From a bacterium (GTDB lineage: Bacteria; Bacillota; Clostridia; Oscillospirales; CAG-382), in contig CAVLDN010000006.1 in NCBI GenBank assembly GCA_963661975.1, forward strand, positions 30,421 through 94,420: 64,000 bases of DNA, given 5' to 3'. The notes below the pieces were generated by a model that was given only the letters and a program-made list of their open reading frames with translations, searched no databases and was not told the origin of the DNA. The translations under genes were made by a program, and so were the position numbers. Below, piece after piece: positions 1-64,000 of the stretch. Within the stretch, counting starts at the first letter, position 1. The number at the start of each line of letters is the position of its first letter.

Positions 1-323
1 GCGTATTCCTTGCGCTGGTCATGGTGCTGTGCCTTGCACCTGCGGCATCGTTGGCGGCAAATGGTGCCGAAACTGCCAAAAGTATCATGCTCGGCACGAG
101 CGGCATGGCGATGAACGATATAATCTATTACGGTGTGTACAACGATGACATAACAAACTACAATGTCCCGTGGTATGTAATCAACTTAAATAAAACAAAT
201 AAAACGGGATTTATGCTCAGTAAATACACGCTGGGGACTTCGGTTTTCGCAGACGGTTATGACAACGAAGGCGTCTACTATGATAGCAGTGAATTCCGAT
301 GGCGAACTTGTTATCACTTATAG
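1..323 (+). CDS. secreted/cell-surface protein, N-terminal part (5' end lies outside window)
   Basis: Frame is open from the window edge. Signal-peptide-like LALVMVLCLAPAASLA/ANG. Stop TAG at 321-323. Overlaps the next ORF, which is in the +1 frame. Confidence 0.5.
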   Translation, partial: VFLALVMVLCLAPAASLAANGAETAKSIMLGTSGMAMNDIIYYGVYNDDITNYNVPWYVINLNKTNKTGFMLSKYTLGTSVFADGYDNEGVYYDSSEFRWRTCYHL

Positions 324-600
324 CGACGGTACGACCGCCAATCTCGGCGTTGTCGTCGGTGAGGACGGAAAAGACGGTTTAACGCCCTTCATCGGAGAGA
401 ACGGCAACTGGTGGATCGGTGAAAAGGATACGGGCGTGAAAGCCGCCGCCGAAGCGGCAGCTTCCGCAAATTCCTCTGCCGCTGCAGCCCCGGCAAATTC
501 ACCCCTGATAATCGTAATCGGTGCCGCGGCAGGTCTTGCCCTCCTCGGCAACATCGGTCTTGTCGCATACATACTCAGGAAGAAAAAGACGCTTGCGTGA
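259..600 (+). CDS. cell-surface protein C-terminal part (collagen-like DGKDGLTPFIGENGNWWIGEKDTGVKA motif, Ala/Ser linker, C-terminal TM anchor + RKKK)
   Basis: 113-aa ORF with no signal peptide of its own but a C-terminal hydrophobic helix IIVIGAAAGLALLGNIGLVAYIL followed by RKKK. Probably the frameshifted continuation of 1-323. Confidence 0.55.
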   Translation: MTTKASTMIAVNSDGELVITYSDGTTANLGVVVGEDGKDGLTPFIGENGNWWIGEKDTGVKAAAEAAASANSSAAAAPANSPLIIVIGAAAGLALLGNIGLVAYILRKKKTLA

Positions 601-936
601 TTTAACCCGATTGCCGCTATGATGTATTGAGCCGATTTTCACTTTGGTTTGATTTATAATGCCGTAAGTGTAAGCAAGCCGGCAGATACTGCCCCCTTGT
701 TAAGAGAATCCTGTGTGTATGCGACTTGCGCGGCTCAATAAATTCACGGCAACAAAAAACCGGACGCCCGATATACATCCGATAATGCAAACAATGCAGA
801 TACTCTCTGTTGAATTTACCGATCGAACTTGTTTAAGATGATTTTGCGGAGACGGTTCCGTGATATCCGGCAACATAAGCCGGCCCCGTGAATGTATCCG
901 GCCTGCGGAATCGACGGCTTTTTCAACGGGCGGGCA

Positions 937-970
937 GAAATGAAAGAACGGCAGGTAAAACCTGCCGTTC
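937..970 (-). terminator. rho-independent terminator downstream of tRNA-Gln
   Basis: Perfect 10-bp stem gaacggcagg/cctgccgttc (946-955 / 961-970) with loop taaaa, followed on the minus strand by TTTCATTTC. Confidence 0.6.
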
Positions 971-974
971 TTTC

Positions 975-1048
975 TGGCTGCGGAATAGGGATTTGAACCC
1001 CAACAAACAGAGTCAGAGTCTGCCGTGCTGCCGTTACACAATTCCGCA
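975..1048 (-). tRNA. tRNA-Gln (anticodon CUG)
   Basis: Reverse complement folds as a 74-nt cloverleaf. Acceptor stem is UGCGGAA/UUCCGCA with U1-A72 and G73, typical of bacterial tRNA-Gln. D-stem GUGU/GCAC. Anticodon loop CU-CUG-AC. T-arm GGGG-UUCAAAU-CCC. CCA is encoded. Confidence 0.9.
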
Positions 1049-1078
1049 AAATATTCTGCCGCATTCACGGCAGAGGTC

Positions 1079-1107
1079 ATTTTATCACCGTTTCGGCGGA
1101 ATGTCAA
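1079..1107 (-). promoter_or_regulatory. sigma-70-type promoter for tRNA-Gln
   Basis: Minus strand reads TTGACA-N17-TAAAAT, about 25 nt upstream of the tRNA 5' end. Confidence 0.6.
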
Positions 1108-1130
1108 TACTTTTTTTGAAAAAATCGGGC

Positions 1131-1649
1131 TTACTTTCCGCGCTTTGACGAAAAAGCACCATTCTGCGGGCAGGGGCGTATGTTCGGCGCGGCGGAGATT
1201 TCCAAAAAAGCCATGTTCAGCGCCATTTTTGCGGCGAGTTTGCGGATGTTTGCTCTGCTGCCGGAGAAAACGAATGCCGAGGCATAGCATTTTTCGGCGG
1301 TGGAAACGCCGATATATACCGTGCCCACGGGCTTGCCCTCGGCACTGCCCGGCCCGGCGACACCGGTGGTGGAAACGGCGATGTCCGCCCCCGCGGCAGT
1401 GCGGACGGCGGCGGCCATTTCACGCGCGGTCTGCTCTGAAACGGCGCCGTATTTTTTCAGCGTTTCGCTCTTTACGCCGAGCATGTTTTCCTTTGCTTCG
1501 TTTGAATAGGAAACGACACCCAGACCGAAAACGGCGCTGGAGCCGGGAACATCGGTTATCTCCTTTGCGATAAGCCCGCCGGTGCAGGATTCCGCGGCGG
1601 CGATGCTCAGCCCGGCGCGGTAAAGCTTTTTAACAAGCGCTTTCATCAT
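1131..1649 (-). CDS. pncC: CinA C-terminal domain / nicotinamide-nucleotide amidohydrolase PncC family
   Basis: AAAESCTGGLIA and VSTTGVAGP motifs typical of the CinA/PncC deamidase domain. 172 aa. Confidence 0.85.
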   Translation of the reverse strand: MMKALVKKLYRAGLSIAAAESCTGGLIAKEITDVPGSSAVFGLGVVSYSNEAKENMLGVKSETLKKYGAVSEQTAREMAAAVRTAAGADIAVSTTGVAGPGSAEGKPVGTVYIGVSTAEKCYASAFVFSGSRANIRKLAAKMALNMAFLEISAAPNIRPCPQNGAFSSKRGK

Positions 1650-1674
1650 AATGTATTATCCTTCCCCAAAAATG

Positions 1675-2844
1675 TCAGCCCAGGTGAACGCGGCGGTCCG
1701 TTGCGAGAGCGCGCTCCACAAGCCCTTCCACATCGAGCTTTGCTTCCTCGGCAAGAATTTCGTTTATATCCGGGCGGGTGTCCGGATGCTTCGGCGTGAA
1801 CATCACGCAGCAGTCGTCATAGGGGAGCACGGAGGTTTCGAAGGTGCCGATCTCCCTTGCGCGGACAACGATTTCCTCCTTATCCAGCCCGATGCAGGGA
1901 CGCATGACGGGCAGCCCCGCCGCCTGCTCCGTCGCGGCAAGTGCGGGCAGAGTCTGGCTTGCGACCTGACCGAGGCTTTCGCCGGTTATAAGGCAACCCG
2001 CGCCGTACTTTTGCGCAAGCGCCGATGCGCAGCGCACCATGAACCTGCGCAGAAGCAGGGTGAAAAGCTTTTCACGGCAGTTTGCGGCAATTGCTTCCTG
2101 TACCTCCGTGAGGCTTATGTTGTGAAGATGTATCTCGCCGCACCAATCGGTGAGTATCTCGGCAAGGTGCTGCACCTTTTCCGCCGCGGCAATGCCCGTG
2201 TAGGGCGGGGTTTCGAAATAAACGGCATCTACGGCAAGCCCGCGGCGCGCCATCATATGCCCGGCAACGGGGCTGTCGATCCCGCCGGAGAGCATGAGCA
2301 TGCCCCTTCCGCTGCTGCCGACGGGCACTCCGCCCGCGCCGTGCTCCGCCCCGGCGTGGATAAACGCCGCGCGGTCGCGCACCTCGATCATTATAACGGC
2401 ATCCGGGTTCTGTACGTCCACGCGCATATCCGGGCGCAGCGAAAGCACCGTTTCGCCGCAAAGCACGCATATTTCGGGCGATTTCAGCGGAAATTTCTTG
2501 TCACTCCGCTTCGCCTCGCACTTGAAGCTGCGCGCACTGCCGAGCAGCGTGTCGATATTTTCGGCAAGCGTTCTGCGGATATCGTCGATATTCTTTTCAC
2601 ACTCCACGCCGCGGCAGACGGAGGCTATGCCGAAAACCTTTTTCAGCTTTTCGAAGGCGGTGTCGATATCCGCGCCCTCGCTCCCGCGCACGCAAAGCGT
2701 GGATTGTGCGTAATCACAGGTGAATTCGCCCTCCGCGCCGCGCAGCGCACGCTTGACGCGCGCCTCCAGCACAGAATTGAAATAGCTTCGGTTAAGACCT
2801 TTCAGTACGATCTCGCCGTATTTGAGCAGGATTATTTCCTTCAT
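1675..2844 (-). CDS. thiI: tRNA 4-thiouridine(8) synthase / sulfurtransferase ThiI
   Basis: THUMP-like N-terminus and PP-loop SGGIDSPVA. ATG at 2844 has a GGAAGG RBS and overlaps the stop of the upstream desulfurase (ATGA). The ORF-track start at 2895 was rejected. Confidence 0.9.
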   Translation of the reverse strand: MKEIILLKYGEIVLKGLNRSYFNSVLEARVKRALRGAEGEFTCDYAQSTLCVRGSEGADIDTAFEKLKKVFGIASVCRGVECEKNIDDIRRTLAENIDTLLGSARSFKCEAKRSDKKFPLKSPEICVLCGETVLSLRPDMRVDVQNPDAVIMIEVRDRAAFIHAGAEHGAGGVPVGSSGRGMLMLSGGIDSPVAGHMMARRGLAVDAVYFETPPYTGIAAAEKVQHLAEILTDWCGEIHLHNISLTEVQEAIAANCREKLFTLLLRRFMVRCASALAQKYGAGCLITGESLGQVASQTLPALAATEQAAGLPVMRPCIGLDKEEIVVRAREIGTFETSVLPYDDCCVMFTPKHPDTRPDINEILAEEAKLDVEGLVERALATDRRVHLG

Positions 2845-3962
2845 TTTATCAACCTTCCGCACACCTCGCCCATCGCCTCGGCAAGCAGTGTGCATTCTTC
2901 TTTTGTATTGCTCGGCGAAAAGCTTATGCGCAAAGCCCCCTCCAGCTCCGCGCCGGAAAGCCCGAACGCGCGCAGCGTTTCGCTTACGCTCTTTTTTGAA
3001 TGGCAGGCGCTCCCCGCGCTCACGCAGAAGCCTCGCATCGAAAGCGCATTGAGCATGACCTCGCTTTTTGCGCCAGGGACGGATACCGAAAGCACCGCGC
3101 CGGTGCGCTCTTCCGGCAGATTGAAGCGTATGCCGGGGATCTTTTTTGCAAGAGCGGCGCGGGTGAATTCGTTCAGCTCGGAAAGATAAGCCGCCTTTTC
3201 GGGCGTGAATGCCGCGACAGCCGCGCCGAACGCGGCAACGCCGGGGGTGTTTTCCGTGCCGGAACGCAGCCCCCGTTCCTGCCCGCCGCCCAAAACGAAC
3301 GCGGGCAGACGCACGCCTTTTTTGACATATATCGCGCCGACGCCCTTCAGCCCGCCGATCTTATGCGCCGAAACACTTGCAAAATCGCAGTTTTTGCGGA
3401 TGACGGTGCGGTCGGCGATTTTAAGGAAGCCCTGTACCGCATCGCAGTGGAGCAGAGCTCCGCAGCCGCTTTTTTCGATATGTCTGCGCACGAGAGGAAT
3501 ATCGTAAACCGCGCCGGTTTCGTTGTTGGCAAGCATTATGCTCGCAAAGACGACCGGAGCGGAAAAGGCTTCCGCAAGCGCGGCTTCGTCCAGCCTGCCG
3601 CCGCTCGTCGGTATGCGGATGACCTCGAACCCCTGCTTTTCGAGCAGGGCAAGCGGCTCCGAAACGGAGGGGTGCTCGCTATCGGTGGTGACGATGCGCT
3701 TTGCCGCGCGCGCACGCAGCTTTGCCGCGCCGAAAATGCATTGACAGTTCCCCTCGCTCCCGCCGGAAGTGAATATGACCTCCTCCGGCGTGCAGCAAAA
3801 CCCGCGGGCGACACTTTCCCGCGAGGATTCGATCACGGCGCGCGCCTCACGTCCCGCGAAGTGAAGCGAGGACGGGTTCGCAAAAATATTCATTGCCTCC
3901 GTTGCCGCCGCGACAGCCTCCGTGCAAGGCGCAGAGGTTGCGGCGGAATCGAAATAATACAT
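2841..3962 (-). CDS. cysteine desulfurase (NifS/IscS/NifZ class V aminotransferase)
   Basis: PLP-lysine motif SVSAHKIGG and active-site loop SAGSACHS. ATG at 3962 is preceded by an AAGAGG RBS. Classic pairing with thiI. Confidence 0.9.
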   Translation of the reverse strand: MYYFDSAATSAPCTEAVAAATEAMNIFANPSSLHFAGREARAVIESSRESVARGFCCTPEEVIFTSGGSEGNCQCIFGAAKLRARAAKRIVTTDSEHPSVSEPLALLEKQGFEVIRIPTSGGRLDEAALAEAFSAPVVFASIMLANNETGAVYDIPLVRRHIEKSGCGALLHCDAVQGFLKIADRTVIRKNCDFASVSAHKIGGLKGVGAIYVKKGVRLPAFVLGGGQERGLRSGTENTPGVAAFGAAVAAFTPEKAAYLSELNEFTRAALAKKIPGIRFNLPEERTGAVLSVSVPGAKSEVMLNALSMRGFCVSAGSACHSKKSVSETLRAFGLSGAELEGALRISFSPSNTKEECTLLAEAMGEVCGRLIK

Positions 3963-4086
3963 AAACAAGCCTCTTTGAGCGGACAATTCTTTAATTTACT
4001 ACATTATACTTCTTTTTTGCGCGCCCGTCAAGGATAATCGCCGGGCGGATTTTTGCCGTGTCGCGCGGATAATTGCAAAAAAGCTC

Positions 4087-4115
4087 TTTACATAATGCAA
4101 AATCCGTTGTATAAT
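4087..4115 (+). promoter_or_regulatory. sigma-70-type promoter upstream of rny
   Basis: TTTACA-N17-TATAAT, about 155 nt upstream of the rny ATG. Confidence 0.6.
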
Positions 4116-4270
4116 AGAATGAATACCGACGCAAAGCCCCTTGCCATGAACGGGATAACCATATATTTTTCACTTTTTGCGCTGCGGCGCTTTCAATAGA
4201 AAAGAATATAAAACTTACCCGTTTCTCTTTGGGTTTTGCCCCGGGATTAAATAAATTTCAGGAGGCAGAA

Positions 4271-5812
4271 ATGGACCCTATTTTAGTTGTCGGCATATGC
4301 GCCGGCGTTGCCGTTCTGTTCTTCGTTATCGGGTTTTTTATCCGCAAGCTTACCGCCGAAAAGGCGATAAAATCCGCGGAAACCGAAGCCAAAAGGATAA
4401 TTGAGGACGCCGGAAAGGCTGCCGAGACGGTCAAAAAAGAAAAGCTGGTCGAAGCAAAGGAAGAAGCGCTGCGGATCAAGAACGACGCCGAACGCGAAAT
4501 AAAGGAACGCAGAAACGATCTGCAGCGGCTCGAACGCAGAGCAATGCAGAAGGAAGAAAATCTTGACAAAAAGTACGAAAACCTTGAAAAGAAGGAAGAA
4601 ACGCTCAATTCCAAGATAAAAGCAAATGAGGAACTGAACGCCAAGATCGAAGCCGCTCTTGCCGAGCAGGAGGAGATTTTACAGAAGATATCCGGCATGT
4701 CCGCCGAAGACGCCCGCACGATGCTTATCGAACGCGTGGAGGAGGAGGCCCGTCACGACATGGCGAAAAAGCTTGTCGAGGTCGAGCAGGAATGCAAGGA
4801 CAAGGCGGAAGAAAACGCAAAAAACATTATCGCGCTTGCCATTCAGCGTTGCGCCGCGGACAGCGTGGCGGAGGCTACGGTCTCCGTTGTCGATCTGCCT
4901 AACGACGAAATGAAGGGCAGAATAATCGGCAGAGAGGGCAGAAACATACGCGCCATCGAAACGCTCACCGGTGTCGATCTTATCATCGACGACACTCCCG
5001 AGGCGATCGCGATATCCACCTTCGATCCGATCCGCCGCGAGGTCGCACGGATGACGCTCGAAAAGCTCATCTCCGACGGACGCATACATCCTTCCAGAAT
5101 CGAAGAAACGGTGGAAAAATGCCGCCGCGAGGTGGAAGCCGTTATCAAAAAGGAAGGCGAACAGGCAACGCTTGAAACCGGCGTTCACGGCCTGAACCCC
5201 GAGCTTGTAAAGCTGCTCGGCAGGCTGAAATACCGCACGAGCTACGGTCAGAACGTACTCAAACATTCCATAGAGGTTTCGCACATTGCGGGCATGATCG
5301 CAAGCGAGCTCGGGCTCGATGCGACACTTGCAAAGCGCGCCGGACTGCTGCATGATATCGGCAAGGCGATGACGCACGAGGTGGACGGTTCTCACGTCCA
5401 GATCGGTGTCGATCTTGCCCGTAAATACAAAGAATCGCGCGAGGTCGTTCATGCCATCGAGGCGCACCACGGCGATGTCGAACCGCATACGCTCGTTGCG
5501 ATGATTGTGCAGGCGGCGGATGCCGTTTCCGCGGCAAGGCCGGGTGCAAGGCGCGAAAATCTCGAAACCTATATCAAGAGGCTGCAAAAGCTGGAGGAGA
5601 TCGCAAATTCCTTCTCCGGTATCGAAAAATCCTTTGCCATTCAGGCAGGCAGAGAAGTGCGCATAATGGTCAAGCCGGATGAGGTGAGTGATGACGAAAT
5701 GGCGTTTATCGCCCGCGATGTCGCCCGCAAGATCGAGGAAGAGCTCGAATATCCCGGTCAGATCAAGATCAATGTGATCCGCGAAATGCGCCAGGTCGAT
5801 TACGCGAAATAA
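4271..5812 (+). CDS. rny: ribonuclease Y
   Basis: N-terminal TM helix, long E/K coiled coil, KH domain ([13 protein letters not shown]), HD domain (HSIEV..LLHDIGK). GGAGG RBS 6 nt before the ATG at 4271. Confidence 0.95.
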
Positions 5813-5820
5813 TTCAGGCT

Positions 5821-6615
5821 ATGATCAAGATACTTGCGGTGGGCGATGTTTTCGGCACACCGGGCAGTGAATTTATCCGGAGACGGCTGCGCGCCGTCAA
5901 GCAGCGCGAGGGCGCCGACCTTGTTATCGTAAACGGCGAAAACGCAAGCGCGGGCAACGGGATTGGAGTCGCGGAGGCACAGCTTATATTCGATTCCGGC
6001 GCCGATGTTATCACCGGCGGGAACCATTCCCTGCGCAAATACGATATATTCGATTATTCGGATGAAACGGCGGCGTTTCTGCGTCCGCTCAACTTCCCGG
6101 CGGATGCGCCGGGGCACGGGTGGTGCATAGTCCCCGTGAAAAACGGGTTAAGGGTGCTGGTCATATCCGCCGCGGGGCAGCTTTTCATGGACCCCGCGGA
6201 TTCGCCTTTTGCCTGCACCGAACGCGTTCTTGCCGCCGAAAGCGGTAATTACGACATTGCCGTCTGCGATTTCCATGCGGAAGCGACAAGCGAGAAAAAG
6301 GCATTTTTCCATTGCTTCGACGGGCGCATAAATATCGCATACGGTACACACACCCATGTGGCGACGGCGGACGAAACGCTTACCGACCGCGGGTGCGCAT
6401 ACATAACCGATATCGGTATGTGCGGCGATGAGGATTCGATCATCGGAGTGACATACGAAAGCGCAATGGAACGGTATCTGACCGGCATACGCCGCAAGGG
6501 CGTTGCCGCGGGAAATAACGTCACCCTGCGCGGGGCGGTGTTCACGGTGGATGAATCGACACTCTTTGTCACCGATATAAAACGAATAAAATACAATGAA
6601 GGAAGTTTCAAATGA
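5821..6615 (+). CDS. ymdB: YmdB-family metallophosphoesterase (2',3'-cyclic-nucleotide 2'-phosphodiesterase)
   Basis: MIKILAVGDVFG..NGEN..GNH motifs. Conserved rny-ymdB gene pair. Confidence 0.9.
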   Translation: MIKILAVGDVFGTPGSEFIRRRLRAVKQREGADLVIVNGENASAGNGIGVAEAQLIFDSGADVITGGNHSLRKYDIFDYSDETAAFLRPLNFPADAPGHGWCIVPVKNGLRVLVISAAGQLFMDPADSPFACTERVLAAESGNYDIAVCDFHAEATSEKKAFFHCFDGRINIAYGTHTHVATADETLTDRGCAYITDIGMCGDEDSIIGVTYESAMERYLTGIRRKGVAAGNNVTLRGAVFTVDESTLFVTDIKRIKYNEGSFK

Positions 6616-6968
6616 AGATCAACACCCTTATGATGCTTGCCGATGAAGCAACGGAATCGGCGAGCGGCATTACAAGCGTTCTTTCGCTCGTTATCCCCTT
6701 TGCACTGCTCGGGCTTGTGTTCTACTTCTTTATTTACAGGCCCCAGAAAAAGCAGGAAAAGGAAACGCGCGAAATGCGCAGCTCTATCGCCGTCGGTGAC
6801 GTTATCGTCACAACGGGCGGTATTGTCGGCATGGTCGTCAAGGTCAAGGAGGATATGCTTCTGATCGAAACCAGCGGCGACAGAACGAAGATCCAGATCC
6901 AGAAATGGGCTGTCAGTTCGGTGCTCGAAAGAGTGAACGAGCCGGAGGAGCCCGCAAAGAAGAAATAA
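6612..6968 (+). CDS. yajC: preprotein translocase subunit YajC
   Basis: Single TM helix followed by YRPQKKQ..GD.V.T.GG..G motif. 4-nt overlap with ymdB. Confidence 0.85.
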   Translation: MKINTLMMLADEATESASGITSVLSLVIPFALLGLVFYFFIYRPQKKQEKETREMRSSIAVGDVIVTTGGIVGMVVKVKEDMLLIETSGDRTKIQIQKWAVSSVLERVNEPEEPAKKK

Positions 6969-7033
6969 TCCGTTTTTATGGGCATCGGCGGCTTTTGCAT
7001 CCGGTGCCCGCGGTTTTGCGAAAGGACACAGCA

Positions 7034-8269
7034 ATGAAAAAGACAATAATGAAGAAATACGCCAACCTGCTGATAAAGCAGGGCGTGAATATCAAAAAGG
7101 GGCAGGAGCTTATCATTGTCGCCGATGTGGAGGCCGCGCCGTTCGTTGCGCTGCTCACGGCGGAGGCGTACCGCGCGGGCGCTTCCGAGGTGCGTGTCGA
7201 TTGGGCGATGACCGAGCTGACAAAGCTTCATTACCGTTACCAGTCCCGCAAAAAGCTTTGCGAGGTGCCGGAATGGAAGGTTGAAAAACTCAGGCACGAT
7301 GCCGATGTGCTTCCGGCGCGTATCCGCCTGATCTGCGAGGATCCGGACGGGCTTGCGAGCGTCAACCAGGAAAAGCTTGCCGCCGCAAACGCCGCGTTCG
7401 GCAAGGTTTCCAAAAAGTTCCGCGAACAGACCGAAAACAAATATCAGTGGCTTGTCTGTGCGATACCGGGCAGGGCATGGGCGAAAAAGGTGTTCCCGGA
7501 CGAACGCCCCACCGCCGCGGTCGAAAAGCTGTGGGAGGCGATACTTTCCACCGTGCAGTGCGGCGCGGATAACGATGCGATTGCCGCGTGGGATGCGAAA
7601 AACGCCTCCTTTGCCGCGCGCTGCGGGAAGCTCAATGCAAAGCATTTCGATTATCTTGAATACAAATCCGCAAACGGCACCGATTTCAGATGCAGCCTGA
7701 TGGAAAGCAGTATGTGGTGCGGCGGCGGAGAATATGCCGAAAACGGCATATACTTTAACCCGAATATGCCCACGGAGGAGATATTCACCACGCCGAAGAA
7801 GGGCTGCTGCGAGGGAAGACTTGTCGCCGCGATGCCGCTTTCGCTCCGCGGAACGCTTGTGGAAAACTTTTATATCGATTTCAAGGACGGCAAAGCCGTA
7901 AGCTGGCACGCCGAAAAGGGTGAAGAAGCGCTCACGAAGCTTATCGAAACCGACGAAGGCAGCAGAATGCTGGGCGAGCTTGCGCTTGTGCCGAAAAATT
8001 CGCCGATCGCGGAAAGCGGACTGCTCTTCTATAACACTCTTTTCGACGAGAACGCCTCCTGCCATGTCGCACTCGGCAACGGATATACAAGCTGCGTGAG
8101 AGGCTATTCCGAAAAAACGCTTGCCGAAATGCGCGAGGAGGGCGTGAACGATTCGATGATCCATGTCGACTTCATGGTCGGCGCGAAGGATCTCCGCATC
8201 ACCGGATACAAGGACGGCAAAGCCACGCCGGTCTTCGTGAACGGCACCTGGGCACCGGAGTTTGAATAA
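7034..8269 (+). CDS. aminopeptidase, M29 (PepS/AmpS/aminopeptidase T) family
   Basis: MKKYANLLIKQGVNIKKGQ start typical of M29 and conserved C-terminal HVALG...IHVDFM. ATG at 7034 with an AAAGGA RBS. The longer ORF-track start was rejected. Confidence 0.85.
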   Translation: MKKTIMKKYANLLIKQGVNIKKGQELIIVADVEAAPFVALLTAEAYRAGASEVRVDWAMTELTKLHYRYQSRKKLCEVPEWKVEKLRHDADVLPARIRLICEDPDGLASVNQEKLAAANAAFGKVSKKFREQTENKYQWLVCAIPGRAWAKKVFPDERPTAAVEKLWEAILSTVQCGADNDAIAAWDAKNASFAARCGKLNAKHFDYLEYKSANGTDFRCSLMESSMWCGGGEYAENGIYFNPNMPTEEIFTTPKKGCCEGRLVAAMPLSLRGTLVENFYIDFKDGKAVSWHAEKGEEALTKLIETDEGSRMLGELALVPKNSPIAESGLLFYNTLFDENASCHVALGNGYTSCVRGYSEKTLAEMREEGVNDSMIHVDFMVGAKDLRITGYKDGKATPVFVNGTWAPEFE

Positions 8270-8288
8270 AAGAAAGGCGGTAAACGCA

Positions 8289-9101
8289 ATGAAATTCGCA
8301 CTTCAACTTTATTCCGTACGAACCGATCTCGAATCGGATTTCAGGGGCACGCTTCGCCGCGTGAAGGAGCTTGGCTATGACGGCGTTGAATTCGCCGGGC
8401 TTTACGGGCAGGATCCGAAGGAGCTTTGCGGTTATCTTTCCGAAATCGGGCTTGAACCGGCCGGCGCACACGTTTCGTTTGCCGAAATGCGCGACGATAT
8501 CGAAAAGGTCATAAGCGATTATTCCGCTGTGGGCTGCCGCGATATTGCCGTTCCCGGTCTTGCACCGGAGGATCGCCACGGCACGCCCGGCTGGGGAAAG
8601 ACGGTTGCGGATATCCGTGCAATAGGCGAAAAGGCCGCGGCGGCGGGAATAAGACTCAGCTACCATAACCACGATTTCGAATTTGAGAAGGCCGGCGGGG
8701 AATATGTGCTTGACAGGCTCTATTCCGATATTCCCGCAAGCCTGCTCGAAACCGAACTTGATCTTTGCTGGGTGCGCGTTGCGGGCGAAGACCCTGCGGC
8801 ATACCTGCGCAAATACGCAGGCCGCTGCCACCTTGTCCACTTCAAGGATTATGTCGGCAGCAAGCAGGCCAATATGTACTCTCTTATCGGCATAGAGGAC
8901 GACGGCAAAAAGCCGGATGTGCAGGCGTTTGAGTTCCGCCCGCTCGGCAAAGGCGTTCAGAATATCCCGCTGCTCTATAAGACCGCCGTTGAATGCGGCG
9001 CCGAATGGATCATCGTCGAGCAGGACGAGCCTTCCATGGGGCTTTCCCGCATGGAATGTGCGGAGATCAGTATAAACACCCTTCGCTCTGTCGCAAAATA
9101 A
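8289..9101 (+). CDS. sugar phosphate isomerase/epimerase (xylose isomerase-like TIM barrel)
   Basis: MKFALQLYSVR..GYDGVEF..YHNH..E.D pattern of the AP_endonuc_2/TIM family. Confidence 0.8.
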   Translation: MKFALQLYSVRTDLESDFRGTLRRVKELGYDGVEFAGLYGQDPKELCGYLSEIGLEPAGAHVSFAEMRDDIEKVISDYSAVGCRDIAVPGLAPEDRHGTPGWGKTVADIRAIGEKAAAAGIRLSYHNHDFEFEKAGGEYVLDRLYSDIPASLLETELDLCWVRVAGEDPAAYLRKYAGRCHLVHFKDYVGSKQANMYSLIGIEDDGKKPDVQAFEFRPLGKGVQNIPLLYKTAVECGAEWIIVEQDEPSMGLSRMECAEISINTLRSVAK

Positions 9102-9161
9102 CAAATAAAAAGGAAAGGCGCAATGCCCCCGCGGAATCTTCGGCGGGGGCGGTGAAGAAAT

Positions 9162-9968
9162 ATGTCAGAATGCACACATGATTGCTCGACCTGCGGCGCG
9201 GATTGCGCTTCACGCGGGGCACAGCCGATCGAAAAGGAAAAACTTCATAAAGGAAGCAGCTTCAAAAAGGTTATCGCCGTTGTGAGCGGCAAGGGCGGCG
9301 TGGGCAAATCGCTCGTCACCTCTTTGCTTGCCGTCGGCGCGGCGCGGCGCGGGGAACGCGTTGCCATACTTGATGCCGATGTCACCGGGCCTTCCATTCC
9401 GCGTATTTTCGGGATGAAGGGCGGTGTTACCGCGGAAGAGGACTGCATGGTTCCGCCGCAGAGCAAAACCGGGATAAAGATAATGTCCGTCAACCTGCTT
9501 CTTCCGGATGAAACCGACCCCGTCGCCTGGCGCGGCCCGGTCATCGCCGGCTGCGTGAAGCAGTTCTGGACCGATGTCGACTGGGGCGAAAACGACACGA
9601 TGTATATAGATATGCCTCCGGGAACCGGCGATGTTCCGCTCACCGTTTTCCAATCCATTCCCGTGGACGGAATGGTCATAGTCACCTCTCCGCAGGAGCT
9701 GGTTTCAATGATCGTCGAAAAGGCGGTCAAGCTCGCGGAGCTTATGAACATCCCCGTGCTCGGCGTTGTGGAAAATTATTCCTACTTCAAATGCCCGGAT
9801 TGCGGCAAGGAGCATCACATCTTCGGCGAAAGCCGCATCGATACCGTTGCCGCGCAGTACGGAATACCCCGTATCGCAAAACTGCCGTTCGATCCGAAGC
9901 TTGCCGCCGCGTGCGACAAGGGCACCATCGAGCTTGCCGTGCGTGAGCTTGACCTTGCGGGGCTGTAA
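9162..9968 (+). CDS. Mrp/NBP35/ApbC-family Fe-S cluster carrier ATPase
   Basis: Deviant Walker A SGKGGVGKS and conserved CPDCG motif. N-terminal Cys-rich CTHDCSTCGADC. Confidence 0.9.
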   Translation: MSECTHDCSTCGADCASRGAQPIEKEKLHKGSSFKKVIAVVSGKGGVGKSLVTSLLAVGAARRGERVAILDADVTGPSIPRIFGMKGGVTAEEDCMVPPQSKTGIKIMSVNLLLPDETDPVAWRGPVIAGCVKQFWTDVDWGENDTMYIDMPPGTGDVPLTVFQSIPVDGMVIVTSPQELVSMIVEKAVKLAELMNIPVLGVVENYSYFKCPDCGKEHHIFGESRIDTVAAQYGIPRIAKLPFDPKLAAACDKGTIELAVRELDLAGL

Positions 9969-9986
9969 AAACCGATGTTTACCGAA

Positions 9987-10018
9987 AAAGGAGGGCGACG
10001 CCCCCTCCTTTTTGCCGC
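9987..10018 (+). terminator. rho-independent terminator after the mrp-like gene
   Basis: Stem aaaggaggg/ccctccttt with loop cgacgcc, followed by TTTTT. Confidence 0.7.
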
Positions 10019-10149
10019 CCGCTATGTGAAACGCTTTTGCTGCAGGCATAAACCGTGCGGACTTTCGGCGCGATAACGGTTATGCTGCGTGCGGCGGCCG
10101 TTCTTGCCGGCGGCAAGAGAAAAGACCGCGTTTAATAACGCATAAAACA

Positions 10150-10192
10150 AAAAACGCATAAAAAAGACGCTTCCCGCGGGGGAGGCGTCTTT
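10150..10192 (-). terminator. rho-independent terminator after rbsK
   Basis: Stem aagacgc(t)tcc/gga(g)gcgtctt, followed on the minus strand by a T-rich run. Confidence 0.7.
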
Positions 10193-10251
10193 TGCCGTTT
10201 GTTGTTCCGTATTGACTTATTGTTCCGTATCGCCGTGAAACGCCGGGGCTT

Positions 10252-11178
10252 TCAGCCGTTTGCGAGAAGCTCGTTGACCTGCGCGAGTGTCGGCACTGAG
10301 TTCATTGAGCCGCGCTTTGAAACGGCAAGCGCACCCGCGGCGTTGGCGAAGCGCGCACTTGCGATTATATCGCCGGAGCGGAGGTATTCGGTTGCCAATG
10401 CGGCGGTGAAGATATCGCCCGCGGCGGTCGTATCGACGACAGGTGTGTCGAAGGGCGAGATGATGTCGCAATATTTGCCGTCGTAGACATAGCAGCCTCT
10501 GCCGCCGAGCTTGAGAACGACATATTTTGTCGGCACGCGGTTGCACAGCGCGATCGAAGCGCGCAGGCAGTTTTCAAGGCTGTCCGGACGGATGCCGGTG
10601 AGTATTTCGGTTTCGGTTTCGTTCGGGGAGAGTATTTCGACGCGTTCCAGCTTTTCCAGCGGGAAATCCGGCGTTGCGGGGCCGGCATCGACAATGAGCG
10701 GTATGGATTCGTCCGCGGCAAGGCGTGCGGCGCTGATGACGGTGTCGCGGTTGATCTCGAACTGAACAAGCACGGCATCCGGATAGCAGGTGAAGGCGGC
10801 TTCAAGGTCGCCGAGGTTGATTTTGTCGTTCGCACCGGGGTAAACTATAATGCGGTTCGTGCCGTCCTTTTCGACGGTGATCACGGCAAGCCCGGTCTGC
10901 TCGCGCCGATCCACGCGGATGTATTTTGTGTTGATGCCGCGTTCGTCAAGCGCACGGAGCATACGGTCGCCGTAGGCATCATCCCCCACGCGTGTGCAGA
11001 AAATGCTGTCCGTACCGAAGGCGGCAACGGCCGCCGCGGCGTTTGCACCCTTGCCGCCGGGCGTGAAGGAGTATTCTCCGCCGGAGCGCAGCGTTTCGCC
11101 CGGGGCGGGGAGATAGGGTGTCGTCAGTACAAAATCAATGTTCGTGCTGCCGACGGTGAGTATCCTTTTTGCACACAT
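10252..11178 (-). CDS. rbsK: ribokinase
   Basis: GGKGANAAAA and DTTAAGDIFTAAL (PfkB signature 2) motifs. 308 aa. Confidence 0.9.
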   Translation of the reverse strand: MCAKRILTVGSTNIDFVLTTPYLPAPGETLRSGGEYSFTPGGKGANAAAAVAAFGTDSIFCTRVGDDAYGDRMLRALDERGINTKYIRVDRREQTGLAVITVEKDGTNRIIVYPGANDKINLGDLEAAFTCYPDAVLVQFEINRDTVISAARLAADESIPLIVDAGPATPDFPLEKLERVEILSPNETETEILTGIRPDSLENCLRASIALCNRVPTKYVVLKLGGRGCYVYDGKYCDIISPFDTPVVDTTAAGDIFTAALATEYLRSGDIIASARFANAAGALAVSKRGSMNSVPTLAQVNELLANG

Positions 11179-11234
11179 GATACGATCCCTTCCGTTACCT
11201 GTAAATTTGCGATAAACACAGTAATTATACGGTT

Positions 11235-11263
11235 ATTTTACAACACCGGCCGTGAGTTGTCAA
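11235..11263 (-). promoter_or_regulatory. sigma-70-type promoter for rbsK
   Basis: Minus strand reads TTGACA-N17-TAAAAT, about 55 nt upstream of the ATG. Confidence 0.6.
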
Positions 11264-11426
11264 CTTTTTCTTTTTTGCGCCCGTGCTTTGTTGCCGTGCC
11301 GCCGCGGCAAGCGTTCGAATATGTCGCCGTAATACATACACTTTTCTTCCCGAAAAATGTTTGTGCCGTTGCGGAGCGGGGATTCGCAAAAACGCAAATA
11401 AAGCGCCTGCCGCACCGCGAAAAATC

Positions 11427-11455
11427 TTGACACGCAAGCCCGGCGGTGGTATATT
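11427..11455 (+). promoter_or_regulatory. sigma-70-type promoter for the MinD-like / MGS-like / hisS / aspS genes
   Basis: TTGACA-N17-TATATT. Confidence 0.6.
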
Positions 11456-11501
11456 GTATAGTGTATATTTGTATCACGGGGGTGAGTGCGCTACGGCAAG
11501 A

Positions 11502-12311
11502 GTGATTTTTGTTACCGGCTTCAAGGGCGGTGTCGGCAAGACGACCGTCGCCGCGAATGTAGCCGCATCGCTTTGCGCCCTCGGGCGCACGGTGCTCCTT
11601 ATCGACGGGGATTTCGGCATGCGTTGCATGGACATGGTCCTCGGCGTGGAAAGCGAAACGCTTTTCGATTGCAGCGATGTGCTTTCGGGCGAGTGCTCGG
11701 AACGCGCTGCGATGACGGAGATTCCCGGCTGCGCGGGGCTTTCGTTCATTCCCGCGCCGATGAATTACCGTGCCCGCTGCACCGATAAGGCGGCATTCGC
11801 CGCAATGGTGGACAGTCTGCGCGGCGATTTCGATTACATCATCATAGATTCCTGTGCCGAAGCAACGGATTATTACACCGCATTCGCTGCGGCTGCGGAT
11901 GAAGCGCTGATAGTCACTCTGCACCAGTCCACATCCGTCCGCGCCGCCGAAAAGACCGCCGCAAGGCTTTACGCGCTCGGGCTGAAAAGCGCGACGCTTG
12001 TCGTGAACGGCTTCCGCGAAAGGTTCGCCGCTGCGGGGGAACTTCCGTCCATTCCGGATATCATAGAGCGTTCCTCGGTGCGGCTTTCGGGCGTTGTCCC
12101 GTTTGACGAAGAGCTTCCCGCACGGCAGGAGGCGGCTTACCTTGCCTTCACGGGGGATAAACGCCGCAGGGCAAGCGCAAGTGAAATTGCGTTTCTGAAC
12201 ATTGCCGTTCGGCTGGACGGCGGAAGAGTCAGGCTGTTTGACGGGGTATCCCGGCCGAAGCGCCGGTGCGATGCCGTCTGCATATACAAATCGATACGGA
12301 GGGAAAAATGA
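11502..12311 (+). CDS. MinD/ParA-family P-loop ATPase (orphan, no minC/minE nearby)
   Basis: RVIFVTGFKGGVGKTTVAANVA deviant Walker A and IDGDFGMRCMD. Start is uncertain: GTG at 11502 was chosen because the promoter at 11427-11455 excludes the ORF-track start at 11283. Confidence 0.75.
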   Translation: MIFVTGFKGGVGKTTVAANVAASLCALGRTVLLIDGDFGMRCMDMVLGVESETLFDCSDVLSGECSERAAMTEIPGCAGLSFIPAPMNYRARCTDKAAFAAMVDSLRGDFDYIIIDSCAEATDYYTAFAAAADEALIVTLHQSTSVRAAEKTAARLYALGLKSATLVVNGFRERFAAAGELPSIPDIIERSSVRLSGVVPFDEELPARQEAAYLAFTGDKRRRASASEIAFLNIAVRLDGGRVRLFDGVSRPKRRCDAVCIYKSIRREK

Positions 12312-12721
12312 ACATTGCGATTATTGCAAACGACAAGAAAAAAGAGCTTGTGACCGAATTCTGCATTGCGTACTGCGGCATTCTTTCGCGCCACCGTCTG
12401 TGCGCGACGGCCATTACCTGCAAATACATTTCGGAAGCCACCGGCCTGCATATAGAAAAGCTGCTTCCCGGCGCACGCGGAGGGAGCGAACAGATAGCCT
12501 CCAAAGTGGTATACGGCGAGGTGGATCTTCTGATCCTGCTGCGCGATACGGATAACGATCTCGAATATGCCGAGACCGAACCCGGACTTATCCGTCTGTG
12601 CGACAAATACACCGTCCCCGTGGCGACAAATATCGCAACGGCGGAGGCGCTTGTTCTTGCGCTCGACAGGGGCGATCTCGACTGGCGCGACAACATGAAA
12701 ACAAACAAAGGCATTTTTTGA
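12308..12721 (+). CDS. methylglyoxal synthase-like (MGS-fold) protein with substituted catalytic residues
   Basis: IAIIANDKKK..CATAITC..GARGGSEQI..LLRD..PVATN aligns to MgsA. GGAGGGA RBS. The ATG overlaps the MinD-like stop (ATGA). Confidence 0.8.
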   Translation: MNIAIIANDKKKELVTEFCIAYCGILSRHRLCATAITCKYISEATGLHIEKLLPGARGGSEQIASKVVYGEVDLLILLRDTDNDLEYAETEPGLIRLCDKYTVPVATNIATAEALVLALDRGDLDWRDNMKTNKGIF

Positions 12722-12722
12722 C

Positions 12723-13985
12723 ATGAACAGACTGCAAAGACTGAAAGGAACAATGGACATACTCCCCGGTGAATCGGAGGTATGGCAATATATAGAAAAA
12801 GTCCTTGCCGAAGCGGCGCGCCTTTCCGGTTTTTCGGAAATACGCACGCCGACAATCGAGCTTACCGATCTTTTCTGCCGCGGTGTCGGCGATACGACGG
12901 ACGTTGTCAGCAAGGAAATGTACTCCTTCGATGATAAGGACGGCAGCAACATTTCGCTCCGCCCTGAGGGTACCGCGGGCGTTGCCCGCGCCGTTATCGA
13001 AAACGGACTTTATGCCGGCGCGATGCCGCTGAAGCTTTATTACACCGGCAGTTTCTTCCGCCGCGAAAAGCCGCAGGCGGGCAGAAGCCGCGAATTCACC
13101 CAGTTCGGCACCGAACTTTACGGCAGCACCCGTCCGGAAGCGGATGCGGAGGTTATACTGCTTGCGCGGGATATTTTCCGCCGGTTCGGGCTTTCCGGAA
13201 TAAAGCTGCACATAAATTCCATCGGCTGCCCGGAATGCCGCCCGAATTACCGCAAGGCGCTTACGGATTATTTTTCCGCGCATTCGGAGAACCTTTGCGA
13301 CACCTGCCGCGAAAGACTCATGCGGAACCCGCTGCGTGTGCTCGACTGCAAGAATCCCTCGTGCAGGGAGCTTGCAAAGGGTGCGCCGAAAACGCTTGAT
13401 CATCTCTGCGACGATTGCAGAACGCATTTCGATTCACTTTGCGGACTGCTCGATTCCTGCGGCTGCGATTATATTATCGATCCTTCCGTTGTGCGCGGGC
13501 TGGATTATTATACCGGGACGGTATTTGAATTTATCGCCGAAAGCATCGGAGCGCAGAGCACCGTTTGCGGCGGCGGCAGGTATGACGGGCTTCTCGAATC
13601 CATCGGCGGCCCCGCTTTGCCCGCTGTCGGCTTCGGCATGGGAATAACGCGGCTGATACAGGCGCTGCGCGATGAAAATCTGATACCGCAGCCGGACACC
13701 GGCGCGGATGTATATATTGCCCCGATGGGCGCGGAAGCGGCGAAGAAGGCTTTCACACTTGCGGAGGGGCTGCGCTGCCACGGTGTTTCCGCCGTGACGG
13801 ATCTTTGCGCAAGATCGGTGAAGGCGCAGATGAAATATGCGGATAAAACACACGCCAAATACGCGCTCGTTATCGGCGATACTGAGCTTGAAAACGGCAC
13901 TGCCGAGCTCAGACCGATGCGCGGAGGCGAAAATATAAAGGCTGATTTAAGTATCAACGGTATAATCAATGCGATACGCGAATGA
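12723..13985 (+). CDS. hisS: histidine--tRNA ligase
   Basis: Class II motifs (LRPEGT, FRRE.PQAGR.REF.Q) and the HisS insertion. Confidence 0.95.
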   Translation: MNRLQRLKGTMDILPGESEVWQYIEKVLAEAARLSGFSEIRTPTIELTDLFCRGVGDTTDVVSKEMYSFDDKDGSNISLRPEGTAGVARAVIENGLYAGAMPLKLYYTGSFFRREKPQAGRSREFTQFGTELYGSTRPEADAEVILLARDIFRRFGLSGIKLHINSIGCPECRPNYRKALTDYFSAHSENLCDTCRERLMRNPLRVLDCKNPSCRELAKGAPKTLDHLCDDCRTHFDSLCGLLDSCGCDYIIDPSVVRGLDYYTGTVFEFIAESIGAQSTVCGGGRYDGLLESIGGPALPAVGFGMGITRLIQALRDENLIPQPDTGADVYIAPMGAEAAKKAFTLAEGLRCHGVSAVTDLCARSVKAQMKYADKTHAKYALVIGDTELENGTAELRPMRGGENIKADLSINGIINAIRE

Positions 13986-14030
13986 CGCCGAATAAGGAAA
14001 ACGAAACTTATTATTAAGAAGGTACGGATA

Positions 14031-15791
14031 ATGGAAAAGAGAACTCATTACTGCGGCGAACTGCGTGCCGCCGATATCGGCAGCAGGGTGACTGTCGCCG
14101 GTTGGGTCAGAAAACAGCGCAATCTGGGCAGCCTGATATTTATCGATCTGCGCGACAGGACGGGTTATGTCCAGCTTGCATTTGACGAAAACAGTGCGCC
14201 CGAGCTTTTCGAAGCGGCTTCCTCCGTGAGGAGCGAATATGTGCTTGCCGTTTCGGGCACCGTGCGCGAAAGATCGAGCAAAAACCCCGATATCCCCACC
14301 GGTGATATCGAAATATACACCGAAACGCTTTCGGTTCTCGGCGAAAGCGAAACCCCGCCCTTTGATATAACCGACGACTGCAAGGCAAACGAGGAACTGC
14401 GTCTGAAATATCGTTATCTCGACCTGCGCCGCCCGGTTTTGCAGAACAATATCATGTTCCGCGCCAAAACGGCAAAGGCGGTGCGCGATTATCTTTGCGA
14501 CAACGGCTTTATCGAGATCGAAACTCCGATGCTCATAAAGAGCACCCCGGAGGGCGCGCGCGATTACCTTGTTCCCTCCCGTGTGCATAAGGGCTCGTTC
14601 TATGCGCTTCCGCAGTCGCCCCAGCTTTACAAGCAGCTTTCCATGGTTGCCGGGTTCGATAAATACTTCCAGCTTGCGCGCTGCTTCCGCGATGAGGACC
14701 TCCGCGCCGACCGTCAGCCCGAATTCACACAGATAGATATCGAGATGAGCTTTGTCGACACCGAGGATGTCCTTGCCGTCGGCGAAGGGCTTGTGAAGCA
14801 CATCTTCAAAACCGTTATGGGCGTGGATATCGAAACGCCTATTCCGAGGTACACATACAAAGAATGTATGGAGCGCTACGGTTCCGACAAGCCGGATATC
14901 CGCTTCGGCATGGAGATACAGAATGTTTCCGAAGCCGTGAAGGGCTGTTCCTTCCCGGTGTTCGCCTCCGCCGTTGAAGCGGGCGGCAGCGTTCGCGCCA
15001 TCAATCTGAAGGGCTGCGCCGACAAGCTCACCCGTAAGGAAATCGACCGCCTTGCCGATTACGCAAAGGGCTGCGGCGCAAAGGGGCTTGCCTGGGTACG
15101 CCGCCACGATACGGACAGCGGTTCCTTCCTGAAACACATGACGGAATCCGAGCTTGCCGCGCTTTATGCCGCCGCGGGCTGCGAAAAGGGCGATGTCCTG
15201 CTTATTCTTGCGGATACGGACACAAACCGTATGCTTTCCCAGCTCGGCCAGCTCCGCGTGGAAGCCGCAAACCGTCTCGGGATCGAAAGAGCGGGTTACA
15301 GATTCCTTTGGGTTGTGGAAATGCCTTTCTTCGAGCTGGATGCCGAAACGGGCGAATGGGTTGCGATGCACCATCCGTTCACCGCGCCGCTTGATGAATG
15401 CCGCGAATATCTCGAAACCGACAAGGGCAGTGTCCGCGCCAAGGCGTATGACCTTGTTCTGAACGGGATCGAGCTTTCCAGCGGTTCCATAAGAATTACC
15501 GATCCGAAGCTGCAGGCGAAGATATTTGAGCTGCTCGGACTTTCGGATGAGGAAGCCAGGATCAAATTCGGCTATCTGCTCGAAGCCTTCAAATACGGCG
15601 CGCCGCCCCACGGCGGCATGGCGATCGGGCTGGACAGGCTTGTGATGCAGATGCTCGGCGCTTCGAGCCTGCGTGATGTTACCGCCTTCCCGAAGGTGCA
15701 GAACGCGAAGGAACTCATGACCGACTGCCCTGCGGGCGTACCGCAGAAGGCGCTTGACGATCTTGGGATCGTAATAAAAGAAAAGGAATAA
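14031..15791 (+). CDS. aspS: aspartate--tRNA ligase
   Basis: OB-fold N-terminus, QSPQLYKQ, FRDEDLRADRQPEFTQ, GGMAIGLDRL. Confidence 0.95.
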   Translation: MEKRTHYCGELRAADIGSRVTVAGWVRKQRNLGSLIFIDLRDRTGYVQLAFDENSAPELFEAASSVRSEYVLAVSGTVRERSSKNPDIPTGDIEIYTETLSVLGESETPPFDITDDCKANEELRLKYRYLDLRRPVLQNNIMFRAKTAKAVRDYLCDNGFIEIETPMLIKSTPEGARDYLVPSRVHKGSFYALPQSPQLYKQLSMVAGFDKYFQLARCFRDEDLRADRQPEFTQIDIEMSFVDTEDVLAVGEGLVKHIFKTVMGVDIETPIPRYTYKECMERYGSDKPDIRFGMEIQNVSEAVKGCSFPVFASAVEAGGSVRAINLKGCADKLTRKEIDRLADYAKGCGAKGLAWVRRHDTDSGSFLKHMTESELAALYAAAGCEKGDVLLILADTDTNRMLSQLGQLRVEAANRLGIERAGYRFLWVVEMPFFELDAETGEWVAMHHPFTAPLDECREYLETDKGSVRAKAYDLVLNGIELSSGSIRITDPKLQAKIFELLGLSDEEARIKFGYLLEAFKYGAPPHGGMAIGLDRLVMQMLGASSLRDVTAFPKVQNAKELMTDCPAGVPQKALDDLGIVIKEKE

Positions 15792-15797
15792 AATCCA

Positions 15798-16763
15798 ATG
15801 ATCGAAATTACGGATATACGCAAAAGCTTTGGGGATAAGCACGCGGTGGACGGGATCTCATTTACCGTTGCCGAGGGCGAAATAATGGGCTTTCTCGGGC
15901 CGAACGGCGCGGGAAAGAGCACGACGCTGAACATTATCACGGGGTATCTCTCCGCCGACAGCGGCGTCGTGAAGATCGACGGGACGGATATCCTTTCCGA
16001 TCCGATCAAGGCAAAAAAGGATATCGGCTTCCTGCCGGAAATACCGCCGCTTTACCCGGAAATGACGGTCGCGGAATATCTGGATTTCGTTTACGAGCTT
16101 AAAGGCTGCAAGCTCCCGCGCAGGCAGCATATCAAGGAGATATGCGAGGTCGTGAAGATCTGGGATGTCTCCGGACGCCTGATAAAGAACCTTTCCAAGG
16201 GATATAAGCAGCGTGTCGGTATCGCGCAGGCGCTTATCGGCAATCCGAAGGTGCTCATATTTGACGAGCCGACCATCGGTTTGGACCCGCGCCAGATAAT
16301 CGAGATACGCAATCTTATCAAGATGCTCGGTAAGGAGCATACCATAATCCTTTCCACGCATATTCTGCCGGAGGTACAGGCGGTGTGCGACAGGATCGTT
16401 GTCATCAACAAGGGCAGAATCGTCGCCAACGAAAAGACAGAGGATCTTATCAATGCCGTGGACGGCTCACGCAAGCTCGTCGCAAAGATAGTCGGGCAGG
16501 AGGACGATGTCCTCAAGGCGCTGCGCGCGCTGCCCGGTGTCAAGACCGCGGATATCATCGGCAAACGCGACACCGATTCCGTCAGCTACCTGCTCGAATC
16601 ACAGGAGCGTGTCGATATCCGCAAGCCGCTGTTCTATATGCTTTCCTCCAAGGGCTGGCCGCTTATAGGGCTGGAAGGCGTGGAACTTTCGCTCGAGGAC
16701 ATATTCATCCGCCTTGTCGGCAGGGATAAAGAAGCAAAAACCAAAGGAAAAGGGGGAAAATAA
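15798..16763 (+). CDS. ABC transporter ATP-binding protein (ABC-2 / GldA-like)
   Basis: Walker A GPNGAGKST, signature LSKGYKQR, Walker B LIFDEP. Confidence 0.9.
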   Translation: MIEITDIRKSFGDKHAVDGISFTVAEGEIMGFLGPNGAGKSTTLNIITGYLSADSGVVKIDGTDILSDPIKAKKDIGFLPEIPPLYPEMTVAEYLDFVYELKGCKLPRRQHIKEICEVVKIWDVSGRLIKNLSKGYKQRVGIAQALIGNPKVLIFDEPTIGLDPRQIIEIRNLIKMLGKEHTIILSTHILPEVQAVCDRIVVINKGRIVANEKTEDLINAVDGSRKLVAKIVGQEDDVLKALRALPGVKTADIIGKRDTDSVSYLLESQERVDIRKPLFYMLSSKGWPLIGLEGVELSLEDIFIRLVGRDKEAKTKGKGGK

Positions 16764-16764
16764 G

Positions 16765-17472
16765 ATGTTTGCAATATATATACGCGAACTGAAATCCTAT
16801 TTTCTTACCGCTATCGGGTATGTTTACTGCGGTATGTTCCTTATCGTTTCGGGGCTTGCCTTCGCGCAGTGCACCCTGCTCAAACAGAGCACGGACAGCA
16901 TCGGCGAATACTTTGTGTGGATGATAATCATCTTCGCCGTGCTTATCCCGCTGCTCACCATGAAGCTTATCGCAGAGGACCGCAAGACAAGAACGGATCA
17001 GATACTTCTCACAAGTCCGGTCTCGGTTACCGGAATCGTGATGGGCAAATACCTTGCGGCACTCACCGTTTATGCCGCAACCTTCCTTGTGAACAGTTTT
17101 AATTTCGTTCTGCTCGCAAAATACGGCGATCCGAACGCTATCTCGATACTCACCAACATTTTGGGCGTGTTCCTGCTCGGCGCGGCGTTTATCGCCATCG
17201 GCATATTTCTTTCCTCGCTCACCGAAAATCAGCTCATCGCTGCGGTTTCGGCAATGGGTGTCAATGCCGCAATGCTGCTTGTGAGCCTGCTTGCCGACAA
17301 TATCTCCGGCACGGCGCTCAGAACCGTCGTAAAATGGTTCTCGGTGCTTGACCGCTTCACGCCGTTCACGCATCAGATGCTCGATGTTTCGGCGATAGTT
17401 TATTATCTGAGCCTTGCGGCGGCATTCCTCTTCCTCACGACGCGCGTTATCGAAAAACGCCGTTGGTCGTAA
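16765..17472 (+). CDS. ABC-2 type transporter permease (GldF-like)
   Basis: Six predicted TM segments. ATG at 16765 lies 2 nt after the ATPase stop. MFAIYIRELKSYF start typical of the ABC-2 family. Confidence 0.8.
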   Translation: MFAIYIRELKSYFLTAIGYVYCGMFLIVSGLAFAQCTLLKQSTDSIGEYFVWMIIIFAVLIPLLTMKLIAEDRKTRTDQILLTSPVSVTGIVMGKYLAALTVYAATFLVNSFNFVLLAKYGDPNAISILTNILGVFLLGAAFIAIGIFLSSLTENQLIAAVSAMGVNAAMLLVSLLADNISGTALRTVVKWFSVLDRFTPFTHQMLDVSAIVYYLSLAAAFLFLTTRVIEKRRWS

Positions 17473-17491
17473 AGAAAGGAGTATTGCCACT

Positions 17492-19024
17492 ATGAGTTTC
17501 AAAAACAAAGCCGGCCATGACGGCAGACGGGTAAAATACGGCACATTCTCGCTCGTGTTTACCGCCGTTGTGCTTGCACTTATCATTGTAATAAACGTTA
17601 TATTCACCTCGCTTTCGCTTTCCGGCGCGCTTACAACCGACCTTACATCCGAAAACTTTACCGAAATCGGCGATGAATCGATCTCGCTCCTTTCCGCTTT
17701 GGGCAAGGATCTGGATATAACCATAACCTTTATGTCCCCGCGAGACCGTTTTGACGACAGCGCCAATTCCTACAACGGCATAAACCTCACCGCGCTCGTG
17801 CGCGATCTTGCCGAAAATTATGCCCGCAAGTTCGACGGTAGCGGCGATCTCGGCACCGTGCGCGTGGAATATAAGGAACTGGATTCCGACCCCGAATTCC
17901 AAAACCGCGTTATCGAGGAAACCGGTACTGCCCTTTCCTCCGTGAGCGTTATAGTCAGCGGCAAATATCACCGCCGCGTGCTTGCGCTGCCCGCATTTTT
18001 CGAAACCGACAGCAGCGACAGCAGCGAGTATTATTCCTTCAACGGCGAATACCGCTTCACCGCCGCCATGCTTCAAAGCGCGATAAAGGAACCGATGGCG
18101 GTCACATTCCTCACCGGGCATGGCGAACAGCCCTCCGCAAGCCTTAAATCCGTGCTTTCCGAAGCGGGATTTGAGATCAGAGAGGAAGACAATATCGCGG
18201 CAAACGGTGTCGGCGACAGGACAGAACTTGTCATTATCTGCGCTCCCAAGAGTGATCTTACATACGAAGAGCTGGATATACTCACCGCATACCTCCAGGA
18301 GCACAATTCGCTTATCGTAATGGTGGATGCCTCCACCCCGACCGATCTTAAAAACCTTTCGGATATGCTTTCCACCGACTGGTGCATCGGCTTTGATGCG
18401 GGCTCGCTCGTCACCGACGAAAAGCATTCGCTTTCAGGCGGAAAAGCCTCGATTATTTCGGCAAAATATCCCACATACGAATCCGACACCTCCTCTTCCT
18501 CCGCCGCGTATCAGATCGTGAAGAGCGCTTCGGATATCGACGGCAGAATAAACACCTTCATGCCCGAAAGCGTGCGGCTTTATATCAAGGAAATGACCGA
18601 GCTGGACAAACAGTCCGTCACGGTGGAAACGGTGCTCACCTCCTATGATACGGCAATGTGCGGATCGTCTTCCTCCGAATATGCGCCGGGCGGCGAGATG
18701 CCGCTTGCGCTGCTCTCCACAAAATACGAATACGGCAAGAACAATGTTCTGGAATATTCCTATGTGATGCTTATCGGCAGCACCGAATTCGCTTCCGATT
18801 CCTACCTTGCGTATGCCGGCAACCGCCGCGTGATGCTTTCCTCCGCGCGCGTGTTCACGGCAAATCGCGTGGCACCGGATATTCAGAGCAAGCCCTTCGC
18901 CTCCACCGCACTCACACTTGAAACCGGCACGGCGCAGACACTCACCTGGCTCATCTGCACTGTCGTTCCCGGCGCGATGCTTATTATCGGCATTGTTGTC
19001 TTCTTCCGCAGAAGACATCTGTAA
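17492..19024 (+). CDS. GldG-like ABC-transport auxiliary component
   Basis: N- and C-terminal TM anchors flank a large extracytoplasmic domain. Gene order ATPase-permease-GldG is typical. AAAGGAG RBS. Confidence 0.7.
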   Translation: MSFKNKAGHDGRRVKYGTFSLVFTAVVLALIIVINVIFTSLSLSGALTTDLTSENFTEIGDESISLLSALGKDLDITITFMSPRDRFDDSANSYNGINLTALVRDLAENYARKFDGSGDLGTVRVEYKELDSDPEFQNRVIEETGTALSSVSVIVSGKYHRRVLALPAFFETDSSDSSEYYSFNGEYRFTAAMLQSAIKEPMAVTFLTGHGEQPSASLKSVLSEAGFEIREEDNIAANGVGDRTELVIICAPKSDLTYEELDILTAYLQEHNSLIVMVDASTPTDLKNLSDMLSTDWCIGFDAGSLVTDEKHSLSGGKASIISAKYPTYESDTSSSSAAYQIVKSASDIDGRINTFMPESVRLYIKEMTELDKQSVTVETVLTSYDTAMCGSSSSEYAPGGEMPLALLSTKYEYGKNNVLEYSYVMLIGSTEFASDSYLAYAGNRRVMLSSARVFTANRVAPDIQSKPFASTALTLETGTAQTLTWLICTVVPGAMLIIGIVVFFRRRHL

Positions 19025-19054
19025 ATCAATCCCCGAAAGGATCGTTTCAACCCA

Positions 19055-21478
19055 ATGAAAAAACAGATCATAGCCGTTTCCGCCGTCGTTCTGGCGATAA
19101 TACTGCTCGTGACAAGCTATTTTGTATTTTTCCGCAAATCGGAAGAATCCGATTTCGACGAGTTTTACAGGCTTTCCGATGAGGTAAAATCGGCAATGGG
19201 CGAGCTCGGCGCAGATGCGGAGATCGAGCTTCGCGGCTATTCCGAAAGCGATCCCGGCTGGCAGGATATTTATAAATCCGCACTCTGCTTTGCGGAGGCA
19301 AGCGGGAAGATAGATGTTAAGACCTCGTCCGGATCGGGTGATGTGCGCATTTCCTCCGGAAACGAAGAGGTCGTCATCGCCTATAACGATTTCTTCAAGA
19401 CTCTTTACGACGGCACCCGTTATGCCTTCAACGGCGAACCGCTTATCGCGAATGCGATACTGAAATGCAGCGGCGGCGAGGAAATCGCCGTCGATGCAAG
19501 GGCGTATTCCGGCTACGACACCGACGGCGACACGATCACCGCCGCAGGCGCGCCGTTCGTTTTCAAATCGCTCGACAGAAGCGAAATTTCGCTGCTTACC
19601 GTCACAAATGAGACGGGCAAATATTCGATTTATCAAAACGAGGGGAACTTCTATTTCTCCAGCTCCGCCGCCGCCGCGATGAACAGTGAAACATTCTCGC
19701 TCGTCACCACGAATATGCGCTACCCCGTTGCCGCGGGCAAAATGAAGCTGCCCGAGGACAGATCATGGAAGGACTACGGGCTGGACAACGCATCCGACGC
19801 GCTTGCAAGCTATACGATAATGTCCGAAAAGGACGAATCCGGCAGGTATTACCTCCACACGGTCTATGTCGGCGGACTTTCGGGCACGAAAAGCTATTAT
19901 TACGCACGCTACATCGGAGGGCTTTTCGTTGATAACGGCGACGAATCCGAAATGGTCGTGAACCTTTCCAAGGATATCATTTATTACCTTTCGTCATCCG
20001 TTGTCACCGGCTCGATAATGCTTCCCGAAACGGCAATGATGGATGCGACACTTGTCAACACGATTTCAAGCACGAACGATATTTACTATATCGACGATAT
20101 CCGCATAGACATACCCGCGGACGGCATAAATGCCCATGTCCGCAACATGAGCGCGTTTATCGCCGCCTCCAACCTTTCCGCAAACGACAATTCCTCGCTC
20201 ACAAAGCTTCTTTCGGATAAGTTCTATGCGGACGATTATTCGCAATACTCTGACGGCTGGACAAACCATACCGATGTTTTCGGCGGCTTTTCCAGCTCGG
20301 ACGGCAACACGACATATATCGAAGCCGTTCTTGCGCGCAACGCATCGGACGGGAAATATTCCGTCTCGGTCGGGCTTCTGCGTGATGAAGCCGCGGGTGC
20401 ATACCTCCCAAAGGAACTTTACTTCACCATGTCGGATGACGGCGTGAATTACAAGCCCATCGGCGAAACCTTCAAACCTTCTCAGGACGATAAGACACTG
20501 AAGCGCTATACGCTCGAGTTTGAATCCGAAGTCCCTGCGAAGTTTATCCGCATCTGCTTCGATGTTCCGCAGATAAAATACAGCTATGTTGTCATGGATG
20601 AGATTCATCTTACCGCGGGCGGGATCGACGCACAACCCTCCGATTCGCTTTCGGGTGTGTGGAGGCTTGTCAATCCGCAGAGCCTGATCTCCGAGGGACG
20701 CAATTTCTCCTACCTGGATATGACAAACTTCGGCAACTTCGTGCAGAGTATTGCTTCGCTCAAGGGCGACAGTGTTGTCGCCTGCGGTATCGGCAAGGAC
20801 GGTGATGCAAAGGAGCTGAACACCGAACTGCTTGCAAAATACGGTTTGGACAACCCCGCAAAGCATATTTCGTTCGTATACAAGGACGAGGTCACTGTCG
20901 ATATCTATGTTTCCGCAAAGAACGAAAACGGAGCTTACTATGTTTACAGTACCTATTACGGCGAATATGACGGCAAGGATATGCTTATAACACCGGATGT
21001 TATCTGTGAAATTTCACCGGAAACGGCATCCTGGCTCGAATGGGATATAACGGAATATATAGCCCACCCGATACTTTCCATATACCTTGTCGAAATAAGC
21101 GATATGTCCTTCGAGTTCGGCGGCAATAAATATGATTTCCGCCTGGGACTTGATTCCGACGGCAACCTTGCAAGCGTTCGTTACAACGGCGGGGAATACG
21201 ATGTTCTGAGCTTCAAATACCTCTTCCAGGATGTGCTTTCCGTTTATCTTGCGGATGAATACACGCCCGGCGAGGACGAATTGGGTGAGGAATACCTGCG
21301 TATCGAGATCCATGCGCAATCGCGGGATATAAGCCTTGTGTTCTACCGCGTTTCGGCCTCGAAATGCTATTTCACGGTCGACGGCACGGGCGGCTACTAT
21401 ACCACCGTCGAATCGGTAAACACTGTTCGCGATGATGTATTGAAATATCTCGACGGGCAGACTATATCGCGGCGATGA
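19055..21478 (+). CDS. membrane-anchored DUF4340-like protein with inserted discoidin/F5-8-type-C-like domain (807 aa)
   Basis: N-terminal TM helix. Two segments resemble DUF4340, which normally follows gldG. The central part SDDGVNYKPIG..AKFIRICF..MDEIHL resembles a discoidin fold. Confidence 0.6.
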   Translation: MKKQIIAVSAVVLAIILLVTSYFVFFRKSEESDFDEFYRLSDEVKSAMGELGADAEIELRGYSESDPGWQDIYKSALCFAEASGKIDVKTSSGSGDVRISSGNEEVVIAYNDFFKTLYDGTRYAFNGEPLIANAILKCSGGEEIAVDARAYSGYDTDGDTITAAGAPFVFKSLDRSEISLLTVTNETGKYSIYQNEGNFYFSSSAAAAMNSETFSLVTTNMRYPVAAGKMKLPEDRSWKDYGLDNASDALASYTIMSEKDESGRYYLHTVYVGGLSGTKSYYYARYIGGLFVDNGDESEMVVNLSKDIIYYLSSSVVTGSIMLPETAMMDATLVNTISSTNDIYYIDDIRIDIPADGINAHVRNMSAFIAASNLSANDNSSLTKLLSDKFYADDYSQYSDGWTNHTDVFGGFSSSDGNTTYIEAVLARNASDGKYSVSVGLLRDEAAGAYLPKELYFTMSDDGVNYKPIGETFKPSQDDKTLKRYTLEFESEVPAKFIRICFDVPQIKYSYVVMDEIHLTAGGIDAQPSDSLSGVWRLVNPQSLISEGRNFSYLDMTNFGNFVQSIASLKGDSVVACGIGKDGDAKELNTELLAKYGLDNPAKHISFVYKDEVTVDIYVSAKNENGAYYVYSTYYGEYDGKDMLITPDVICEISPETASWLEWDITEYIAHPILSIYLVEISDMSFEFGGNKYDFRLGLDSDGNLASVRYNGGEYDVLSFKYLFQDVLSVYLADEYTPGEDELGEEYLRIEIHAQSRDISLVFYRVSASKCYFTVDGTGGYYTTVESVNTVRDDVLKYLDGQTISRR

Positions 21479-22185
21479 GGCGGCTGATAGCTCTGCTTGC
21501 CTGCGCGGCGGCGGTGCTTTGCGCCTGCGGCACGCTTGAGGAAGCCGACCCGCAGCCTTTGACCGCGGCAATCGGGGAAATAAACGGAAGGGACGCACTT
21601 TCCGGCAAATACAGCCTGGAAATGACATTCGGGCAGAGCAATACGCTTTATTATGCCGCCGGCGATGTGGAATGGGACCGCGCCGCGCTTACCGCGCACG
21701 CGAACTTTACCCAAAACTATCTCGGCACGGCGGTGCGTTCCGAAAACACTTATGAAAACGGCGTGATGAAGAGCGTCGAAAACGGCGACGAGCTTGAGGT
21801 CGAACGCGATGCCGATGAGCTGTTCGCGAAATTCCCGTATTTCAAGCTGCCGGAGTATTCCGCCGGCGGAGAGGGGCTTTCCGCGACGGAAAACGGCACA
21901 TCCGCGACATATACCTACACGATGCCCGACGGAAAGGCTTTTGCCGAAAGTGTCGTCGGTGATCTCTATTCGCTTGTGACGGTGATCAAAAAGCCGCAGC
22001 GTGAAAAGACCGAATACGGCGCGGTGGAATGCACCGTTGTCGTGCGCGGCGGGGCGGTCGCCTCCGCAAGGTACGAATATACCGTAAAGCTTTACGATAC
22101 GCCGGCGTATTCGGATGTCTATTCGGCGCCGGAAAGCGAATATACCGTTACCGTCAGGGTTTCGGCAAAGATCACATATAAATAA
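21475..22185 (+). CDS. lipoprotein, function unknown
   Basis: Lipobox LLACAAAVLCAC-G. Start overlaps the stop of the 807-aa gene (ATGA). Confidence 0.7.
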   Translation: MRRLIALLACAAAVLCACGTLEEADPQPLTAAIGEINGRDALSGKYSLEMTFGQSNTLYYAAGDVEWDRAALTAHANFTQNYLGTAVRSENTYENGVMKSVENGDELEVERDADELFAKFPYFKLPEYSAGGEGLSATENGTSATYTYTMPDGKAFAESVVGDLYSLVTVIKKPQREKTEYGAVECTVVVRGGAVASARYEYTVKLYDTPAYSDVYSAPESEYTVTVRVSAKITYK

Positions 22186-22187
22186 AT

Positions 22188-22290
22188 AGGATGAGGGGTG
22201 CTTCCCGCAGAAGCGGGCGGCTGAGAATATACCCTTGGACCTGATGCGGGTAATGCCGCCGTAGGGAGGATCCACTTTGACCGGGAATCT
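22188..22290 (+). promoter_or_regulatory. TPP (THI-box) riboswitch
   Basis: GGGGUGC..GCUGAGA..ACCCUU.GACCUGAU.CGGGUAAUGCCGCCGUAGGGA consensus elements. Sits directly upstream of thiT. Confidence 0.9.
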
Positions 22291-22352
22291 GCGTTTTTCC
22301 TTCCTTTACGGCGATATTATATATATCTATCCGACCGAAAGGAAACGAAAAA

Positions 22353-22913
22353 ATGGAAAGAACAAAACAAAAACAGGCGCTTCGTGCGCTGTGTGAAACG
22401 GCTGTCATGGTCGCACTTGCCGTGGCGCTCAGCTTTGCAAAAATCAAGCTTTGGGCAAACGGCGGCTCGATCGACCTTGTAATGATCCCGATAATCATCG
22501 TCGGCTACCGCCGCGGATGGCAGTGGTCTATCCCCGCGGGGCTTGCGTTCGGGCTTATCAAATGCGCCGTGGGCGAAGGCTTCTCCTACGGCTTTGCTTC
22601 CGTAATGCTTGACTATGTGCTGGCTTACGGTCTTGTCGGTCTTGCCGGCTTCTTCAAGGATAAAAAGCACGGCATGGTTATCGGCTCCGTTGTCGGCTCC
22701 GTTGCCAGATTTTTGGTGCACTTTGCAAGCGGTATCACCATTTGGCGTATCGCCGCGGGCGAAAGCACGGAGCTGTTCGGCGCAACCTACGGGAGCGATG
22801 CTTCCGTGCTTTACTCGCTTGTATACAACGGCAGCTATATGCTCGTTAATATGATAATTGCCGTTGTTGTTTCGCTGCTTATCGAAAAGGCAATTTCGCG
22901 CATACCCAAATAA
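22353..22913 (+). CDS. thiT: ECF-transporter S component for thiamine (ThiT)
   Basis: 186-aa, 6-TM protein behind a TPP riboswitch. A ThiT-like W/G-rich loop was not checked in detail. Confidence 0.8.
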   Translation: MERTKQKQALRALCETAVMVALAVALSFAKIKLWANGGSIDLVMIPIIIVGYRRGWQWSIPAGLAFGLIKCAVGEGFSYGFASVMLDYVLAYGLVGLAGFFKDKKHGMVIGSVVGSVARFLVHFASGITIWRIAAGESTELFGATYGSDASVLYSLVYNGSYMLVNMIIAVVVSLLIEKAISRIPK

Positions 22914-22957
22914 AGGCGGTGTGAACGCCGCAAAAAGTCCGGAAAAGGAGTAAAAAT

Positions 22958-23668
22958 ATGTACGACGGATATCTCGGGTACCTTCTTTTCATGCTTCCCG
23001 CGTTGCTGCTCGGGCTTTATGCGCAGATAAAGGTAAAGACCAATTACAACCGGTATTCAAAGGTCATCTCGCGCTCCGGACTGACAGGCAGAGAGGCCGC
23101 CGAAAGAGTTCTGCAGATGAACGGTGTCGGCGGAGTGCGCATCGGCAGGGTCGGCGGTACGCTTACCGACCATTACGATCCGCGAAGCAACTGCATAAAC
23201 CTTTCGCAGGGTGTTTACGATTCCGCAACGGTCGCGGCAATCGGCGTTGCCGCGCACGAGGCGGGCCATGCCGTTCAATATGCGAAGAATTATGCACCGA
23301 TCAAGCTGCGTATGGCGATAATCCCGGTTTGCAATATCGGCACGCGGCTCGGTCCTCTGCTCATAGTACTCGGCTTCTTCATTTCCTATCTTGCGGAATC
23401 GATGATAACCATCGGCAACGTTCTGTATTTTGTCGGGCTCATACTGTTCTGCACCGTGGCACTGTTTCAGATTGTCACGCTGCCGGTGGAGCTTGATGCC
23501 TCCCGCCGCGCGATGAAGGCGCTTTCGAACGGCGTGATGGCGGAAAACGAGCTGCCCGGGGCGCGCAAGGTGCTCACCGCGGCGGCGCTCACGTATGTTG
23601 CCGCGCTTGTCAGCGCGGTGATGCAGGTCATTTATTACGCATCGCGTTATCGCCCGCGGGAAAAATAA
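22958..23668 (+). CDS. zinc metallopeptidase, YugP (Zn_peptidase_2) family
   Basis: HEAGHAVQ zinc motif and membrane-spanning segments. 236 aa. Confidence 0.8.
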   Translation: MYDGYLGYLLFMLPALLLGLYAQIKVKTNYNRYSKVISRSGLTGREAAERVLQMNGVGGVRIGRVGGTLTDHYDPRSNCINLSQGVYDSATVAAIGVAAHEAGHAVQYAKNYAPIKLRMAIIPVCNIGTRLGPLLIVLGFFISYLAESMITIGNVLYFVGLILFCTVALFQIVTLPVELDASRRAMKALSNGVMAENELPGARKVLTAAALTYVAALVSAVMQVIYYASRYRPREK

Positions 23669-23748
23669 CGATATGTGGCACGCCCCGCGCGGGAGCACCA
23701 CAACATATTGTCGCGGCGGGATTTTCCGCGCAAAATGCGCAAAAACAC

Positions 23749-23777
23749 TTGATTTTGCCCGAAATTCGTGATATAAT
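23749..23777 (+). promoter_or_regulatory. sigma-70-type promoter for the rplS operon
   Basis: TTGATT-N17-TATAAT with TG at the extended -10 position. Confidence 0.65.
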
Positions 23778-23845
23778 CAATTGTTAAAACTCGGCGGTCC
23801 TCTGTCGCTCGCATGAACGCCGAAGAAATACGGAGGTAAAACGCT

Positions 23846-24187
23846 TTGGATATGCTTAAAGCTTTTACAGAAGAGCAGTTGAAAAAAGAGGTTCCTCAGT
23901 TCAACGTCGGTGATACCGTTAAGGTATACCAGAAAATAGTTGAAGGAACCAGAGTCAGAACCCAGATCTTCGAAGGAACCGTCATCGCGAAGAAAAACGG
24001 CGGTATTTCCGAATCCTTCACCGTAAGGCGTGTTTCCTACGGCGTCGGCACGGAAAAGACCTTCCCGATCCATTCCCCGAACGTTCAGTCCGTCGAGGTT
24101 GTCAGAGCAGGTAAGGTTCGCCGCGCGAAACTTTACTATCTCCGCGACAGAGTCGGCAAGAACGCCAAGGTCAAGGAAAAAATCTAA
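23846..24187 (+). CDS. rplS: 50S ribosomal protein L19
   Basis: [29 protein letters not shown] conserved L19 core. Start is TTG at 23846 or ATG at 23852. Confidence 0.95.
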
Positions 24188-24240
24188 GTCGGCTCGCCGG
24201 GCAAAGGCGGACGGCGATCGAAACGGCTGCTTTTGCCCTC

Positions 24241-24276
24241 GGCGTCTGCGTGACAGCAGACGCCTTTTGCTTTTTT
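24241..24276 (+). terminator. rho-independent terminator (or attenuator) after rplS
   Basis: Stem ggcgtctgc/gcagacgcc with loop gtgaca, then TTTTGCTTTTTT. Confidence 0.75.
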
Positions 24277-24310
24277 ATTCGAAAAAATCACTGTTTCAGG
24301 CGGTAACGGA

Positions 24311-24970
24311 ATGAGCGAAAACAACGAAACAAACGGGCTGCCGCAGGAGGAAGCCCGGACACCTGCGCCGGAGGGGGCTTCCGCCGCGGTGCGCGGGCGC
24401 AAAACGCGCCCGTCAAAGCGTATCCTGTGCGTCGTTTACGATTATGCGGAAACGTTTGCGTATGCGCTTTTCACAATGATGATACTGTTCCTTTTTGTTT
24501 TCCGCCTTGTTACGGTGGACGGGCATTCCATGCTCGAAACGCTGGACGACGGCGACAAACTCATAATTTCCAATCTGTTCTATACCCCGAAAACCGGGGA
24601 TATCGTCGTGATACAGCCGGATTCGCACAGCCTTTCGAACGAACCGATCATCAAGCGCGTGATTGCCGTCGGCGGTCAGACGGTGCGCATAGATTACGAA
24701 AAATGGGAAGTTTATGTGGACGGCGTGAAGCTGGACGAGCCGTATATCGAACCGATGCGGCAGAAATACGGGGCAAATTCCGAAATGCTTTACGGCGCGT
24801 TGGAATACCGCGGGGAATTTGTCGTGGAGGAAGGCAAGGTGTTCTGCATGGGCGATAACCGCAACAACAGTAAGGACAGCCGCAGCTCCGAATACGGCGA
24901 AATGAGCGCAAAGCGCATACTCGGCAGAGTCGTGTTCCGCATATCGCCGAACGCGGGAACCGTGGATTGA
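24311..24970 (+). CDS. lepB: signal peptidase I
   Basis: TM helix, catalytic GHSMLETL (Ser) and KRVIAVGG (Lys), GDNRNNSKDSR box. Confidence 0.9.
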   Translation: MSENNETNGLPQEEARTPAPEGASAAVRGRKTRPSKRILCVVYDYAETFAYALFTMMILFLFVFRLVTVDGHSMLETLDDGDKLIISNLFYTPKTGDIVVIQPDSHSLSNEPIIKRVIAVGGQTVRIDYEKWEVYVDGVKLDEPYIEPMRQKYGANSEMLYGALEYRGEFVVEEGKVFCMGDNRNNSKDSRSSEYGEMSAKRILGRVVFRISPNAGTVD

Positions 24971-25002
24971 CATATCCGCGAATCGAAAAACGGAGTACAC
25001 CT

Positions 25003-25863
25003 ATGGCAGACATCAACACAAATGTAAACTGGTACCCCGGGCATATGGCAAAGGCAAAGCGGAACATAGCCGCTGCTCTGCCGAACATCGACATGGTTAT
25101 CGAGCTTTTGGACGCGCGCGCGCCGATAAGTTCCGCCAACCCGGATTTCAAAACGCTTTTCGGCGGCAAGCCCACGCTGACACTGCTCACAAAAAGCGCG
25201 CTTGCCGACCCGGCATTGACGGCCTGTTACGAGCGTCGGCTTTCGGGCGGCAACGTTGCCGTTATGGCGATTGATTGCAAGACGGGTTTGGGCATAAAAA
25301 AGATCAACGGTGCGATAAGGGAGCTTATGCGCGAGAAGCTGGCGCGGGATGCGCAGCGCGGCATCAAAAGGCCGATCCGCGCCATGGTCGCGGGGATCAC
25401 GAATGTCGGGAAATCCACATTCATAAATACGATATGCGGCGAGCGCCGCGCCGCGGCGGAGGATCGCCCGGGCGTTACGCGGCAGAACGCAAGGATAAGC
25501 GTGCCCGCACTCGGCCTGGAGCTGACGGACACTCCCGGGCTGCTCTGGCATAAGTTCGAGGATAAAGCCGTGGGCATGAAGCTCGCCTGCCTCGGCTCGA
25601 TAAATGATGATATTATCGATCAGACGGCGCTTTGCTATGATCTGATCGCACTCATTTCGCCGCGGTATTCGAAGAATATATGCGAAAGATACGGCATAAC
25701 GGTCTGCGAGGATGACGAGGTGGGCGATATATTCGAAAAAATCGCCCGCAAACGCGGCTTTCTCTGCCGCGGCGGCGCAGTGGATGACGACCGCACCGCA
25801 AGGGTGGTGCTTGACGAATTCCGTGCGGGCAAGCTCGGGCGGATAACATTGGACACGGAGTGA
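25003..25863 (+). CDS. rbgA: ribosome biogenesis GTPase A (YlqF/RbgA)
   Basis: NWYPGHMAKA, circularly permuted GTPase motifs (LTKSAL, GITNVGKST, DTPG). ATG at 25003 with a GGAG RBS. Confidence 0.9.
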   Translation: MADINTNVNWYPGHMAKAKRNIAAALPNIDMVIELLDARAPISSANPDFKTLFGGKPTLTLLTKSALADPALTACYERRLSGGNVAVMAIDCKTGLGIKKINGAIRELMREKLARDAQRGIKRPIRAMVAGITNVGKSTFINTICGERRAAAEDRPGVTRQNARISVPALGLELTDTPGLLWHKFEDKAVGMKLACLGSINDDIIDQTALCYDLIALISPRYSKNICERYGITVCEDDEVGDIFEKIARKRGFLCRGGAVDDDRTARVVLDEFRAGKLGRITLDTE

Positions 25864-25870
25864 AAACGGC

Positions 25871-26473
25871 ATGGCTTTGAGTTGGGATCGCGAGATCGCG
25901 CTTTACGGCGGGGCGAATACGGTTTGCGGCTGTGATGAAGCGGGCAGAGGTCCGCTTGCGGGGCCGGTCGTTGCCGCGGCGGTCGTGCTTGCGCCGGGGA
26001 CGGAAATTGTCGGACTGAACGATTCCAAAAAGCTTTCGGCGCGGCGGCGCGAAGCGCTTTACCGCGAGATCACGCAAAAGGCTGTCGCCTATTCCGTGGC
26101 GCTTGCCTCTGTTTACGAGATAGAAAAATACAACATTCTGAATGCGGCCATGCTTGCAATGAACCGCGCCGTGGAAACGCTTTGCGTTTCGCCGCAGCTT
26201 GCGTTGGTGGACGGCAACGCCGCACGGGGTTTTTCCGTGCCGGCAAAGACGGTTGTCGGCGGGGACGGAATCTGCCCCTCCGTGGCGGCGGCTTCGGTGC
26301 TGGCAAAGGTCACGAGGGACAGACTGATGGAGCATTTCGACAAGCTTTACCCCGGCTACGGCTTTGCCGCGCACAAGGGATACGGCACAAAGGCGCATTA
26401 CGCCGCCATAGCGCAGCTCGGGCCGACACCGCTTCACAGGATGAGCTTCCTGAAAAAGCTGTATGAACACTAA
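25871..26473 (+). CDS. rnhB: ribonuclease HII
   Basis: GCDEAGRGPLAGPVV and DSKKLS motifs. Confidence 0.9.
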   Translation: MALSWDREIALYGGANTVCGCDEAGRGPLAGPVVAAAVVLAPGTEIVGLNDSKKLSARRREALYREITQKAVAYSVALASVYEIEKYNILNAAMLAMNRAVETLCVSPQLALVDGNAARGFSVPAKTVVGGDGICPSVAAASVLAKVTRDRLMEHFDKLYPGYGFAAHKGYGTKAHYAAIAQLGPTPLHRMSFLKKLYEH

Positions 26474-26870
26474 ACAAAAGGGCGCGTTCGGGGAACGCGC
26501 CGCCGAAAAATACCTTTCGCGTCGCGGTTACAGGATAATTTCCAACAATTTTCTTGCCCGCGGGGGCGAGATCGACCTTATCGGCTACCGCGGGGGTGAG
26601 CTCGTCTATTTCGAGGTGAAAACGCGCTCCGGCAATACGTACGGGACGCCGGCATCGGCGATCGATGCGGAGAAGATAGCGCATATCCGCGCCGCCGCAG
26701 CCGCATTCCGCAGGGCGTATGTCGAAAACGGCAGGGTGCCGGTGGGGTATCCGTGCGGTGTAACGCTTATGCGCACGGTGCGCCGCGAAAGGATCGACGG
26801 TGTCGAGGTGTACCTCGAAAACGGGAAAACAAGGATAAATCATATAAAAGATATGGAAAAACGGATATGA
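26463..26870 (+). CDS. yraN: YraN-family (UPF0102) endonuclease
   Basis: GE.AE.YL...G..I...N.....GEIDLI.....LVFVEVK pattern. Confidence 0.85.
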   Translation: MNTKQKGAFGERAAEKYLSRRGYRIISNNFLARGGEIDLIGYRGGELVYFEVKTRSGNTYGTPASAIDAEKIAHIRAAAAAFRRAYVENGRVPVGYPCGVTLMRTVRRERIDGVEVYLENGKTRINHIKDMEKRI

Positions 26871-28327
26871 AGTATATAACCACAAGAACCGAAAACGCAC
26901 AGGGTGTCGAAAGCGCCGCCGCAATACGCAACGGGCTTGCACCGGACGGCGGGCTTTATCTGCCCGAAAGCATACCGCGGCTTACGCAGACGGATATAAA
27001 TGAATTGCGGGAAAGCGATTATGCGGCGCTTGCGGCGAAGGTGATGTCGCTCTTCCTTACGGATTATACATACGATGAGCTTCTTTCTGCGGCGAAAGCG
27101 GCTTACTCGGAGGAAAAATTCGGCGGTGTTCCCGCGCCGATATCCAAGGTGGGCGAAGAATATTTTTCGGAACTGTGGCACGGTCCGACCTGCGCGTTCA
27201 AGGATATGGCGCTTCAGGTGATGCCGCGCCTGCTTTCGCTTGCGTTGGATAAGACCGGCGCAAGGGAGGATGCGCACATACTTGTTGCCACAAGCGGGGA
27301 TACGGGTGTCGCCGCACTGGAAGGGTATAAAAATGTTCCGCGCACGAGGATCACTGTGTTTTACCCGGCAAACGGCGTTTCGGATACGCAAAAAAGGCAG
27401 ATGTCCACGCAGGATGGCGAAAACGCGGATGTTGTCGCCGTGGAGGGCGATTTTGATGCGGCGCAGACGGGTGTCAAGCGGATATTCGCATCCGAAAGCG
27501 CGGCAAAACGCGCGGCAAAGGAAGGTTGCTTCCTTTCGAGTGCCAATTCCATAAACTGGGGGCGGCTCGTTCCTCAGATAGTTTATTATGTTCACGCCTG
27601 CATACAGCTTTGCCGCGAGGGCGAGCTTGCCGCGGGCGAAAAGCTGGATATTACCGTGCCGACGGGGAATTTCGGCAACATTCTTGCGGCTTATATCGCA
27701 AAAAAGATGGGCATGCCCATCGGCAGGCTGATCTGCGCCAGCAACGAAAATAACGTGCTTACCGATTTTATAAATACCGGTGTCTATGACCGCCGCCGCG
27801 AGCTGAAGCTTACGAAATCGCCCTCAATGGATATACTGGTTTCGAGCAATGCGGAAAGACTTTTGTTTTTGCTTTTCGGCGCGGAAAGAACAAGGGAGCT
27901 GATGAATTCTCTTTCTTCGGAGGGCGTTTACCGCCTCACCGGGGAGGAACTTGCCGCGGTGCGCGCCGATTTCGATGCCGGCTTTGCCGCGGAGGGCGAG
28001 GCTTCTGCGGAGATCGCCGCACTTTTCGGGGAATACGGATACCTTTGCGATACGCACACCGCGGTTGCCGCGAGTGTCGCAAAGAGATTCCGCGCGGGGA
28101 ACAAAATGCTTGTTGTTTCGACGGCTTCGCCGTATAAATTCGCGCCGGCGGTGCTTTCGGCACTGGGCGCGGAGGTGCCGTCGGACGGATTTTCCGCAAT
28201 AGCCGCGCTGGAAGCGCTTACAAAATTCAAAGCGCCGGAGCAGCTTGTGAACCTGCGCGAAAAAGCGGTGAGGTTCAACCGCGTTGTCAAGCCGGCGGAA
28301 ATGGAAGGCGCGGTATTCGCAAAATAA
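26867..28327 (+). CDS. thrC: threonine synthase
   Basis: PLP-lysine motif FKDMALQ and GDTG. ATG at 26867 overlaps the yraN stop. Confidence 0.9.
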   Translation: MKYITTRTENAQGVESAAAIRNGLAPDGGLYLPESIPRLTQTDINELRESDYAALAAKVMSLFLTDYTYDELLSAAKAAYSEEKFGGVPAPISKVGEEYFSELWHGPTCAFKDMALQVMPRLLSLALDKTGAREDAHILVATSGDTGVAALEGYKNVPRTRITVFYPANGVSDTQKRQMSTQDGENADVVAVEGDFDAAQTGVKRIFASESAAKRAAKEGCFLSSANSINWGRLVPQIVYYVHACIQLCREGELAAGEKLDITVPTGNFGNILAAYIAKKMGMPIGRLICASNENNVLTDFINTGVYDRRRELKLTKSPSMDILVSSNAERLLFLLFGAERTRELMNSLSSEGVYRLTGEELAAVRADFDAGFAAEGEASAEIAALFGEYGYLCDTHTAVAASVAKRFRAGNKMLVVSTASPYKFAPAVLSALGAEVPSDGFSAIAALEALTKFKAPEQLVNLREKAVRFNRVVKPAEMEGAVFAK

Positions 28328-28549
28328 TTAAAAGCGCGGGAACGGCCCGGAAACCGTTCCCGCATTAAAAAACGGGATAATGTCAGAACAGCTTCCGGCG
28401 GAAGGCTGCGCAGACCGTCTGCGCACGGTTTGCCGCCGCGTATGTGCCTCGGCGTGCTGTTGAAGGGAATGCCGTACACGGCGCTTTGTCCTTCCTTTGT
28501 TTCTGCTATTATTCCCGCACGGATCATATTTATTTACAGTGAGTCGAAA

Positions 28550-29260
28550 ATGGCAGTTTTTACGATCGCAGACCTTCATCTTTCGCATACGACAAACAAA
28601 CCGATGGATGTTTTCGGCGCAAAATGGGAAAATCATGTCCAAAGGCTGGAAAGCAATTGGAAGGAAACCGTCGACGAAGGCGACACCGTCGTCATCCCCG
28701 GCGATATATCCTGGGGTATGCGGATAGACGATGCGGAGGAGGATCTGCGGTTTATCGAACAGCTTCCCGGAAAAAAGATCATCGGCAAGGGCAACCATGA
28801 TTTTTGGTGGGCAACGATGAAAAAGCTTTATGAGTTCCGCGAACGCGCGGGTGCATACAGCGTTGAATTTCTTTTCAATAACGCATACCGTGCCGAGGAT
28901 TTTATCATCTGCGGAACGCGCGGCTGGTTTCCGGAAAGCAATTACGGTCCGGATGACGAACGCATTGTCAATCGCGAGGCGGAACGGCTGCGCGCATCGC
29001 TTTTGGCGGGCGAAGCGCTGAAAGCCGACGGCGATCCCGCGGAAACGCTCGTTTTCCTGCATTATCCGCCCGCATACGGCGGCGTGAGGTGCGAAAGGAT
29101 ATGCGAGGTGCTGCACGAATTCGGCATCAAACGCGTCTTTTACGGCCATATCCACGGCGCGCACAGGGAAAAGCTGATCTATCAGATTGCGGGGGCGGAA
29201 TCGCGGCTTATCGCGGCGGATTTTGTGGATTTTCGCCCGGTACGGGTGGATAAACGTTAA
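28550..29260 (+). CDS. metallophosphoesterase
   Basis: DLHLSH..GD.SW..GNHD.WW..H.P motif series. ATG at 28550. Confidence 0.8.
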   Translation: MAVFTIADLHLSHTTNKPMDVFGAKWENHVQRLESNWKETVDEGDTVVIPGDISWGMRIDDAEEDLRFIEQLPGKKIIGKGNHDFWWATMKKLYEFRERAGAYSVEFLFNNAYRAEDFIICGTRGWFPESNYGPDDERIVNREAERLRASLLAGEALKADGDPAETLVFLHYPPAYGGVRCERICEVLHEFGIKRVFYGHIHGAHREKLIYQIAGAESRLIAADFVDFRPVRVDKR

Positions 29261-29278
29261 ATTCCACAAAAGATGATA

Positions 29279-29307
29279 TTGACATCGCGCCCGATTTGTA
29301 TTATACT
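29279..29307 (+). promoter_or_regulatory. sigma-70-type promoter
   Basis: TTGACA-N17-TATACT, about 40 nt upstream of the 29347 ATG. Confidence 0.6.
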
Positions 29308-29346
29308 TTGTAGTAGCAGAAAAATCGATCTCGGAGGTATGTCCGC

Positions 29347-29901
29347 ATGGCAGAAAAGGCAAAGACGGCAGGAAATAAAAAAGGGATGTATATCGCGATA
29401 GGCGTTGTGCTGCTGCTCGTCGCGCTGTTTATCTTGGATACGTTCGCGGGGGCTCTCGTTGTCGATTATTCGCTTACGGTAATGTACGACAACTACGGCT
29501 ATGAGCCCGCAGAGCAGATCGTCACCGTTCTTAAATACTACAACATCTTTGAAGTATTTTCCAATGTCGGCGGTGATAAATCTTTTGAAACCGTCTATGA
29601 AGAAGTTTCCGGGAAACTGGATTACGACACGCGCCATGCAAAGGCGTATAAGGAAAAATACGGCAAGGAAGAAACGCTTTACAATTCCCGTGCTTCCTTT
29701 GTAAAAACCGCGTATGTGCTTGCCAATGTTGACGAAGCGCCGAGCTTCGGGCTCACCATGGAAAAGCTGTTCGAGGGCAAGAATACCCCCTCGATCACGA
29801 TGGTCATCGGCGCGCTGCTGTCCATCGCCGCATGCGCTTACTTCGGTGTGCGCTTTATCATCAAGGGTGCAAAGGCGGGCAGGCCGGTTGCGGTTGCGTA
29901 A
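29347..29901 (+). CDS. hypothetical membrane protein (N- and C-terminal TM helices)
   Basis: GGAGG RBS, good coding look, no recognisable family motifs. Confidence 0.6.
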   Translation: MAEKAKTAGNKKGMYIAIGVVLLLVALFILDTFAGALVVDYSLTVMYDNYGYEPAEQIVTVLKYYNIFEVFSNVGGDKSFETVYEEVSGKLDYDTRHAKAYKEKYGKEETLYNSRASFVKTAYVLANVDEAPSFGLTMEKLFEGKNTPSITMVIGALLSIAACAYFGVRFIIKGAKAGRPVAVA

Positions 29902-29924
29902 TAAAATCAATACGGTTCTTTCGG

Positions 29925-29961
29925 CGGCACACTCCCAAAACGGGGTGTGCCGCGGTTTTTT
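29925..29961 (+). terminator. rho-independent terminator
   Basis: Stem cggcacac/gtgtgccg, then cgg + TTTTTT. Confidence 0.6.
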
Positions 29962-30030
29962 GAGAGGCTGCTCTCCTAAAAAGTTATATTCGCGGGGCGA
30001 ATATAATAACACTGTAAGCTTTGGCAAACA

Positions 30031-30127
30031 ATATCACTTTTGCCGAAGGCAAAAATATCACGCCGGGCGTTGCCCGGCATATCACTCAAAACCAAACAAA
30101 CGGGGTTTCGGCTGCGGTAAGTGATAT
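30031..30127. repeat. three ATATCAC units at 24-bp phase separated by 3-nt-loop hairpins, plus one inverted copy
   Basis: ATATCAC at 30031, 30055 and 30079. GTGATAT at 30121. Hairpins ttttgcc-gaa-ggcaaaa and gccgggc-gtt-gcccggc lie between the units. Confidence 0.7.
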
Positions 30128-30230
30128 TGTACTCGGGCGGTTTTAACAGGCGGAATATAAGCCGAAAGCCGCTGCCGCGGGGAACAAGGGCGGATATAAA
30201 ACCGGACAGCTTCGCAAGAAATAAAAAGTG

Positions 30231-30259
30231 TGGATTTTTGCCGCGGAATGTGGTAGAAT
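30231..30259 (+). promoter_or_regulatory. candidate extended -10 promoter for the LysR-family gene
   Basis: TGGATT-N17-TAGAAT with TGg immediately 5' of the -10. Confidence 0.45.
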
Positions 30260-30299
30260 ATAAAAAAGCGGAATCATTCCCGAAGGAGGGCTGCGTTTT

Positions 30300-31232
30300 A
30301 TGAACCTGTTGCATATGAAATACGCCGTAACGATTGCGGATACCAACTCAATAAACAAGGCGGCGGAAAAGCTTTATGTGGGGCAGTCGGCACTCAGTCG
30401 CGCAATAAAGGAGCTTGAAGCAAGCCTGGGCGTTACGCTTTTCGAGCGGAGCGCCAAGGGAATGACATTGACTGCGGACGGCGAGGTGTTCGTGCGCTAT
30501 GCGCGGACGGTGTTGAAGCAGGTCGATGAGATAGAGAATATGTTCAACGAGGGCGCCGCGGGGAAGAAACGGTTTTCGGTCTGCGTTCCGCGCGCAAGCT
30601 ACATCGCCGATGCTTTTGTGAAGTTCTCGAAACTTGTGGGGGATAAGGGCGAGTCCGAGTTGTTTTATAAGGAAACGAACGCCATGCGTGCCGTGAAGAA
30701 TGTCCTGGCGGAGGATTATAAGCTCGGAATAGTGCGCTATGCCGAAAATTACGATAAGTATTATAAAGAGATGATGGAGGAAAAGGGGCTTTCCTACGAG
30801 CTTGTGACAGAGTTTTCATACCTGCTGTGCATGAGCCGCGATTGCCCGCTTGCCGATGTTGAAAACGTGACTTATGACGACCTTCGGGAGTATATAGAGA
30901 TCGCTCATGCCGATCCGTATGTTCCCTCGCTTCCGTATGCGGAGGTAAAAAAGGAGGAACTGCCGGACAATTCGCGCAGGAGGATATTTGTTTTCGAACG
31001 GGCAAGTCAGTTTGAGCTTCTCGCAAACAATACCGAAACCTTTATGTGGGTTTCGCCCGTGCCGCAGGAACTGCTTGACCGTTACGGGCTGATACAGCGC
31101 CGCTGTGAGCAGAACGGGAGAATTTACAAGGATGTTATGATACACCGCAGGGATTATTCGCTTTCCGAACTGGACGAGCTGTTTGTTTCCGAGCTTGTCA
31201 AGGCAAAGCGGCGGATAATCGGCGCGGAATAA
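30300..31232 (+). CDS. LysR-family transcriptional regulator
   Basis: N-terminal wHTH (MKYAVTIADTNSINKAAEKLYVGQSALSRAIKELE) plus a substrate-binding domain. Confidence 0.85.
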   Translation: MNLLHMKYAVTIADTNSINKAAEKLYVGQSALSRAIKELEASLGVTLFERSAKGMTLTADGEVFVRYARTVLKQVDEIENMFNEGAAGKKRFSVCVPRASYIADAFVKFSKLVGDKGESELFYKETNAMRAVKNVLAEDYKLGIVRYAENYDKYYKEMMEEKGLSYELVTEFSYLLCMSRDCPLADVENVTYDDLREYIEIAHADPYVPSLPYAEVKKEELPDNSRRRIFVFERASQFELLANNTETFMWVSPVPQELLDRYGLIQRRCEQNGRIYKDVMIHRRDYSLSELDELFVSELVKAKRRIIGAE

Positions 31233-31249
31233 AAGCGGAGAAACCTATT

Positions 31250-31765
31250 ATGAAATGGCTTGTTGCTTCGGATATCCACGGAAGCGCGCTTTATTGCCGC
31301 AGGCTGCTTGAATGTATGCAGGCGGAAAGGGCGGACGGGCTGATACTGCTCGGCGATATACTTTATCACGGCCCGCGGAACGCACTTCCCGATGAGTACG
31401 ATCCGAAATCGGTCGCGGAGATGCTCAATGCGCTCGAATGTCCGCTGCTCTGCGTTCGCGGCAACTGCGACAGCGAAGTCGACCAGATGATGCTTGAATT
31501 CCCGATTATGGCGGCATACGCGCTGATGAATATCGGCGAAACGTCCGTTTACATGACACACGGCCACATAAACGGGCGGGATGATCCGCCGCGCCTGCGC
31601 AAGGGCGACGTGCTGCTTTGCGGGCATACGCATATCCCGGCGGATGAAATTCTTCCCTGCGGGGTCAGATATATCAACCCCGGCTCCGTCGCGATCCCGA
31701 AGGGTGGCTCCGAACGCGGGTATATCGTTATCGAAAAGGGCGAATTTATACGCAAAACACTTTGA
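31250..31765 (+). CDS. yfcE: YfcE/MJ0936-family phosphodiesterase
   Basis: SDIHGS..LGD..HGPRN..GNCD..HGH..GHTH motif series. Confidence 0.85.
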   Translation: MKWLVASDIHGSALYCRRLLECMQAERADGLILLGDILYHGPRNALPDEYDPKSVAEMLNALECPLLCVRGNCDSEVDQMMLEFPIMAAYALMNIGETSVYMTHGHINGRDDPPRLRKGDVLLCGHTHIPADEILPCGVRYINPGSVAIPKGGSERGYIVIEKGEFIRKTL

Positions 31766-31771
31766 AAATCG

Positions 31772-31811
31772 GCGTTCTCCGTGTTATATCGGCAGGGAGA
31801 ACGCATTTTTT
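31772..31811 (+). terminator. rho-independent terminator
   Basis: 9-bp stem gcgttctcc/ggagaacgc followed by ATTTTTT. Confidence 0.8.
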
Positions 31812-31870
31812 GCGTTTCAATCCGAACCATGTATATCGATAAACGCAACACTTATATGAAAAAGCGGCAA

Positions 31871-31899
31871 TTCCCAAATGCGCTTGCGTATGATAGAAT
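31871..31899 (+). promoter_or_regulatory. candidate promoter of the rex-hyd operon
   Basis: TTCCCA-N17-TAGAAT with TGa extended -10. Confidence 0.45.
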
Positions 31900-31946
31900 A
31901 ATGTTGTGGGAGAAGCAGTATTGCCGAAAAAGGAGGAGCTTGGGCA

Positions 31947-32582
31947 ATGAAGGAAAATGATATATCGCGCGCGACATTAGGACGGGTTCCGGAATACCTG
32001 CGTTTTCTGCGCGAGCTTCCTGCCGAAACGGAAACCATATCCGCCCCGGTCATTGCAAGGGAGCTTGGGCTCGGTGAGGTCCAGGTAAGAAAGGATCTCG
32101 GCGCACTTTGCGGTGCGGGCAAGCCGAAGATCGGATATCCCGTCGGTGAACTGAAGGATTCGCTCGAAGGTTTTTTGCGGCTCGGCGACGGCAGCACCGT
32201 TATCGTCGGCGCGGGCAAGCTGGGCAGAGCGCTGCTTGATTACGGCGGATTTTCGGAATACGGAATCGATATGCTCGCGGCATTTGATATAAGCGTTAAA
32301 AAACCCGAATTTTCTCCGCGCGGGCGCAAGATACTGCCGATTTCGGATCTCGGCGCGTTCTGCCGTGCACACAAGGTGCGCATCGGCGTGATTGCGGTGC
32401 CGGCGCAGGCGGCGCAGGAGGTGTGCAACCTTCTGTACGATTCCGGCGTGAAAACGATGTGGTGCTTTGCACCGAAAAAGCTTTATCAGCCCGCAGACGC
32501 GGTGATAAGATACGAAAATATGGCGCTTTCGCTTGCACATCTTAAGATGCAGTCACGCGATACGGGCGCGGGGGAAGCATGA
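31947..32582 (+). CDS. rex: redox-sensing transcriptional repressor Rex
   Basis: RVPEYLRFL wHTH start and Rossmann GAGKLGRAL. Confidence 0.9.
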   Translation: MKENDISRATLGRVPEYLRFLRELPAETETISAPVIARELGLGEVQVRKDLGALCGAGKPKIGYPVGELKDSLEGFLRLGDGSTVIVGAGKLGRALLDYGGFSEYGIDMLAAFDISVKKPEFSPRGRKILPISDLGAFCRAHKVRIGVIAVPAQAAQEVCNLLYDSGVKTMWCFAPKKLYQPADAVIRYENMALSLAHLKMQSRDTGAGEA

Positions 32583-33340
32583 ACCCCGACCGCATTATTG
32601 CGCTGCGGGCGACACTCACCGTATTCCGCGACGGCGATCGCTGTCTGAAGGTCTTCGGCGAGGAGCATTCGCAGAGCAGTGTGCTGTGTGAGGCATTCAA
32701 CGCCGCATACGCGGCGGAGGCGGGGGTACGGACACCGCGCATCCTCGAAGTGACGGAGATCGGCGGCAAACGGGCAATCGTCTCGGAATACATAAAGGGC
32801 AGAACGCTTGCGGCATTTGCCGCAGAGCAGGGCAATACGGGCGATTGCATCGCGCGGTTCGCTTCCGCGCAGGCGTATGTCAATTCACTTGCCGCACCCG
32901 GACTGCGCAGCGAAAAGGATATCGCGGCGGATGGAATATTGCGCTCCGGCTTGCCGCGGGATACCGCGGAAGCACTGCTTGCGATGAACGACGCATTCCC
33001 GGAGGGCGACAAACTACTGCACGGCACCCCGGAAATGAGTAATATTATTATCGATAACACGGATAACTTATATATTATTGACTGGGCGTGTGCATCAAAG
33101 GGCAGTCCGGAGGCAGATGCCGCGCGCGCGTATATACTGACAAGCCGTTTTCAGGGCACCGGCGCGGCGGAGGAGTATCTTGCGCAGCGCTGCAAGGCGG
33201 GCGATGTGAGCGCACGGGATATATTCAAGAGAGTTCCCGTTGCCGCCGCGGCAATGCTGCACCTGTACGGCGAACACGAAAGAGAAGCCTTGAAGGCTTT
33301 TATAAATACAAGTGAATTTGGTTTAAGGAGAAAATCATGA
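32579..33340 (+). CDS. APH/protein-kinase-fold protein with degenerate catalytic loop
   Basis: Kinase-like LKVFG lysine and IIDW (DFG-equivalent). The Brenner motif reads HGTPEMSN instead of HxDxxxxN. 4-nt overlaps with both neighbours. Confidence 0.7.
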   Translation: MNPDRIIALRATLTVFRDGDRCLKVFGEEHSQSSVLCEAFNAAYAAEAGVRTPRILEVTEIGGKRAIVSEYIKGRTLAAFAAEQGNTGDCIARFASAQAYVNSLAAPGLRSEKDIAADGILRSGLPRDTAEALLAMNDAFPEGDKLLHGTPEMSNIIIDNTDNLYIIDWACASKGSPEADAARAYILTSRFQGTGAAEEYLAQRCKAGDVSARDIFKRVPVAAAAMLHLYGEHEREALKAFINTSEFGLRRKS

Positions 33341-33579
33341 AGTTGACTGTTTGCATCGGATCATCCTGCCATATCAAGGGTTCGCGTCAGGTTGTGGAAC
33401 GGCTTCAGACGCTTATCCGCGAAAACGCGCTCGGGGACAAGGTGGATCTTTCCGGCACGTTCTGTATGGGCAAATGCCAGCAGGGTGTGTGTGTTACGGC
33501 GGACGGGGAGTTTTATTCCGTATCGCCCGAAAATGTGGATTCGTTTTTCGAAAGCACCGTGCTTGAGAGGGTGAACTGA
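33337..33579 (+). CDS. thioredoxin-like [2Fe-2S] ferredoxin (NuoE/HndA-like), copy 1
   Basis: Cx4C...Cx3C pattern (CIGSSC .. CMGKC). 80 aa. Confidence 0.8.
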   Translation: MKLTVCIGSSCHIKGSRQVVERLQTLIRENALGDKVDLSGTFCMGKCQQGVCVTADGEFYSVSPENVDSFFESTVLERVN

Positions 33580-33580
33580 T

Positions 33581-33841
33581 ATGCTTGTAAGGATATGTGT
33601 GGGCTCGTCTTGCCATCTTAAAGGCTCGGAAAAGGTCGTGGAACTGTTCCGGGCCGCGGTAAAGGAACGCGGCCTGGAGGACAGCGTTACGCTCGCGGGT
33701 AATTTTTGCGCGGGCAAATGCAATCGGGAAGGCGTTACCGTTACCGTGGAGGATGATATTTACACCGGAGTGACACCGCAGAATTTCGCGGAATTCTTCG
33801 AGGACAAAATTGCTGGAAGACTCAAAAGGGAAGGAGCCTGA
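33581..33841 (+). CDS. thioredoxin-like [2Fe-2S] ferredoxin, copy 2
   Basis: CVGSSC .. CAGKC. 86 aa. Paralogous to copy 1. Confidence 0.8.
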   Translation: MLVRICVGSSCHLKGSEKVVELFRAAVKERGLEDSVTLAGNFCAGKCNREGVTVTVEDDIYTGVTPQNFAEFFEDKIAGRLKREGA

Positions 33842-33848
33842 TCGGTAA

Positions 33849-35522
33849 ATGGATTGCCTTACACTGAAAAAGTCAAATTGCCGGAATTGCTATAAATGCA
33901 TACGCTACTGCCCCGTGAAATCAATTCGCTTTTCGGGGAATCAGGCGTATATTATCGGTAATGAATGTATTCTTTGCGGGCATTGCTTTGTTGTCTGCCC
34001 TCAGAATGCCAAGCAGATAGTGGACGAGACCGAAAAGGTCCGCGTGCTTCTGCAATCCGGGGATCCCGTTGTTGTGAGTCTTGCGCCCTCGTTTATCGCC
34101 AATTACGAAAATGTCGGCATCGGCGCGATGCGGGCCGCATTGAAGAAGCTCGGCTTTTACGATGCGGAGGAAACGGCGCTCGGAGCGACAATGGTCAAGA
34201 CCGAATACGAGCGTATGCTCCGCGAAGATGCGCGTGATATCGTGATATCCTCCTGCTGCCATTCGGTGAACCTGCTTATACAGAAATACTTCCCGAAGGA
34301 GCTTGAATATCTTGCGGATGTCGTATCGCCGATGATGGCTCATTGCAGCGACATAAAGCGCCGTATTCCCAATGCGAAAACCGTGTTTATCGGGCCGTGC
34401 GTCGCCAAGAAGGACGAAGCCGAGCATTATTCCGGCGCGGTTGATGCCGTGCTCACCTTTGATGAGTTGACGGCGTGGTTCAAGGCGGAAGGGATCGAGC
34501 CGGAGCAGACACCCGATCGGGACGAACATTCCCGTGCGCGGTTCTTCCCCGTTACCGGCGGTATTCTGAAAACCATGGCGACGGACGAATCGAAATATAC
34601 CTACATGGCGATCGACGGCGTGGATAACTGCATGGCGGCGCTCAAGGATATAGAAACCGGCAAGATCCACCACTGCTTTATCGAAATGTCCGCCTGCGTG
34701 GGAAGCTGTGTCGGCGGGCCGGTCATGGAAAAATTCCACAGATCGCCGGTGCAGGATTATAAATCGGTTTCTGATTTTGCGGGCAAGAAGGATTTCGAGG
34801 TGGAACAGCCGGATCCGCTTGCGCTCCGCAAGACATTTACCGCCATCGAAAGGAAGCTTCCGCAGCCGAGCGAGCAGGAAATACGCGATACTCTGCGTCA
34901 GATGGGCAAAATAAAGCCCTCCGACGAGCTGAACTGCGGATCCTGCGGATATCCGACCTGCCGCGATAAGGCGATAGCCGTCTGCCAGGGCAAGGCGGAA
35001 ATTTCCATGTGCCTTCCTTATCTTAAAGACAAGGCGGAAAGCTTTTCGGATACCATCGTGCGCAACACCCCGAACGGGCTGGTCGTTTTGAACGAGAAGC
35101 TGGAGGTGCAGCAAATTAACCGTGCGGCGCTGAAGCTGCTCAATATCCGCAACGAAAAGGACATTTTGGGCGACCAGGTCGTGAGGATACTCGAGCCGGA
35201 TGATTTTGCCGCCGTTCTTGCAAACGGAAGAAGCATTCACGGCAAGCGTGTCTACCTTGCGGAATACGAAAAGTATGCCGAGGAAACAATCGTTTACGAT
35301 CGCGAATACCGCCTGCTTGTCTGCATACTGCGCGATGTGACAGAGGAAGAGATACAGCGCGAAAAGAAAGAAAGCATCAGCAGACAGACTGTCGAGATTG
35401 CAGACAGAGTCGTCGACAATCAGATGCGCATTGTTCAGGAAATCGCATCCCTGCTCGGTGAAACAGCCGCCGAAACAAAGATTGCGCTTTCCAAATTGAA
35501 GGAGTCTATCGGCGATGAATAA
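33849..35522 (+). CDS. hydS: putative sensory [FeFe] hydrogenase (HydS-type, group C-like) with C-terminal PAS-like domain
   Basis: Two CxxCxxCxxxCP motifs. H-cluster motifs are SSCCHS, GPCVAKKDE and EMSACVGSCVGG. A Cys-rich CxxCx4Cx7Cx8C segment, then a PAS-like region and a coiled tail. Confidence 0.8.
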   Translation: MDCLTLKKSNCRNCYKCIRYCPVKSIRFSGNQAYIIGNECILCGHCFVVCPQNAKQIVDETEKVRVLLQSGDPVVVSLAPSFIANYENVGIGAMRAALKKLGFYDAEETALGATMVKTEYERMLREDARDIVISSCCHSVNLLIQKYFPKELEYLADVVSPMMAHCSDIKRRIPNAKTVFIGPCVAKKDEAEHYSGAVDAVLTFDELTAWFKAEGIEPEQTPDRDEHSRARFFPVTGGILKTMATDESKYTYMAIDGVDNCMAALKDIETGKIHHCFIEMSACVGSCVGGPVMEKFHRSPVQDYKSVSDFAGKKDFEVEQPDPLALRKTFTAIERKLPQPSEQEIRDTLRQMGKIKPSDELNCGSCGYPTCRDKAIAVCQGKAEISMCLPYLKDKAESFSDTIVRNTPNGLVVLNEKLEVQQINRAALKLLNIRNEKDILGDQVVRILEPDDFAAVLANGRSIHGKRVYLAEYEKYAEETIVYDREYRLLVCILRDVTEEEIQREKKESISRQTVEIADRVVDNQMRIVQEIASLLGETAAETKIALSKLKESIGDE

Positions 35523-36687
35523 CCTTTGCACCGATATAGGCTGGAAAAGTATCAATCACGAGGGCGAACAGCTCTGCGGTGATCATGTTGATATCGTGGA
35601 GCAGAACGAAAACTCCACCGTTATCGTGCTTGCCGACGGGCTGGGAAGCGGCGTCAAGGCAAGTATACTTTCCACACTTACATCAAAGATAATATCCACC
35701 ATGATGGCATCCGAACTGCCGCTCGAGGAATGTGTTTCCACCATTGCGGCGACACTCCCGATCTGCTCGGTGCGCGGAGTCGCGTATTCGACCTTCACCA
35801 TCATACATGTTATCGACAATTCCGTTGCGGAGCTTATCCAATACGATAACCCCCACATAATACTTCTGCGCGATTGCGAAAATTATGAATACCCGCGTTC
35901 GGAGCTCAATATCAACGGAAAGACGATATACAAATCGGTCATCAACCTGCGAGAGGGAGATATATTCATCGCCATGAGCGACGGCTGCCCCCACGCGGGG
36001 ATCGGTATCGCTTACAACTTCGGCTGGAAGCGCGAGGATATCGCCGATTACATGAAGACCTTTGCCCATGTCGGCTACACGGCAAAAACGCTTGCGACGA
36101 TGCTTGTCGACGAGTGCGACCGCCAATACGGCTTTCACCCCGGCGATGATGCCACCGCCTGCGTTCTGCGTATCCGCCGCCGCGAGCCGGTGAACATACT
36201 CTTCGGCCCGCCGCGATACCGCGATGACTGCAACAGAATGATGTCGCTCTTTTTCTCCAAGGAAGGCAAGCATATCGTGTGCGGCGGAACGACATCCACC
36301 ATCGCCGCGAAATACCTGGGCAAGCCTCTTGTGCCGAGCCTGGATTTTGAGAGCGGCGATGTGCCGCCGATCGCCGAAATAGAAGGCGTGGACCTTGTCA
36401 CAGAGGGGGTAATAACCGTCAACAAGGTGCTTGAATATGCCAGGGATTCGCTCGGCTCGAACGAAAAGTATGCATATTGGAGTGTTCACCGCGACGGTGC
36501 TTCGCTTATGAGCCGCTTACTTTTCGAAGAAGCGACGGATATCAACTTTTATGTCGGTCGCGCAGTCAACCCCGCGCATCAAAACCCGGAACTCCCGATC
36601 AACTTCAACATAAAGATGAACCTTGTGGAGGAGCTTTCAGCCTGCCTGAAAAAAATGGGCAAGCGTATCAAGGTAAGCTATTTTTAA
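35515..36687 (+). CDS. SpoIIE/PP2C-family serine phosphatase with uncharacterised C-terminal domain
   Basis: GEQLCGDHVDIV..VLADGLGSGVKAS..MSDGCPHAG PP2C-like motifs in the first ~210 aa. 8-nt overlap with hydS. Confidence 0.8.
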   Translation: MNNLCTDIGWKSINHEGEQLCGDHVDIVEQNENSTVIVLADGLGSGVKASILSTLTSKIISTMMASELPLEECVSTIAATLPICSVRGVAYSTFTIIHVIDNSVAELIQYDNPHIILLRDCENYEYPRSELNINGKTIYKSVINLREGDIFIAMSDGCPHAGIGIAYNFGWKREDIADYMKTFAHVGYTAKTLATMLVDECDRQYGFHPGDDATACVLRIRRREPVNILFGPPRYRDDCNRMMSLFFSKEGKHIVCGGTTSTIAAKYLGKPLVPSLDFESGDVPPIAEIEGVDLVTEGVITVNKVLEYARDSLGSNEKYAYWSVHRDGASLMSRLLFEEATDINFYVGRAVNPAHQNPELPINFNIKMNLVEELSACLKKMGKRIKVSYF

Positions 36688-36699
36688 GGGGAAAGTGTC

Positions 36700-38130
36700 A
36701 TGAGAAAATTCGATACAAAAGTCCAGCATCTGAAATACAAGGTATTGCGCGAAACGGCAAGACTCGCATGGAACGACGAGCTTACGTCAAAACTGCTTGA
36801 TATCCCCAAAATGATCGTTCCGGGCAACAAACCGACAATGCGCTGCTGTGTTTATAAGGAACGCGCGATACTCGGCGAGCGGGTTAAGCTTGCCATGGGC
36901 GGCGATAAACAGAACCCGAATATCATCGAGGTCATCGAGATAGCCTGCGATGAATGTCCGATGGGCGGGTATGAGGTGACAAACGCCTGCCGCGGCTGTC
37001 TTGCACACCGCTGCGAGGATGCTTGCCGGTTCGGCGCGATCGTGTTCGACGAAAACCATGTTGCGCATATCGACAAAACAAAATGCAAATCCTGCGGCGC
37101 CTGCTCCAAGGTCTGCCCCTATACCGCGATAATCAACCGCCGCCGCCCGTGCGAGAGCGCCTGCAAGATCAAGGCGATTTCCATGAACGAGGAAAACATG
37201 GCTGCCGCGATCGACAATTCCAAATGTACTGCCTGCGGAGCCTGCGTATATCAGTGTCCGTTCGGCGCGATAAGCGATAAATCCTTTATACTCGACGCGA
37301 TAGACATCATCAAAAAGAGCCGCGGCAATACCGAATACAAGGTCTTTGCCGTTGTGGCGCCCTCCATATCCAGCCAGTTTACATACGCCAAGCTCGGTCA
37401 GGTTATCAGCGGGCTCAAGGAACTCGGGTTCCATACGGTGGTCGAGGCGGCGCTCGGCGCGGACATGGTCGCGCTTTCGGAAGCGAAGGAGCTTGCCGAA
37501 AAGGGCTTCCTCACAAGCTCCTGCTGCCCCGCATTTGTGACATATATCGAAAATGCGTTTCCCGACTTGGTGCCGCATATTTCGCACAACCTTTCGCCTA
37601 TGGCGGCAATCGCAAAATACATAAAGGAGCATGAATCACCCTGCAAGGTGGTATTCATCGGCCCCTGCACCGCAAAGAAGGCGGAGGTTCGGAAGGAGTC
37701 GGTCAGCAAGTATGTCGATGTTGCGCTCACCTTCGAGGAGCTTCAGGCGCTGTTCGACAGCCGCGATATCGATATAACCACGCTCCCGGAGGGCATTTTG
37801 GACAACGCTTCCTATTACGGCAGGATATTTGCCCGCAGCGGCGGTCTTTCGGATGCCGTTGCCGAAGCGATCAAGGAGCAGGAGATAACCGGGTTCGAAT
37901 TGAAGAATTGCGCCTGCGACGGTATCGAGGAATGCCGCATGGCTCTGCTCAAAAAAAGCAAGAATATGCTTGATGCAAACTTTATCGAGGGTATGGCTTG
38001 TGTCGGCGGGTGTATCGGCGGCGCGGGATGCCTTACTCACGGCGAAAAGAACAAAGCGGAAGTCGATAAATACGGCAAGGAAGCGTTTGAAAAAACGATC
38101 CAAAATGCCGTTTCTCTGCTCGAAAAATAA
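36700..38130 (+). CDS. hydA: [FeFe] hydrogenase, catalytic (group B-like, multiple N-terminal Fe-S motifs)
   Basis: LTSSCCPAF, GPCTAKKAE, EGMACVGGCIGG H-cluster motifs. Several CxxCxxCxxxCP ferredoxin motifs. Confidence 0.85.
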   Translation: MRKFDTKVQHLKYKVLRETARLAWNDELTSKLLDIPKMIVPGNKPTMRCCVYKERAILGERVKLAMGGDKQNPNIIEVIEIACDECPMGGYEVTNACRGCLAHRCEDACRFGAIVFDENHVAHIDKTKCKSCGACSKVCPYTAIINRRRPCESACKIKAISMNEENMAAAIDNSKCTACGACVYQCPFGAISDKSFILDAIDIIKKSRGNTEYKVFAVVAPSISSQFTYAKLGQVISGLKELGFHTVVEAALGADMVALSEAKELAEKGFLTSSCCPAFVTYIENAFPDLVPHISHNLSPMAAIAKYIKEHESPCKVVFIGPCTAKKAEVRKESVSKYVDVALTFEELQALFDSRDIDITTLPEGILDNASYYGRIFARSGGLSDAVAEAIKEQEITGFELKNCACDGIEECRMALLKKSKNMLDANFIEGMACVGGCIGGAGCLTHGEKNKAEVDKYGKEAFEKTIQNAVSLLEK

Positions 38131-38174
38131 CAAAAAACGAAAACGCAGAGCAATATGCTCTGCGTTTTGCTTTG
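38131..38174. terminator. bidirectional rho-independent terminator (hydA / rnj)
   Basis: 12-bp stem aaaacgcagagc/gctctgcgtttt, A-run 5' and T-run 3'. Confidence 0.8.
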
Positions 38175-38194
38175 CCGCGCGGAATTGCGCTGGT

Positions 38195-39871
38195 TTAAAC
38201 GGTTATATCGAAAAGCATCGTGATGACCATCGGGCGGCGCTTTGTGCGCTTGCGCGCAAATTCGGAAATATCGTCGCGCAGGCGGGATTTGAGTACCGAA
38301 AGGTCGTCCACGCCGCGGTCAAAGGAACGCCCGAGCGAATTGCAGACTGCTTCCGAAAGATCGGAAAGCATATTCTCGCTTTCGCGCTCGTAAACAAAAC
38401 CGCGGGTGATTATTTCCGGCGGGGTGACTATTTCGCCCGCGGAGGCATCCACGCAGGCGGAAACGATTATCACGCCGTCCTCGGAAAGCTTTTTGCGATC
38501 CCGCAGGACAACGCCGCCGATGTTTCCGACGCCGTTTCCGTCGATCATAATTCCGCCGGCTTCGACGGTGCCGGCGTGCTTTATGCTGCGCTTGCTCAAC
38601 TCCACGACTCCGCCCACCTCGGGTATGATTATGTGAGTGTCATCCATTCCGAGCGAACGCGCGATATCCACATGTGCGATAAGGTGCTTGTATTCGCCGT
38701 GCACCGGGATAAAAAATTCCGGATTCGTAAGCGTGTGCATCAGCTTCAGCTCCTCGCGGCAGGCGTGGCCGGAAACGTGAACATCGTAATTGTTGTAGGT
38801 TATGACCTCCGCCCCGCGCTTGAAAAGCTCGTTGATGATCTTTGTGATGAATTTTTCGTTGCCGGGTATCGCAGAGGAGGAAAGCACGACAAGATCTCCG
38901 CTGCCGAGCGTGATCTGATTATGCTCGCCGAACGCCATGCGGTAAAGCGCGCTCATCGGTTCGCCCTGGCTGCCCGTTGTGACAACGGTCACCCGCTCCG
39001 GCGGGTATTTTTTGACATCGGAAATGTCTATAAGCGTGTCGTTTTCAATCTCAAGGTAGCCCAATTCCGTCGCGGCGCGGAAGAAATTCTGCATGCTGCG
39101 CCCCGTGACGGCGACCTTCCTGCCGTATTTTTCAGAGGCGTTTATTATCTGCTGTACGCGGTGTACGTTGGAGGAGAATGTTGCAATGACGACACGCCTC
39201 TTTTCACCGCCCAGCAGCCTGTCAAAGCTGACGGCAAGCGAACTTTCGCTCGGTGTGTAGCCCGGGCGTTCGGCATTGGTGCTGTCGCACAGAAGCAGGC
39301 GTATGCCTTTGCGCCCCAGCTCCGCAAAGCGGGCGAGGTCGATCGGGTGTTCGCCTACCGGGGTGAAATCAACCTTGAAGTCGCCGGTGTGGAGTATCCT
39401 GCCGACGGGCGTGCTTATGCATATTGCGCAGGAGTCCGGCATGGAATGGTTCACCGCGATAAATTCGGCTTCGAAAACGCCTGCACGGACGGTGTCGCCC
39501 GCGTGCACGCGGCAGAGCTTTGCGTTGCGGATGCCGTGTTCGGCAAGCTTGCCTTCGATTATTCCGAGCGTGAGCGGCGTTGCATAGACCGGTATTCCCG
39601 GGAACTTTTTCAAAAAGTAGGGCACCGCGCCGATGTGGTCCTCGTGCCCGTGCGTTATAAATAACGCACGCAGTTTTTCGGCATTGCTTTCAAGATATGA
39701 AAAATCCGGGATGACAAGGTCGATTCCCAGCATATCATCCTCCGGAAAGGCAACGCCGCAATCGACGGCGATAATGTCGTTTCCATAGGAAAAGGCGGTC
39801 ATATTCATACCGATGCCGTCCACGCCGCCGAGAAAAGCTACCTCCGTCTTCGGTTTTTTGGTTTTTGCCAT
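38195..39871 (-). CDS. rnj: ribonuclease J
   Basis: Beta-lactamase/beta-CASP fold: HGHEDHIGA, 558 aa, typical RNase J N-terminus FLGGVDGIGMNM. Confidence 0.95.
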   Translation of the reverse strand: MAKTKKPKTEVAFLGGVDGIGMNMTAFSYGNDIIAVDCGVAFPEDDMLGIDLVIPDFSYLESNAEKLRALFITHGHEDHIGAVPYFLKKFPGIPVYATPLTLGIIEGKLAEHGIRNAKLCRVHAGDTVRAGVFEAEFIAVNHSMPDSCAICISTPVGRILHTGDFKVDFTPVGEHPIDLARFAELGRKGIRLLLCDSTNAERPGYTPSESSLAVSFDRLLGGEKRRVVIATFSSNVHRVQQIINASEKYGRKVAVTGRSMQNFFRAATELGYLEIENDTLIDISDVKKYPPERVTVVTTGSQGEPMSALYRMAFGEHNQITLGSGDLVVLSSSAIPGNEKFITKIINELFKRGAEVITYNNYDVHVSGHACREELKLMHTLTNPEFFIPVHGEYKHLIAHVDIARSLGMDDTHIIIPEVGGVVELSKRSIKHAGTVEAGGIMIDGNGVGNIGGVVLRDRKKLSEDGVIIVSACVDASAGEIVTPPEIITRGFVYERESENMLSDLSEAVCNSLGRSFDRGVDDLSVLKSRLRDDISEFARKRTKRRPMVITMLFDITV

Positions 39872-39923
39872 TTATGTTTATCCTTTCATACGCGCGTTCC
39901 CCGCGCGAAAATATCCAATTATT

Positions 39924-39952
39924 ATTATGCAACGCAAAAGCCGTTTTGTCAA
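39924..39952 (-). promoter_or_regulatory. sigma-70-type promoter for rnj
   Basis: Minus strand reads TTGACA-N17-CATAAT. Confidence 0.55.
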
Positions 39953-40015
39953 GAAGCGATTAAGCGCATATAATGCAATATCCGCACGTGTAAATGCAAA
40001 CCCCGCTGAAAAACC

Positions 40016-40044
40016 TTGACATTTCCGCCCGCTGATGTTATCAT
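40016..40044 (+). promoter_or_regulatory. sigma-70-type promoter for murA
   Basis: TTGACA-N17-TATCAT. Confidence 0.55.
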
Positions 40045-40131
40045 AAATTGATACGGTGCGGCAGTACCTTCTTTTTGTGTCCTCTGCGCCGCTACGGCAA
40101 AACAAATCGACCGAAAGGTGTTTGGGTATAA

Positions 40132-41430
40132 ATGGATAAGCTTTGTATTTCCGGCGGCAGGCCGCTTTTGGGAACAATAACCGTCGGCGGGATGAAAAAC
40201 GCCGCTCTTCCGATAATTTTTGCGACAATTCTCGTGAACGATGTCTGCGTGCTCGAAAACCTTCCCGATGTGCGCGATATCGCAACGGCGCTTGAAATAA
40301 TCCGTTCTATGGGCGGTACGGCGGAAATGCTTGCTCCCGGTACATACCGTATCGACACGCGCTCCGTCCGCTGCGGAAGTGCTCCGCTTGTTCTTTCCCG
40401 CTCAATGCGGGGCAGCTATTATGTTCTCGGTGCGGAGCTCGGCAGGTTCGGCAGGAGCACGACCGGATTCCCCGGCGGATGCAATTTCGGCGTTCGTCCC
40501 ATCGACCAGCACGTAAAGGGCTTTGAGGCTTTGGGCGCGACCGTCATTTGCGGCAATGATGCCGTTTCCTGCTTTGCGGAATGCCCGCTCAAGGGCACCT
40601 CGATATATATGGATGTCGCTTCCGTCGGCGCAACGGCAAATATAATGCTTGCCGCCGCCACCGCCGAGGGCATGACTGTTATCGACAACGCCGCAAGAGA
40701 GCCGCATATCGTCGACCTTGCAAACTTCCTCAATTCCTGCGGGGCAAACATCTCGGGCGCGGGCACAGAGGTTATCAAGATCCGCGGCGTGAGCGAACTG
40801 CACGGCGTCACCTATGCCATTATTCCGGATATGATCGAGGCGGGCACCTATATGATCGCCGCCGCGGCGACAAAAAGCACCCTCACGATAAGCAATGTTA
40901 TCCCGCGCCATCTGGAGGCTATCACCGCAAAGCTCGTGGAAATGGGCGCGACGGTGGAGGAAGGCGACGACCATGTTGTCGTTTCCGCGCCGGAACGGCT
41001 GCGCAAGGCGCGTGTGAAAACCGATTTTTACCCAGGCTTCCCCACGGATATGAACCCGCAGTTCTGTGTTCTGCTCTGCCTGGCGGACGGACACAGCATA
41101 CTCACGGAAAGCGTTATGGATCACCGCTTCAAATATACGGATGAGCTTGCGCGCATGGGCGCAAAGATCAGCGTTGTCGGCAGAGATGCGCATATCGACG
41201 GCGTTCCCGCGCTTTCACCCGCAAATGTGCGCGCGGTGGATCTGCGTGCCGGTGCGGCGATGGTCATTGCCGCGCTTGCGGCCAACGGCACAACCGTTAT
41301 CGATGATATTTATCATATCGAGCGCGGATACGAGGATCTTGTCGGCAAGCTGCGTGCCGTCGGCGCGGATATAAGGCTTATCCGCGACAGTTTTTCCGGC
41401 GCGCCGGAATCCGCGGCGCATATCCAATAA
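40132..41430 (+). CDS. murA: UDP-N-acetylglucosamine 1-carboxyvinyltransferase
   Basis: GGMKNAALPI and EPSP-synthase fold repeats along 432 aa. Active-site loop region PGGCNFGVRPIDQH contains a Cys; the catalytic residue was not mapped. Confidence 0.95.
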   Translation: MDKLCISGGRPLLGTITVGGMKNAALPIIFATILVNDVCVLENLPDVRDIATALEIIRSMGGTAEMLAPGTYRIDTRSVRCGSAPLVLSRSMRGSYYVLGAELGRFGRSTTGFPGGCNFGVRPIDQHVKGFEALGATVICGNDAVSCFAECPLKGTSIYMDVASVGATANIMLAAATAEGMTVIDNAAREPHIVDLANFLNSCGANISGAGTEVIKIRGVSELHGVTYAIIPDMIEAGTYMIAAAATKSTLTISNVIPRHLEAITAKLVEMGATVEEGDDHVVVSAPERLRKARVKTDFYPGFPTDMNPQFCVLLCLADGHSILTESVMDHRFKYTDELARMGAKISVVGRDAHIDGVPALSPANVRAVDLRAGAAMVIAALAANGTTVIDDIYHIERGYEDLVGKLRAVGADIRLIRDSFSGAPESAAHIQ

Positions 41431-41466
41431 CGCCGAAAATGCAGAAAATATAAACATATAATCATT

Positions 41467-41509
41467 AAATTCCGCCCGGATGCAAAAACGGGCGGAATTT
41501 TTGTATTTT
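41467..41509 (+). terminator. rho-independent terminator after murA
   Basis: 12-bp stem aaattccgcccg/cgggcggaattt followed by TTTGTATTTT. Confidence 0.85.
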
Positions 41510-41734
41510 GTTGTTGACGGCACTCTATCGGTATGATTTATCGTAAAAAAGGAGCGACAATCGATAACGGCGGGATACAGTCATAATATGTCCTCACACA
41601 AATGCCGTTCATTTGCGGCGCAGCCGATCCGCCGGGCGATTGACTTTTGCCCGCGGCACCGCCTGTGCCGCATAAACACCGCGGAGATCTGTAAAAAAAC
41701 CGTTGTCCGAACCATTCGGGCGGCGGGCGCAGAT

Positions 41735-41766
41735 ACAATAAAAACCCCTGCCGGAAGGGGCAGGGG
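41735..41766 (-). terminator. rho-independent terminator after the SGNH hydrolase gene
   Basis: Stem cccctgcc/ggcagggg, with a T-run on the minus strand. Confidence 0.75.
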
Positions 41767-41779
41767 AAAATATGCCGTT

Positions 41780-42451
41780 TTACCCGGCGATGACCGAACT
41801 TTGGAAGGTGGAACTTATCAGCGAATGCCCGAGCGTATTCGGGTGGATGCCGTCGGCGCAGATCATATCGTGCAGTCTGCGGTCACGCAGGAAGGCGGTG
41901 CGCAGGTCGAGCGTCGGTACGCCCATTTCCGCGGCGACGCGCTCCGAAAGGCGGGAATAATATTCCTGCCACCGTGCGAGCATATTCACATCGCCCAGCC
42001 AGCCCAGAATCGTATCATACGAAAGCCCGCGGGTGATCCAATCCATAAACTTGCCGGATTCGATCGGCACAAGCGTGCATACCCGCACCTCTGCGCCGCG
42101 GTCGAGCGCGTATTTTATCGCCTTGCGGTAGGTTTCGATAAATTTGTCCTCCGGCGTGTTGCAGAAGTGGGGCGTATCGGGGTTTTCGGAAACGGCTTTC
42201 CAGTTGAAATCACAGTCATTTCCGCCGAATTCCATCACGACAACGGTATCCTTCCCGCAGTCCGAAAGCGTATCGCGCATAATTTCGAAGCCCTTGTCGA
42301 CAGTTGCGCCCATTTTGCAATTGTTTTCGACCTCCACGCCCTGCGCCGCCAGTTCGTCAAAGCGGTAGCCGTACAGGCGGTAGCGCTTCAGCTCCTCACT
42401 GTACATAACACCTTTAAGTATCGAATCGCCGTATATTTTAAGCTTTTTCAT
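41780..42451 (-). CDS. SGNH/GDSL-family hydrolase
   Basis: Block I IYGDSI (Ser), block III GGND, block V DGIHPN. ATG at 42451 with an AGGAG RBS. The Arg-rich 100-aa extension in the ORF track was rejected. Confidence 0.85.
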   Translation of the reverse strand: MKKLKIYGDSILKGVMYSEELKRYRLYGYRFDELAAQGVEVENNCKMGATVDKGFEIMRDTLSDCGKDTVVVMEFGGNDCDFNWKAVSENPDTPHFCNTPEDKFIETYRKAIKYALDRGAEVRVCTLVPIESGKFMDWITRGLSYDTILGWLGDVNMLARWQEYYSRLSERVAAEMGVPTLDLRTAFLRDRRLHDMICADGIHPNTLGHSLISSTFQSSVIAG

Positions 42452-42721
42452 CACATTCACTCCTGTTTGCTGCCTGTTGCTGTTGTATTCCGTGTGCCGC
42501 ACGCTTGCCGCCCGCGGCCGTATTCGTGTTATCGGGCGCCCTTTGCGGCCGTTATCCGCTGCAGCTGCATGCCGTTTGTTTCTGCGGCGCCGCCGCGGCT
42601 CTGCCGCCCGCCGTTCCCTGCAGAGACTCTCTGTGATGCGGCCGTACGCCGCTTTTGAGGTTTGCCGCACCCGTTCGGCACGTGTTTTGCGCCGCAGGCG
42701 CGGTGCCTGTCTGCATGGCTT

Positions 42722-42750
42722 ATTATATGTTTTGCCGCACGAAATGTCCA
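42722..42750 (-). promoter_or_regulatory. candidate promoter for the SGNH hydrolase (gives ~265-nt leader)
   Basis: Minus strand reads TGGACA-N17-TATAAT. Confidence 0.5.
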
Positions 42751-42810
42751 CCTACACACGCACACGCGCACACTACATGCAGGGGCGTGCGCGGTAGAGT
42801 TGAAACGTGT

Positions 42811-42833
42811 CGATTCTACTCGCAGTAGAGTCG
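42811..42833. promoter_or_regulatory. inverted repeat (candidate operator) upstream of the XRE-gene -35 box
   Basis: cgattctact-cgc-agtagagtcg, 10-bp arms with one G.U-type mismatch. GTAGAGT is also repeated at 42794. Confidence 0.4.
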
Positions 42834-42863
42834 TTGTGCCGCAACCGATTTCGGGTTTTGTTG

Positions 42864-42893
42864 TTGACAATGCCGCGCAGGATGTGTTATAAT
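42864..42893 (+). promoter_or_regulatory. strong sigma-70-type promoter for the XRE-family gene
   Basis: TTGACA-N18-TATAAT with TGt extended -10. GAAGGAGGG RBS before the GTG at 42917. Confidence 0.7.
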
Positions 42894-42916
42894 GGCTGCG
42901 GAAGGAGGGCGGCGCG

Positions 42917-43516
42917 GTGTCGGACCTTAAAAAGATTATTGCAAACAATATTTCCGAACTGCGGCGGGCGTATCCGCTCACTCAGGCGGAGCTTGCCGAA
43001 AAATTGAATTATTCCGATAAAGCCGTTTCGAAGTGGGAACGCGGCGAATCTATGCCGGATATCGAGGTGTTGAAGCAGATTGCCGATCTTTTCGGTGTGG
43101 GTGTCGATTACCTTCTTTGCGAAACGCACGATAAAAGCGAACCGGACGTACCCAAGCTCATGCGGCGCAACCGTCTGATAATCGCCGGGCTTTCCTGTAT
43201 GCTCGTTCTGCTTGTGGCGACGGTCGTTGTCGCCGCGCTCATGATCGCAACGGAAACAACACGCTATTGGCTGGCTTATGTATATGCCGTGCCGGTGTGC
43301 GCGATCCTGCTCATCGTTTTCAATTCCGTGTGGGGCAAGAGGACGCTCAACTTCTTTCTTATCTCCGTGCTTGTGTGGGGACTGCTTGCCGGGATATATC
43401 TCGGCATCGGCGATTACGACAAATGGCCGATATTTCTTATCGGAATACCCGCACAGGTCATCATTGTGATGTGGTCGGGCATAAAACGCTTTCTTAAACG
43501 CACGCCGCGAAGCTGA
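42917..43516 (+). CDS. membrane-anchored XRE-family HTH transcriptional regulator
   Basis: LTQAELAEKLNYSDKAVSKWERGESMPDIEVL HTH_3 motif, followed by about 4 TM helices. Confidence 0.85.
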   Translation: MSDLKKIIANNISELRRAYPLTQAELAEKLNYSDKAVSKWERGESMPDIEVLKQIADLFGVGVDYLLCETHDKSEPDVPKLMRRNRLIIAGLSCMLVLLVATVVVAALMIATETTRYWLAYVYAVPVCAILLIVFNSVWGKRTLNFFLISVLVWGLLAGIYLGIGDYDKWPIFLIGIPAQVIIVMWSGIKRFLKRTPRS

Positions 43517-43522
43517 GCGGCG

Positions 43523-43551
43523 TTGACAAGCGGCCGAAGGCGATATATAAT
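43523..43551 (+). promoter_or_regulatory. consensus sigma-70 promoter for the comEB-lipoprotein-rimI-tsaD genes
   Basis: Perfect TTGACA-N17-TATAAT. Confidence 0.75.
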
Positions 43552-43587
43552 ATATACTATAATGTTAAGAATGTGCGGAGGCACGGC

Positions 43588-44076
43588 ATGGAAGAAAGAC
43601 GCAGCAAGATAAATTATTACCTTGATATCGCTCAGACGGTCACCGAGCGCGGAACCTGCCTGCGGCGGAGGTTCGGTGCGATAATCGTCAAGGATGATGT
43701 TATCATTTCCACCGGCTATGCCGGGGCGCCGCGCGGGCGCAAGAACTGCTGCGATCTCGGCTTTTGCCTGCGGGAGCAGATGAACATCCCCCGCGGCGAA
43801 AGGTACGAACTTTGCCGCAGTGTTCATGCGGAGGCAAACGCCATTATTTCCGCCGCACGCGAGCGTATGCTCGGCGCCGACCTTTACATGGCTTGCATAG
43901 ATTCCAAAACGAACGAGCTTGTCCCCGGCACAACGAGCTGCCAAATGTGCAAGCGCATGGTGATAAACGCCGGTATTGCGCGGGTGATAGTGCGCGACAC
44001 GGCGGACGAATACACGATTTACAATGTTGCCGACTGGGTTGAAAACGACGACAGTCTGGGCAGCATAGGGTATTGA
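43588..44076 (+). CDS. comEB: dCMP deaminase (ComEB family)
   Basis: HAEANAI zinc motif and SCQMCKRMV (PCxxC equivalent). GCGGAGG RBS before the ATG at 43588. Confidence 0.85.
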   Translation: MEERRSKINYYLDIAQTVTERGTCLRRRFGAIIVKDDVIISTGYAGAPRGRKNCCDLGFCLREQMNIPRGERYELCRSVHAEANAIISAARERMLGADLYMACIDSKTNELVPGTTSCQMCKRMVINAGIARVIVRDTADEYTIYNVADWVENDDSLGSIGY

Positions 44077-44078
44077 AA

Positions 44079-44759
44079 ATGAAAAAATTCGTAGCACTGC
44101 TTCTTGCCTTTTCCGGCTTTCTGCTTGCCGCCTGCAACGGGAGCGACAAGCTTGCCGAGATATCCGAATACACGGCGGATGGTTTTGTGGACCCGAACAC
44201 CGGCGTGGAATATGTCACCGCGCGCGGCGGGCGCACGCTTTATGCCGTGACCGCGGGCGAAAAGTACCTCACTGCGGCAGACACGGCTTTTTACACCGTT
44301 GAATTTGAGGACAAGGCAAAATTCCTCTGCCTGCCCGACAACGGCGAAAATCTGCTTTACCGCGCGAAGGATGTCGAGGAACCGGATGTTGTTTCTTTCG
44401 AGCCGGTTTCCGCGGGGATATACAACAGCGGCAATGCCGGCAAAATGGCGCAGTTTTATGCCGATGACGAATATCTCCCCGATGAATTGAAGGGGCGAAA
44501 CCCCTCGCAGGATACCGCGCTTTGCAAAGAGCTTGCGCGAGCGGTTGCCGAAAACGAGCAAGCCGACTGCGAGGATGACGAGATCGACAGCAGCACGCTG
44601 CGCTTTGTGCGGCTTTATTCGCAGAAATACCCCGGGCTTTATTACCTGCTTGCCGTTTACGGCGATACATACGGGCGTTATTTCGTGCGTGACAGATACC
44701 TGGGCAAGTCGGTGATCTGCCCGAGTGAGATAGCCGTGCGCATTTACGGCGAAGGCTGA
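44079..44759 (+). CDS. lipoprotein, function unknown
   Basis: Lipobox LLAFSGFLLAAC-NG. Start is ATG at 44079 or TTG at 44073. Confidence 0.7.
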   Translation: MKKFVALLLAFSGFLLAACNGSDKLAEISEYTADGFVDPNTGVEYVTARGGRTLYAVTAGEKYLTAADTAFYTVEFEDKAKFLCLPDNGENLLYRAKDVEEPDVVSFEPVSAGIYNSGNAGKMAQFYADDEYLPDELKGRNPSQDTALCKELARAVAENEQADCEDDEIDSSTLRFVRLYSQKYPGLYYLLAVYGDTYGRYFVRDRYLGKSVICPSEIAVRIYGEG

Positions 44760-45181
44760 TGAAAATACGCGAAATCACCCACGGCGAAGCCGCGGCGGCC
44801 GCCGCCCTGGAATCGGAAGCGCTCCCCGCGGAGGCATGGAGCGAACGGCAGATACGCGAAGCCTGCCTTATGGATGGCGTAAAATATCTTGCCGCATTTG
44901 ACGGTGGGGAATTGATCGGGGCAATAAGCGTTTATACCGCCTGCGGCGAGGTGATGAACCTTTCCGTTGCTGCCGCGCACCGCAAAAAGGGCTGTGGCGG
45001 CGCTTTGCTTTCCGCCGCCCTGCATTCCGCCGCGGAGGCGGGGGCGGAGAGCGTTTCGCTCGAGGTGCGGGCGGACAATATTGCCGCGATACGGCTTTAT
45101 GAAAAATACGGGTTTGAACGTGTCGGCAGACGCAAGGCGCTGCACGGCGCGGAAGCATATATTATGGAGAAAAAGCTATGA
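44759..45181 (+). CDS. rimI: ribosomal-protein-alanine N-acetyltransferase
   Basis: GNAT motif A (HRKKGCGGALL). Classic position upstream of tsaD. Confidence 0.8.
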   Translation: MKIREITHGEAAAAAALESEALPAEAWSERQIREACLMDGVKYLAAFDGGELIGAISVYTACGEVMNLSVAAAHRKKGCGGALLSAALHSAAEAGAESVSLEVRADNIAAIRLYEKYGFERVGRRKALHGAEAYIMEKKL

Positions 45182-46191
45182 AGATACTCGGAATAGAATC
45201 CTCCTGCGATGAAACCGCCGCAAGCGTTGCGGAGGACGGCAGAAAGCTGCTTTCGGGCGTTGTCGCATCGCAGATAGATATCCACGCGAAATACGGCGGC
45301 GTTGTGCCGGAGATCGCATCCCGCGCACACACGGAGGCAATATCCGGCGTGGTGGACGAAGCGCTTTCCCGCGCGGGCGTTACGCTTGACGATATCGACG
45401 CAATTGCCGTGACATACGCACCCGGACTTATCGGTGCGCTGCTCACCGGCGTTTCGTTTGCAAAGGGGCTTGCATACAGCGCAAAAAAGCCGCTTGTGCC
45501 GGTCCACCATATACGCGGCCATGTCGCGGCGAATTATCTTGTTCACCCGGAGCTGGAACCGCCGTTCATCGCGCTGGTCGTTTCGGGCGGGCATACCTCG
45601 CTTATGGCTGCCGAAAGCTATACGGAATACCGCCTTATCGGCTCGGCGCGCGATGACGCCGCAGGCGAAGCCTTTGATAAATGCGCCCGCGTGCTCGGGC
45701 TGCCGTACCCCGGCGGCGCGGCAATGAACCGCCTTGCAAAGCTGGGCGACAAACACAAATATTCATTCACCGCCGGGCATATCGACGGCGCGCCCTATGA
45801 TTTTTCCTTCTCCGGGCTGAAAACGGCTGTGATAAACCTTGTCCATACCGAGCTTCAGCGCGGCAGAACGCTTGATGACGAATTCCGCGCGGATATCGCG
45901 GCCTCCTTTACAAACGCGCTTGTCGGCGCGGTCACGGAACGGCTGGATACGCTTCTTTCCGAACGCGGCGGCAAAGAGAGCATCGTGCTTGCGGGCGGCG
46001 TTGCCGCCAACAGCCACCTTCGCACCGCCTGCGAGGAAACCGCCGAAAAGCACGGCAGACGCATATTTTTGCCTCCGCTTTCGCTTTGCGGCGATAACGC
46101 GGCGATGATCGCCGCACAGGGCTATTACGAATTTCTTGCCGGTGCGCGTGCCGGGCTCGACCTGAACGCATACGCCACAATGGGTGTTTGA
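45178..46191 (+). CDS. tsaD: tRNA N6-adenosine threonylcarbamoyltransferase
   Basis: ILGIESSCDETA, HIRGH, SGGHT motifs of Kae1/TsaD. Confidence 0.95.
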   Translation: MKILGIESSCDETAASVAEDGRKLLSGVVASQIDIHAKYGGVVPEIASRAHTEAISGVVDEALSRAGVTLDDIDAIAVTYAPGLIGALLTGVSFAKGLAYSAKKPLVPVHHIRGHVAANYLVHPELEPPFIALVVSGGHTSLMAAESYTEYRLIGSARDDAAGEAFDKCARVLGLPYPGGAAMNRLAKLGDKHKYSFTAGHIDGAPYDFSFSGLKTAVINLVHTELQRGRTLDDEFRADIAASFTNALVGAVTERLDTLLSERGGKESIVLAGGVAANSHLRTACEETAEKHGRRIFLPPLSLCGDNAAMIAAQGYYEFLAGARAGLDLNAYATMGV

Positions 46192-46295
46192 AGGGCGCGA
46201 TTTTGCCGCGGTTTTCCGGCGCAGCCGGGCGGGGAAAATGCGCCTCGCTGCGGCATCGGGATAATTATTCATTGACATAATTCACCGTGTAAAAT

Positions 46296-46396
46296 GTGGA
46301 AAACCCGGTGGAAAAAGTGGACAACTTGCAGGGCATACGCTATATTTCAAGCGTTTTCGGCATTTCGGCGGTGGAAAACCCGGTGGAAAAAGTGGA
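46296..46396. repeat. two perfect 26-bp direct repeats (46296-46321, 46371-46396), each with three GTGGA(A/C)AA units
   Basis: gtggaaaacccggtggaaaaagtgga occurs twice, 75 bp apart. Read directly from the sequence. Confidence 0.9.
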
Positions 46397-46560
46397 AAAC
46401 CCCGCAAATAACGCATCACATCCCGATCTTTATGTCAACCGGCAATATACATTTTCCGTATACATTGCGCATACGGCGCGCCCGAAAAAGCGCGCTTTGC
46501 CGGGTGTATTTCTCAATACAATCATAACGCGGAAATGCGATAATATTTAATGCGACCATT

Positions 46561-46597
46561 GAACGCGGCGGAGGAATTCCCTCCGCCGCGTTTTTTT
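46561..46597 (+). terminator. strong orphan rho-independent terminator
   Basis: About 13-bp GC-rich stem aacgcggcggagg/cctccgccgcgtt around gaattc, followed by TTTTTTT. No annotated gene ends here. Confidence 0.85.
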
Positions 46598-46925
46598 GAA
46601 AAAGGCTGTTGACAAGGTTGACACTTCTTGATGTGATCTATTGCATTTCGGCAGATCTTTTCATGGGTTTTCCCCTTTCATGTATAAAAAGCAAACGCCC
46701 CCGTTTGTACGGAGGCGGCAAGATCGTTGATATGCGGAAGCACCGCGAAGGAATAAGCAGGGGCAACGTTTGCGGGTTTTCATGGCGGCTTCCGTAATAT
46801 TTATTTGTATTCTTAATATAATGCGGGATATGCGCGGGTGTTAACGCAATTCTTCGGTTTTGCCGCCGGTCTGCCGGGATTTCGTAAAACCCGAACAAAT
46901 TCCGGCAATGCACATAGTGCGGGGT

Positions 46926-46960
46926 GCAAAAAAGCGAGGGCGTTCAAAGGCCCCCGCTTT
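46926..46960 (-). terminator. rho-independent terminator after folD
   Basis: Stem gcgagggc/gcccccgc (one mismatch). T-run on the minus strand, and also T-rich on the plus side. Confidence 0.65.
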
Positions 46961-46967
46961 CGGTTTG

Positions 46968-47810
46968 TTATTTGTTTTTTGCGGCGCGCAGCGTGTTTTG
47001 AAGCAGCATTGCGATAGTCATGGGCCCTACACCGCCGGGCACCGGGGTGATAAGCCCCGCTTTTTCGCGGCAGGCTTCGAAATCCACATCGCCGCAGAGC
47101 TTGCCGTCCACGCGGTTTATGCCGACATCAACTATTACCGCGCCGGGTTTTATCATGTCCGCGCCGATAAGCTTCGGCTTGCCGCAGGCGACAACAAGTA
47201 TATCCGCCCTTTGGGTGTGCGCACGAAGATCCGCCGTTTTTGAATGGCAGAGCGTTACGGTGCCGTTTTCGGCAAGCAGCAGAGCCGCCATGGGCTTGCC
47301 CACGATATTGCTTCTGCCGATGATGACACATTCCTTCCCGGAAATTTCCGCACCGTATTCCGAAAGCAGGCGCATAACGCCCGCCGGGGTGCAGGGAAGG
47401 AACGCCGGCTTGCCGGAATAGAGCAGCCCGACATTGTATGGGTGGAAGCAATCCACATCCTTGCCGATATCTATCGCGGAGAGGATGAGCGATTCGTTCA
47501 GGTGCTTCGGCAACGGGAGCTGGACAAGTATGCCGTCCACACCGTCGTCGCGGTTCAGAAATTCAATGGTTTCGAGCAGCTCCTTCTCCGATGTGTATTC
47601 GGGAAGGAGATATTCGAGCGAGGTTATACCGGCTTCGTCACACGCCTTTTTCTTGTTGCGTACATAAACCTGCGATGCGGGATCATCCCCGACAAGCACC
47701 ACTGCAAGGCAGGGAGCGCGTTTGCCGGAGGAAACAAGCTTTTTTACCTCATCGCGCACCTCGGCGCGACATTTTGCGGCAACGGCTTTGCCGTCGATCA
47801 AATTACTCAT
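46968..47810 (-). CDS. folD: bifunctional methylenetetrahydrofolate dehydrogenase/cyclohydrolase
   Basis: SQVYVRNKKKAC, GRSNIVGKP, TPVPGGVGPMT motifs. Confidence 0.95.
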   Translation of the reverse strand: MSNLIDGKAVAAKCRAEVRDEVKKLVSSGKRAPCLAVVLVGDDPASQVYVRNKKKACDEAGITSLEYLLPEYTSEKELLETIEFLNRDDGVDGILVQLPLPKHLNESLILSAIDIGKDVDCFHPYNVGLLYSGKPAFLPCTPAGVMRLLSEYGAEISGKECVIIGRSNIVGKPMAALLLAENGTVTLCHSKTADLRAHTQRADILVVACGKPKLIGADMIKPGAVIVDVGINRVDGKLCGDVDFEACREKAGLITPVPGGVGPMTIAMLLQNTLRAAKNK

Positions 47811-48847
47811 TCCTTGTCCTCCGTGCTGTCGCCGCCGTTTGCTTCTTCGGCGGTGCTGCCGTCGGCGGTGTTATCGTTATCGGCTTCGGTATTTGCATCC
47901 GTATCGAAAACGCTGTCGTCAAGCGCATCGCTTTCGTGGCTGACGGCTATTGCCGCGGCCGCAAATTTGGCTTTGTATTCGGCAACGCTTTCCTTTTGTG
48001 CGCGTGCGCGGCGAGAAAGCACTATCCAAAGAACTATTGCCGCGGCAAAGAAGAGGAAACCGGTGAAAACTGAGAATTTTACGGATGTGCCGGTGATATA
48101 AAGCGAATCGGTGCGGAGCATTTCGATAAAGCCCCTGCCGAGCCCGTACCAGCCCATATATGCAAGGAATATCTGCCCGTTGAATTTTTTTCTGCGGTAA
48201 AGCACAAAGAGTATAATGCAAAGCCCGACAAGATTCCACAGCGATTCATAAAGGAATGTCGGGTGCGCAAAGCAGCTGCCGGTGGAGCTGGTTTCCGTTG
48301 CGTTGATCTGAATAAGCACGGTATGGTCGAGCTGCATTCTCCAGGGGAGGTTTTCCACGCCCTCCGACCAGCCGTAGGCTTCTCCGTTGACAAAATTGCC
48401 CCATCTGCCGATAATCTGCCCGAGCATTACCGCGGGGGCAAGCGCATCCAGCATGGAAAGCGTGCCGACCTTCTTCACCCGGTTGTAAAAGATAACGGTG
48501 AGCAGCCCGAAGATTATCGCGCCGTATATCGCGATACCGCCGCCGCGTATGTTTATCATGTTGAGGAAACCCTTATCCTTGTAGGAATCCCAGTTCGTGA
48601 TAACATAAACGAATCTCGCGCCGATGATTGCGATGGGAATGGTGAAAAGCGTGACATTGTAGATATCATCCGCCTTTATGTGCTCATGCCTTGTGCCGAG
48701 CCGATAGAACATCAGAAACGCAAGCACGATTCCCGTTGAAAGAAGTATGCCGTACCATTGAATGTCAACGCCGAAAACAGTGAATGCGGTGCGGTTCATT
48801 TCGAACATTTCGATACCGAGTCCGGGGAATCCGATTCTTGTTGTCAT
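47807..48847 (-). CDS. lgt: prolipoprotein diacylglyceryl transferase with acidic C-terminal tail
   Basis: IGRWGNFVNGEAYG signature and 7 TM segments. Extra ~60-aa D/E/N/T/A-rich tail. Confidence 0.9.
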   Translation of the reverse strand: MTTRIGFPGLGIEMFEMNRTAFTVFGVDIQWYGILLSTGIVLAFLMFYRLGTRHEHIKADDIYNVTLFTIPIAIIGARFVYVITNWDSYKDKGFLNMINIRGGGIAIYGAIIFGLLTVIFYNRVKKVGTLSMLDALAPAVMLGQIIGRWGNFVNGEAYGWSEGVENLPWRMQLDHTVLIQINATETSSTGSCFAHPTFLYESLWNLVGLCIILFVLYRRKKFNGQIFLAYMGWYGLGRGFIEMLRTDSLYITGTSVKFSVFTGFLFFAAAIVLWIVLSRRARAQKESVAEYKAKFAAAAIAVSHESDALDDSVFDTDANTEADNDNTADGSTAEEANGGDSTEDKE

Positions 48848-50139
48848 AAGCTGTTATCCTTTCCTTTTGCGTTTTCCGCAATGCAGATTGCAGAATTGTT
48901 TATATCGATTGCGCAGAGCTCGCGGAGAATATCCTCCTCCGTGATAGAGCGCAGGATCTCCATGCAGTCGTATTCGTCATAGCCGCGGCGCGCATCGGAA
49001 GCAAATATTGACGCAATATCCTCGCCGCTGTCGAAAACCGAAAGACAATCGGCATAGGCGGCGCGCTTTTCGCGCAGAAATTCGCCGTGGGTGAAGAAGC
49101 ACTTTTTGCGCTCCTCAAGCTCGCGCAGGGCAAGCTCCATAACGCGATCCGGCTCTCTTCCGCTGCCGCTGATAACGATATGCGCCATGCCGCGCATACG
49201 GGTATAACCCGCCCAAAAGCGTTCGCCCAAAAGCCCTGCGGAATAATTCCTGCAATAAAAATCGCTTGCTCTGCCGAAGGTGAGCGAGATCGCCGTGCGT
49301 ATTGCGGCGGCGCGTTTTTCGGCGGCAATATCATCCGTTTTGTCCGGCGGGAGCTTTATTCCGATCGCGTAAAGCGGTGTTGCCACCGCCGAATGAAGGA
49401 TTCGGCGCCGTTCCTTTACGCACGTGTCCTCCTCCGGTATGAATGTTTCGGGGCGGAGGACCGCAGCGGGGGAGAAATACCTCCCGACAAGATCGTATAC
49501 CTTCTGCGGGTCCGTATCACCGCAGACACAAAGCGCAAGGTTCTGCGGTATGTAAAAATCCGAATAGACCGCGCTCAGAAGCTGCGGCGTGATATGCGAT
49601 ATGCTTTCCTCCGTGCCGGCAATGGGAACCGCCGCGGGATGATCGTGATACATCGCCGCAGTGAGCCCGCGGCTGACCGCTGTTTCGGCGCGGTCGTCAT
49701 ACATTTTGATTTCGCTGTTGATTATCGCACGTTCCTTTTCGACAGAATCCTCTGTTGCGTGGAACGAGCTCACCGAGCGGAGAAGAATTTCGAGGTTTTC
49801 GTAAAAATTGTCCGTCCCGCCGAAGTAAAAGCAGGTGTTTTCGTATGAGGTATAGGCGTTCGCGTTGCCGCCGCAGCTGTCAAATTCGTTGAAGGAATCA
49901 CTCCCGTCCGCCTGTTCGAACATCTTGTGCTCCAGAAAATGCGCCGTTCCGGCGGGAAGCACGGTTGTTTTTCCGTTTTTGCGGAAGGCGGTGTCCATTG
50001 CGCCGAAATCGCAGGAAATAAATGCTTCTTTCGTGGGGAAGCTTTTCGGGACAACGATTATCTTCATCCCGCTTTCGTGCGTTGCATAAAGGTATTTTTC
50101 TTTTATCAGATGGTTTTCGCGTATAGAAAAGCTGATCAT
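48844..50139 (-). CDS. M16-family (pitrilysin/insulinase) zinc peptidase, active subunit
   Basis: Inverted zinc motif HFLEHKMFE. Confidence 0.85.
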   Translation of the reverse strand: MISFSIRENHLIKEKYLYATHESGMKIIVVPKSFPTKEAFISCDFGAMDTAFRKNGKTTVLPAGTAHFLEHKMFEQADGSDSFNEFDSCGGNANAYTSYENTCFYFGGTDNFYENLEILLRSVSSFHATEDSVEKERAIINSEIKMYDDRAETAVSRGLTAAMYHDHPAAVPIAGTEESISHITPQLLSAVYSDFYIPQNLALCVCGDTDPQKVYDLVGRYFSPAAVLRPETFIPEEDTCVKERRRILHSAVATPLYAIGIKLPPDKTDDIAAEKRAAAIRTAISLTFGRASDFYCRNYSAGLLGERFWAGYTRMRGMAHIVISGSGREPDRVMELALRELEERKKCFFTHGEFLREKRAAYADCLSVFDSGEDIASIFASDARRGYDEYDCMEILRSITEEDILRELCAIDINNSAICIAENAKGKDNSL

Positions 50140-51413
50140 TTTTCGCTTGCTCCGAGAATGAATTCGGTGTCCGGAAGCACGGTGCGTGCGTATGCGGCGA
50201 TATCCTCGTCGGTGACGGAGCGCACATTGTTTTTGAGTTCCTTCGGCGTGACAGAGTCGTATTGCGAAAGGAACTGCCCCTGCAAAAAAGAGGATGCCGC
50301 GCCCAGACTGCCGCCCAGACTGTCGACCGAGCGGATAAGCGAAAGCTTTGCGTTTTCCGACTCCGCGGCGGTAAAATCGCCCCTGCTTATGGCTTCAAGC
50401 TCGGCATATATTGCCGTGCGGGCTTTTTCCGCGCAGCCGTGATCGACACCCGCAGTGATGAAAATGACATTCTTCCCCGCATAAGGATAGCTGTTGCAAT
50501 AATAGCAAAGCCCGTCGCGTTCGCGAACATTACGGAAAAGTCTGCCGGATGTCCCGCCCCCGAGCATTTCGTCGAACACCGAAAGCACCGCACGCTCCCG
50601 CGCGGTTTTTGTCGGTGCGGCGCAAAGCCCCAATACAAGCACGGTCTGCTCCGATTCGTTAGCCTCGAACACGGTTTTTACGCTATCGGCGCGGCGGTGC
50701 AGCGTTACCAGCGGAAGCATATCCGCGCGCGGCGCAAACCGAAGTTGCGCAAGAAGGCGTTTCTCCGCGGCTTGCGGGTCGGCATCGCCGACATAGGTGA
50801 TAATGACCGGCGCTTCGGCAAGCATATCGCGGTACAGAGCGGCAAGTTCCCGCGCAGTGAGTGCGGCTACACGCTCGCGTTCGCCGCCGACGGCGGCGGC
50901 AAACGGTTCGCCGGCGCACATTATCTCTCGTGCACGCTTTGCGGCGTAGCCGGGTTTGTTTTCGATCACCGAATCAAGCTCCTCGATCAGGGTGCGTTTT
51001 TCGGTTTCGATGCTTTCGGGCGGGAAAAGGCCTTCCTCCGTCAGCAGCGGGCGGAAAAGCATTTCGCCCAGAAGCTCGGCGGCGGGTTCGAGTATTTTAT
51101 CGCCCTCGAGGGCGTAGCTGTCCGAAAGCAGGTTCATTTCGGCGGTGAAAAGCAGCATTTCGCCCGCACGGCGCTGAACATAGGCATCCAGCGAGAGGGC
51201 GTATATTTCGTCCTTGCGGATACAGAAATCGCGCATTGTGGGGTATTTTGCCGTTGAAAGAGATATTATATTTGTAAGCAGCGAATAACCGGATGCCGTT
51301 TCGGCACTCAACGGGAGCACAAACGAAACGGTGACGGTTGAATTCTTGAAGTTTTCGGTATGTGCGGCGGCAAAATGCACGCCGCGCACCGGTTCACTGC
51401 GGTAAAAATCCAA
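50136..51413 (-). CDS. M16-family peptidase-like protein, no HxxEH motif (non-catalytic partner)
   Basis: M16 fold-like sequence lacking HxxEH. 4-nt overlap with the partner gene (YmfF/YmfH-type pair). Confidence 0.75.
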   Translation of the reverse strand: MDFYRSEPVRGVHFAAAHTENFKNSTVTVSFVLPLSAETASGYSLLTNIISLSTAKYPTMRDFCIRKDEIYALSLDAYVQRRAGEMLLFTAEMNLLSDSYALEGDKILEPAAELLGEMLFRPLLTEEGLFPPESIETEKRTLIEELDSVIENKPGYAAKRAREIMCAGEPFAAAVGGERERVAALTARELAALYRDMLAEAPVIITYVGDADPQAAEKRLLAQLRFAPRADMLPLVTLHRRADSVKTVFEANESEQTVLVLGLCAAPTKTARERAVLSVFDEMLGGGTSGRLFRNVRERDGLCYYCNSYPYAGKNVIFITAGVDHGCAEKARTAIYAELEAISRGDFTAAESENAKLSLIRSVDSLGGSLGAASSFLQGQFLSQYDSVTPKELKNNVRSVTDEDIAAYARTVLPDTEFILGASEK

Positions 51414-51422
51414 TTTTTCTCC

Positions 51423-52190
51423 TTAAATAAGTGCGGCGCTGTCCGCATCGAGGTAAAGCTTTGCGTTTTTGTGGCTGCGAAGTGCGGTTGCGGGGCAATC
51501 GGCACCGATCTCGCCGGTGAGCGTGCGTTTGACGGCCTCTGCCTTTGTCGCGGCGGGGACGATGCAGAATGCGGCATCCGGAGCGACAAGCGTGGGGATG
51601 GTGAGCGTTATTGCAAAGCGGGGCACGGATTCGATCTTATCGAAGCAGCCGTCGTGCACCTGCTGCATACGGCATTTGTCATCCAGCATAACGACCTTGA
51701 CAGCCTTGTGATCGTTGAAATCGGCAACGTGCGGGTCGTTGAAGGCGATATGGCCGTTTTCGCCGATACCCATAACGATGATGTCGCACTTGTTTCGGGC
51801 AAGCACCGCGGCATAACGCTCCGCCTCGATATTCGGGTTCATGGCCGTGCTGTTGATATATTCCACGGAAGCAAAGGGAACGCGGCCGAAGATGGCTTCC
51901 TTCAGAAAGTTGCCGAAGCTCTGCTTTGCGCCGGCGGGCAGACCGATGTATTCATCCATGTGGAAGCCGTGGACCTTTGTCCAATCGATGCTTTCGTCGG
52001 CGACAAGCGCCGCAAGAACATCGTTCTGACTGGGAGCGGCGGCAAAGATCATGTTGATTTCGCCCTTTTCGGCGATCTGCTTCTTCATCTCTGCGGCAAT
52101 ATCCTTTGCGGCGGCGGCGCCCATTTCGGTTCTGTCGGAAAAGGCTTCGTAGGTGAGGTTATCTTTTTTTCCCTGCCTGATGATAGACAT
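51423..52190 (-). CDS. nagB: glucosamine-6-phosphate deaminase
   Basis: NagB/6-PGL family motifs: FAAAPSQ, FHMDEY.G, GIGENGHIAFN. Confidence 0.85.
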   Translation of the reverse strand: MSIIRQGKKDNLTYEAFSDRTEMGAAAAKDIAAEMKKQIAEKGEINMIFAAAPSQNDVLAALVADESIDWTKVHGFHMDEYIGLPAGAKQSFGNFLKEAIFGRVPFASVEYINSTAMNPNIEAERYAAVLARNKCDIIVMGIGENGHIAFNDPHVADFNDHKAVKVVMLDDKCRMQQVHDGCFDKIESVPRFAITLTIPTLVAPDAAFCIVPAATKAEAVKRTLTGEIGADCPATALRSHKNAKLYLDADSAALI

Positions 52191-52213
52191 TATGTTTTAC
52201 TCCTGATATGTAA

Positions 52214-53353
52214 TTATTTTTTATATACGGTTTTGCCGCCGCTTACCGTTTCGCACACGGAAACACCCTCCGTGAACACGGTAAAATCGGCATCATAGCC
52301 GGGCGCGATAACGCCCTTGCGCTTCATTCCGGCAATGCGTGCCGGGGTTTCGGACATCATTTTGACTGCATCCGTGAGTGTCGCTCCGGCGGCGACCGCC
52401 GTGCGGACAAGACGGTCCGTTGTCGCGATACTGCCGGCAAAGGCTTCACCGCCGGGCATTTTCGCAACGCCGTCTTCGATATAACATTCCTGCCCGTTTT
52501 CGAGCGAGCCGAGTATGGTTTTGCCCTCGGTCTGCCCCGCACCGCGCATTGCGTCCGTGACCAGCGCGACCTTTGCGGGCGTTTTGGCGCGGAACACATG
52601 GTTCAGCATGGAAAGCGGGAGATGCTTGCCGTCGGCAATGACCTCAACGGTGAGCGAGTCGATCATGTAGCCGCTTTCGATAACGCCGGGGAAGCGGTAG
52701 CCGTGGCGGCGTGTCAGTGCGGACATGCCGCTGTAAAAGTGCGTGAGGTGAGTGTAGCCGTTTTCGACCGCGGCAAGAACATCCTCGAAAATCGCATCGG
52801 TGTGGCCTATGGAGGCGCAGATGCCCTCCTCTTTCAGCCGTCTGCCGAGCGCAAGCGCGCCCTCCAGCTCCGGTGCGACGGACATCCGCGCGATACAGCC
52901 CTTGCCGGCGGCAAGAACCTTTTCGTAATGTTCGGGCGCAGGCTTCAAAAGGTACTTCGGATCCTGTGCGCCTGCCTGCGCCGCCGAAAAATAGGGACCT
53001 TCGAGGTGCAGCCCGTAGAACACATTCGCATAAGCACTGTTCTGTTTTGCGGCGCGGAAGATATCGAACGCGGCAAAAAGATCGCTGTCCGGGCAGGTGA
53101 GCGTTGTGGGGAGCAGTACCGCAGTCCCGTGGGAAGCGTGCATTTCCGCCGCGGTGTCCCATGCCTGCAGAGTTCCGTCCAGAAAGTCCGCTCCGCCGCC
53201 GCCGTGAACATGAAGGTCGATAAAGCCGGGAGCTATGAAGAGCCCGGTGTCTGTCGGGTGGCTGGTGACGGCGGTTATTTTGCCGCCTTCATAATAAACG
53301 CTGCCCTCTGTGAGTCCGTCGGGCGAAAAGATAATACCGCTGAGCTTATTCAT
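52214..53353 (-). CDS. nagA: N-acetylglucosamine-6-phosphate deacetylase
   Basis: PGFIDLHVHGGGG and HLFN-type metal ligands. ATG at 53353, overlapping the ispF stop by 8 nt. Confidence 0.9.
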   Translation of the reverse strand: MNKLSGIIFSPDGLTEGSVYYEGGKITAVTSHPTDTGLFIAPGFIDLHVHGGGGADFLDGTLQAWDTAAEMHASHGTAVLLPTTLTCPDSDLFAAFDIFRAAKQNSAYANVFYGLHLEGPYFSAAQAGAQDPKYLLKPAPEHYEKVLAAGKGCIARMSVAPELEGALALGRRLKEEGICASIGHTDAIFEDVLAAVENGYTHLTHFYSGMSALTRRHGYRFPGVIESGYMIDSLTVEVIADGKHLPLSMLNHVFRAKTPAKVALVTDAMRGAGQTEGKTILGSLENGQECYIEDGVAKMPGGEAFAGSIATTDRLVRTAVAAGATLTDAVKMMSETPARIAGMKRKGVIAPGYDADFTVFTEGVSVCETVSGGKTVYKK

Positions 53354-53819
53354 CGATGACCGCCACGGCCGTTGCCGCGATACCCTCGCACCTGCCGGCA
53401 AAGCCCAATCCTTCCTGTGTGGTTGCTTTTATGCTCACCGCGCCGGTGCCGATCCCGAGCGTGTCGGCAATCTTCCTGCGCATCGTGTCTATATACGGGG
53501 CAAGCTTCGGCGTGTCGGCAATGACAGTCACGTCAATATTGTTTATTTCACATTCCATCGAGGCAAGCATTTTTCCGACATCGGCAAGCAGCGTGAGCGA
53601 ACTTATCCCGCGGTATTTTTCGTCGGTATCGGGAAATCTGCGCCCGATATCGCCCAAAGCCGCGGCGCCGAGAAGCGCATCGCATATCGCGTGGACGAGC
53701 ACATCCGCATCCGAATGCCCGAGCAAGCCCTTTTCATGCTCGATCTCCACGCCGCCGAGTATGAGCTTGCGCCCCTCGACAAGGCGGTGGACATCATAGC
53801 CCTGGCCCATTCTTATCAT
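53346..53819 (-). CDS. ispF: 2-C-methyl-D-erythritol 2,4-cyclodiphosphate synthase
   Basis: GQGYDVHRL..GHSDADV..HA..DA motifs. Start is at MIRMGQGYD. Confidence 0.9.
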   Translation of the reverse strand: MIRMGQGYDVHRLVEGRKLILGGVEIEHEKGLLGHSDADVLVHAICDALLGAAALGDIGRRFPDTDEKYRGISSLTLLADVGKMLASMECEINNIDVTVIADTPKLAPYIDTMRRKIADTLGIGTGAVSIKATTQEGLGFAGRCEGIAATAVAVIDE

Positions 53820-53841
53820 AAGTAAATACTCCTTATGTGTT

Positions 53842-54525
53842 TTAATATCCGTATTTTTCGGCAATGAATTCCGCCAGCGGGATATCCGACTCCTGCGTGA
53901 GCTTTATGTTTTCCGCTCCGCAGCGGACATACTCCACACGGTACCCGGCTTTTTCGAGCAATGCCGTTTCGTCCGTGAAGCCTTCGCCGCCGCATATCGC
54001 ACGCGCTTTGAGGTAATCCGCCTTGAAAAAGCACTGCGGTGTCTGTACCGCGGCAAGACGGCTGCGATCCGGTGTTTCGGCCCCGCCGTCCGGGGTGAAA
54101 TACTTTACGGTGTCCGTCACCGCGCGGCAGGCGCTCGAAGCACCCGTTTTCCGCGCTGCGGCAATAAGCAGGCGGATGTCGCTTTGGCGTATGAAGGGGC
54201 GTGCGCAGTCGTGCACGCACACAAGCCCGTCGCCCGCGGCGCATACCCCTGCGCAAACCGATTCCGCGCGTGTTTCGCCGCCCGGAACAAATTCCGCGGC
54301 AATGCCCGCCCGTGCGGCGAGCGTTTCGAGGCGCGCACGGTTTTCCGTGCTGCAAACGGCAATAATGCGCGATATTTCCGGCATGGCGGAGAATACTTCA
54401 AGCACCCGCGCAAAGAGCGGTTTGCCGCGGATGACTATTTCCGGCTTGGATATGCCGCCCATCCGCCTTCCGCTTCCCGCAGCGACGATAACAGCGGATA
54501 TTTCGCCGTTATTCTTCGTAATCAT
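53842..54525 (-). CDS. ispD: 2-C-methyl-D-erythritol 4-phosphate cytidylyltransferase
   Basis: VIVAAGSGRRMG P-loop-like motif and VHD.ARP. Confidence 0.9.
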   Translation of the reverse strand: MITKNNGEISAVIVAAGSGRRMGGISKPEIVIRGKPLFARVLEVFSAMPEISRIIAVCSTENRARLETLAARAGIAAEFVPGGETRAESVCAGVCAAGDGLVCVHDCARPFIRQSDIRLLIAAARKTGASSACRAVTDTVKYFTPDGGAETPDRSRLAAVQTPQCFFKADYLKARAICGGEGFTDETALLEKAGYRVEYVRCGAENIKLTQESDIPLAEFIAEKYGY

Positions 54526-55042
54526 AGCCCATTTGCAGAGCCTTTGCGTTCAGCTCGCCGAGCTCCGGTTTGGAAGCGGGCGCGGAGGCGCGTATGCGCT
54601 GCATGAAATAATCGGCATCGAAAAGTTTTGTCTTTTTGATAAGGTATCCGAGCACGATGACATTCGCAAGCTTGGGGATACCCGCTTCGTTTGCCATTTC
54701 AGTCGCGGGGATGTAATATGCGTTCACATCCGTGCGCGAGGTCTTTATGTCTATAAGCGAGCTGTCCGCTACGATCGTGCCGCCGGGGACGACTCTGCCC
54801 TCGAATTTGAGCAGCGAGGGCTTGTTCATGACGATAAGTATATCCGGTGCCGTAACGAGCGGAGAGCCGATGGGTTCATCGTCGATATTCACGGAGCAGT
54901 TGCAGGTGCCGCCGCGCATTTCGGGCCCGTAGGAGGGCAGCCAGCTTACCTGCTTATCCAGTTTCATGCCCGCTGTGACAAGCTGCTTCCCGGCGAAAAG
55001 TATACCCTGACCGCCGAATCCGGCAAGAAGAATCGCACTCAT
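54509..55042 (-). CDS. 2-oxoacid:ferredoxin oxidoreductase, gamma subunit
   Basis: [13 protein letters not shown] motif. 177 aa. Confidence 0.85.
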
Positions 55043-55794
55043 TTCGCTGCCTCCTCCGTTGCGGTAATATCTTTATAAACGCCCAAAGGGTAATGCTCGA
55101 TCATGTTTTCGCGCAGCCATTCTATTGCCTTTTCGGGCGAAAGGCCCCAGTTTGTGGGGCAGGTGGAAAGAACCTCGATAATGGAAAGCCCCTTCTTTTC
55201 CTGCTGCATCATAAAGCCCTTTTTGATCGCCTTTTTGGCGTTCATAACATTTTTGACACAGTCCACGGAAACGCGTTCCGCATAGGCGACACCGTCCAGC
55301 GTGCTGACCATTTCGCACACGCGGATGGGGTTGCCCTGAATCTCGCGGATTCTGCCGTAGGGGGAGGTCGTCGTGACCTGGCCGAGCAGCGTTGTCGGCG
55401 CCATCTGACCGCCCGTCATGCCGTATATCGCATTGTTCACGAAGATTATGGTGATGTTTTCGCCTCTTGCGCCGACATGGACGGTCTCCGCCGTGCCTAT
55501 GGCGGCAAGGTCGCCGTCGCCCTGGTAGGTAAATACGGTGAGATCGGGGTTGGCGCGCTTGACACCCGTCGCAACGGCGGGTGCTCTGCCGTGGGGAGCT
55601 TCGATCATATCGCAGTTGAAATAGTTATATGCGAACACCGAACAGCCGACGGGCGCTATGCCCACCGTGTTGCCCTCTATGCCGAGCTCGTCGATGACCT
55701 CGGCAACAAGTCTGTGTATTATTCCGTGCGTGCAGCCGGGGCAGTAATGAAACGGTGCATCGGTGAGCGCGTGCGGTTTTTGAAATACTGTCAT
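55039..55794 (-). CDS. 2-oxoacid:ferredoxin oxidoreductase, beta (TPP-binding) subunit
   Basis: YCPGCTHG and GDGD..IG motifs. ATG at 55794 overlaps the alpha stop (ATGA). Confidence 0.85.
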   Translation of the reverse strand: MTVFQKPHALTDAPFHYCPGCTHGIIHRLVAEVIDELGIEGNTVGIAPVGCSVFAYNYFNCDMIEAPHGRAPAVATGVKRANPDLTVFTYQGDGDLAAIGTAETVHVGARGENITIIFVNNAIYGMTGGQMAPTTLLGQVTTTSPYGRIREIQGNPIRVCEMVSTLDGVAYAERVSVDCVKNVMNAKKAIKKGFMMQQEKKGLSIIEVLSTCPTNWGLSPEKAIEWLRENMIEHYPLGVYKDITATEEAAK

Positions 55795-56858
55795 TTTGCT
55801 TCTCCTTCCGCGTATTCGGTTATCTTTGCGTAAATTTCCTCCGGAGAGGGGATCATGCCGCCGGTTCTGCCGAAGTGGTATACCGGCCTTTTGCATTCGA
55901 CGGCGACCTTGACATCGTTCACCATCTGGCCCATGTTCATCTCGACGGAAAGGAAGCACTTCGCGCTTTCCGCAAGAGCCCTGAGCTGCTTTTCGGGGAA
56001 GGGATAAAGCGTTATCGGGCGGAACAGACCGGCTTTTATGCCCGCCTTGCGCGCGTTGCGCACCGCCGTTTTCGCAATACGGGAGGTGATCCCGTAGGCA
56101 ACGACTATGATATCCGCATCGGATGTGAGGTATTCCTCGTACTTGACTTCGTTTTCCTCGATGGTTTTATATCTTTCGAAGCGTTCGACGACCGTCTTTT
56201 CAAGCTCTTCCGGCTCGATATAAAGCGAGTTGATTATGTTGTGCGGTCTGCCGCCCTTCGTGCCGCGGCAAGCCCAGGTCTTTTCGGGTATATCGCGGTG
56301 CGGCTTCGCTTCGAAGTCGACCGGCTCCATCATCTGGCCCAATGCGCCGTCGGCAAATATCATGCAGGGCATACGGTAGATATCCGCAAGGTCAAAGGCT
56401 TCGCCCGTGAGTGACGCCATTTCCTGCACCGAGTTCGGAGCAAGGACGATTATGTGACCGTCGCCGTGACCGAGAGCCTTTGTGGCCTGGTTGTAATCAC
56501 TCTGCGCCGGCTGAATGCCGCCAAGTCCGGGCCCGCCGCGCTGAACGTTTACGATAACGCAGGGCAGATCGGAGCCGATTATGTAGGATATTCCCTCACT
56601 TTTAAGGCTTATTCCGGGGGAGGAGGAGCTGGTTATGACTCTCGCACCGGAGGCGGAGGCACCGAGCACCATGTTGATCGCTGCGATTTCGCTTTCCGCC
56701 TGGAGCGAAAGCCCGCCGCGCTTGGGCATATTCTTTGCCATATATTCCGAAAGTTCGGTTTGAGGGGTTATCGGGTATCCGAAAAACAGTTTGCAGCCGG
56801 CGCGTATAGCCGCCTCCGCGATAGCTTCGTTACCCTTCATCAAAAGTTTTTCCGCCAT
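55791..56858 (-). CDS. 2-oxoacid:ferredoxin oxidoreductase, alpha subunit
   Basis: MKGNEAIAEAAIRAGC..YPITP start typical of PorA/KorA/VorA. Confidence 0.85.
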   Translation of the reverse strand: MAEKLLMKGNEAIAEAAIRAGCKLFFGYPITPQTELSEYMAKNMPKRGGLSLQAESEIAAINMVLGASASGARVITSSSSPGISLKSEGISYIIGSDLPCVIVNVQRGGPGLGGIQPAQSDYNQATKALGHGDGHIIVLAPNSVQEMASLTGEAFDLADIYRMPCMIFADGALGQMMEPVDFEAKPHRDIPEKTWACRGTKGGRPHNIINSLYIEPEELEKTVVERFERYKTIEENEVKYEEYLTSDADIIVVAYGITSRIAKTAVRNARKAGIKAGLFRPITLYPFPEKQLRALAESAKCFLSVEMNMGQMVNDVKVAVECKRPVYHFGRTGGMIPSPEEIYAKITEYAEGEAK

Positions 56859-56861
56859 TGC

Positions 56862-57074
56862 TCAGACTCCTTTCTCCACTGTTATAACGACATCGGGGCA
56901 CATCGTGGCGCACATGGCGCAGGCAATGCACTTTTCGGTTTCGGTCATCGTCGCGGGGTGGTAGCCCTTTGCGTTCAGACGGCTTTTGTCGAGGAACACG
57001 ATCTTTTTCGGGCAGGCGGAAACGCAAAGTCCGCAGCCCTTGCAGCGATCGGTTCTGAAGGTTACTCTGTTCAT
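56862..57074 (-). CDS. 2-oxoacid:ferredoxin oxidoreductase, delta subunit (2x[4Fe-4S] ferredoxin)
   Basis: CKGCGLCVSACP and CIACAMCATMCP. Confidence 0.85.
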   Translation of the reverse strand: MNRVTFRTDRCKGCGLCVSACPKKIVFLDKSRLNAKGYHPATMTETEKCIACAMCATMCPDVVITVEKGV

Positions 57075-57103
57075 TTTTTCTTTATGATTTCCTTTCGTAG
57101 AGT

Positions 57104-57763
57104 TCAGAATAATTGCTTTGTTATATTGGCAATGCGTATTACCGCATTATCGCCCGTTTCGATACACGCCGTTGTCGCAACCAGCGGAAGCCCCGCGGCT
57201 TCGGCAAGCAGGCGAGCCGGTTCGGCAGAGGAAAGCACAACCTTCGCATCGGTTTCCGCGCCGAGGTTGCTGTTGTTTATAATCCCGTCGAACCGCAGTC
57301 CGGAAATGCGTTCTATATCGCGCAGCATTGCAAGAGCATCCTCCGGCAGCGCGGTGAGCGGGCGATAGCGGTTGTAAACGAAATACATCGTGTAGCCCGC
57401 GGCGATATATTCATCGTGCGAAAGCCCCAAAACGGCTGCGCCGTCCGGATCGCCGCCGACATCGGCAACGGAATATCCTTTTCCCGTGAACAGCTTGTTG
57501 TAATTCGCGGGCAGCGCGGGTATATCCACATTTGTGTTGGCAAATTCGGGGATCAGCGTTTCGACACCGTTTTCTTCCAGCAAAACGCGGTTGTCTGCAC
57601 TGCGGAAGTAGGGGTTGACGATATCAAGGTCGGCAAGCCGGCATTCTCTGCCTTCGGCGGCAAGAGAAAGCGCAAGGTTCACGGCGACATTTGTCTTTCC
57701 GGCGCCGTAAGGCCCTGAAATTATCGTGATTTTGTTTTTTGCAAGCCGGGAAAGTGTGTTCAA
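57104..57763 (-). CDS. P-loop NTPase of unknown function
   Basis: Walker A SGPYGAGKTN, LADLDIVNP, Walker-B-like FDGIINNSN. No family-specific motif recognised. Confidence 0.65.
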   Translation of the reverse strand: MNTLSRLAKNKITIISGPYGAGKTNVAVNLALSLAAEGRECRLADLDIVNPYFRSADNRVLLEENGVETLIPEFANTNVDIPALPANYNKLFTGKGYSVADVGGDPDGAAVLGLSHDEYIAAGYTMYFVYNRYRPLTALPEDALAMLRDIERISGLRFDGIINNSNLGAETDAKVVLSSAEPARLLAEAAGLPLVATTACIETGDNAVIRIANITKQLF

Positions 57764-57766
57764 TGC

Positions 57767-58987
57767 TCAGGCTCCTCTTATAATATCGCCCTCGTGCGCG
57801 TTTTCGAGCGGAATGTAAAATTCCATGCCCGCGTGCGGCGTGGCTTCGATGGGGTTCATTTCGGTATCGTAAAGCGCGGCGATGATAAAATCACTGCCGA
57901 ACCCGCCGGGAGAAAGCAGATTTGCCCTTTCGCCTACGCGCATTTTATTGCGCTGACGGCATTTTGCAAGCTTTGATGCGCCGTCGTAGCTTTCAACCGT
58001 GCAAAGGAAGGGACGGTCGCTTATATATTCGTTCACCGCGACGGTGTTCGGCTCCTCCGCGGGCTTTGCGAAATAGTAGCCCGTGCCGTATTCGCGGTGG
58101 CTCACGCTTTCGGTCTCCCGCAGGCAGCGTTCGTCAAATTCGCGCCCGGCAAGCATATCGTTCAGCGCGATACGGTAGGCGTTCGTGACCGCTGCGGTGT
58201 AGTATGCGCTCTTCATCCTGCCTTCTATTTTGAAGGAATCTATGCCCGCATCGGCAAGTTCCTTCAGGTGGCGGATCATGTTCATATCGCGGGAGGAGAA
58301 AATGTATGTTCCGTCTCCGTATTCCTCCGCAACGGCCGCTTCGCCGCGTTTTTCCTCGCGCAGGTAATATTTCCAGCGGCAAGGCTGTGCGCAACCGCCG
58401 CCGTTTGCATCCCTCGCGGTGAAATAATTGGAAAGCAGACAACGCCCGGAATAGGAAACGCACATTGCACCGTGGACAAAGCATTCAAGTTCCGCATCCG
58501 CGGGGATATTGCGCCTTATTTCGGCGATCTCGGCAAGCGTAAGCTCCCGCGCAAGGACAATTCTCTTCACGCCCTGCCTGTACCAGAAATTGATCGCGGC
58601 AGAATTGACAGTGCTCGCCTGTGTGGAAAGGTGGATGACCGGATCTTTTATGTTTTTTCGCAGGATGTCGATAACGCCCGGATCGCTCACTATATAGGCA
58701 TCGGGGCGAATTTCACCGAGAATACGGGCGTATTCCGCAAGTTCGCCCAAAACACTTTCATGCGGCATGGTATTAACCGTGACATACACCTTTTTGCCGC
58801 GGGCGTGTGCATATTCCACACCCCGCGCCAGCTCGTCGGGCGTGAAGTTGCCCGCGCTTGCGCGCATACCGAACCTGTCGAGCGCGCAGTATACCGCATC
58901 GGCGCCGTAGTTGATTGCATATATCAGCTTTTCCGGGTTGCCCGCAGGGGATAAAAGTTCCGGCGCTTTTTTAACATCAGCCGACAT
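57767..58987 (-). CDS. U32-family protein (peptidase U32 / TrhP-YrrO-like RNA hydroxylation factor)
   Basis: ELECFVHGAMCVSYSGRCLLSNY signature. Sits directly downstream of mltG, as yrrO does in Bacillus subtilis. Confidence 0.8.
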   Translation of the reverse strand: MSADVKKAPELLSPAGNPEKLIYAINYGADAVYCALDRFGMRASAGNFTPDELARGVEYAHARGKKVYVTVNTMPHESVLGELAEYARILGEIRPDAYIVSDPGVIDILRKNIKDPVIHLSTQASTVNSAAINFWYRQGVKRIVLARELTLAEIAEIRRNIPADAELECFVHGAMCVSYSGRCLLSNYFTARDANGGGCAQPCRWKYYLREEKRGEAAVAEEYGDGTYIFSSRDMNMIRHLKELADAGIDSFKIEGRMKSAYYTAAVTNAYRIALNDMLAGREFDERCLRETESVSHREYGTGYYFAKPAEEPNTVAVNEYISDRPFLCTVESYDGASKLAKCRQRNKMRVGERANLLSPGGFGSDFIIAALYDTEMNPIEATPHAGMEFYIPLENAHEGDIIRGA

Positions 58988-60455
58988 AGGTGCCTGCCTC
59001 GATTTCCGCGTTTTCCTTCTTTACCCGTGCAACATTGTTGTTGTGCGCGGCAAGAGTCTGCGCATAATATGTCTTTCCGGCGTTGTTGGAAACAAAGAAG
59101 TAAGCCTTGCCGTTGATTGGGCTGACGGGGAATACCGCCGCCATGAGAGCATCCGTGCCGGGGTTGCTTATCGCTCCGGGGGGCAGCCCTTCGTAAAGAT
59201 AGGTGTTGTAGGGACTGTCGTAGCTCACATCGAGCTGTGTGGAATCCTTTATGCGCTCCGGAAGAACATATTGTATCGTCGCATCGCTTTCCAGCTTGGG
59301 AAAGTTCTGCTTGTTGGCAAGGCGGTTATGGAATACGCTCGAAATGTATTCGAAATCCTCCACCGTGCCGCCCTCGCTTTGAATCATCGAAGCAAGCGTG
59401 ACAAGATTGTCAAAGCTCATATCCGGGTGATCCTTTTCGAAGGTTTCCTTGCAGTAGCGCTTGTAATAGCTCCAGAATTTGGAATTGAAGGCGGAAAGGA
59501 ATTTGCTTATAACGCGGGATTCCTTTTCGTCGGTGTAAAAGTCGTAGGTGTCCGGGTAAAGGTAGCCCTCCAGACGGTATTTGCGGGTTTCGGGGTAGCC
59601 GCTTTCATCAAGCAGCTTCAGAAATTCGTATTTGTATTCTCCGGCGAAATCGAAGTTGTTTATCACATCCACGTAATTTTCGCGCGTGCCCACGCCCTTT
59701 TCGACAAGCAGATCGATTATCTGATCGACCGTGTAGCCCTCCGGAACGGTTATCCGCACCGTTTCACGCGCCTTGCGGCTCACCGTCAAAGCACTTATGA
59801 GCTGGGAATAATTCATGTTTTCATTCAGCTCGTGCGTGCCGGCAACATACTTTGTAGCTTCGTCGTTATCGCGGCCGCGGTATTTCATATAAAGGCGGAA
59901 AAGCCATGCGCTCTTGTTGCCGTTTTCCTCCAAAAGCCCGGCCACATCCTCGTCAGTCGCGTTTTCGGATATTTCTATGCTGAAAGCGCGGTCGGTTGTC
60001 ATTATTCCCATCACCTCGCTGATGATCGAGATGGCATAATAGGAGAGAAAAGCCGAAATTATCAGCACGCAGGCGATATAAACGACAGCTTTCGGGAAAA
60101 TACCGAAAAGACGGAAGATGCTCTTTCTCGTCTCCGCACTTTCGCTTTTCCGCTTTTCCGCCGCCGGCTCGGGTTCGGAATCTTCGTTTTCGGCATCCGA
60201 AAAGTGGCCCGCTTCGTTGTTTGCCCCGTTTTGCGCCGTGTCTGTATCGGCACTGTCGGAAATATGGCTTGCGATGGAATCGGGTATGCCGGTATCCGCG
60301 AGTGCGTCCGCACGGGTGCTTTTCCCGCCGCCGATGATCCCGATGGCATCGTCGATCCCGTCGTCTTCGTTATCGGCGGGGGGCGTGTTCTCGGTCTCCT
60401 GCGCAATAAGCTTCAAAAGCTCGGAAGCGCGGCCTTTTTCATTGTTGTTCGGCAT
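58977..60455 (-). CDS. mltG: endolytic murein transglycosylase MltG (YceG family) with long acidic N-terminal extension
   Basis: TM helix then the YceG domain (EGYLYPDTYDF, ASMIQSEG). About 115-aa D/E/N-rich N-terminus. Confidence 0.85.
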   Translation of the reverse strand: MPNNNEKGRASELLKLIAQETENTPPADNEDDGIDDAIGIIGGGKSTRADALADTGIPDSIASHISDSADTDTAQNGANNEAGHFSDAENEDSEPEPAAEKRKSESAETRKSIFRLFGIFPKAVVYIACVLIISAFLSYYAISIISEVMGIMTTDRAFSIEISENATDEDVAGLLEENGNKSAWLFRLYMKYRGRDNDEATKYVAGTHELNENMNYSQLISALTVSRKARETVRITVPEGYTVDQIIDLLVEKGVGTRENYVDVINNFDFAGEYKYEFLKLLDESGYPETRKYRLEGYLYPDTYDFYTDEKESRVISKFLSAFNSKFWSYYKRYCKETFEKDHPDMSFDNLVTLASMIQSEGGTVEDFEYISSVFHNRLANKQNFPKLESDATIQYVLPERIKDSTQLDVSYDSPYNTYLYEGLPPGAISNPGTDALMAAVFPVSPINGKAYFFVSNNAGKTYYAQTLAAHNNNVARVKKENAEIEAGTYVG

Positions 60456-60491
60456 GATTGACCTCCATTGGTTTCGGTACGTTCCGCTGGT

Positions 60492-61406
60492 TTACAGGAA
60501 GGTATACAGCAGGAAAAATGCGATAATCAGCAGCAGAAATGCCGGCGAAAGAAAAACCTGCATCACTCTGCCGCGGCTTTGCGTGGGAAAGGAATCCCCG
60601 GTCGCCTCCGCCGCGCGGCGGTAAAGTATGCTTTCGGTGCGCGAAAGCAACAGCACAAGCGATACTCCCGCAAGCACCGCCAGCACGAATCCGATAAAGT
60701 AGGCTCCGTTTTTTACAATCGTCACGCGGAGAAAAGCATCGCTTGCATAAACGCTCAGCGTGTTGCTCAGTATGTGCAGGGCAAGGGCGGGGAATATCGA
60801 GCGCGATACCGCCGTGACAAATCCGAGCAGAAGCCCGGTGAAGAGATAAACCGGCGCGTTTCCCGGCGAGAAGTGGAGCATCGTGAAGCATATTGCGGAC
60901 ATGATGACCGCGTTTGTTACGCCGTAACGGCGGTATTCGGTAAAAACTATCCCGCGGAAGAGCAGTTCCTCGCACACGGCGGGGATGATTATAAGCGAAA
61001 GTATTATGCGCAGCGGGCTTTCACCCTCCGCGGATATAAGCCCTTCACCGTAATAGTTGGTGAGTGCCTCCGACGAAACGCCCAGCACGAACATGAAGAA
61101 TTTAATAAACAGCATCCCGGAAACAAACAGCATTGCCGCAAAAAGCAGAAACAGCACATTTGTGTTTTTCGGGGAGAGCAGATACATCGGTTCGGAAAGC
61201 TTTTTGCCCTTTACAAGATAATAAATAATGCAGGGCAGTGCAAGCACGGCAAGCTGTATGACGGCAGCCGCAACGAAAATATCGGTTTCGGGGCTGAGCT
61301 TTTCGAGCGCAAAGCGCGAAGCGCGCATCGCGGTTATCACAAAGAGCGAAAGCAGCGGGGCTGTCATCGCCGGCGAAAAAAGCTTGTTTTTCTGTTCCTG
61401 TGTCAT
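60492..61406 (-). CDS. CPBP-family intramembrane glutamic endopeptidase (CAAX protease-like)
   Basis: EELLFRG motif plus downstream FxxxH and HxxxN motifs. Polytopic membrane protein. Confidence 0.8.
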   Translation of the reverse strand: MTQEQKNKLFSPAMTAPLLSLFVITAMRASRFALEKLSPETDIFVAAAVIQLAVLALPCIIYYLVKGKKLSEPMYLLSPKNTNVLFLLFAAMLFVSGMLFIKFFMFVLGVSSEALTNYYGEGLISAEGESPLRIILSLIIIPAVCEELLFRGIVFTEYRRYGVTNAVIMSAICFTMLHFSPGNAPVYLFTGLLLGFVTAVSRSIFPALALHILSNTLSVYASDAFLRVTIVKNGAYFIGFVLAVLAGVSLVLLLSRTESILYRRAAEATGDSFPTQSRGRVMQVFLSPAFLLLIIAFFLLYTFL

Positions 61407-61449
61407 GCTTCGGCGCTCACTCCTTTCCCGTTTTTTGCCGTATCGGCAC

Positions 61450-62001
61450 TCATTCGCCGTATCTGATCTGATATTTGATCTCTTCCGCTTTGTCGAAACC
61501 GAAAAGCGTTTCGATAAGCCGGAAACCGAATCCGAACGAAACGCCCATTCCCTCGGCGGTTATGAAGATATCGTCGCTTTCGACCTTTTTGCCGGTGATG
61601 TTCGCACCGGCAAGCGCGGGGGCAAAATCGGGATAAACCGCGGCATTGCGCCCTTCAAGCAGCCCCATGCTGCCGAGAATGGAGGGAGCGGCGCAGATGG
61701 CTGCAACGGTGGTTCCCCTTGCGGCGGCATATTCTATGAGCGATCTCACGCGCGGATTTTCGGAAAGAGCTTCCGTGCCCGCCTTGCCGCCGGGCAGGAC
61801 CACACAGGCGGCATCCTCGCGGCGGACCTCATCAAGGGTGATATCGGCGGTGACGGTTATCCCGTGCGAGCCGGGAACGGCGAGGCCGCCCTCCGTAGCG
61901 ACAAGCACGACATTCGCCCCGGCGCGTTTAAGCAGATCGGCGGGAATGATGGCTTCGCATTCCTCGAACCCGCGTGCAAGAAGTATATATACTGTACCCA
62001 T
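61450..62001 (-). CDS. DJ-1/PfpI/ThiJ-family protein
   Basis: ARGFEECE and nucleophile-elbow AAICAAP. Confidence 0.85.
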   Translation of the reverse strand: MGTVYILLARGFEECEAIIPADLLKRAGANVVLVATEGGLAVPGSHGITVTADITLDEVRREDAACVVLPGGKAGTEALSENPRVRSLIEYAAARGTTVAAICAAPSILGSMGLLEGRNAAVYPDFAPALAGANITGKKVESDDIFITAEGMGVSFGFGFRLIETLFGFDKAEEIKYQIRYGE

Positions 62002-62017
62002 GAGATTGACCTTCCTT

Positions 62018-62740
62018 TCAATTGAAAAGGGTGTTTATATAACAGCCTTCCGGGAGATTTTTTCCGAAGGCGAATTCGGTTTCCGTGTATTTTATGCCCG
62101 CATTGTCAAGCGCCGCGGCACATTCACGCGGCAGTACGGCATAAGGCGCACTTGCTGCGGCAACGGCTTTTGCGGCATTATCGGGGCTTTCGGCAAAAAC
62201 ATCGGTGATACAGCCGTTTTCCGTCAGTGCGTACACCCCTTCCGCGAGCTTTGCAACACCACCGCCGCATTCAAGGTGGGATTTCACGCAGGCGGCAAAA
62301 AGGCTTTTGCCCTTCTTCGGGTGCTGAAAGCAGCCCTCGTATGCCCGTCGAAGCTCGCCTTGCGGGATATCAGAGCAAGAAACGGGCGTGTCCCCTTTCG
62401 GACGGGCTTTAAGCACGGTGAGCGGGGTGAACCCGAGGCGCGTGTAAAGCGGAAACAGCTCCCGTCCGGCGGGGATAAGCGCGGCGGGAGCGGAGCCGAC
62501 GGCTTTTTGGAGATTTTCGGCAAAGTAACCGCGGCGCTCGCAACCGATGCGTGTCGCCGCTCCGAAAATATAGGTTATCCCGCCGGTCAGCGGCGCGGTG
62601 AGTATAAGGTTTACGGCAATCCCGTCCTTGTAAAGCAGGTGTATTCCGCCGTGTTTTTCGGCATAATCGAGCACGGTTTTGCCGTCCGGGAACGGAAAAC
62701 GGGATGTATAAAGCGCGCGCGCTTCTTCAATATCGTTCAC
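62018..62740 (-). CDS. hypothetical protein, possibly GNAT-like acetyltransferase fold
   Basis: RRGYFAENL..LYTRLGF resembles GNAT motif A/B. Weak. Confidence 0.45.
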   Translation of the reverse strand: MNDIEEARALYTSRFPFPDGKTVLDYAEKHGGIHLLYKDGIAVNLILTAPLTGGITYIFGAATRIGCERRGYFAENLQKAVGSAPAALIPAGRELFPLYTRLGFTPLTVLKARPKGDTPVSCSDIPQGELRRAYEGCFQHPKKGKSLFAACVKSHLECGGGVAKLAEGVYALTENGCITDVFAESPDNAAKAVAAASAPYAVLPRECAAALDNAGIKYTETEFAFGKNLPEGCYINTLFN

Positions 62741-63417
62741 AGCCCTATATCCGGAAGCCTTTCTTTGATACGTTCGACGATTTCATCGTGGATATCCTCC
62801 CGCGTGCGGAGCACATCCCCGCGTGCGCAGTCGATCCTGATCCACCCGAGCTTTTCGGCGGAATAGACCGCCGCACGGTAGCTTGCTTCGAGGTGGGCGT
62901 TGCTCTTTTCGTGTATGTCCGGGGCGCTTCCGGTTTCGCGGCAGCGCCTTGCCAGCAAAAACTCCGACATTTCCGGCGGCATACAAAGGTATATCACCGC
63001 CGCGGGGCGCGGAAGCCCGAGCTTGCCGAATTCGAAATCACAAAGCCAGTCAAGAAAACCGTCGCGTTCCTCCGCTGGCATTTTGGAAAGCTGATGCACG
63101 GCATTTGCGGAGGAGTATCTGTCTGCGATTATTACCTTGCCGGCTTCCATATCTTTCTTCCAATCGAGCATATAGCTTGTGTATCTGTCCACTGCGAAGA
63201 AGGAGGATGCCGCATAGGCGTTCACGGTGTTCGGATCCGAGCCGAAATCGCCGCGCAGATACATATTTACCGCGGCGCAGCCGTCGCCATTGTAGGTGGG
63301 GAAGGATATATATCTGTAATCGATACCCTTTTCCGCGAATGTCCGGGAAAGAAGCTCTGTTTGTGTCCTTTTGCCGCTGGCGTCAAGCCCGTCCACGGCG
63401 ATAAGTCGGTTTTGCAT
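62737..63417 (-). CDS. tmk: thymidylate (dTMP) kinase family protein
   Basis: P-loop VDGLDASGKRTQ and the DRY motif (ADRYSSANAVHQ). Confidence 0.7.
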   Translation of the reverse strand: MQNRLIAVDGLDASGKRTQTELLSRTFAEKGIDYRYISFPTYNGDGCAAVNMYLRGDFGSDPNTVNAYAASSFFAVDRYTSYMLDWKKDMEAGKVIIADRYSSANAVHQLSKMPAEERDGFLDWLCDFEFGKLGLPRPAAVIYLCMPPEMSEFLLARRCRETGSAPDIHEKSNAHLEASYRAAVYSAEKLGWIRIDCARGDVLRTREDIHDEIVERIKERLPDIGL

Positions 63418-63484
63418 TGCGCCAACCCTCTCTTTGCGGAAGAATAAAAATACTCAAAATACATATATACCACAAAACGCGGGA

Positions 63485-63520
63485 AAAATCAAGAAAAACG
63501 AGCGTAAAAACGCTCGTTTT
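63485..63520 (-). terminator. rho-independent terminator after dnaJ
   Basis: Stem aacgagcg/cgctcgtt with T-runs on both strands. Confidence 0.7.
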
Positions 63521-63526
63521 CAGGTG

Positions 63527-64000
63527 CTATTTTTTTGCCTTTTCGACAAATGCTTTTTTCAGAGGGTAATTCTTTTCCGCGGATTCCTTTGCGAACTGTT
63601 CGAGCAGGTCCTTCTGCTTTCTGGAAAGCCCTTTCGGTGTTTCCACCGTTACGGTTACAAGCAGATCGCCTCTGCCCCTGCCGTTCAGCTTCGGAACACC
63701 CTTGCCGCGGATGGAAAATGTAGCCCCGCTCTGCGTACCTTCGGGGATGGTAAGCTCGCCGCTTCCGTCCGGTGTGGGAACCGTCAGCTTTGCGCCGAGA
63801 GCCGCCTCCGTGAAGGAAACGGGGAGGTTGTAGTAAAGGTCAAAACCGTCGCGGCGGTAAAGCGCATCCCTGCGCACATTGATCTCTATGATAAGATCGC
63901 CGTCCGCACCGCCGTTTGCGCCGCTGTTGCCCTGCCCGTGAAGTATGATGCGCTGACCGTCATCAATGCCTGCGGGGATGTTGACCTCGAGTTTTTTGCT
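63527..64000 (-). CDS. dnaJ: molecular chaperone DnaJ, C-terminal part (5' end outside window)
   Basis: Frame stays open to the window edge. C-terminal beta-sandwich motifs (GDLIIEINV..F.R.G.DL, VPTPDG...IPEGTQSG..F...GKG). Confidence 0.8.
   Translation of the reverse strand, partial: SKKLEVNIPAGIDDGQRIILHGQGNSGANGGADGDLIIEINVRRDALYRRDGFDLYYNLPVSFTEAALGAKLTVPTPDGSGELTIPEGTQSGATFSIRGKGVPKLNGRGRGDLLVTVTVETPKGLSRKQKDLLEQFAKESAEKNYPLKKAFVEKAKK

Follow-up and report, generated by a model that had tools for sequence, protein, structure and literature searches.

Within the window, the whole stretch of 64,000 nucleotides that was analysed, a gene for a MinD-like ATPase is followed on the same strand by a gene for a small protein of the methylglyoxal synthase (MGS) type, and then by hisS and an aspS-like ORF (Table 1). 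The TGA stop codon of the MinD-like gene (12309–12311) overlaps the ATG of the MGS-like gene (12308–12310), and a single nucleotide separates the MGS-like stop codon from the start of hisS. This ATGA overlap had been pointed out in a preliminary description of the DNA, and both the ORF map and the sequence bear it out.

Table 1. Features of the minD-like/MGS-like locus, numbered from the first nucleotide of the window
Feature	Coordinates	Strand	Basis
Sigma-70-type promoter-like site (TTGACA, 17 nt, TATATT, TG before the -10)	11427–11455	+	11/12 matches
MinD-like ORF (assigned as a diverged MinD orthologue), 269 aa counted from GTG 11502	11502–12311	+	ORF map, profile matches
ATGA overlap of MinD-like stop and MGS-like start	12308–12311	+	ORF map and sequence
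MgsA-derived ORF (predicted pseudoenzyme), 137 aa	12308–12721	+	ORF map, alignment, model
hisS (histidyl-tRNA synthetase)	12723–13985	+	Pfam tRNA-synt_His, E 1.8e-51
aspS-like ORF, 586 aa	14031–15791	+	ORF map; class II aminoacyl-tRNA synthetase motifs in the translation and the assignment in the preliminary description

The promoter-like site upstream of the MinD-like gene is the sole such site on the plus strand between 11000 and 16200, and we infer that it is the promoter of the operon. No promoter-like site was found on the plus strand before hisS or aspS, nor any G+C-rich, T-tailed terminator-like site (at most 4 G-C pairs), and an Rfam search of positions 9000–17000 gave no match to a T-box or other RNA element before hisS. 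Because internal promoter-like and terminator-like sites are absent from the plus strand before hisS and aspS, the minD-like, mgsA-like, hisS and aspS genes are likely to be co-transcribed. The transcript shared with hisS-aspS that had been suggested previously thus fits the sequence, and the aspS-like ORF is probably the last gene of the operon.

The start of the MinD-like gene is uncertain. GTG 11502 is one possible start codon; the corresponding codon in a 94%-identical relative is GTA rather than GTG. An ACG at 11493, located 7 nt past a GGGGGTGA Shine-Dalgarno sequence, sits where relatives carry an ATG, TTG or CTG start, and translation may begin at this codon instead of GTG 11502.

In Pfam and NCBIfam scans, the ATPase matched families of the CbiA/ParA/MinD type. 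TIGR01968 (MinD) was the best of these at 152.5–155 bits, under its cut-off of 212.9, and the best PDB match was MinD from Aquifex (4v03, E 1.6e-30). The motifs known from the MinD proteins of MinCDE and MinCD-DivIVA systems are intact, namely the deviant Walker A with its signature lysine (GFKGGVGKTT), the switch (DGDFGMR) and Walker B (DYIIIDS). The protein nevertheless differs from those MinD proteins in several respects: RAAEK takes the place of the canonical RDADR throughout the genus, the usual C-terminal ...FxKxKKLFG motif is absent, translation starts at a weak or non-AUG codon, and the C terminus is a basic amphipathic tail with a non-canonical helix predicted at residues 255–267 (RCDAVCIYKSIRR; AlphaFold2, pLDDT 89.9). 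MinD orthologues from sister families end in ...VPLxKL and have no tail. The best MinD-family match lay directly upstream of the mgsA-like gene in 36 of 41 genomes, in one of which the adjacency is inferred because the two genes are split between contigs, and in four genomes the upstream orthologue scored 217–232 bits, over the MinD cut-off. Because these orthologues from sister families, bona fide MinD proteins encoded at the same position, exceed the cut-off, the window ATPase is assigned to the diverged end of a series of MinD orthologues. The preliminary description had called it an orphan MinD/ParA ATPase; neither its position nor the graded similarity supports a separate ATPase of the ParA type.

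The host is an Oscillospirales-type gut bacterium with a genome of 1.43 Mb that is 97.5% complete. Related records comprise uncultured Clostridiales/Oscillospiraceae MAGs, Ca. Coliplasma, Ca. Avispirillum, Clostridium sp. CAG:448, Butyricicoccus and Intestinibacillus. The genome holds no better MinD match than the window ATPase and no second MgsA match, canonical or otherwise. The lack of minC and minE that had been noted for the neighbourhood extends to the whole genome, and MinC_C and MinE were likewise not found in 41 related genomes from 17 families, beyond one 20-bit match at noise level. Across a whole order, a MinD orthologue appears to have been retained with neither MinC nor MinE, which raises the testable question of what MinD does alone. 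DivIVA is present in the host genome and Spo0A was not found in it. An MreB match of 76 bits in a 628-aa ORF adjoining the window was rejected, as it lies at the level expected of a DnaK-type actin fold.

The 137-aa product aligned without gaps to MgsA from B. subtilis (6f2c; phmmer E 3.8e-28). Its AlphaFold2 model (pLDDT 82.8) matched MgsA structures in Foldseek with TM scores of 0.83–0.92 and an rmsd of 1.4 A, and the Foldseek alignment to 6f2c had 46–47% identity. Asp71 is the catalytic base of MgsA, and His98, His19 and Asp101 are also catalytic, as established by mutant and structural work on the E. coli enzyme; MgsA positions are given here in E. coli numbering. In the alignment to 6f2c, all four are replaced in the window protein: H19 by N8 (codon 12329–31), D71 by S60 (12485–87), H98 by Y87 (12566–68) and D101 by T90 (12575–77). 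D9 and D80 are retained. The MGS fold, N8, S60 and a lost His98 had all been read from the sequence previously; each of these is upheld, with the His98 position now specifically a tyrosine.

Without any of the four catalytic residues, the protein is predicted to be unable to make methylglyoxal by the known mechanism, in agreement with the earlier suggestion that it was unlikely to do so. The picture at the phosphate site is more mixed. The TGTTG segment of MgsA, which had been described as altered, reads TAITC in the window protein, with T47 changed to Ile, and S65 is changed to Pro at the same site; these two positions do vary, but K12, T34, T37 and G55 correspond to K23, T45, T48 and G66, which are conserved across the family. 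The window protein also has the FCIAYC motif and the C-terminal, clade-specific RGDLDWR motif of its clade.

Compared with the MgsA of Firmicutes, the window protein therefore has the same fold and length, shares K23, T45, T48 and G66, and belongs to the same genomic lineage, the copy that is linked to the min cluster. It differs in lacking His19, Asp71, His98 and Asp101, at positions that now evolve freely, and in scoring 95.7 bits against the TIGR00160 equivalog model, below the cut-off of 146.9. Canonical members of the min-linked clade are real enzymes, since the MGS of C. difficile 630 is active (PMC7843640). After MgsA, the best structural matches of the model were the non-catalytic allosteric domain of carbamoyl-phosphate synthetase (CPS; TMq 0.65–0.68 in Foldseek). 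The CPS domain uses the MGS fold solely for binding small ligands, either phosphorylated compounds or nucleotides, and catalyses nothing. It is part of an enzyme of more than 1000 amino acids and is approximately 20% identical, whereas the window protein is free-standing and derived from MgsA.

Conservation was compared across 125 members of the min-linked clade, a set gathered partly with patterns derived from window-like sequences and so biased towards dead forms. K23, T45, T48, G70 and Q73 were strictly invariant in this set, and D20 and G66 had one exception each (entropy 0.07 bits). T47 and S65 varied. At the former catalytic positions, entropy was 2.96 bits for D71, 2.94 for H98, 3.15 for D101 and 1.97 for H19, and within the genus the D71 position is occupied by S, L, I, A, V or G.

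Estimates of dN/dS were 0.015–0.09 for the MGS-like protein, 0.05–0.18 for HisRS and 0.07–0.2 for the MinD-like protein, which indicates that purifying selection on the MGS-like protein is at least as strong as that on the essential HisRS. Identity to the window protein within the genus was 71–82%, compared with 60–72% for orthologous HisRS and 45–66% for the MinD-like protein. Of the 41 related genomes, 40 carry the MGS-like gene, and they cover 16 of the 17 families of the order that were sampled. Complete sequences were read for 30 of the loci in these 40 genomes, and the ORF was intact in every one. Taken together, the substitutions and the dN/dS values identify the protein as a predicted pseudoenzyme for methylglyoxal synthesis that is under strong purifying selection.

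In the tree, the window protein falls in a 28-member clade (support 99) within an 88-member clade composed entirely of dead forms (support 97). Well-supported branches force at least two independent losses of the catalytic set, and parsimony gives seven. Dead copies also lie directly after minE in genomes with complete MinCDE (Ruminiclostridium herbifermentans, WP_137698286.1; Thermoclostridium caenicola; and an Acetivibrio sp.). The idea that catalysis is lost in step with MinC/MinE was considered and rejected, as dead copies occur both with full MinCDE and with MinD alone. Four genomes each encode an unlinked, canonical MgsA of the E. coli type alongside a Min-linked copy. In three of them (G059, G061 and G087) the Min-linked copy is low-scoring and has lost D71 and H98; in the fourth (G036) its score exceeds the TIGR00160 cut-off and D71 alone is lost. 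One further genome, G039, has a second, weaker MgsA match.

The preliminary description presented the association of an MGS-like protein with such an ATPase as a new pairing. A search for MgsA, MinD, MinE and MinC covered 120 Clostridia genomes, each at least 90% complete. Both MinD and MgsA were found in 60 of them, and in 54 of these 60 the genes share a strand and are no more than 1.7 kb apart. Three arrangements were seen: minC-minD-minE, a gene of approximately 1.1 kb and mgsA (13 genomes); minD-minE-mgsA or mgsA-like (19 genomes); and minD followed directly by mgsA or an mgsA-like gene, with no MinE (22 genomes including the window, one of which has MinC). One locus was verified to have MinC upstream of minD, then MinE, RodA/FtsW, MgsA and an M23 peptidase, and a PBP2-type transpeptidase precedes minD in near-canonical Oscillospirales loci. 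The linkage of minD and mgsA is class-wide Clostridial synteny; it is ancestral and, as a gene order, not new. What had been taken for a new pairing is therefore left over from an ancestral pbp-minCDE-rodA-mgsA cluster. The conservation of the pair beyond this genome is real and recurs across the order and the class. On this comparison of gene orders, the locus is a reduced form of the Clostridial cluster pbp-minC-minD-minE-rodA-mgsA, from which the diverged MinD and the cluster-type MgsA alone remain in the host. Both components are of known kinds: one is a pseudoenzyme descended from MgsA, the other a remnant in which only MinD persists. A search of the searchable library found no literature on MinD-MgsA linkage or on an MGS pseudoenzyme.

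The order minD-like, mgs-like, HisRS-family gene was found nearly everywhere among the 30 loci. At eight loci of the genus the HisRS-family gene is merely 25–28% identical to the window hisS, and at one locus it lies approximately 0.8 kb downstream. The spacing between the minD-like and mgs-like genes at 24 genus loci was -4 in eight (including the window), -1 in two, +3 or +6 in five and 24–49 nt in nine.

The function that we favour for the MGS-like protein, as an evenly balanced judgement, is a non-catalytic, ligand-sensing role in a division or envelope pathway, with MinD a likely but dispensable neighbour. The protein would bind a phosphorylated metabolite, for example a triose phosphate or phosphate, without turning it over, and its output would bear on cell division or envelope growth. 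This output is proposed because the gene is linked to that pathway across the whole class. MinD would be the likeliest neighbour in the pathway and would not be required for the core function of the protein. By analogy, such a sensor would resemble the regulatory MGS-like domain of CPS, which is one of two precedents for the mechanism; the other is that MgsA is reported to affect how B. subtilis cells elongate (Shin et al., 2017, as cited in PMC10714963). The changes of T47 to Ile and S65 to Pro at the phosphate site of the window protein count against a sensor. The link to division comes from gene order alone, and the role may be unrelated to division because a large subclade, linked to thrS, keeps the protein without MinD.

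In Clostridia mgsA is linked almost universally to minD, minE and rodA, and catalysis has been lost repeatedly under strong selection. Both facts point to a role of the MGS fold that is not enzymatic and has not been described before, and this role may connect carbon flux to division. The finding makes a connection of carbon metabolism with division open to test. A bolder version can be put forward as a doubtful conjecture: the MgsA of the min cluster would ancestrally have been a catalysis-independent metabolic sensor that binds MinD and has a direct effect on the machinery of the division site, it would have replaced MinE or MinC in MinD-only lineages, and the host lineage would have kept just that role. 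If true, glycolytic overflow would be coupled to where or when the cell divides.

An MGS-like oligomer could alternatively be an obligate partner of MinD, acting as an adaptor, ATPase activator or cargo in place of MinE or MinC. In McdA/McdB and PomZ/PomXY, for example, the gene of a ParA/MinD-type positioning ATPase has a partner gene downstream, and in the window, too, a gene for a small, partner-like protein directly follows the ATPase gene in one predicted operon. Here the downstream protein has a conserved enzyme fold and survives without the ATPase, unlike the partners in those pairs, and its interaction with the ATPase is putative. In favour of a partnership are translational coupling, with the ATGA overlap or a spacing of at most 6 nt at 15 of the 24 genus loci, the direct adjacency of minD and mgsA in all 22 sampled genomes with both genes and no MinE, and the failure to find MinC or MinE across the 17 families of the order.

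The pair is nevertheless not kept everywhere. Within the genus itself, G007 and G008 have no MinD-like gene and carry a spoIIID-like gene in its place, with the MGS-like protein kept at approximately 72% identity. In a subclade of approximately 30 members the MGS-like gene lies upstream of thrS with no minD nearby, and five genomes of this subclade have no MinD orthologue anywhere in the genome; the best MinD-family matches in these five and in G007 and G008 reach 59–68 bits. The MGS-like protein is thus retained without MinD in at least seven genomes. When 53 MinD-linked sequences were compared with 30 MinD-less ones, no column was conserved solely where MinD is present, and conserved blocks including RGDLDWR were equally invariant in both groups. 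No MinD-MGS fusion was seen among the 120 best homologues of the window ATPase and 120 of the Agathobaculum ATPase, and the MGS-like protein shows no obvious N-terminal peptide that is free and basic like those of MinE/ParB. Because the protein persists under the same constraints in MinD-less genomes, an obligate partnership with MinD is unlikely. Of the earlier proposal that the MGS-like protein is a partner of the ATPase, the conserved adjacency stands and the obligate role is weakened; strict co-occurrence of the pair does not hold.

It is also conceivable, though quite improbable, that the protein has become an enzyme for another reaction on a phosphorylated substrate, using non-classical residues. 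The very strong purifying selection would suit such an enzyme, as would the invariance of D9, D80, K11, K12, E13, T34, T37, Q62, E71 and D73, which surround the former pocket. The four classical catalytic positions, however, are all free to vary, no new invariant acid or base has appeared at or beside them (GG[x][E/Q/N/H]Q varies), and the sequence names no new activity.

A regulator directed at HPr or Crh, in which the dead protein binds an HPr-family protein and feeds carbon control, is very unlikely. MgsA of B. subtilis is known to bind Crh (Dickmanns et al., 2018, as cited in PMC10714963), and the host genome does encode one HPr-family protein. That protein has the GLHARPA motif with His15 as well as the Ser46 motif and is of the HPr type, not the Crh type, and there is no genomic linkage; we give the idea low weight because this His15-bearing, HPr-type gene is the only member of the family in the genome. 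Least credible of all is a decaying enzyme with residual activity, adjacent to minD through inherited gene order that has no present function: the synteny is indeed ancestral, and some relatives have D71E as their sole change, which might leave weak activity, but the intact ORFs in the fully read loci, the low dN/dS, the identity above that of HisRS and the MinD-like protein, and the replacement of all four catalytic residues in the window all speak against decay.

The assignment of function in public records is affected by these results. The window protein scores 93 bits against NF003559, over the cut-off of 84, and relatives are labelled "methylglyoxal synthase" in public records because scores such as this one exceed that cut-off; dead forms carry the name as well. 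The mislabelled family is large and strongly conserved in gut Clostridia, and its catalytic residues are missing. It includes Butyricicoccus, Agathobaculum, Intestinibacillus, Ca. Coliplasma and CAG:448 in the Oscillospirales, and Ruminiclostridium, Thermoclostridium and Acetivibrio among others. Metabolic models that assign a methylglyoxal bypass to these organisms are probably wrong, since the family members lack the catalytic residues. As a minor observation, one 90% cluster oddly mixes MinD-like and MGS-like proteins.

Among the relatives compared (loci L005, L006, L007, L012, L018 and L034), the MinD-like gene has ATG, TTG or CTG at its conserved start position, except in L034. ACG occupies this position in the window and in L034, its 94%-identical relative (region 11478–11504); the ACG of the window (11493) follows the Shine-Dalgarno sequence GGGGGTGA after 7 nt, and the GTG at 11502 corresponds to GTA in L034. 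Weak non-AUG initiation seems to be tolerated by, or selected for in, the MinD-like gene. The MGS-like gene has an ATG start with a strong Shine-Dalgarno sequence.

Two same-genus genomes, G007 (L026) and G008 (L027), lack the MinD-like gene, and both carry a SpoIIID-family gene between the ribokinase-like and MGS-like genes. In another genome, G029, a region adjoining the MGS-like gene matched the MinD model over the first 73 positions only (59 bits); it could be what is left of a minD gene that is truncated or in decay. Class II aminoacyl-tRNA synthetase genes are recurrent neighbors of the MGS-like gene, differing by lineage: hisS begins 1 nt downstream in the window's lineage, and thrS lies approximately 250–300 nt downstream in a MinD-less subclade (many of loci L041–L108; e.g., L057).

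Positions of the features discussed
Feature	Position	Model match
Mrp/ApbC-type Fe-S carrier ATPase	window 9162–9968	PF10609, E 7e-86
MGS-like gene	window 12308–12721 (+)	
MreB_Mbl-family match	G000:C6:95978–97009	MreB_Mbl
Partial MinD match	G029:C7:8067–9388	MinD
Locus lacking the MinD-like gene	L026 1483–3374	
MGS-like gene with thrS	L057 4001–6593	
Member of mixed protein cluster	L112:4001–4408	

A second P-loop ParA-superfamily protein, the Mrp/ApbC-type ATPase, is encoded 1.5 kb upstream of the MinD-like gene; this protein is not related to MinD and carries an extension rich in Cys, MSECTHDCSTCGADCASRG, at its N terminus.

The only MreB_Mbl-family match in the window's own genome (76 bits) falls in a 628-aa ORF just outside the window, and identification of this ORF as MreB was rejected because the match is DnaK-like. 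MinC, MinE and Spo0A were not found in the same genome; together with the DnaK-like nature of the sole MreB_Mbl match, their absence suggests that the host would be a non-rod, non-sporulating cell.

The 90%-identity cluster containing the L112 sequence (1001 members) combines MGS-like proteins of 136 aa with MinD-like P-loop NTPases of 247 aa from Agathobaculum and Butyricicoccus. The two kinds of member may be linked through some fused gene call; direct searches with the window's and the Agathobaculum ATPase found no MinD-MGS fusion among the best 120 homologues of each.

Four cysteines of the MGS-like protein, C19, C23, C32 and C98, show little or no variation within the Oscillospirales clade that has lost the catalytic residues, and they might form a metal or redox site. 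C19 is common to all min-linked copies, and C23 and C32 are specific to this clade.

Follow-up and report, generated by a model that had tools for sequence, protein, structure and literature searches.

The hydS-hydA2 cluster of Ruminococcus albus 7 has a chromosomal orthologue, with signs of reduction, in a gut-type Clostridia genome

The seven-gene operon described here is almost certainly chromosomal and orthologous to the hydS-hydA2 cluster that responds to H2 in Ruminococcus albus 7. It lies in a 64,000-nt stretch of a gut-type Clostridia MAG (hereafter the window), from an uncultured gut organism resembling Oscillospiraceae/Acutalibacteraceae, and, judging from its genes, appears to be a reduced form, in which adhE is absent and the kinase-like gene has degenerated. 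In R. albus, Rumal_3400-3407 are reported to constitute one transcription unit whose expression shifts ~100-fold with an H2 consumer (PMC6776011), all of these genes being down 90-130-fold in low-H2 co-culture with W. succinogenes (PMC6776011 supplements). The explanation we favor as a whole, that of a reduced R. albus-type locus in which HydS and a PP2C phosphatase signal to a group B hydrogenase (HydB), is given a probability of roughly 0.6. A first-pass annotation of this DNA had proposed a candidate undescribed regulatory system; the R. albus cluster, alike in genes and order, had already been described, and the hfsABCD operon has been dissected genetically (PMC5707799). What is new is the absence of adhE, a degenerate kinase evolving ~10-fold faster than HydS, and the co-occurrence of kinase and adhE among relatives.

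Operon layout and comparison with R. albus

Seven ORFs on the plus strand span positions 31947-38130 (Table 1), separated in order by -4, -4, +1, +7, -8 and +12 nt (i.e. by overlaps or by gaps of at most 12 nt), and all start codons are ATG, with a purine-rich, SD-like motif ahead of each. The tight coupling reported in the first-pass annotation was thus reproduced, coordinates and junctions included, and profile searches (Pfam/NCBIfam) bore out its domain assignments for all seven proteins. The gene order recurs in dozens of species, which is beyond chance. The proposed bracketing elements, a promoter-like site (31871-31899) and a downstream hairpin (38140-38168), were both recovered. At the 5′ side, a hairpin (31772-31804) followed by T6 (-21.6 kcal/mol, z -4.9) splits rex from the upstream gene; its arms vary in sequence among sister loci, with complementarity kept. 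The downstream hairpin folds on the plus strand (-20.6 kcal/mol, z -4.2) and on the minus strand (-24.2 kcal/mol, z -5.1), with a clean T-run on the minus strand only, the plus-strand Us being partly within the stem.

Table 1. Features of the operon and its flanks (positions in the window)
Feature	Position	Strand	Basis
LysR-family transcriptional regulator	30300..31232	+	Pfam HTH_1, E=1e-20
Terminator of upstream metallophosphoesterase gene, 5′ operon boundary	31772..31811	+	hairpin and conserved pairing
Near-invariant upstream block, candidate regulator-binding site	31820..31880	+	conservation; palindrome TATCGATA at 31834-31841
Sigma-70-type promoter candidate, -35 TTCCCA, extended -10 TGATAGAAT	31871..31899	+	consensus scan
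Rex, NADH/NAD+-sensing transcriptional repressor	31947..32582	+	NCBIfam NF003994, Pfam domains
APH-fold kinase-like protein without catalytic Asp	32579..33340	+	Pfam APH, E=5e-11
Thioredoxin-like (NuoE/HoxE-type) [2Fe-2S] ferredoxin 1	33337..33579	+	Pfam 2Fe-2S_thioredx 30.9 bits (cut-off 24.8)
Thioredoxin-like [2Fe-2S] ferredoxin 2	33581..33841	+	Pfam 2Fe-2S_thioredx 31.8 bits
HydS, putative H2-sensing group C3 [FeFe] hydrogenase	33849..35522	+	Pfam, family alignment, HydDB class of orthologue
SpoIIE/PP2C Ser/Thr phosphatase with conserved C-terminal alpha/beta domain	35515..36687	+	Pfam SpoIIE 3.7e-13
Group B [FeFe] hydrogenase (HydB), presumed ferredoxin-dependent, H2-evolving	36700..38130	+	NCBIfam TIGR04105
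13-bp hairpin terminator between convergent hydrogenase and RNase J genes	38140..38168	.	terminator scan, folding

The R. albus cluster resides on pRUMAL01 (NC_014824.1, 138999-147916; LysR at 137906-138838) in the order LysR, Rex, adhE, phosphotransferase, two ferredoxins, HydS (C3), SpoIIE and HydA2 (B). Both loci have Rex, an APH-type kinase, two ferredoxins, HydS, the SpoIIE phosphatase and the group B hydrogenase in this order, and they also have in common an upstream LysR gene, the 8-nt HydS/PP2C overlap and TATCGATA upstream of rex. Protein identities range from 0.37 (APH) to 0.78 (PP2C). Over its full length, HydS shares 70% identity with Rumal_3405 (group C3 by HydDB), HydB is 75% identical to HydA2 (Rumal_3407, group B), both classes being those listed in the PMC6776011 supplements, and ferredoxin 1 is 71% identical to its R. 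albus counterpart (RefSeq (2Fe-2S) ferredoxin domain protein). The R. albus parallel drawn in the first-pass annotation is therefore upheld. The two loci differ in that R. albus carries adhE between rex and the kinase gene, whereas LysR and rex are set apart by a metallophosphoesterase gene and a terminator in the window only. Furthermore, the R. albus copy sits on a 420-kb mobilizable megaplasmid and that of the window amid housekeeping genes.

The conserved core and its sensor hydrogenase

Among 80 related loci surveyed, with co-conservation counted over the loci reaching far enough, the PP2C gene follows HydS in 73/73, HydB is present in 54/63, and at least one ferredoxin is found in 73/78 (two in 53/77). 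The conserved core is Fd-HydS-PP2C-HydB, with Rex, adhE, the kinase and LysR as accessory genes. The ferredoxins had been regarded as two extra carriers, a view contradicted by their frequency across loci and by the presence of both in R. albus. Ferredoxin 1 has the Cys ligands C6, C11, C43 and C47, and ferredoxin 2 is its paralogue, with common Cx4C...Cx3C ligands and 36/81 matching aligned positions.

In HydS, two [4Fe-4S] clusters and the H-domain are joined by a C-terminal 4-Cys cluster and a PAS domain, together with a helical tail that is conserved. Domain searches confirm this HydS-type architecture (Fe_hyd_lg_C 1e-52, FeS domain PF04060 2.5e-10, Fer4 domains; PAS matches are weak), and in a 33-sequence family alignment the cluster Cys residues are all invariant and the H-cluster ligands intact. 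Residues G182 and S281 occupy the positions of M353 and M497 in CpI, a sensory signature, and the near-invariant C-terminal tail reads QEIASLLGETAAETKIA. The biochemically characterized putative sensors of Thermotoga maritima (TmHydS, group C) and Thermoanaerobacter mathranii (TamHydS, group D) likewise have N-terminal [4Fe-4S] clusters, small residues at M353/M497 and a C-terminal 4-Cys motif, while the PAS domain of the window's HydS is common to TmHydS only (PMC10055695, PMC13104023). The window's HydS differs from both in its near-invariant tail, and from TmHydS also in retaining the proton-relay Cys at the position of CpI C299, which is Ala in TmHydS; the subclade motif is (I)(S/T)SCCH, and SSCCH in the window.

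Because this Cys is kept, H2 turnover by HydS could exceed that of a pure sensor. HydS might then be mainly a second catalytic hydrogenase, with the two [2Fe-2S] ferredoxins as dedicated partners and the PAS domain and PP2C secondary, a reading to which the intact H-cluster ligands also lend themselves, as does the suggestion that HfsABC possibly makes H2 without HfsD (PMC13277313). We consider this very improbable: the M353/M497 positions hold Gly and Ser, as they do in sensory enzymes, TmHydS with Met at the M497 position is nearly inactive (PMC10055695), the R. albus orthologue falls in group C3, and the PAS domain, 4-Cys domain and invariant tail are conserved across 898 clusters (50% identity clustering).

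The phosphatase has invariant metal-binding Asp residues (D23, D41, D156, D211, D212) and a predicted fold matching SpoIIE (Foldseek, 5mqh, E=1e-11). Its C-terminal domain, with 80% mean column identity, found no match in Pfam, PDB-sequence or fold searches. By sequence and predicted fold the phosphatase is a SpoIIE/RsbU-type PP2C, as in the SpoIIE/SpoIIAA/SpoIIAB and RsbU/RsbV/RsbW partner-switching modules; unlike these, the operon was found in a domain search to encode neither a STAS-domain substrate nor a HATPase-type anti-sigma kinase, and the kinase of related loci has an APH/Bud32-like rather than a HATPase-type fold. HydB scores 555.7 bits against TIGR04105 (FeFe_hydrog_B1, cut-off 450).

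A related operon is hfsABCD of T. saccharolyticum, which has the HydS-phosphatase-hydrogenase part in common with the window. Its PAS-containing [FeFe] hydrogenase is HfsB, its Ser phosphatase HfsC, and its ferredoxin-linked, HydA2-like hydrogenase HfsD (PMC11837493). Deletion of hfsB raises adhE expression and hydrogenase activity, and deletion of hfsC or hfsD gives a different phenotype; a regulatory role of HfsB and its link to adhE expression are supported genetically (PMC5707799). The four-gene hfs operon, from a thermophile, lacks the rex and kinase genes present in the window.

In our favored scheme, the H-cluster of HydS would be tuned for sensing and react with H2, and HydS would exchange electrons with the small ferredoxins by way of its two N-terminal [4Fe-4S] clusters, as the studies of TmHydS and TamHydS suggest. 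PP2C, whose translation is coupled to that of HydS, may then receive the state of HydS by way of the C-terminal cluster, PAS domain and invariant helical tail of the latter, a step suggested by the strict co-occurrence of the two. The C-terminal cluster of TamHydS is unresponsive to H2 (PMC13104023), which weakens simple redox-relay models. By dephosphorylating a target, PP2C would determine how much group B hydrogenase is expressed or how active it is, so that a ferredoxin-only H2 outlet would be used when H2 is high, as data from R. albus and T. saccharolyticum suggest.

Alternatively, Fd, HydS, PP2C and HydB may form one Hfs-type hydrogenase complex, in which HydB is modulated directly and post-translationally rather than by transcriptional signaling. 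The strict co-occurrence of the four genes and their translational coupling, including the 8-nt HydS/PP2C overlap, fit such an assembly, and the extreme conservation of the HydS tail and of the C-terminal domain of PP2C is what protein-protein interfaces would show. In the T. saccharolyticum literature, hfsA-D are treated as subunits of a single hydrogenase, whose phenotypes fall into two pairs, A/B and C/D (PMC5707799, PMC11837493). However, the ~100-fold transcript change of the R. albus cluster indicates that transcriptional control exists, HfsD alone restores the phenotype in T. thermosaccharolyticum (PMC11837493), and no such complex has been isolated so far. We therefore regard this alternative as unlikely, though the most serious of those weighed here.

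The kinase-like gene and its link to adhE

The kinase-like protein has HGTPEMSN at the motif that is HGDFNPSN in homologues, among them the R. albus protein with its intact HGDFNPSN/IIDW; the catalytic Asp is replaced by Thr. Close relatives of the window's protein also have HGT in place of HGD. A 68%-identical orthologue has lost the Mg-binding Asp too, and in two sister strains (L084 and L085) a 1-nt deletion breaks the orthologue in two (frameshift); where the kinase-like gene decays, Fd, HydS, PP2C and HydB are under strong constraint. In the window, its dN/dS is 0.31 and its dN is 9.5 times that of HydS, against ratios of 0.53-1.19 in adhE-linked loci. Thus, it is probably a pseudokinase or a decaying gene under relaxed selection.

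These observations bear on the complete in-operon phospho-relay suggested in the first-pass annotation, in which HydS would control both the kinase-like protein and PP2C, and these two would regulate the hydrogenase through a shared substrate, possibly Rex. Genes for a kinase fold and a phosphatase do flank HydS in one coupled unit, the kinase-like protein retains its beta3 Lys, alphaC Glu, catalytic-loop Asn and Mg-binding Asp, and such a scheme was proposed for R. albus by Zheng et al., as cited in PMC5707799. Still, with the catalytic Asp lost and selection relaxed, a kinase/phosphatase relay encoded within the operon is improbable, and the kinase is missing from 28/71 loci that retain the sensor core. 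If PP2C is opposed by a kinase in this organism, that kinase would not be the neighboring APH-like gene, which appears catalytically crippled.

Across relatives, the kinase is tied to adhE rather than to the sensor core: 24 loci have both genes, 19 neither, 7 the kinase only and one adhE only (Fisher p=2.8e-7, loci being counted without phylogeny correction). R. albus and many relatives carry adhE, and none is present in the window's 64 kb. With adhE missing and a conserved LysR neighbor lying outside the proposed unit, the operon does not hold the entire candidate pathway, as had been suggested.

Upstream control region and Rex

Rex is assigned by the equivalog NF003994 (197 bits, cut-off 130) and the Pfam domains Put_DNA-bind_N and CoA_binding, and its dN/dS against a sister locus is 0.045. 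As its family assignment suggests, it may add an NADH/NAD+ input. Against this, no canonical Rex operator was found upstream of rex in the window, the best match having six mismatches, unlike some relatives, whose Rex boxes are near-perfect.

The block at 31820-31880 is almost identical in the sister loci L084 and L086, despite a dS of 0.5-0.7 in flanking genes. Exact copies of TATCGATA have a density of 1.27/kb in the regions upstream of the clusters versus 0.05/kb in the rest of the loci; 20/70 loci contain the element, and R. albus has two copies upstream of rex. The promoter candidate (TTCCCA-17-TAGAAT, TG before the -10) matches 9/12 consensus positions. Bare consensus matching is not above chance (5 sites found vs 7.3 expected), but the -35 and extended -10 are kept in syntenic sister loci while the spacer varies, which supports it as a real promoter. 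From sequence and conservation, a single promoter at ~31871-31899, with the TATCGATA element just upstream, would drive all seven genes.

The LysR gene is a conserved upstream neighbor beyond the interval first annotated. In 24/59 loci, a LysR homologue (40-70% identical) precedes the first cluster gene on the same strand by at most 800 nt; R. albus 7 has its LysR gene 160 nt ahead of rex, with 56% identity to that of the window.

Operon layout and known relatives

The operon is a reduced-form member of a cluster type known from Ruminococcus albus 7. All seven plus-strand ORFs proposed in the first-pass annotation are present, exactly at the coordinates it gave, each with an SD-like purine run 5′ of its ATG start. 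The junctions between them, from 5′ to 3′, measure −4, −4, +1, +7, −8 and +12 nt. Rex matches the NF003994 equivalog model (197.3 bits, cut-off 130) and contains a winged-helix N-domain (PF06971) followed by a Rossmann NADH-binding domain (PF02629). The two small [2Fe-2S] ferredoxins (Fd1 and Fd2) are NuoE/HoxE-type, thioredoxin-like proteins with ligands in a Cx4C...Cx3C arrangement, and the last gene encodes a group B [FeFe] hydrogenase (HydB; TIGR04105, 555.7 bits, cut-off 450) whose alignment covers positions 1–461 of the 462 in the model.

Features of the operon and its flanks (window positions)
Feature	Position	Strand	Basis or remark
LysR-family regulator	30300-31232		outside the operon coordinates of the first-pass annotation
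Metallophosphoesterase	31250-31765		small, calcineurin-like (Metallophos_2)
Upstream terminator	31772-31811		−21.6 kcal/mol, z −4.9
Near-invariant block	31820-31880
Palindrome TATCGATA	31834-31841		37 nt upstream of −35
Putative promoter	31871-31899
Rex	31947-32582	+	ORF scan, ATG start
APH-like	32579-33340	+	ORF scan, ATG start
Fd1	33337-33579	+	ORF scan, ATG start
Fd2	33581-33841	+	ORF scan, ATG start
HydS	33849-35522	+	ORF scan, ATG start
HydS tail QEIASLLGETAAETKIA	35421-35471	+	residues 525-541
PP2C	35515-36687	+	ORF scan, ATG start
PP2C C-terminal domain	36181-36684	+	residues 223-390
Group B hydrogenase	36700-38130	+	ORF scan, ATG start
564-aa ORF	37970-39664	+	overlaps hydrogenase gene end
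Downstream terminator	38140-38168	both	13-bp hairpin
RNase J	38195-39871	−	Pfam RNase_J domains

The bidirectional terminator reported 3′ of the operon folds well on both strands and is flanked by the hydrogenase and RNase J genes, which converge on it. A second terminator is located 5′ of the operon, and the arms of its hairpin are unlike those of the syntenic sister loci in sequence while their complementarity is kept. The operon is therefore insulated at both ends. Terminator scanning and folding found no strong internal terminator within the operon, and together with the tight junctions and the bracketing terminators this suggests that the seven genes are co-transcribed. The promoter-like element was found where it had been described, but its bare consensus match does not rise above chance (5 sites observed versus 7.3 expected in a promoter consensus scan). 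When aligned to the syntenic sister loci, its −35 TTCCCA and extended −10 TGnTAGAAT are conserved, with a variable spacer in between. We accept it as a promoter only because of this conservation, as the consensus match alone is insufficient.

The 564-aa ORF, which runs antisense to the gene for RNase J, is in all likelihood only a shadow of that gene and spurious. The metallophosphoesterase gene sits between LysR and rex, and homologues (56–58% identical) are found directly upstream of the cluster in three related loci (L004, L007 and L009). Housekeeping genes surround the window cluster, encoding ribosomal protein L19, RNase HII, RNase J and a MurA-like protein.

Zheng et al. are said to have placed hydS and hydA2, in 2014, in a larger transcription unit with aad, a Ser/Thr kinase and phosphatase, and a redox-sensing repressor. 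The R. albus genes Rumal_3400–3407 encode a CoA-binding domain protein (Rex), an iron-containing alcohol dehydrogenase, an aminoglycoside phosphotransferase, two hypothetical proteins, a PAS/PAC sensor, a stage II sporulation protein E and a hydrogenase, with Rumal_3405 classified as FeFe group C3 and Rumal_3407 as group B (Greening et al. 2019, PMC6776011 supplement). All eight are 90–130-fold down in co-culture with W. succinogenes (PMC6776011). The order on the retrieved pRUMAL01 record (NC_014824.1) is LysR, Rex, adhE, phosphotransferase, two (2Fe-2S) ferredoxins, HydS, SpoIIE phosphatase and hydrogenase, which bears out the R. albus parallel drawn earlier. Identity between window and R. 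albus proteins is 0.70 for HydS, 0.78 for PP2C, 0.75 for HydB (to HydA2, Rumal_3407), 0.71 for Fd1, 0.58 for Fd2, 0.56 for LysR, 0.48 for Rex and 0.37 for the APH-like protein. A further relative is hfsABCD of T. saccharolyticum, where HfsB has been equated with HydS and HfsD with HydA2, HfsC is a serine phosphatase homologue, and genetic evidence exists for adhE-linked regulation (PMC5707799, PMC11837493, PMC13277313).

The window shares with the R. albus-type cluster the core of ferredoxin, HydS, PP2C and group B hydrogenase in the same order, whereas adhE is part of the R. albus unit and missing from ours. The R. albus 7 copy resides on a 420-kb mobilizable megaplasmid, in contrast to the chromosomal-type housekeeping surroundings of the window copy. 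Of the earlier interpretation, the gene identities stand, but neither its novelty nor its completeness does: the supposedly undescribed regulatory system is already known in R. albus 7, and a unit said to hold the whole pathway has no adhE and an adjacent kinase without its catalytic Asp.

Core genes and the kinase–adhE association

A genome scan yielded 565 relatives, and the best 80 of the 565 loci were analysed, with neighbours counted only where a locus reaches far enough. PP2C lies directly downstream of HydS in all 73 of 73 loci, while a group B hydrogenase is found near HydS in 54/63, at least one small ferredoxin in 73/78 and two ferredoxins in 53/77. An APH-like gene is near HydS in 43 of 71 loci, and Rex is adjacent in only 7 of 67. 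Many loci follow the order (LysR)-Rex-adhE-APH-Fd-Fd-HydS-PP2C-HydB; Monoglobus has Fd-HydS-PP2C-HydB only. These counts, together with Monoglobus, therefore define Fd-HydS-PP2C-HydB as the core, and Rex, adhE, APH and LysR as accessory. The Monoglobus copy (L089, NZ_OY725740.1) is on a 335-kb plasmid record. Five loci (L030, L042, L058, L017 and L056) carry organism labels that are implausible for a Clostridia-type cluster (Methanocorpusculum, Acidiphilium, Atopobiaceae, Erysipelotrichaceae and Anaeroplasmataceae), most likely due to mis-binning of MAG contigs.

The kinase-like protein has an APH fold (PF01636, 43.2 bits, cut-off 23.2), but lacks the catalytic Asp. Its catalytic loop reads HGTPEMSN where HxDxxxxN is expected, and Thr takes the place of the Asp when the protein is aligned with a CTD kinase, with a macrolide phosphotransferase and with a member of the choline-kinase family. 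Of 43 locus homologues, 39 keep HGD....N, as does R. albus. The HGT variant is common to the window protein and three of its homologues, P0271 (92% identical) and P0272/P0273 (~68%), the latter two of which have lost the Mg-binding Asp as well (IIDW to VVGW). In the syntenic sister loci L084 and L085 the gene is split by a 1-nt deletion, an allele present on 5 contigs. Between the window and another sister locus, L086, dN/dS is 0.31 for the APH-like gene versus 0.045 for Rex, 0.043 for HydS, 0.053 for PP2C and 0.040 for Fd2. The ratio of dN(APH) to dN(HydS) is 9.5 here, compared with a median of 0.78 (range 0.53–1.19) in 70 pairs of adhE-linked loci.

In relatives and in R. albus, adhE separates rex from the kinase gene, whereas in the window rex overlaps the APH-like gene, and a tblastn search with the AdhE of a relative found no adhE within the 64 kb. 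The catalytic Asp is retained in every locus with adhE directly upstream of the kinase. Rex abuts the kinase in five loci, four of which have lost the Asp (Thr in the window, Asn in L073 and L077, Lys in L031). Both genes are present in 24 loci and neither in 19, with the kinase alone in 7 and adhE alone in 1 (Fisher p=2.8e-7, in a test that ignores kinship among loci). Taken at the level of gene content, this shows a kinase that co-occurs with adhE and appears dispensable where adhE is gone. In the lineage of L073 and L077, the Asp-less protein is under strong constraint (omega 0.07), so in some lineages it may have a role other than catalysis.

The boldest reading, to which we assign a probability of roughly one in three, is that the APH-fold kinase is functionally tied to AdhE and not to the H2 sensor, and that the Fd-HydS-PP2C-HydB core works without it. 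AdhE may, for example, be a phosphorylation target of the kinase, or the kinase may govern how much AdhE is made or how active it is. If this tentative reading is true, the window lineage would be a natural experiment, in which adhE was lost and a kinase without catalytic Asp is now decaying. The proposed HydS kinase/phosphatase relay would then split into two separable modules, and the partner of PP2C would be sought among the HydS tail, the PP2C C-terminal domain and the regulator binding TATCGATA, for which LysR is one candidate. As the adjacent kinase is crippled in the window, an opposing kinase, if any, must be encoded elsewhere.

The locus reveals no new system, but comparison with about 80 related loci sharpens the question of H2 sensing and hydrogenase/ethanol switching in fermentative gut and rumen Clostridia, a matter of consequence for hydrogen transfer between species, for methane emissions and for the design of biofuel strains. 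The comparison delimits an obligate core consisting of a small [2Fe-2S] ferredoxin, HydS, a PP2C with an unassigned C-terminal domain and a group B hydrogenase, and it offers the conserved cis-element TATCGATA and the conserved LysR neighbour as candidates for transcriptional output. What is most useful is a testable hypothesis, that the kinase goes with adhE while the sensor core works without it; R. albus or Thermoanaerobacterium would serve to test it, along with the core definition and the TATCGATA/LysR candidates.

The putative sensor and its phosphatase

HydS has the architecture claimed for it in the first pass, with two Fer4 motifs, an H-domain, a 4-Cys domain and weak PAS matches in Pfam. 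Fer4 families match residues 7–54 (two N-terminal [4Fe-4S] motifs), Fe_hyd_lg_C matches the H-domain at 1e-52, and PF04060 matches the C-terminal 4-Cys domain at 40.4 bits (cut-off 23). In an alignment of 33 diverse family members, the H-cluster cysteines C137, C184, C283 and C287 are invariant and coincide with the TSCCP, MPC and ExMxCxxGC motifs in enzymes of known structure. C11, C14, C17, C21, C40, C46, C50, C363, C366, C371 and C388 are likewise invariant, and C43 nearly so (at least 90%). Residues 401–499 match PAS_9 (22.8 bits), PAS (21.7) and PAS_8 (18.7), each slightly under its Pfam cut-off, and match the CitA PAS domain (8bjp) by sequence at E=2.5e-4; R. albus Rumal_3405 carries a PAS/PAC sensor annotation (PMC6776011 supplement). 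The signal for a PAS domain after the C-terminal cluster is thus weak but consistent. The full-length architecture recurs in 898 clusters at 50% identity with an E of 1e-30 or better.

Placement with the sensory-type [FeFe] hydrogenases holds by sequence identity: HydS is 70% identical over its full length to Rumal_3405, and 118/166 residues match the H-domain fragment of that protein labelled FeFe Group C3 (PMC6776011 supplement). G182 and S281 occupy the positions of M353 and M497 in the reference hydrogenase CpI, as in sensory enzymes, for which Gly and Ser at these positions are the signature (PMC10055695). Unlike these two, the position of CpI C299 keeps its Cys (C136, motif SSCCH), and the motif is (I)(S/T)SCCH throughout the window HydS subclade. 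As this position is variable in the wider family (Ala in 13 sequences, Cys in 11 and Ser in 6), it is not strictly defining for the sensory type. HydS is best called a putative H2 sensor. It is 61–80% identical across loci, and its most constrained stretch is the C-terminal tail QEIASLLGETAAETKIA, identical in 70/79 loci, which matches no Pfam family. A likeness of the tail to an MCP-signalling-like helix was considered and dropped, since MCPsignal did not match even under lenient Pfam settings.

The SpoIIE/PP2C phosphatase is confirmed by PF07228 (50.3 bits, cut-off 25), by invariance of the metal-binding residues D23, D41, D156, D211 and D212, and by Foldseek matches of the predicted fold to SpoIIE (5mqh, E=1e-11) and RsbU (3ke6). 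Across loci, its C-terminal domain reaches a mean column identity of 80%, and it is predicted to adopt a Rossmann-like alpha/beta fold (pLDDT 76.5 when modelled by itself with AlphaFold2). Nothing in Pfam matches the domain at E up to 10, and Foldseek found no match for the model with E<0.02 or a TM-score >0.41. A profile search of PDB sequences yielded just a weak SIS-like match (E=0.055), and a faint resemblance to the N-domain by which acetyl-CoA synthase binds ferredoxin is not significant, so neither was adopted as an assignment. In SpoIIE/AA/AB partner-switching modules, a phospho-substrate (STAS) and a HATPase anti-sigma kinase accompany the phosphatase; in contrast, none of the seven operon proteins has a STAS or HATPase_c match in Pfam or NCBIfam. 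The PP2C of L086 (5557–6729) is 83% identical to that of the window (dS 2.0) and that of L084 is 96% identical (dS 0.57), although these two sister loci are nearly identical elsewhere. Recombination within the PP2C gene, or replacement of an allele there, may account for the difference.

Anatomy, orthology and the constraint pattern can be read directly from the DNA; the signal path is one that we infer. H2 would be sensed by HydS, with electrons exchanged between its N-terminal clusters and the small ferredoxins. Its C-terminal part would then signal to the PP2C protein, which would set how strongly the group B hydrogenase is expressed or how active it is, with Rex contributing an NADH/NAD+ input. 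The HydS tail, the PP2C C-terminal domain and the near-invariant upstream block appear constrained enough to serve as interfaces or operators. Elsewhere, expression of the R. albus cluster has been shown to depend on H2/co-culture, and hfs mutants to have regulatory phenotypes.

Upstream element, LysR and Rex boxes

The palindrome TATCGATA, which lies inside the near-invariant block and differs from the canonical Rex box, is a candidate cis-element. The exact 8-mer occurs at 1.27/kb upstream of clusters (in the 280 nt that precede their first gene) versus 0.05/kb elsewhere, a ~25-fold enrichment. It is present in 20/70 loci, and in 14 of the 22 that have rex as first gene. It is often doubled, with copies 14–15 nt apart, and R. 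albus 7 carries two copies upstream of rex (L088, its locus, 3270–3300). A LysR homologue is encoded on the same strand directly upstream of the cluster in 24/59 loci, and also in R. albus 7. The LysR neighbour is a candidate regulator of the operon and one candidate binder of TATCGATA.

For Rex itself, we searched operators of the TTGTTAA-N4-TTAACAA type. Upstream of the window rex there is no match with at most 2 mismatches (the best has 6), and the whole window contains a single such match, at chance level. A variant palindrome seen in L062 and L083, TCGATA-N6-TATCGA, matches elsewhere in the window at chance level only. Rex-box matches are no better than 5–6 mismatches in R. albus 7 and the window, whereas boxes with 1–2 mismatches lie immediately 5′ of rex in four relatives (L006, whose box reads TTGTTATAATATTAACAA, L017, L032 and L071), and in L051 a box with 2 mismatches is located ~190 nt upstream of rex. 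Rex autoregulation may therefore differ between lineages.
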